NCBI GenBank assembly: GCA_019358935.1
Contig: JAHHIK010000134.1
Span: 1 to 19,695 of the forward strand
Length of the DNA: 19,695 nt
DNA from: Tolypothrix carrinoi HA7290-LM1
Lineage (GTDB): Bacteria > Cyanobacteriota > Cyanobacteriia > Cyanobacteriales > Nostocaceae
Direction: 5' to 3'
A program made the translations under genes and the position numbers. The number at the start of each line of letters is the position of its first letter. The stretch's first letter is position 1. A model generated the notes under the pieces. It saw only the letters and a list, made by a program, of their open reading frames with translations. It ran no database searches and was not told where the DNA came from. This document shows, piece by piece, positions 1 to 19,695 of this stretch.

Positions 1-67
1 CCAGTTCTTCCGGAGCCAACTGGAGAAGCGTTTCACGGTCTAGTTTCACAGGCAGGTCTTTTTCCAT
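1..67 (-). CDS. 5' end of a putative IS66-family transposase (MEKDLPVKLDRETLLQLAPEEL...), truncated by the window
   Basis: ATG at 67-65, open to the window edge. The N-terminus resembles cyanobacterial IS66 transposases as recalled. Only 22 codons are visible. Confidence 0.6.
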   Translation of the reverse strand, partial: MEKDLPVKLDRETLLQLAPEEL

Positions 68-126
68 AATTGTGATATTCCGCCTGAGATGTCACACTTG
101 TCAATACCCCTGACCTGAATCCTTAC
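1..126 (-). mobile_element. Left end of an IS66-family-like insertion sequence (continues off the window's left edge)
   Basis: Minus strand from 126 reads GTAAGGATTCAGGTCAGGGG, and GTAA starts are typical of IS66 TIRs. A transposase-like ORF starts 59 nt inside. The host ORF loses its helical character exactly at 126/127. Confidence 0.7.
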
Positions 127-300
127 ACAGTGAGTGTGCAAATGAACAGCAGCAGCTAGCAGTTCTGCGAGAATTTCTGCTTGTTGATTAGCAGTTAAAC
201 TTGGTAATTGTAGTTGGTTGATTAAGGCTTGTACTTGAGCGCATTCTGTGCCTAATTCAGCAATCAAAATATTGAGAGTGGAATTAGTTATGGGGTTCAT
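127..300 (-). pseudogene. Small helical hypothetical protein interrupted after codon 58 (...HLHTHC) by the IS
   Basis: ORF 46..300: the first 58 codons look like an amphipathic helical protein, and the last 26 codons are read from IS sequence. Confidence 0.65.
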
Positions 301-392
301 TTTGTAGTAAGGACTGAAGTCCTTGTCTTGCTAAATGAGTACTAAAGTCCTCACTACGAACTTATCGCTTGTTATATAACCCGACATGATAT
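301..392. repeat. GTAG-type REP-like inverted doublet (304-357) plus an orphan MITE-type end (377-392)
   Basis: GTAGTAAGGACTGAAGTCCTT faces the reverse complement GTAGTGAGGACTTTAGTACTC. The reverse complement of 377-392 (ATATCATGTCGGGTTA) matches the TIRs at 2775 and 2904. Confidence 0.65.
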
Positions 393-422
393 GAATCGCT
401 TTTTTATGGTTTTTCTTACCCA

Positions 423-1166
423 TTACCGCGAACGATAGGCAATGCGGAGACTTTGCACTAAGATGACGAGGGAGGCGATCGCCATTAATCCACCCCAAAA
501 CCAATAAGGTAAAAATAAGCGCTGTTGTATTTGCGCTGTATCTGAAAGTCCCAAGGGACCTGCACTATAGCTAAATAAATAGTCAAGTTGATGGTAAGTA
601 CTTACACAAGCTTGGACACCGAGAAATTGAATTGCAAATCCTTGTAACCAACGCGGTGCTTTGAAGGCGATCGCTAAAATAATTAAACCTAGTAGGGGAA
701 TTGCGATTAATCCAAAAAGCGATCGCACCCAAATTAATGTTGAAAGCAGTAAAAAACCACCTAAAATTTTTAAACTTAACGTTGCGGTTTTGAAACTACG
801 CGAAGCCAAAATTAAAGCAGATCCAGCGATTGGTGGTCCCATTGGTCCTGCGGCTGCTACTAGTGCCGGTCCAATCGGTGCTAAAGATAAGGACATGGCA
901 TAACTTGCTACACCTGAACCATCGCCAAAAATCTCTAATTTCCGAAATTGTCCTCCTAAAAGCAGCGCCATCAAGCCGTGACTCATTTCGTGAAACCAAG
1001 TTGCCAGGATGGTAAATGGGTATAAAATGTAAGCGCCTATTGGGAATTGCCACAAGACAATCGTGGCGAATGCCGCTGCAATTAGCCAGGTAAGCCCCAT
1101 ACGGTCAACAGCAGACGGGGCTTCATTTTTGAGCAAGGGTTCAAAATCTTTTCTCGATTCCCGCAT
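423..1166 (-). CDS. M50-family (M50B-like) membrane zinc metallopeptidase
   Basis: HEMSH (HExxH) motif, AAAGP motif and several transmembrane segments. Confidence 0.85.
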   Translation of the reverse strand: MRESRKDFEPLLKNEAPSAVDRMGLTWLIAAAFATIVLWQFPIGAYILYPFTILATWFHEMSHGLMALLLGGQFRKLEIFGDGSGVASYAMSLSLAPIGPALVAAAGPMGPPIAGSALILASRSFKTATLSLKILGGFLLLSTLIWVRSLFGLIAIPLLGLIILAIAFKAPRWLQGFAIQFLGVQACVSTYHQLDYLFSYSAGPLGLSDTAQIQQRLFLPYWFWGGLMAIASLVILVQSLRIAYRSR

Positions 1167-1330
1167 GAATCACTTTCCTTAAGGTAATTAGCCTAACCGC
1201 GAAGAGTGTACTTTCATCCATCCTAATGTCTTGAAAGGTGTTTTTGCCGGGACAAGCAACCGGGATTGTAAACCCGCTCAGAAATGCGTGAAGTCAAGAG
1301 TGTAATGGCGAGAATGAAGAAGGAGGTTCA

Positions 1331-1507
1331 ATGGAGCCAACACAGGCACAGTTAAAAGCACTTTATCAAAGATGCGTAAGAGCAAGTAACTTGCTTCAAG
1401 CAATCAACTTAGTAAGGCTTGATAGTCGCACTAATCGAATAGTCATGTTAGTTGGCGAGACAATACAGATAGAAATACTTGAGAATGGAGAGGTACTAAT
1501 CGAGTGA
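1331..1507 (+). CDS. 58-aa protein, DUF6888-like (MEPTQAQLKALYQRCVRASNLLQAINLVRLDSRTNRIVMLVGETIQIEILENGEVLIE); not in the ORF track
   Basis: AGGAGG RBS at 1321-1326, ATG at 1331, TGA at 1505-1507 overlapping the next start (GTGA). Confidence 0.75.
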   Translation: MEPTQAQLKALYQRCVRASNLLQAINLVRLDSRTNRIVMLVGETIQIEILENGEVLIE

Positions 1508-1686
1508 ATAATTATGAGTCGATGACTGAAAAGGAGCTGCGCGAATACGTAAGATGCAATCCTCAAGATGAAGATGCTTTTCAGTACTATCTAAGCATTA
1601 TTCGCTCTCGTCCTGGTGTGCTTTGCACAACAGATGAAGAAGCGGATGCAGAAATGCAAAGACGAGTTAATCAGCAAGTGGAGTAA
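1504..1686 (+). CDS. 60-aa acidic protein, DUF6887-like
   Basis: GTG start coupled to the upstream stop. M-T-x-x-E-L-R-x-Y-V ... D-x-x-A-F pattern. A terminator follows. Confidence 0.7.
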   Translation: MNNYESMTEKELREYVRCNPQDEDAFQYYLSIIRSRPGVLCTTDEEADAEMQRRVNQQVE

Positions 1687-1706
1687 CAGTCAATTCAAAA
1701 CCTTGA

Positions 1707-1742
1707 AAAAGCGTCGTGCTGCAAACACGACGCTTTTATTTT
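1707..1742 (+). terminator. Intrinsic terminator, possibly bidirectional
   Basis: Perfect 12-bp stem AAAAGCGTCGTG / CACGACGCTTTT, 7-nt loop, T-rich tail. Confidence 0.8.
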
Positions 1743-1853
1743 GTCGGTATTTCCTAGAAAGGATTTCCCAGAACAGCGATCACATGATTGATAGTCAGGC
1801 GATCGCTCTTTTGATTGCTTGAATTAAATCTAGCAAATAGTCAATATAGATCC

Positions 1854-1956
1854 AAGGAGTAAAGGCTCCGCTTCGGAGCATCGCGCAAATTATCAGCGAC
1901 ATTGGCGCTGAAATTGCAGCCTTAGAAAAAAGCACGATAAATACAAAGCCATCAAA
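1854..1956 (+). pseudogene. hsdS: Fossil fragment of the C-terminal conserved helix of a type I R-M specificity subunit (HsdS)
   Basis: From 1880 it reads IAQIISDIGAEIAALEK, then KHDKYKAIK after a 1-nt shift in the A-run. This matches the HsdS pattern EQKAIAQILSDMDAEIEALEKKRDKYKAIK. Upstream is AAG GAG TAA (K-E-stop) and a palindromic insert. Confidence 0.65.
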
Positions 1957-2446
1957 ACCTTGAGTTCATAACTGCTTTTACCTGTTCTGTGACTGAATTG
2001 GGAATGTCCACGGTGTAAGCTCGCAGTAAGTCTCTTTGAAAATCAATATCGCTATTATTTTGTGCCTGACACAAAAAACTGTAGACTTTGTGTCCTAGAG
2101 TTCCTCGTTTTATTTGCTCTATAGGAGCATTGTCATACTGTTCATTAAAAATAATCCGGTTTTGTCGGTTGAGGGATACTATCCCTACTGTTTGTGATGT
2201 GCCTGAATCACAATCTGTAATTTGTTGATAAGCAGATAGCACAGTACCATTACTGTCGGGACGTGACAAGCGTATTCTGGTACGATATCCAACTATGGAA
2301 TCAAATCGTTCAACTGAACTTAAATCAATATCAAAACTTTTTCCGTCTTTAGAATTGGCAATCTTTACCCAATTGGTAGACTGAGCGTGTGCTGGCAGCA
2401 CAAAAGACAATGCCAGCATAGTTCCCAACGTAAGCTTTCTAAACAT
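1952..2446 (-). CDS. Secreted hypothetical protein, surface-adhesin-E-like
   Basis: Signal peptide ending in AHA, a W-V-x-I ... F-D-I-D-x-x-S-V pattern, and two Cys (DC and LC). Confidence 0.6.
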   Translation of the reverse strand: MFRKLTLGTMLALSFVLPAHAQSTNWVKIANSKDGKSFDIDLSSVERFDSIVGYRTRIRLSRPDSNGTVLSAYQQITDCDSGTSQTVGIVSLNRQNRIIFNEQYDNAPIEQIKRGTLGHKVYSFLCQAQNNSDIDFQRDLLRAYTVDIPNSVTEQVKAVMNSRF

Positions 2447-2656
2447 ATCTAATTAATAAAATGTTTTTTATTTAATCTAGTGTTGTCATAGCCAGCCCAA
2501 TCTAACTCAACTTTGTAAACAGCGGTTTCCGAAGCAATACTGTTTTTTAAACAAGCTTTCCTAAAGTTTTGGAGTAACTTCACGTATGTACTTTTATTTC
2601 CGTAGTTACAGTTTACACAATATTTAGTAAGCGTTCTAACGCTTTATTAGGCACTA

Positions 2657-2773
2657 ATACCGTTTCTATATGAAGATGCGTCTAATTAGCCCACGCAGGT
2701 GGGCTTTGTACGCGCAACGCCCCAGGCTTCCAGCCTGAGGGTAAATAAAGTGCAACTCACATAGAATTGGTAT
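2657..2773. mobile_element. MITE-like element A
   Basis: Imperfect TIRs: ATACCGTTTCTATATGA versus ATACCAATTCTATGTGA (14/17). Internal hairpins AGCCCAC-GCAG-GTGGGCT and CAGGCT-TCC-AGCCTG. Confidence 0.7.
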
Positions 2774-2774
2774 A

Positions 2775-2904
2775 ATATCATGTTCGGCTAAAGACTTATC
2801 ATTAAGACCGCACTCTTGCAGGGGGCACTCTAGCAGGGGGAAAGAGGCTTTTGGTGATTTTTGCTATTATGCGGTAATTATAAGTGATTAACCGGACTTG
2901 GTAT
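2775..2904. mobile_element. MITE-like element B, abutting element A
   Basis: TIRs ATATCATGTTCGGCTAAAGACTTAT versus ATACCAAGTCCGGTTAATCACTTAT (19/25). Internal tandem GCACTCT(T/A)GCAGGGG x2. Confidence 0.7.
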
Positions 2905-2934
2905 AAGAGTGCCCAATATTATTAATGAGCGAGC

Positions 2935-3777
2935 CTAAGATATTTGAAACAGGAATGTTACCATGTCTCCTTTACCCAAGCTAATGCGATCGCCTGGTCG
3001 CAAGCGGTGTCGATTTCCTGGTAACAATGGCAAATTGTTAATGTAAGTGCCATTAGAACTGCCTACATCTTCGATATAGTGAGCGTCTCCCTCAACGCGA
3101 ATATCTGCATGAATCCGTGATACTATTTCAGAATTAGTAAATCCTGATACATCTATGTCCGGGGGAATGCGGTCGTTTTGTTTGCCGATATGAATCACGG
3201 AGAGACTTTGCGGCAATTCAATTTGTCTATCGCTTTGGACGTGAACTAACCGCGCTGTTACCTGTTGTAATTGGGTTCTGGCGACAGTTGCGGGTGCTGC
3301 GACCGGTTCTGGTGCGGGTGCGATCGGTTCGGGTGGTGCGACCGGTTCCGGCGCAGCTGTGATCGGTTCGGGTGGTGGTGCGACCGGTTCTGGTGGAGCG
3401 GCGATCGTTGGTGGTGCTGGTGGGGTGCTGCTTTCTGGGGGTGCTGCCACCGCTGTTGGTGGTAAAGGTGAGGGAGCAGGCTGAGAATTGGGAGTTGCGC
3501 CGACTCCTAAGGGATCTGGTCGTAAAAGTTCTAACAGTGGGTCAGGCGTAGCTGACGGCTGTACTTCCAAGGGTATTTCCGGCGCGACGGTTGGTGCAAC
3601 TGCTGCGGCTGCGCTTTGGTGCAGGTTATAACCGCACTGACCGCAGAAAGCTGCATCTGCTTGTACGGTTGCTCCACAGCTGGGACAGTTACTTGTCGTT
3701 GGTAACGGAGTGTAACAAGCTTCACATTGGACAGCGCCGTCCGGGTTGGGGTGATTGCAGTTAGGGCAGACGATCAT
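2935..3777 (-). CDS. fraH: FraH: double zinc-ribbon, Pro-rich linker and FHA domain
   Basis: Four CxxC motifs, a Pro/Ala-rich middle with PEP repeats, and FHA motifs (VSRIHA, GSSNGTYIN). Lies downstream of pgl, as recalled for Anabaena. Confidence 0.85.
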   Translation of the reverse strand: MIVCPNCNHPNPDGAVQCEACYTPLPTTSNCPSCGATVQADAAFCGQCGYNLHQSAAAAVAPTVAPEIPLEVQPSATPDPLLELLRPDPLGVGATPNSQPAPSPLPPTAVAAPPESSTPPAPPTIAAPPEPVAPPPEPITAAPEPVAPPEPIAPAPEPVAAPATVARTQLQQVTARLVHVQSDRQIELPQSLSVIHIGKQNDRIPPDIDVSGFTNSEIVSRIHADIRVEGDAHYIEDVGSSNGTYINNLPLLPGNRHRLRPGDRISLGKGDMVTFLFQIS

Positions 3778-3944
3778 CGATTTAAGCCTTTGTTCAAGAT
3801 CATCGTAAAATAATGCTGGTAAGCAGAGAAAAATCCGCTCTCAAGGAACAGGAAAAAAGCGATAGCTTTTGGTTTTACCAATTACTTACTGAAGGATGAA
3901 GTGTCAGCAAAATAGTATAAAACAACACGAATGTTATTTTATCA

Positions 3945-4107
3945 AGAATTCAGTTTTTCAAAAGCCAGAATGAGCGGATGAATTCTGTGCGAAGCTGCGA
4001 ATGAATGGGTTTAAGACCCCCGCTTATACAGGCAGTTTACATAATGTCAGTAGAAAACTCTACTTATATTACATTCTGAAGAACTGAATCCAGAAGAACT
4101 GAATTCT
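3945..4107. repeat. Dispersed inverted-terminus element (MITE-like)
   Basis: Termini AGAATTCAGTTTTTC versus reverse complement AGAATTCAGTTCTTC. Shares CAGAAT...AATTCTGTG and TTACATTCTGA with 11814-11974. Confidence 0.55.
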
Positions 4108-4117
4108 GTTTCATTCT

Positions 4118-4843
4118 TCATCCTTGTTTTAGTTCCTGCGCTGCTGCCACATCCAGCAGCCACCAAAGTTCTCCTTGGGGTTGAATTAAGCGAGATGGAT
4201 AAGTAAAATCCGAGGCATTGGGTGCGAAAACTTGAGCTAAAGCTGGGCGTTTATTAGCGCCAGCGACTACGAAGATAACGCAGCGAGCAGCATTGATGAA
4301 TGGGTATGTGAAGGTTATGCGCTGATTTGCGTCTTTGTTGCCCACAGTAATCAAGCGATCGCTTACTTTTAACGCTTCTGTATGCGGAAACAAAGATGCG
4401 GTATGTCCATCATCACCCATTCCTAGCAATATTACATCCAAGGAAGGAAATTCTCCAGGCGAAGCCCGAAAAAATTCTTGGCAAAGCTTTTCATACTTAG
4501 CTGCTGACACCGCTGGATCGCCATCGAGAGTCGGGGTGCTGTGAATATTCGTTGCTGGGATATCAACGCGATCTAGCCACGCACGACGCGCCATCAGTTC
4601 GTTGCTATCGGGATGATCTGATGGGACATAACGTTCATCTCCCCAAAAGACATGAATTTTATCCCATGTCAGCTTTTGATTAGCGATCGCTTCATACAAC
4701 GGCTTAGGTGTGCTACCGCCAGATAAAGCGATTGTAAACCGTCCCCGCTCTTGAATAGCAGTTTCCAGCTTAGATAAAATCAATTCAAGCGATCGCGCTA
4801 TTAGCGCTGCCTGATCCGATAAAACTTCAACTTTTTTGCTCAT
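4118..4843 (-). CDS. pgl: 6-phosphogluconolactonase (DevB type); likely start ATG 4843
   Basis: ALSGGSTP, FWGDERYVP, LGMGDDGHTASLFP and RITFT motifs. The ORF-track N-terminal extension is translated intergenic repeat. Confidence 0.95.
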   Translation of the reverse strand: MSKKVEVLSDQAALIARSLELILSKLETAIQERGRFTIALSGGSTPKPLYEAIANQKLTWDKIHVFWGDERYVPSDHPDSNELMARRAWLDRVDIPATNIHSTPTLDGDPAVSAAKYEKLCQEFFRASPGEFPSLDVILLGMGDDGHTASLFPHTEALKVSDRLITVGNKDANQRITFTYPFINAARCVIFVVAGANKRPALAQVFAPNASDFTYPSRLIQPQGELWWLLDVAAAQELKQG

Positions 4844-4932
4844 GACTTCATCCTCACGTTGCCGGCTTCTGTGCAATACAATAGCGAAATTTTGACAATC
4901 CTCCTTTTTACCTTTTGAAACTCTTAACATCA

Positions 4933-5076
4933 TGGGGAGTGGGGAGTGGGGAATGGGGAATGGGGGAGACAAGGGAGACAAGGGGGACAAGGGGGACAAG
5001 GGGGACAAGGGGGAATTTCTTCCCCAATGCCCAATTACCAATTACCAATTACCAATTACCAATTACCAATTCCCCA
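4933..5076. repeat. STRR array: GGGGAGT/GGGGAAT heptamers, GGGGACAAG nonamers, CCAATTA heptamers
   Basis: Directly visible tandem repeats that overlap the last codons of rph. Confidence 0.95.
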
Positions 5077-5806
5077 AAAACAAGCTAGGATCGGCGATCG
5101 CTTCTCGTTGCGCGATTAACAATTGCTGAATTCCTTTTTCGGCGAAATCTAGCAGCTGATTTAACTGGATGCGGCTAAAGCTGTTTTCTTCCGCAGTTCC
5201 CTGAATTTCGATTATCCCCATGTCTTGATTCATCACGACGTTGAAATCGACATCAGCGGCTACGTCTTCGAGGTAGTTTAGATCCAAAAATGGCTCTCCT
5301 TGCAATAACCCGACAGAAACTGCTGCTACTTGTTTTACCAAAGGCGATCGCTCTAACGTTCCTTGCTGCAATAATTTAGAAATCGCATGAGCTAACGCCA
5401 CAAACGAGCCTGTAATCGCTGTTGTTCTAGTTCCTGCGTCTGCTTGCAACACATCAGCATCTATAGTCAACGTTCGTTCTCCCAACACCTCCAAATCAAC
5501 CGCTGCCCTTAAGCTGCGTCCAATCAAACGTTGAATTTCTTGCGTTCGTCCAGACAATTTCATTAATTCCCGTTCTTGCCGTTGCTGCGTAGCTCCTGGC
5601 AGCATTCGATACTCCGCAGTCAGCCAACCTTTGCCAGTTCCTTTTAAAAACTTCGGCACTCCTTCAGTCACACTAACTGTACAAAGTACCTGAGTCTCAC
5701 CGCATTTTGTCAGCACCGAACCGGGTGCAAAGCCAGTGAAACCGGCATCAAAGCTGATGGGACGGAGTTGGTAAGGTTGCCGACCGTCTGGACGCTGCCA
5801 AGCCAT
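5063..5806 (-). CDS. rph: Ribonuclease PH
   Basis: [43 protein letters not shown] and EIQGTAE motifs. Confidence 0.97.
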
Positions 5807-5865
5807 TTAAGTTGCCTCAGAACTTTTATATAGAATACTGTAGACCTGCCTTGAAAATGGGATCG

Positions 5866-6063
5866 GGGGGAATGGGGAATGGGTAATGGGTAATGGGTAA
5901 TGGGTAATGGGGAATGGGTAATGGGTAATAGAAAGAAAGAATTGTCCCCCTGTCCCCCTGTCTCCTTGTCTCCTTGTCTCCTTGTCTCCCTTGTCTGCCT
6001 TGTCTCCTTGTCTCCCTTGTCTCCCTTGTCCCCCCACTCCCCCACTCCCCCCACTCCCCCACT
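5866..6063. repeat. STRR array: GGGTAAT/GGGGAAT heptamers, TGTCTCCT 8/9-mers, CCCCACT(C) units
   Basis: Directly visible tandem repeats. Confidence 0.95.
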
Positions 6064-6068
6064 TTCCT

Positions 6069-6623
6069 CTAAGAAACTGACACAAGAGTGAGAATATTTT
6101 GCTCTACAATTTCTGGTAATTGGTCGCCGTTGATAGTTAATAGGCGACGACGGCGATCGTAATATTCTAAGATGTTCATAGTGCGATCGTAGAATAACTC
6201 AACGCGGCGCTGAACGATTTCGGGTTGGTCATCCGGAAGCGATCGCCCATTAGAGCGAGTAACCATAACCGCTTCTGGTACTTGTAAATAAATTGCCCAA
6301 TCTAACTTTTGCTGTAAATCGTCCAATAAAAAATCCAATTCTTCAGCTTGGAAAGCTGTACGGGGATAACCTTCTAACACCCAACCACTGTTGATATCAT
6401 TTTTGTTCAGCCAAGTCCGGATAAACTCGATCGTCGTTTCATCTGGGACTAACTCACCTTTTTCCAGATATGGCTGCACATGGCGACCATTACTGCTAAA
6501 ATTTGCGATCGCCTGAGAGAAAATTTCGCCTGTGGAAATCAACGGAATATCAAAGTGTCTGCAAAGCCTTTGCGCTTGAGTGCTTTTTCCCGAACCTGAA
6601 CCTCCCAAAATCACAAATCTCAC
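6069..6623 (-). CDS. Adenylate-kinase-family NMP kinase (short LID, paralogue)
   Basis: P-loop GGSGSGKST, ISTGE, GELVPD, EGYPRT and DD motifs. GTG start. Confidence 0.85.
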   Translation of the reverse strand: MRFVILGGSGSGKSTQAQRLCRHFDIPLISTGEIFSQAIANFSSNGRHVQPYLEKGELVPDETTIEFIRTWLNKNDINSGWVLEGYPRTAFQAEELDFLLDDLQQKLDWAIYLQVPEAVMVTRSNGRSLPDDQPEIVQRRVELFYDRTMNILEYYDRRRRLLTINGDQLPEIVEQNILTLVSVS

Positions 6624-6970
6624 AAATACTCACTCCTCATATTGTCAAATTAATAACCAACAATAATCTGTTTTGCCCAAACAAACAGGCAATATAACAT
6701 TTAGTAATTTTCAGCTATAGTTATAGCTTTTTTAATTGCTCTAAACTTGACGATACGTGTTCTCATTTTGACAATTAATGAACTGACAACAAGCAATAAT
6801 ATAAATCTTAACTAGTCTTGACTTTAGCGCAAACGTAGTGATTGACTATAAATCGAGTTGGCAAATACACCACACTTTATTAAAAATAGCTTGATTTTAA
6901 TAGCAGATTTGCCAGAAAAAACCGAGCGCAAAAGCGCTAAAATTATTTGTCTTTTATTTAACATCACATC

Positions 6971-7507
6971 ATGGTTGCCCAGTTAGAATCCAAAAACGTA
7001 AATTCGACCCTTAACTTACCATATTCAGTTGAAGGACTAGTACAAGTTTTCACTAGCTCGTATCGTAACTTTTTTACTAGCGTTATGGCTCAAGCACTGA
7101 GAATTGCCGGTCAAGGCACACCAGTGTTAGTAGTGCAATTCCTCAAAGGTGGTATTAATCAAGGACACCAGCACCCCATACAGTTGGGACAAAACTTAGA
7201 TTGGATTCGCTGTGATTTGCCGCGTTGTATCGATACACCACATTTAGAAGAGACTGAAATCCAATCATTACAAGATTTGTGGCAACATACACAAAAAGTC
7301 GTTTTTGAAGGTAAATATTCTCTCGTAGTCTTAGATGAGTTAAGTTTGGCGATTAACTTTAACTTAATTCCGGAAATTGAAGTTTTAGCCTTTCTGACAA
7401 AACGCCCTGCCAATGTCGATATCATTCTCACAGGACCAGAGATGCCAAAATCTCTTCTAGATGTAGCAGATCAAATCACAGAGATTCGTCGCAGTCATCG
7501 ACCATAA
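6971..7507 (+). CDS. CobA/CobO/BtuR-like (corrinoid adenosyltransferase fold) protein with a degenerate P-loop
   Basis: GLVQVFT, VVQFLKGG, LVVLDE, IILTG and ADQITEI motifs are present. The expected TGxGKGKTT is replaced by TSSYRNFFT. Confidence 0.8.
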   Translation: MVAQLESKNVNSTLNLPYSVEGLVQVFTSSYRNFFTSVMAQALRIAGQGTPVLVVQFLKGGINQGHQHPIQLGQNLDWIRCDLPRCIDTPHLEETEIQSLQDLWQHTQKVVFEGKYSLVVLDELSLAINFNLIPEIEVLAFLTKRPANVDIILTGPEMPKSLLDVADQITEIRRSHRP

Positions 7508-7565
7508 AACAGTTAGCCCAGTTCACGGTATGCTAGTAAATCGATTTGAAGAGTGCTGTGAACTT

Positions 7566-8165
7566 GTGATTAAGAACGATCTCTGGATTACTGAAATGGC
7601 TCAAAAGGGTATGATTTCGCCTTTTGAGCCAAGCTTAATCCGAAAAATAGAAAAAGACCCATCGTCGGGGTTGCAACCTGTTATCAGCTACGGTCTTTCT
7701 TCCTATGGCTACGATATACGCTTATCAAGCGCTGAATTTCGCATTTTTCGCCACATTCCCGGAACTGTAGTTGATCCCAAAAACTTTAATCCTCAGAATC
7801 TGGAACCCACACCATTACATACAGATGCTGATGGTAGTTACTTTATCTTACCTGCTCATTCTTACGGTCTTGGCGTTGCTCTAGAAAAGCTAGAGGTTCC
7901 AAATAATATTACAGTAATTTGCATCGGTAAAAGTACGTATGCGCGTTGCGGTATAATTGCAAATTTAACACCTGCGGAGGCAGCATGGCGGGGTCATTTA
8001 ACTTTAGAATTTTCCAATTCTTCCAGCGCTGATTGTCGCATCTACGCTAACGAAGGCGTGGTGCAGTTATTATTTTTAGAAGGTGAACCCTGCGCTATTA
8101 GTTACGAAGCTCGCCAAGGTAAATATCAGGATCAGCCAGAGTTTGTGACCCTGGCTAAGGTATAA
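7566..8165 (+). CDS. dcd: dCTP deaminase; likely start GTG 7566
   Basis: ISYGLSSYGYD, GKSTYARCG, TPAE, WRGHLTLEFSN and KYQDQ motifs. Confidence 0.95.
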   Translation: MIKNDLWITEMAQKGMISPFEPSLIRKIEKDPSSGLQPVISYGLSSYGYDIRLSSAEFRIFRHIPGTVVDPKNFNPQNLEPTPLHTDADGSYFILPAHSYGLGVALEKLEVPNNITVICIGKSTYARCGIIANLTPAEAAWRGHLTLEFSNSSSADCRIYANEGVVQLLFLEGEPCAISYEARQGKYQDQPEFVTLAKV

Positions 8166-8211
8166 GTTTTAATGTAAAGTCAAAAGCTAAAACTCAATTA
8201 ATTTTTACATT

Positions 8212-9750
8212 TTAAGCTTTTAGTTTTACTTTTCCTAATGGCTTATCTTGCTCATACATCCAATCTTGTTCCATTGACAAAGCAAGTTCTGCTTTTTGCA
8301 ATTCCGTCCCCAAATACATGGCGTGTTCAACAAGCATTCCAGGACAATCTGCTGCTATTTGCCGAGAAATAGAGAAAGCAGATTTGCCTGAATAGCAGTT
8401 AACTACTTCTCCAGAACCGGGAGTCATGTGTTCCACCATAATGCTGCCATCCTGCACATTAATCACAAAACTACCCGCAGGATCGCTGTAATCTCTAGCT
8501 CTACAAATTTTGGCATAATGGGATTTAATTACATTATCTGCATTTTCCCAACAATCATCATAAATATGGGCACTTTGACTAATAGTAATTAATGGTCCCA
8601 TCTTCAATTTATGTTTAGACCTTTGAGTAATAGTATCATAAATATGTCGCTGTAGAGCTAATAATCCCATTGCATTTGCGGGCCATGCAGAAAACATATC
8701 ATTACTGCGAAAAGTCGCCGTTAAAGATAGTTCATTATCAACTATTCTTACCCAAATATGATTAAGGCAAGGCGGACTATTGTGAGCATCTTTTTCCACG
8801 TCCCATAGAGACATTACTGCCCTAGCTGAATCAATATCAGCTATTAGTTTCTCAATTACTTGCTCAATTTGATCGTGTCCAAAGTGGAAACGTAAACGTT
8901 GAGCGTATGTATATTTGACTCCTTCAAGTTTTAGCGAATCATCTAAACCTGAAATTTGGGAAATATATTGTTGAATAAAACTACGGTCAATTGGCAAATA
9001 ATTAGGTTCGGGAAAATAAAAATCATCAGGTGGTTCATCAGTAACAATAGCCATTACATTTATTAATTCTTGCCATTGCCCATCATACGCACTAGGTCTA
9101 ATTGTCCCTGTTGTTTTAATTCTATGAATAATTTTTACCCAAGTTTCAGCTATTGTTTTACCTTGTATTCTGTGTCCGTAACGTTCCCCAGGCACAATAG
9201 TAGGCAAAGCATTAGGCATTTCAAAATCTTTATAAGGTAAACCCCAAGGTTCTAAAAATTGTTTTTGAGTATAATTTTTGACAAGATTAACTGCATTTGC
9301 AATACAATCTGCTTCATCACATTTTACAGATTGCCGTAATTTTTCTAAGGCACTTTCTTCAACTTCAATATCAATATATCCAGGAATTTTAGAATTAATT
9401 TTCCAGCAAATACGCCCTGTTTCACATACGTCTTGTGAAAAGCCTTTTTTGAAAAAGTCCAGCAAGCACTCTCCAGCACCTGCGTTTTTGTCTTCTTTAG
9501 TAGCGTTAAGGACAACCAGATATCGTACATGTGGGTTAGCCAGAAGATTCCGTACTAATATGTTTATCCCTCTTGTGGGCGAGTATAGCTGTCCGATAAC
9601 AGCATACTCGCTACTGTGCAGGTGTTTAGCGATCGCCTCCTTCACTGTCCATCCTGTAATCACTGCTGTCTGACCTAGACCATAAATCAGCTGTTTGGGC
9701 TTGTACAGTGCTTTGTATTGATATTGGGTTGCCTTACCCGTTTGTGTCAT
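8212..9750 (-). CDS. Thymidylate synthase (ThyA fold, archaeal-like) with an N-terminal MtrA-like domain and a C-terminal DUF4346-like domain
   Basis: TS core: YTYAQRL, SARA, PPCL (catalytic Cys), FRSND, WPAN, SAHIY. N-terminal GINILVRNLLANPHVRYLVV resembles MtrA GIEKxxxNxxSNPNIRFL. C-terminal DPAGSF...EHAMYLGTELQKAE...YEQD resembles DUF4346. Confidence 0.85.
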   Translation of the reverse strand: MTQTGKATQYQYKALYKPKQLIYGLGQTAVITGWTVKEAIAKHLHSSEYAVIGQLYSPTRGINILVRNLLANPHVRYLVVLNATKEDKNAGAGECLLDFFKKGFSQDVCETGRICWKINSKIPGYIDIEVEESALEKLRQSVKCDEADCIANAVNLVKNYTQKQFLEPWGLPYKDFEMPNALPTIVPGERYGHRIQGKTIAETWVKIIHRIKTTGTIRPSAYDGQWQELINVMAIVTDEPPDDFYFPEPNYLPIDRSFIQQYISQISGLDDSLKLEGVKYTYAQRLRFHFGHDQIEQVIEKLIADIDSARAVMSLWDVEKDAHNSPPCLNHIWVRIVDNELSLTATFRSNDMFSAWPANAMGLLALQRHIYDTITQRSKHKLKMGPLITISQSAHIYDDCWENADNVIKSHYAKICRARDYSDPAGSFVINVQDGSIMVEHMTPGSGEVVNCYSGKSAFSISRQIAADCPGMLVEHAMYLGTELQKAELALSMEQDWMYEQDKPLGKVKLKA

Positions 9751-9888
9751 CGTTGGCTAAAAGTAAAACAACAACAAAGCTTCTCATTATAGCACTAAAT
9801 CAAAATTGATGCTAATTTGGCAGAAAGTTTGCTATGGAATTCTACCTGACATCCAGCCAATATCTCTATAAACGCGATCATTATTTAC

Positions 9889-9919
9889 TTTACAAAAATT
9901 AATAATATTATTAATTTTT
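9889..9919. promoter_or_regulatory. Perfect 26-bp AT palindrome overlapping a possible HLR1 (RpaB) direct repeat
   Basis: AAAAATTAATAAT|ATTATTAATTTTT at 9894-9919. TTTACAAA-aa-TTAATAAT at 9889-9906 matches KTTACAWW-N2-KTTACAWW with 2 mismatches. Lies upstream of the hli remnant. Confidence 0.35.
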
Positions 9920-9950
9920 TTACACAAAAAAGAAAACAGAGGAAAATCCA

Positions 9951-10044
9951 ATGCGTATAAACGGTGGTATTGTTGACGATCAAGGTCTAATGAACAAATG
10001 AAGCTCATCTACGCAATCATGTTTATGTAGATGAGCAAGGCGAT
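9951..10044 (+). pseudogene. 5' remnant of a high-light-inducible (Hli/CAB-ELIP) gene
   Basis: GAGGA RBS, then MRINGGIVDDQGLMNK-stop, then VYVDEQGD out of frame. This resembles the Nostocales Hli N-terminus (..DDQGxxNNFAIEPKVYVDEQGDR..). The ExxNGRxAM helix is not found downstream. Confidence 0.6.
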
Positions 10045-10099
10045 GTCCGGTGACAAGCCCTTCCCTACGGGACGCTGCGCGAACGCGCTTCGCAGTCGC
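10040..10099. repeat. Small dispersed repeat(s) inserted in a split HIP1 site
   Basis: GCGA(T) ... TCGC flank about 50 nt of GC-rich hairpin sequence (including TCCC-TAC-GGGA) within AT-rich DNA. Confidence 0.55.
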
Positions 10100-10197
10100 C
10101 TAGAGTTGCGTTTAATTATTTAGGGAACATTTAATGGTATTGTTTGAAAATAACTGATAGTCAAAGCAGTTTTTCAGATAAAGGCATCAAATAATTT

Positions 10198-10785
10198 ATG
10201 GCTTTAACTGCTTCAACCATGTTGCCGCTAGGCACTCAAGCCCCAGATTTTCATCTACCGGATGTGGTATCTGGCAAATCAATATCGCTTGCGACCTTTG
10301 CAGATAAAAAAGCGCTGTTAGTAATGTTTATTTGTCAACATTGCCCATTTGTCAAGCATGTAAAAGCAGAATTGGCGCAGTTGGGAAAAGATTACATTCC
10401 CAGTGATTTGGCAATTGTGGCAATTAGCGCCAACGATATTAATAAATATCCAGCTGATGCACCTGAGTTTCTCAAAGAAATGGCAACAGAACTTAAGTTG
10501 AATTTTCCCTTATGTTATGACGAAACTCAGTCAACTGCAAAAGCATATACAGCAGCTTGCACACCTGATTTCTTTATATTTGATGCAGAGCGAAAACTCG
10601 TATATCGAGGACAATTAGATGATAGCCGTCCAAGTAATGATAAACCCGTAACAGGTACAGATTTACGCGCAGCAATTGAAGCTGTTTTAGCAGGTAAATC
10701 AGTTGCAACTGAGCAAAAGCCGAGTATCGGTTGCAATATTAAATGGAAACCTGGTAACGAACCGAATTATTTTGAGAATGGGTAA
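10198..10785 (+). CDS. Thioredoxin-fold AhpC/TSA (peroxiredoxin-like) protein
   Basis: APDFHLPD, CQHCPFV (CxxC), CTPDFF, YRGQLDD and SIGCNIKW motifs. Confidence 0.9.
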   Translation: MALTASTMLPLGTQAPDFHLPDVVSGKSISLATFADKKALLVMFICQHCPFVKHVKAELAQLGKDYIPSDLAIVAISANDINKYPADAPEFLKEMATELKLNFPLCYDETQSTAKAYTAACTPDFFIFDAERKLVYRGQLDDSRPSNDKPVTGTDLRAAIEAVLAGKSVATEQKPSIGCNIKWKPGNEPNYFENG

Positions 10786-11025
10786 TTGGGCAATCGGCAA
10801 TGGGCAATGGGCAATGGGCAATGGGAATTGGGAATTGGGAATGCGTTTTTTACCATTACCCATGCCCCATGACGGCAGATGCTACAACGGAGGGAACCTC
10901 CGCAACGCACTGCCTCCCCCATGCCCCATGCCCCCTTCGGGTTCGCCAGTCGCCTGCGGAGGGAAACCCTCCCGCAGCGCTGGACTCACCATTACCCATT
11001 ACCTATTACCCATTACCCATTACCA
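10774..11025. repeat. STRR array (GGGCAAT, GGGAATT, CCCCATG, CCCATTA) with two embedded structured dispersed elements (10871-10915, 10933-10990)
   Basis: Visible tandem heptamers interrupted by GC-rich nested stem-loops. Confidence 0.9.
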
Positions 11026-11028
11026 ACA

Positions 11029-11541
11029 TCAATGCTTAATTTCCAAATTGAGGATATAGCATCCTAGTTGGATTTTATCTGCCCACAATTCGTATTCTAC
11101 CCGCAAATGTTCTGGCAAAGGGTGTCCGGTGAGAGTCAGGCGGCGAGTAAAATTGCGTAAGCGAATGGGTTCGTGAGGATGCAATGACTCTGTAGGCAAC
11201 CAATAACGAGTAATACCATAAACTCCCTGTTCCCAGAAGTGACGGTAACTCAATTGAGCGTTACCTTGCATAGTCATAATTACTCGGTAAGGTGAAATTT
11301 CCATCCATAAGATCCTGGGACTGCTGGGAGGATAAGCTTTGCGCTGTCCTGGGTGAGGGGTATCTTCTGGACTTGGGGGAGTTGTTACTTCGCAACTAAT
11401 TAAGGGCGGTGCAGTCAATAATAAATGGAACCGGTCACTATCTTTTTGATACAATGTCCCGGCTGTTTCAACAACAGACCAAACAGGGAGGTCTGTAGAA
11501 ATGAGTGATAAGCACACGGGCTTGCGGTGATGGGTGAGCAT
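11029..11541 (-). CDS. Hypothetical protein, probably conserved in cyanobacteria
   Basis: 170-aa ORF with an ATG start and globular composition. No motif recognised. Confidence 0.7.
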   Translation of the reverse strand: MLTHHRKPVCLSLISTDLPVWSVVETAGTLYQKDSDRFHLLLTAPPLISCEVTTPPSPEDTPHPGQRKAYPPSSPRILWMEISPYRVIMTMQGNAQLSYRHFWEQGVYGITRYWLPTESLHPHEPIRLRNFTRRLTLTGHPLPEHLRVEYELWADKIQLGCYILNLEIKH

Positions 11542-11813
11542 GGGAGCGTAATGGGGACTTCAGCTATTGAACAAAAAGAAATCAATACTAGGCGTAGCTT
11601 CTTCAGGGTAAGCAACTTAATAAAACATGCTTAATATTAACTGAATCTGCTGATTTGGGATTGAGACAAATCAGGATAAAAACAGCTAGAATTTCAATTT
11701 AAAAAGCAAAAATCAGGCTTTTAGGCGCGAAAGCTCCTACGGAAGCTTTGCTTGTAAAGACTTTCAGGTAATAGCCATTAAAAGTCAGGATAAGCAAAGA
11801 AAGCAAAGGCGCG

Positions 11814-11974
11814 GAGTTACGAGTCAAAAGTCAGAATTTGTGAATTAAATTCTGTGGTAAACTGCGCGGACTGTATAAACGGCGTTTTTGCACTCCTGCG
11901 TTTCTTCAGACGGTCTTCACCAGAGGTAGCGGTGTAAAAAACTACCTAATTACATTCTGACTCCTGAATTCTTC
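11814..11974. repeat. Dispersed element with GAGTCAG-type inverted heptamer termini, related to 3945-4107
   Basis: GAGTCAAAAGTCAGAAT ... ATTCTGACTCCTGAATTC. Internal blocks are shared with the 3945 element. Confidence 0.5.
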
Positions 11975-12101
11975 TTGATTGGGATTTCAGTAAGTTTCAT
12001 ACAGCAGAAAGCGATACGATACTAAGAAGGAAGTAACCTGCGGCGGCATTAGCTTTGCCAAATTGTCAACTTCCGATGCAGTTAAAAGCCAGTTTATCCT
12101 A

Positions 12102-13451
12102 ATGTCGGCTTCAGTTATAACCGTAGAAACTAAAGAAAACGCTTCTCAAAACTTAATTATCCAGCGACCCCCTGTGGGTCTATCTTTACAGGGTCGCATC
12201 CGAGTACCGGGAGATAAATCTATTTCCCATCGTGCTCTGATGTTGGGGGCACTATCTCAAGGTGAAACCGAAATTCAAGGACTTCTTCTCGGAGAAGATC
12301 CCCGCAGTACTGCTAGCTGTTTTCAAGCTATGGGTGCAGAAATTTCGGAACTAAATACAGAATTAGTGCGGGTTAAGGGTATTGGTTTAGGAAGAGTGCG
12401 AGAACCAGTTGATGTGTTAAATGCCGGCAACTCTGGTACGACACTGCGATTGATGTTAGGAATTTTAGCTTCTCATCCGGGGGGCTTTTTTACTGTAACC
12501 GGTGATGATTCTTTGCGATCGCGTCCGATGTCTCGTGTTGTCAAACCTTTACAACAAATGGGGGCACAAATTTGGGGACGCAAAAATAATTCTTTAGCAC
12601 CTCTAGCAATTGCAGGAGTTGCTCTCAAACCAATTCACTATCAATCACCCATCGCTTCTGCCCAAGTTAAATCCTGCGTTCTTTTAGCGGGTTTGATGAC
12701 CGAGGGAGAAACTACTGTCACCGAACCAGCACTTTCTCGCGACCACAGCGAACGAATGTTAAAAGCGTTTGGTGCAAAACTGAGCGTTGACCCAGACACC
12801 AATAGCGTTACTGTTACCGGTCCTGCTCAACTGTATGGGCAAAAAGTAGTTGTACCTGGGGATATCAGTTCCGCTGCCTTTTGGTTGGTGGCTGGGGCTA
12901 TTGTACCCGATTCTAATTTGGTGGTGGAAAATGTCGGCGTTAATCCTACCCGCACAGGTATTTTAGAAGCTTTGGCGATGATGGGAGCCGATATCCAACT
13001 GGAAAATCAGCGCGAAGTTGCTGGGGAACCAGTAGCCGATTTACGAGTGCGTTCCAGCCGTCTCCAAAGCTGCACGATTGAAGGGGATCTCATACCCAGA
13101 TTGATTGATGAAATTCCAATTTTGGCAGTAGCGGCAGTATTTGCCGAGGGTACAACAGTAATTAAAGATGCAGAAGAGTTACGGGTAAAAGAAAGCGATC
13201 GCATTGCAGTAATGGCACAGCAACTCAATAAAATGGGTGCAAAAGTTACCGAATTACCCGATGGTATGGAAATACATGGTGGTACTTCTTTAGTGGGGAC
13301 TGATGTAGATAGCCATACAGATCATAGAATCGCCATGAGTTTAGCGATCGCCTCTTTAGTTGCTTCTGGTACCACCACCATTCAACGCGCAGAAGCAGCC
13401 GCCATTTCTTACCCTGACTTCACTGCTACCCTGCAACAAGTCTGTAGGTAA
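12102..13451 (+). CDS. aroA: 3-phosphoshikimate 1-carboxyvinyltransferase (EPSP synthase, class II); likely start ATG 12102
   Basis: [37 protein letters not shown] and DHRIAM motifs. Confidence 0.97.
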
Positions 13452-13645
13452 TGGGGAATGGGGAATGGAGAGACAAGGAGACAAGGAGACAAGGGGGACA
13501 AGGGAGATAAGGGGGAGCAGGGAGCAGGGAGCAGGGGGAAATATTTCTTCTTTCTTACCATGAGTCCCTTTCCCCTTTCCCCTTTCCCCCTCCTCAAATT
13601 GCCCATTGCCCAATGCCCAATGCCCTATTACCAATCACCAATTTT
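13449..13645. repeat. STRR array (GGGGAAT, GGAGACAA, GGAGCAG, CCCTTTC, CCCAATG)
   Basis: Visible tandem repeats immediately after the aroA stop. Confidence 0.9.
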
Positions 13646-13688
13646 CAAGGATAATTTTCTGTGTAAATAAAAAGGAGAACATTTAATT

Positions 13689-14030
13689 ATGGGTTGGTTA
13701 CAAAGACTTTTTGGTATGGAAAAACCGGATGATGCTCAAGTCAATCCGGAACCAGTTGCTGCTAATGATTCAGGGGAAGATATTCCACTAGAACGAGTGG
13801 GATTAAATGGAGAATATGACCAAAGTGGTTTAGCAAAACGAGTTGCGCTTGCTTTTGACGAAGACTCTCAGTTTGATGATATTGATTCGCTATACGTCGC
13901 TCAGACAGGAAGCACAGTTGTGTTAAAAGGGCAAGTCCCCAGTCAAGAAATTTTAGATGAAATGGTGGCGATCGCAAGCGGGGTTAGCGGTGCCACCGAT
14001 GTCAACACAGACGAAGTTACAGTTGGCTAG
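13689..14030 (+). CDS. BON-domain (phospholipid-binding) protein
   Basis: AGGAG RBS. BON-like pattern V-x-L-K-G-x-V ... A-x-x-V-x-G-x-x-x-V. Confidence 0.8.
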   Translation: MGWLQRLFGMEKPDDAQVNPEPVAANDSGEDIPLERVGLNGEYDQSGLAKRVALAFDEDSQFDDIDSLYVAQTGSTVVLKGQVPSQEILDEMVAIASGVSGATDVNTDEVTVG

Positions 14031-14044
14031 AATATTTTTCTGAC

Positions 14045-14428
14045 ATGAGCAATCTACTCAAACCTCGTCAATCTACTATCGGGCTTTTGTTGTTAGCCGT
14101 TTTAATGCTCACCAGCTGTGGTAAAAAAGCTGAAACACCCGATGCCGGCGCTACTGCGAGTCCTGGCACTACGACTGGAAGTTCAACTAACGATTCAGGT
14201 GAGTCAGGAAGTAATGCTTCTATTCCCGCTGAAGCAGCAAAGCTTGGGGTAAAACCTACAGACGCAACTACTTGTCCTAATAATGCACTTGTTAAGGGCA
14301 AGGTAACGAAGAAGCGAGGCAATATATACCACATTGCCAACTCGCTTGATTATGACAAAGTTAAGCCGGATATCTGCTTTAAAGATACAGTAACAGCAGA
14401 AAAAGCTGGCTTTCAAGCGCCTAAGTAA
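14045..14428 (+). CDS. Lipoprotein with a small C-terminal Ada-metal-binding-like (IYH...CF...AEKAGF) domain
   Basis: Lipobox LTSC, a low-complexity linker, and KG...IYH...Y...CF...AE-x-AGF. Confidence 0.7.
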   Translation: MSNLLKPRQSTIGLLLLAVLMLTSCGKKAETPDAGATASPGTTTGSSTNDSGESGSNASIPAEAAKLGVKPTDATTCPNNALVKGKVTKKRGNIYHIANSLDYDKVKPDICFKDTVTAEKAGFQAPK

Positions 14429-14430
14429 GT

Positions 14431-14646
14431 TGGGAATGGGGAATTGGTAATGGGGAATTGGTAATTGGGAATGGGTAATGGTGAGTCCAGCGCTGCGCTC
14501 CTGGTTTCCAAGAGTGCCGGCTCTGGCTCTCTTCATTGGGGTAATGGGGAATGGAAAGAATGTCTCATATAATCCTGCATAAATACTTACGGGATGCAAA
14601 ATAACCTTTTTCTCAATTACCAATTACCCATTATCCATTACCAATT
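14431..14646. repeat. STRR array with an embedded structured dispersed element (14480-14532)
   Basis: GGGAATG/GGTAATT heptamers, then CCAATTA. The insert shares GGTGAGTCCAGCGCTGCG with the reverse complement of 10973-10990. Confidence 0.85.
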
Positions 14647-14675
14647 TTCTTTCAAACTTTAACGGCAATGGCATT

Positions 14676-14885
14676 TTATACTACAGCTTCTGCTGGCAAT
14701 TTTACAGGCGAAATTGTTGTCGAAGGTCTAGGTTTGCGAGCAACTTGAGTAGATAAAGCTCGTGCCTTTTTAGACGAATACTCAAAATTTGGCATTTCTT
14801 GCCGACAATGGGAACAAAACCAGTAAACATTTGAGCAACGAATATGGCGTAGCAATTGGTGGGAGCAACAAGGACAACTATTCAT
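14676..14885 (-). CDS. Small zinc-ribbon-like protein (CPCC...WFCSHCRQEMP); likely start ATG 14885
   Basis: Two CxxC pairs. The LLRH and WFC-x-x-C-x-QEMP pattern is recalled from cyanobacterial small proteins. Confidence 0.7.
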   Translation of the reverse strand: MNSCPCCSHQLLRHIRCSNVYWFCSHCRQEMPNFEYSSKKARALSTQVARKPRPSTTISPVKLPAEAVV

Positions 14886-14942
14886 ATTTCGCTTCTGAGT
14901 TAAAAAGATGTTTGTCGGCACTTCTAATGTAATTGCCAGGGC

Positions 14943-14984
14943 GGGGATCGCTCATCTATCCTAGGGGATCGCTCATTCATCCTA
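14943..14984. repeat. 21-bp tandem direct repeat (2 copies, 19/21 identical)
   Basis: GGGGATCGCTCATCTATCCTA / GGGGATCGCTCATTCATCCTA. Confidence 0.85.
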
Positions 14985-15253
14985 AAGTTAGACTCACACG
15001 ATAAAAGCCTGGAAATGCGTAGAAAAGTTCATAAAAAGTGACAATTAAAAAGTTATTAGTCATGATTATCTAGAACTAACAAACAATAACTACAGCAAGT
15101 TTCTGCTAATTCTCAACTTATTTGAGTATATTTGCGAATTCATAAATTACATACTTTGATACTAAAAAAGCGGTTTCTTAACAATTATTAATATAAACCG
15201 GGTTTTTGATTGTAAGTGTAAAGGGGGAAGAGAAAATAAAGAGCGATCGCCTG

Positions 15254-15334
15254 ATATCATGTTCAGTAAATCGCGCATATTGTAGAGACGTTCCATTGTC
15301 ACGTCTCTACGATGGTTGCCGTATGACATGATAC
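15254..15334. mobile_element. Short MITE-like shell (TATCATGT...ACATGATA) containing a GTAG-REP-like hairpin (15282-15310)
   Basis: 8-bp inverted termini match element B. Internal GTAGAGACGT...ACGTCTCTAC has a perfect 10-bp stem. Confidence 0.6.
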
Positions 15335-15357
15335 GATTGGGAAAAAAAATATTAGTA

Positions 15358-16338
15358 TCATTTAGCAAACACACCCGTCAAGCGATCGCGGTTATGGGTT
15401 GCATCAAAATCAATTCTTGGTCCTTTTGGCACAATCTGAGTCGGGTTAACGTTGGGATGGCTGATATAATAATGCCGTTTGATGTGGTCAAGGTTGCAAG
15501 TTTCCTTAACTCCCGGCTGTTGGTAAAGGTCTTTGAGATAATTCCACAAATTGGGATAATCGACAATTCGCTGTAAGTTACATTTGAAGTGGACGTAGTA
15601 CACAGCATCGAAGCGAAACAAAGTAGTAAACATACACCAATCCGCTTCCGTGATTTGATCCCCGCACAGATAACGTTGCTTTCCTAAAATTTTTTCCCAG
15701 TAGTCAAGTTCTGTAAATAACTCCGTGACTGCTTCATCGTAAGCTGACTGAGAAGTGGCAAATCCTGCCCGATACACACCGTTATTGATTGGTTGGTAAA
15801 TTGCGTCAATTGTCTCGTCAATAACTTTTTGTAAAGCTTCCGGATAAAAGTTTACATTCTGTTTGGCAAAGGCATTAAATTCTGTATCGAACATCCGCAT
15901 AATTTCACGGGACTCATTATTGACAATCGTGCCAGTTTGTGCATTCCATAAAACTGGGACTGTCACTCGTCCACTGTAATTTGAGTCAGCTTTGAGATAA
16001 ATTTGCCAAAGATAATTTGTCTTGTTGACTGTATCCGGAATGCTTCCTGGTTCATCTGAGAATTCCCAGCTGTTTTCGTGAATTTCCGCAGCAACCACCG
16101 ATAAGCCTATGGCATCTTCTAATCCTTTGAGCGATCGCATAATCGCGGTACGACAAGCCCAAGGACAAGCCCAAGAGATATAAAGATGATAGCGCCCAGA
16201 TTCAGCTTTAAACCCACTCGAACCATCGGCAGTAATTTTATTGCGGAAAGTGGTTGAGGGACGGACAAATTTACCATCTGAGTCTTCTTGTTCCCTTTGT
16301 GATATCCACTTACCATCTTTGAGGATTCCCAAACCCAT
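15358..16338 (-). CDS. Glutathionyl-hydroquinone reductase / omega-like GST (YqjG family); likely start ATG 16338
   Basis: RYHLY, CPWA, TVPVLW, IVNNES, INNGVYRAGFA, RFDAVY and HIKRHYY motifs. GGAG RBS upstream of MGLG. Confidence 0.93.
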   Translation of the reverse strand: MGLGILKDGKWISQREQEDSDGKFVRPSTTFRNKITADGSSGFKAESGRYHLYISWACPWACRTAIMRSLKGLEDAIGLSVVAAEIHENSWEFSDEPGSIPDTVNKTNYLWQIYLKADSNYSGRVTVPVLWNAQTGTIVNNESREIMRMFDTEFNAFAKQNVNFYPEALQKVIDETIDAIYQPINNGVYRAGFATSQSAYDEAVTELFTELDYWEKILGKQRYLCGDQITEADWCMFTTLFRFDAVYYVHFKCNLQRIVDYPNLWNYLKDLYQQPGVKETCNLDHIKRHYYISHPNVNPTQIVPKGPRIDFDATHNRDRLTGVFAK

Positions 16339-16352
16339 AAATTCTCTCCTTT

Positions 16353-16486
16353 GATAGTTGGAGCGTAGTTGGTGGTTAGTGGTTATTTGATAGTGGTTAG
16401 TGGTTAAGAGTAGTTTTCGGCAACGCTCTACCCAACACCCAACACCCAACAACTAACAAATAACACCCAACAACTAACACCTAACT
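16353..16486. repeat. STRR array (TAGTGGT, then CCAACAC/CTAACAA)
   Basis: Visible heptamer repeats between gatC and the GST gene. Confidence 0.85.
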
Positions 16487-16775
16487 ATTCAACATTCATA
16501 ATTTTTGGCACTTTAAAAAATTCGCCTTCCTGCTGTGGGGCACTGTTGAGAATAGCTTCTCTATCAGAATAGGGTTGCAATTTATCTTCTCGTGTGACGT
16601 TGCTGACATCAATAGCGCGTGTTGTTGGTGCAACATTGCTGACATCAAGTTCACCTAGCTGTTGAACATAATCGAGAATATTTCCTAACTGAGTGGTAAA
16701 TTGCTCCTCTTCTTCAGGTGTCAACTCTAAACGAGCGAGAAGGGCTACTTTATGAACTTGCTCACGGTCAATCAT
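16485..16775 (-). CDS. gatC: Asp-tRNA(Asn)/Glu-tRNA(Gln) amidotransferase subunit C
   Basis: [21 protein letters not shown] and FFKVPKI motifs. 96 aa. Confidence 0.95.
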
Positions 16776-16805
16776 ATTTTTTTTAACTCCTCACTCATAA
16801 CTTTT

Positions 16806-16834
16806 GTACAGACGTTCCAATGGAACGTCTCTAC
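16806..16834. repeat. GTAG-REP-like palindrome, second copy of 15282-15310
   Basis: GTACAGACGTTCCA-A-TGGAACGTCTCTAC. Confidence 0.8.
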
Positions 16835-16842
16835 CGCGCCTT

Positions 16843-17364
16843 TTAGAAGAATACGTCGATTTGCGATCGCCCGGTGGTTTTCAGCCAGTTTTGAGCCTCA
16901 ATGTAGTTATTGGGAGCCAAACGAATCGCTCTAATCCAATAATCACTGGCTTGATCGAATAGTGCTTCACCACCGTCGTTATCGCCAGCTTCTTTAGCTT
17001 TTTCGCCTTTAAAGTGGTAAATCACGGCGATATTGTTCAAAGCTTGGGGTAAGCGTGGGTTCAACTCAATTGCTTCATGATACAACTCCAAAGCCTTGTC
17101 ATGGTCGCCGTTACTGGCGTAAATTAGCCCCATATTGTAGAGGATATAACTGCGATCGTAGGAATCTTCCTCTAATGTTAGGGCTTCAGTATAGTAATCC
17201 AAGGCTTCGGCATATTCACCATCTGCCTGTGCTGACATTCCATCTCGGTAATAGACAAAAGCTTCTTTGGCTTTTTTGTTGGTTGGCAGCATCTTTAAGA
17301 TGATATCTGCCATCACCGTAAAGGACTTGTCAATAAAATTATCGTTTTTCTGGGTTCTTGGCAT
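16843..17364 (-). CDS. ycf3: Photosystem I assembly protein Ycf3
   Basis: [25 protein letters not shown] repeats and [13 protein letters not shown]. Confidence 0.98.
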
Positions 17365-17464
17365 ATAGTAACGAACGCTTTGGTTGCAGCTAATAAAGGA
17401 ATTGTAATTCTTTGATGCTTCTATCCCTCATTAGTTAATTTAACTGATTGCTGAGGTAATTCTT

Positions 17465-18166
17465 CTATGGAATTGAATTTATACAATCAGCATTATTATA
17501 TTTGGGGTTGTTTACCAAAGTGCTGACTGGATAGGCAGTCATAGCACTAGCTGGGTAGGGATGCAATGCTTCTTGTAGTGCTTCCGGCTTTTCCACTTGT
17601 GGATCTAACCACAAATCGTAATATTTCTTATCGAGAACCACAGGCATTCGGTCATGGATTGGTTTTAATACTTCGTTAGCAACGGTAGTCAAAATTGTAC
17701 ACGAGGTTATTTTCTCTTTTTCTGGAGATTCCCACTGCTCCCACAACCCAGCGAAGCAAAAAGGTTGTCCATCTTGCAGACGAAAGTAAAAAGGCTGCTT
17801 TTTACCGTCTATACGCTGCCATTCATAAAAGCCATCTGCCAGCACCAAACAACGCCGGCGTTTGAAAGCTGAACGAAAAGCGGGTTTTTCTGCGACAGTT
17901 TCTGCCCTAGCGTTGATCAGCTTTGCCCCCATGCTGATGTCTTTTGCCCATGAAGGAATTAACCCCCAACGTAAGAAGTGAAATTCTCGCTTGTCGCTTT
18001 CACAGTTGTGTAACACTGTTGCCACCATTTGCGTAGGTGCAATGTTATATTGCGCTGACAATTCTGGCAGTTTTTCTACATCAAAAGTTTGATTATTTGC
18101 CGAGGCAGAAGCCAGCACAGCGGCAATTGCTTCTGCCGGCTGCTTTAAAGTAAATCTTCCACACAT
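17465..18166 (-). CDS. SOS response-associated peptidase (SRAP, YedK/HMCES family)
   Basis: MCGRF N-terminus, YNIAPTQ, WGLIP, INARAET, DGFYEW and IHDRMP motifs. Confidence 0.95.
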   Translation of the reverse strand: MCGRFTLKQPAEAIAAVLASASANNQTFDVEKLPELSAQYNIAPTQMVATVLHNCESDKREFHFLRWGLIPSWAKDISMGAKLINARAETVAEKPAFRSAFKRRRCLVLADGFYEWQRIDGKKQPFYFRLQDGQPFCFAGLWEQWESPEKEKITSCTILTTVANEVLKPIHDRMPVVLDKKYYDLWLDPQVEKPEALQEALHPYPASAMTAYPVSTLVNNPKYNNADCINSIP

Positions 18167-18376
18167 ACTTTTATTTTCAACCGCTGATTAAAATTTAACA
18201 ACTAAATACTATAAACAAATAATACTTTGGTTTTTTGTTTTTTCAGAGAAATCTATATCCTACATAAAAAGCAAATATTCTTCAAATTTTGCCCTGTTTT
18301 TTTTGAAAGAATTTGATAAGATATTCTCTTCCAATCTCTGAATTCTCTATATCCTCCCTACAATAATTTTTAAGAT

Positions 18377-18991
18377 ATGGAACCACTCCAATTGTACGAT
18401 TTTTTACCTTCTGGTAATGGCTATAAGATACGTCTTTTATTGACACAACTTGGCATTCCCTTTGAGAGGGTAGAGGTTAACATCACTAAAGGTGAGACGC
18501 GAACGCCAGAATTTTTAAGTAAAAATCCAAACGGCAAGATTCCTGTTTTGGAAATTGAACCAGGGAAATATTTGTCAGAATCAAACGCTATCATGGTTTA
18601 CCTGAGCGAAGGAACAGAGTTTTTACCTTACGATCGCTTTTTGCGAGCGCAAGTACTGCAATGGCTATTTTTTGAACAGTACAGCCATGAACCTTTTATC
18701 GCTCCCCCCAGATACTGGATTTCTGTGTTAGGTAAAGCCGAACAATATAAAGATGCCTTAGAAGAAAAACATAAAGGTGGATATGCTGCACTCAGCTTGA
18801 TGGAAGAACATTTAAAGACTCACACTTTCTTTGTTGCCGAGCGTTATACCATTGCTGATATCTGTTTATTTGCATACACTCATGTAGCTCATGAAGGTGG
18901 GTTTGATTTGTCAAGATTTCCCCATATCAAAGCTTGGATAGAACGAGTCAAAGCCGAATCTCGATACATCAGCATTACTCAGGAATTATAA
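18377..18991 (+). CDS. Glutathione S-transferase family protein
   Basis: SGNGYK, NPNGKIPVL, ESNAI, QWLFFEQYSHEP and TIADI motifs. Confidence 0.93.
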   Translation: MEPLQLYDFLPSGNGYKIRLLLTQLGIPFERVEVNITKGETRTPEFLSKNPNGKIPVLEIEPGKYLSESNAIMVYLSEGTEFLPYDRFLRAQVLQWLFFEQYSHEPFIAPPRYWISVLGKAEQYKDALEEKHKGGYAALSLMEEHLKTHTFFVAERYTIADICLFAYTHVAHEGGFDLSRFPHIKAWIERVKAESRYISITQEL

Positions 18992-19003
18992 TCATTATCT
19001 CTC

Positions 19004-19095
19004 GTTACTGGGCTGCTGCTGTGAAAATGATTTATGTGAGGCTGCTACGTCAATTATACCTCGCATTCATCGTTACTAGGCAGCAGCTCAGTAAC
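19004..19095 (+). other. Long imperfect stem-loop; candidate structured 3'UTR or ncRNA
   Basis: Three stacked helices: 19004-19020/19079-19095, 19021-19030/19067-19076 and 19034-19041/19059-19066. They include four G-U pairs on the + strand. Confidence 0.55.
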
Positions 19096-19180
19096 CACAT
19101 AAAAGTGTGTTACCAGGTTCAGCCTGTTAAGGAGATATTTCTTAATCAAAGCACGTAGATTCTCTCAAAAATCACAAATC

Positions 19181-19408
19181 TTAACCTTCTTTATCAATCT
19201 CAACTAACTTTTGTCGAGAGGATAAACCCGACTTAATTCTAATATAAGATTTCGGGACATCAAACTTGTCTGATAACAATTTAATTAACTCTTCATTCGC
19301 CTTACCATCAACAGGCGGTGATTTTAAATGTACAGTAAGACTGCCGTCAGGTTGTTCTTCAATTTTTTGCTGTTTGGAATTAGGTTTAACTTTGACTTTT
19401 TTGTGCAT
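19181..19408 (-). CDS. DUF167 (YggU/UPF0235) protein
   Basis: [19 protein letters not shown] and GLSSRQK motifs. Confidence 0.92.
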
Positions 19409-19572
19409 TGCCTATTTTCTGTAATTGTCGTAGCCACAACCAACCTAAAACACAACCTAGCAAATAATGAGGAAAATCCCACCAAGCAAAGGTAGTTCCA
19501 AGTAACCATTTACCTATTAGAGTGGCGCGAATTTCTGTCAATAAAGGGGGATGCCGTTGAAAATTCTAGTAT
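19386..19572 (-). pseudogene. 3' remnant of a DUF2809-like membrane protein gene
   Basis: ILEF, then a frameshift, then [59 protein letters not shown]. An in-frame TAG lies upstream with no start codon after it. Overlaps the DUF167 start by 23 nt. Confidence 0.7.
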
Positions 19573-19625
19573 TGAATAACTTCACTCATTTTGTAGGCAA
19601 ATATTGACATACATAGACAAATAGT

Positions 19626-19657
19626 AAAAGATCCTCGGAAACATCTGAGGATCTTTT
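19626..19657. terminator. Intrinsic terminator-like hairpin, probably for a minus-strand gene entering from the right edge
   Basis: AAAAGATCCTCGGA-AACA-TCTGAGGATCTTTT with A/T tails on both sides. Confidence 0.75.
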
Positions 19658-19695
19658 ATTTTATGGCTGTATTCCGTACTTTTCCACCACTGGTT

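Follow-up and report, generated by a model that had tools for sequence, protein, structure and literature searches.

Here, we describe a three-domain thymidylate synthase (TS) in which a ThyA-type catalytic core lies between an MtrA-fold domain and a DUF4346 domain, encoded in a 19,695 nt stretch of the genome of the cyanobacterium Tolypothrix carrinoi HA7290-LM1 (the window). Our best reading, to which we assign a probability of roughly one half, is that the protein makes dTMP as a housekeeping enzyme and that its flanking module frees it from dependence on the dihydrofolate reductase (DHFR) FolA, probably by recycling the pterin in place. The exchange of this gene with thyX, together with the usual absence of a folate-recycling partner, suggests a possible third way to thymine.

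The gene and its three domains are located as follows:

8212..9750, (-) strand: three-domain thymidylate synthase gene, 512 aa (protein P0001)
9238..9732, (-) strand: MtrA-fold domain, residues 7-171 (Z 16.8 to 5LAA, and conservation)
8515..9183, (-) strand: short archaeal-type ThyA catalytic core, approximately residues 190-412 (TIGR03283 match; TS-fold Z 17-23)
8245..8484, (-) strand: DUF4346 (PterinBD) domain, residues 423-502 (D423, G426, H476, E483, Q501)

The initial annotation had proposed MtrA-like, ThyA and DUF4346-like domains, an architecture that is borne out by Pfam, NCBIfam and the fold of the predicted structure. Two Pfam families matched P0001 above their gathering cut-offs, PF00303 (Thymidylat_synt) at residues 291-410 (E 2.5e-14, 53.5 bits; cut-off 24.3) and PF14251 (PterinBD-DUF4346) at residues 423-502 (E 9e-23, 81.3 bits; cut-off 29.6), and PF04208 (MtrA) matched residues 45-143 with an E value of 8e-4 and 19.5 bits (Pfam cut-off 25). 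The top NCBIfam match was the methanogen-type TS family TIGR03283 at residues 195-402, with 132.2 bits against a cut-off of 174.55; a Nanoarchaeia homologue, at 150.7 bits, also falls under this equivalog cut-off. An AlphaFold2 model built from 134 sequences had a pLDDT of 94.8 and a pTM of 0.92. When the model was compared with solved structures, the core matched TS-fold enzymes with Z scores of 17-23, and residues 7-171 matched MtrA (5LAA) with a Z score of 16.8 (149 residues aligned at an rmsd of 2.5), whereas the highest score of an unrelated chain was 7.2, so the proposed resemblance of the N-terminal domain to MtrA is present in the fold. In three pairwise comparisons, raw pN/pS was 0.20-0.41 for each of the three domains. 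When DUF4346 and the N-terminal plus TS part were modelled as a complex, the scores of 0.09 and 0.03 stayed below the mark of 0.32 and carry no weight here. Promoter-like sites occurred at chance level (9 versus 7.1 +/- 2.8 expected), and an Rfam search of the window returned no match.

The fusion protein is almost certainly the housekeeping enzyme of de novo dTMP synthesis in its host, because it is the sole TS of the cell, thyX is not found in the same genome, and the two genes exclude one another and exchange within a single genomic slot. P0001 is the only PF00303 match in its own genome, which is 99.65% complete, and the same genome yielded no match to thyX (PF02511). P0001 found a match in 56 of 301 sampled genomes from the phylum. 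After removal of four matches that were weak or fragmentary (G005, G265, G291 and G052), 52 full-length carriers remained, all from the order of the source genome. thyX was found in 247 of the 301. Among the 136 sampled genomes of the class, which include kin and are not independent, 51 encode the fusion only, 83 thyX only, one both and one neither. The slot is defined by the genes that flank the fusion:

7530..8165, (+) strand: dCTP deaminase (dcd), convergent neighbour, left flank of the slot (TIGR02274 over cut-off; synteny)
10198..10785, (+) strand: AhpC/TSA thioredoxin-like gene, right flank of the slot (Pfam; synteny)
6971..7507, (+) strand: CobA/CobO-like P-loop protein, PRK07414 (domain match; flanks thyX in relatives too)

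In three genomes (G032, G095 and G163), thyX occupies the same slot, on the same strand as the fusion gene, with dcd on one side and the AhpC gene on the other. A fourth (G041) shares synteny on the AhpC side only, and G005 retains 40 codons of the fusion as a remnant, with thyX behind it. At least one of dcd, dut, dCMP deaminase or tmk lies no more than 1.5 kb away in 23 of 30 fusion loci, G068 carrying the gene run tmk-DUF29-fusion-dcd-dut-dCMP deaminase. The dcd product supplies dUTP/dUMP. The CobO-like neighbour was considered as a sign of B12 use and rejected, as the same gene flanks thyX loci.

The architecture extends well beyond this genome. A database search returned 1439 matching proteins among 8000 candidates, many of them titled 'thymidylate synthase' and from Nostocales and other cyanobacteria. 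IMG/VR contains 125 stretches that encode a relative, of which 80 were kept, and all three domains are contained within one ORF in 75 of these 80 viral loci. The viral genes have ribonucleotide reductases, dCMP deaminase and nucleotide kinases as neighbours (17 loci, 150 of 160 ORFs scanned). No cultured phage record reached 80% coverage of P0001 (0 of 153 matches), and no DHFR was found in 30 viral records, a weak test with no control. By record title, further carriers belong to Kerfeldbacteria, Paceibacterota, Parcubacteria, Saccharibacteria, Pacearchaeota, Woesearchaeota, Aenigmarchaeota and Micrarchaeota; 33 of 35 such CPR and DPANN loci encode all three domains, and the remaining two are cut by contig ends.

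Conservation was assessed across P0001 and 124 of the 150 listed representatives, those 440-540 aa long (n=125). Catalysis by ThyA depends on a Cys, an Arg-Ser-x-Asp motif, a dUMP-specifying Asn and a His-x-Tyr motif. The motifs that the initial annotation had read as intact are all present in P0001 (PPC328, RSND348-351, WPAN359 and SAHIY393-397), and C328, R348, S349, D351, N359, H395 and Y397 are each conserved in 120-124 of the 125 full-length homologues, including Asn359 (124/125), which we take to be the dUMP-specifying residue, and D351 (120/125), presumably pterin-contacting as in ThyA. In an alignment with solved ThyA, the catalytic cysteine falls on the PPC motif:

8767..8769, (-) strand: catalytic Cys328 (123/125 homologues)

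E. coli ThyA has four phosphate-binding arginines, of which only R348 is conserved here; P0001 has A309/R310, arginines at 309 and 310 are each retained in just 53 of 125 homologues, and 50 of 125 have neither.

It is very improbable that the protein is not a dTMP synthase at all and instead modifies pyrimidines in the manner of a hydroxymethylase. Such a role would suit the structural ranking of the core, whose top matches are 9IQC (Z 22.8), a TS-fold enzyme solved with FAD, and MilA (Z 20.6), ahead of ThyA itself (Z 19.1), and also the Leu that directly follows the catalytic Cys in 112 of 125 homologues. However, it would not fit a gene that excludes thyX and trades places with it in a single slot, nor an own genome that encodes no other TS. 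In dCMP and CMP hydroxymethylases, an Asp replaces the dUMP-specifying Asn; this Asp is absent from the fusion, in which Asn359, as in ThyA, marks dUMP specificity. A TET-associated glycosyltransferase lies near the fusion in just one of the 17 viral loci.

The fusion differs from ThyA in the company that the gene keeps in CPR and DPANN genomes. Of 35 carriers, two have a true folA, two a weak folA match, five a RibD_C-family match and five thyX; folA or any RibD_C-family match is found in a union of seven, and 28 have neither. As a control, we searched 141 MAGs of one carrier's class (Paceibacteria) for PF00303. This gave 55 positives, or 54 after a sub-cut-off match (G451) was dropped: 36 with canonical thyA, 12 with the fusion (including G334, the chosen centre of the sample, and G499, which is contig-cut) and six with a short TS-only protein. 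A DHFR over cut-off was found in 34 of 36 canonical thyA MAGs, one of 12 fusion MAGs and none of the six TS-only MAGs, numbers to be read in the light of MAG incompleteness and of the fact that canonical folA is in most cases a neighbour of thyA, so that the two tend to be recovered together. Because DHFR is rare alongside the fusion and common alongside canonical thyA, the fusion behaves like ThyX rather than ThyA in this respect, which supports FolA-independence; as a genome pattern, the fusion is likely to be uncoupled from FolA. The result for the TS-only MAGs shows that folA can be absent outside the three-domain form too.

A second gene, glyA, shows a related pattern. It was found in all 34 of the canonical-thyA genomes searched (of 36) and in eight of 12 fusion genomes from the Paceibacteria sample, and overall in 22 of 46 CPR/DPANN fusion carriers, the other 24 yielding no match. 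As glyA is mostly unlinked to thyA and is still present in 34 of 34, these MAGs usually recover an unlinked gene. One group of nine fusion proteins has eight glyA-negative hosts, in a grouping given without support values. In five larger glyA-negative carriers, FolD, MTHFR, GcvT and thymidine kinase were each found in none over cut-off. There are cases in the other direction: in G450 the fusion is immediately followed by glyA, and G362 has canonical thyA with neither folA nor glyA found. In-place recycling of the pterin does not explain the 24 carriers in which glyA is missing.

The FolA question was also put to the cyanobacteria. Taking true folA as E below 1e-30, the gene is present in nine of the 52 carriers and in seven of the 249 other genomes of the phylum. 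Neither folA nor thyX is present in 43 of the 52 carriers, so fusion-bearing genomes do not always encode one or the other. The own genome has just a weak RibD_C-type match as a folA candidate, and a regex scan, a weak test, found no FolM-type SDR motif (TGx3RxG) in it; a regex scan also recovered one FolP with 85 in-frame residues ahead of its motif. A stand-alone RibD_C protein was matched in 76 of 80 genomes (51 carriers and 29 others), and it is lost or broken in six of 12 folA-positive versus one of 68 folA-negative genomes, four of those six folA-positive genomes retaining stop-bearing RibD_C remnants at the orthologous place. Each of the 52 cyanobacterial carriers is therefore equipped with folA or with a stand-alone reductase of the RibD_C type that is intact; for this reason we rejected the argument that the lack of folA in cyanobacteria means independence, and the cyanobacterial pattern is no clean test. 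The DHFR-independent route suggested by the initial annotation thus finds backing in the Paceibacteria comparison, and the cyanobacterial pattern says little about it, as every carrier there has a plausible reductase.

These results bear on a competing explanation that we regard as a real contender with less than even odds, namely ordinary ThyA chemistry that releases dihydrofolate (DHF), with a host reductase other than FolA recycling it and the extra domains serving a structural or regulatory role. In cyanobacteria the recycler would be RibD_C; in CPR and DPANN an enzyme that escapes recognition would take this part, or reduced folate would come from the host. The extra domains might, for example, replace the folate lid and the phosphate arginines or bind a nucleotide effector. 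The presence of folA or RibD_C in all 52 cyanobacterial carriers and the decay of RibD_C where folA is present both favour this explanation, as does the gap left in the 50 homologues without an arginine at 309-310, which another domain could fill. folA is also somewhat enriched in fusion carriers (nine of 52 versus four of 83 thyX-only genomes in the class sample), as would be expected if DHF were released, and this counts against FolA-independence. Excerpts of PMC4879365 describe a RibD_C-family protein with weak DHFR activity. However, that activity was enough when ThyA was absent, which weighs on the other side, together with the 28 of 35 CPR/DPANN carriers that have neither folA nor a RibD_C-family gene and the own genome in which the FolM-type motif was not matched. 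According to passages of PMC1971073, de novo folate synthesis in cyanobacteria calls for some DHFR, whichever TS they use, and the DHFR of organisms such as Prochlorococcus had not been identified. The stand-alone RibD_C protein is a testable candidate for this missing activity. Stand-alone DUF4346, present in 136 of 136 sampled genomes of the class, was also considered for that role, but every folA-positive genome of the class retains it, whereas RibD_C decays, and we therefore do not favour it.

The N-terminal domain retains the Rossmann-type fold of MtrA and has lost the His/Glu pair of its cobalt site. In sections of PMC4915002, the lower-ligand pair of MtrA is given as His84 and Glu54, and the residues of its nucleotide-tail pocket are said to include Gly57, Val61 and Asn64. 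Mapped onto P0001 by sequence, via a His-bearing relative and not by coordinates, these positions show loss of the ligands and retention of the pocket. Any His in loop 83-93 occurs in 12 of 125 homologues, with at most three in columns 89-91; Glu at position 58 (the Glu54 equivalent) occurs in none of 125; and the pocket residues G61, L65 and N68 are found in 123, 95 and 120 of 125, respectively. Two features mark the domain:

9469..9486, (-) strand: NAGAGE loop at the position of the MtrA GHxxGQ motif, without His (alignment)
9649..9651, (-) strand: invariant Trp34, not an MtrA residue (125/125 homologues)

The caveat of the initial annotation that GHxxGQ aligns with NAGAGE, and hence that the cobalt-ligand His is lost, is confirmed, and the corrinoid-linked route that it had entertained is weakened by the disappearance of both ligand equivalents. 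Trp34 is a candidate ring-stacking residue. Fold and Foldseek searches found no known reductase fold or cofactor motif in either extra domain.

DUF4346, the second flanking domain, has a strongly conserved histidine:

8323..8325, (-) strand: His476, near-invariant in DUF4346 (124/125 homologues)

The equivalent of His476 is invariant across 99 DUF4346 domain sequences. Folded alone, the domain gave a best solved fold at a Z score of just 6.2, within the range of chance folds, and no Foldseek match at E 0.001 or better; an Atlas feature search with DUF4346 gave no usable match. Proteins that join MtrA and DUF4346 without a TS exist (3320 matches, not all of them full-length), and 120 of 120 close relatives among them keep the cobalt His and Glu. 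Their genes encode a Cys-rich N-terminus, are sited in ArsR/DsbD/thioredoxin operons and sometimes adjoin or fuse with SAM methyltransferases. The TS thus appears to be an insertion into a two-domain MtrA-DUF4346 unit. DUF4346 also occurs at the C-terminus of archaeal DHPS-like proteins, and the stand-alone form lies behind RibD_C in four of 20 loci, three of which also place it behind PTPS. Through its position beside or on DHPS-like proteins, PTPS and RibD_C, DUF4346 recurs with pterin enzymes.

The TS-less relatives and the glyA pattern raise the possibility of a cobamide-dependent enzyme that directly methylates C5 in the Cys328-dUMP adduct, without DHFR or methylene-THF, with the MtrA domain binding a cobamide either without a His of its own or with His476 of DUF4346 as ligand. 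We consider this unlikely. It offers the best explanation for missing glyA (22 of 46 carriers versus 34 of 34 canonical-thyA genomes have the gene), it is favoured by the five glyA-negative carriers in which FolD, MTHFR, GcvT and thymidine kinase were not found over cut-off either, and it accords with the retained MtrA fold and nucleotide-tail pocket and with relatives that keep His and Glu and sometimes partner SAM methyltransferases. It is, however, difficult to square with the loss of the His84 and Glu54 equivalents from the fusion, the retention of D351, the glyA gene immediately behind the fusion in G450, and a fusion that has no methyl-donor domain in hosts where MTHFR was found in none of five. 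The CobO-like neighbour does not help, as it flanks thyX as well.

We therefore return to in-place pterin recycling as the preferred reading. Judging from the conserved residues and from ThyA chemistry, Cys328 would attack dUMP at C6, and the methylene carried by the pterin would be transferred to C5, as in ThyA. The module formed by the MtrA fold and DUF4346 is the most likely cause of the uncoupling from FolA. More tentatively, DUF4346, with His476, may hold the dihydropterin, whilst the nucleotide-tail pocket that the His-less MtrA domain retains may accommodate a small ring cofactor. This cofactor would return or supply a reducing equivalent, so that the pterin is reduced again without leaving the enzyme. 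Free dihydrofolate would not accumulate, and a ThyA fold would thereby yield a ThyX-like outcome. The dimethylbenzimidazole tail of cobalamin derives from FMN and resembles it; because of this resemblance, and because the top structural match of the core was solved with FAD, our best guess for the ring cofactor is a flavin. A wider claim, that the fusion represents a third mechanistic class with its own cofactor, no net release of DHF and some CPR/DPANN hosts that have no recognisable source of methylene-THF, is one that we advance only as a tentative possibility. If true, it would mean that, across cyanobacteria, an enzyme of this class with a ThyA fold trades places with thyX and is carried by cyanobacterial phages.

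Databases name the fusion plainly 'thymidylate synthase', yet it breaks the coupling between ThyA and FolA. It serves 52 of the 136 sampled genomes of the class, bloom-forming genera included, as well as phages, CPR bacteria and DPANN archaea. A literature search, whose scope lay mostly outside subscription journals and supplements, found no publication on a TS-MtrA-DUF4346 fusion, and within the same scope, with few subscription journals, none on DUF4346, PF14251 or PterinBD; the present analysis is a first handle on DUF4346. In the parts of PMC9931769 consulted, ThyA and FolA are treated as a coupled unit and ThyX as the route without FolA, and the terms 'MtrA' and 'fusion' do not occur. Excerpts of PMC5954106 count eight ThyA and 23 ThyX among 31 cyanobacteria, with no remark on architecture.

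Set against known systems, the fusion is, by its sequence, a member of PF00303, although not of TIGR03283 by score and not a cobalamin-binding MtrA by ligand. It shares with methanogen-type ThyA (TIGR03283; PF00303), the biochemistry of which is little known according to passages of PMC9012536, an approximately 220 aa core with PPCL and RSND, Asn359 and SAHIY, but it scores below the family cut-off, has two extra domains and is hosted by cyanobacteria, phages, CPR bacteria and DPANN archaea. From MtrA (PF04208; 5LAA), it has kept the fold and the equivalents of Gly57, Val61 and Asn64, whereas it has lost those of His84 and Glu54, has gained the invariant Trp34 and scores below the Pfam cut-off. 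The TS-less MtrA-DUF4346 proteins (NF002128-like) and the proteins that join a DHPS-like domain to DUF4346 (TIGR00284) have the DPxG, HAxYLGxE and YxQD motifs in common with the fusion; the cobalt His and Glu that the fusion has lost are still present in the former, and the latter have a pterin-binding barrel in place of the TS. With canonical ThyA, the fusion shares the fold (Z 17-19) and the catalytic residues, but it departs from the ThyA-FolA pair in that DHFR accompanies it in one of 12 genomes rather than 34 of 36, and in that the phosphate arginines at 309-310 are each retained in just 53 of 125 homologues. It resembles ThyX (PF02511) in occupying the same genomic slot, in mutual exclusion and in usually being found without folA, yet there is no homology between the two, and the fold of the fusion is that of ThyA. 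The fusion is thus ThyA-like at its active site and ThyX-like in its gene partners.

The three-domain thymidylate synthase (the fusion), whose slot between the dcd and AhpC genes is held by thyX in some relatives, showed two kinds of turnover. At the corresponding locus of a genome of the same genus (L021, G267), the genes flanking the slot were 95-100% identical to those of the window, the fusion was just 65% identical and was followed by a dCMP deaminase gene, and dcd gave no match. A distant copy of the fusion has recently replaced the resident one here. The window's own fusion gene has a GC content of 37.8%, against 42.3% for the genome. The second kind of turnover involved the following gene.

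G005:C134:3057-4045 (loci L149/L153): thyX

Here, the 5′ part of the fusion survives as a remnant of 40 codons, followed immediately by thyX and then by dut and a dCMP deaminase gene. Given this arrangement, the fusion has been replaced in place by thyX in this genome. At two viral contig loci (L046 and L108), two ORFs stand in place of the single fusion ORF, a split that may represent sequencing error or decay.

The surroundings of the slot in the window include the following features.

11029-11541 (-): 170-aa ORF
4932-5129, 5807-6091, 10703-11067, 13356-13670 and 14204-14623: short tandem repeats between genes, in runs of the GGGGACAAG and CCCATTA types

The 170-aa ORF had no match in Pfam or NCBIfam, and is conserved in relatives, where it adjoins the AhpC gene. 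Intergenic short tandem repeats are typical of heterocystous cyanobacteria, and those of the GGGGACAAG and CCCATTA types give rise to several spurious ORFs in the window.

In five CPR/DPANN MAGs with an intact fusion (G340, G355, G363, G409 and G398), no glyA, FolD, MTHFR, GcvT or thymidine kinase scored over the cut-off, which may reflect MAG incompleteness. A Saccharibacteria MAG (G362, locus L200) carries the fusion approximately 1.3 kb from a canonical thyA; searches of this MAG found neither folA nor glyA.

Two further genes of the Tolypothrix genome were examined.

G000:C17:19420-20064 (L121:4343-5095): stand-alone RibD_C-family reductase
G000:C17:22295-22612 (L113:1438-1818): stand-alone DUF4346 protein (P0280)

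Of 80 cyanobacterial genomes, 76 had a match to the reductase. It was missing or a pseudogene in 6/12 folA-positive versus 1/68 folA-negative genomes, and follows a PTPS gene in three loci from small genomes. It is a strong candidate for the missing cyanobacterial DHFR. The stand-alone DUF4346 protein occurs in 136 of the 301 genomes searched, comprising all 136 of its own class and, by these tallies, none of the 165 outside it; green algae and Euglena-type records also have it. The gene order RibD_C-GNAT-DUF4346 was found at 4/20 loci.

Relatives of the flanking module that lack the synthase core were found in metagenomes.

L262-L341: MtrA+DUF4346 proteins with a Cys-rich N-terminus (P0307)

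These proteins retain the cobalt His and Glu, as seen in 120 of 120 close relatives. Among 50 loci of at least 5 kb, ArsR was a gene neighbour in 36, DsbD/CcdA in 31, thioredoxin in 29 and an SMR transporter in 22; MerC, MerR and metal ATPases occurred at fewer of them. These proteins are possibly corrinoid-dependent metal(loid) detoxification enzymes.
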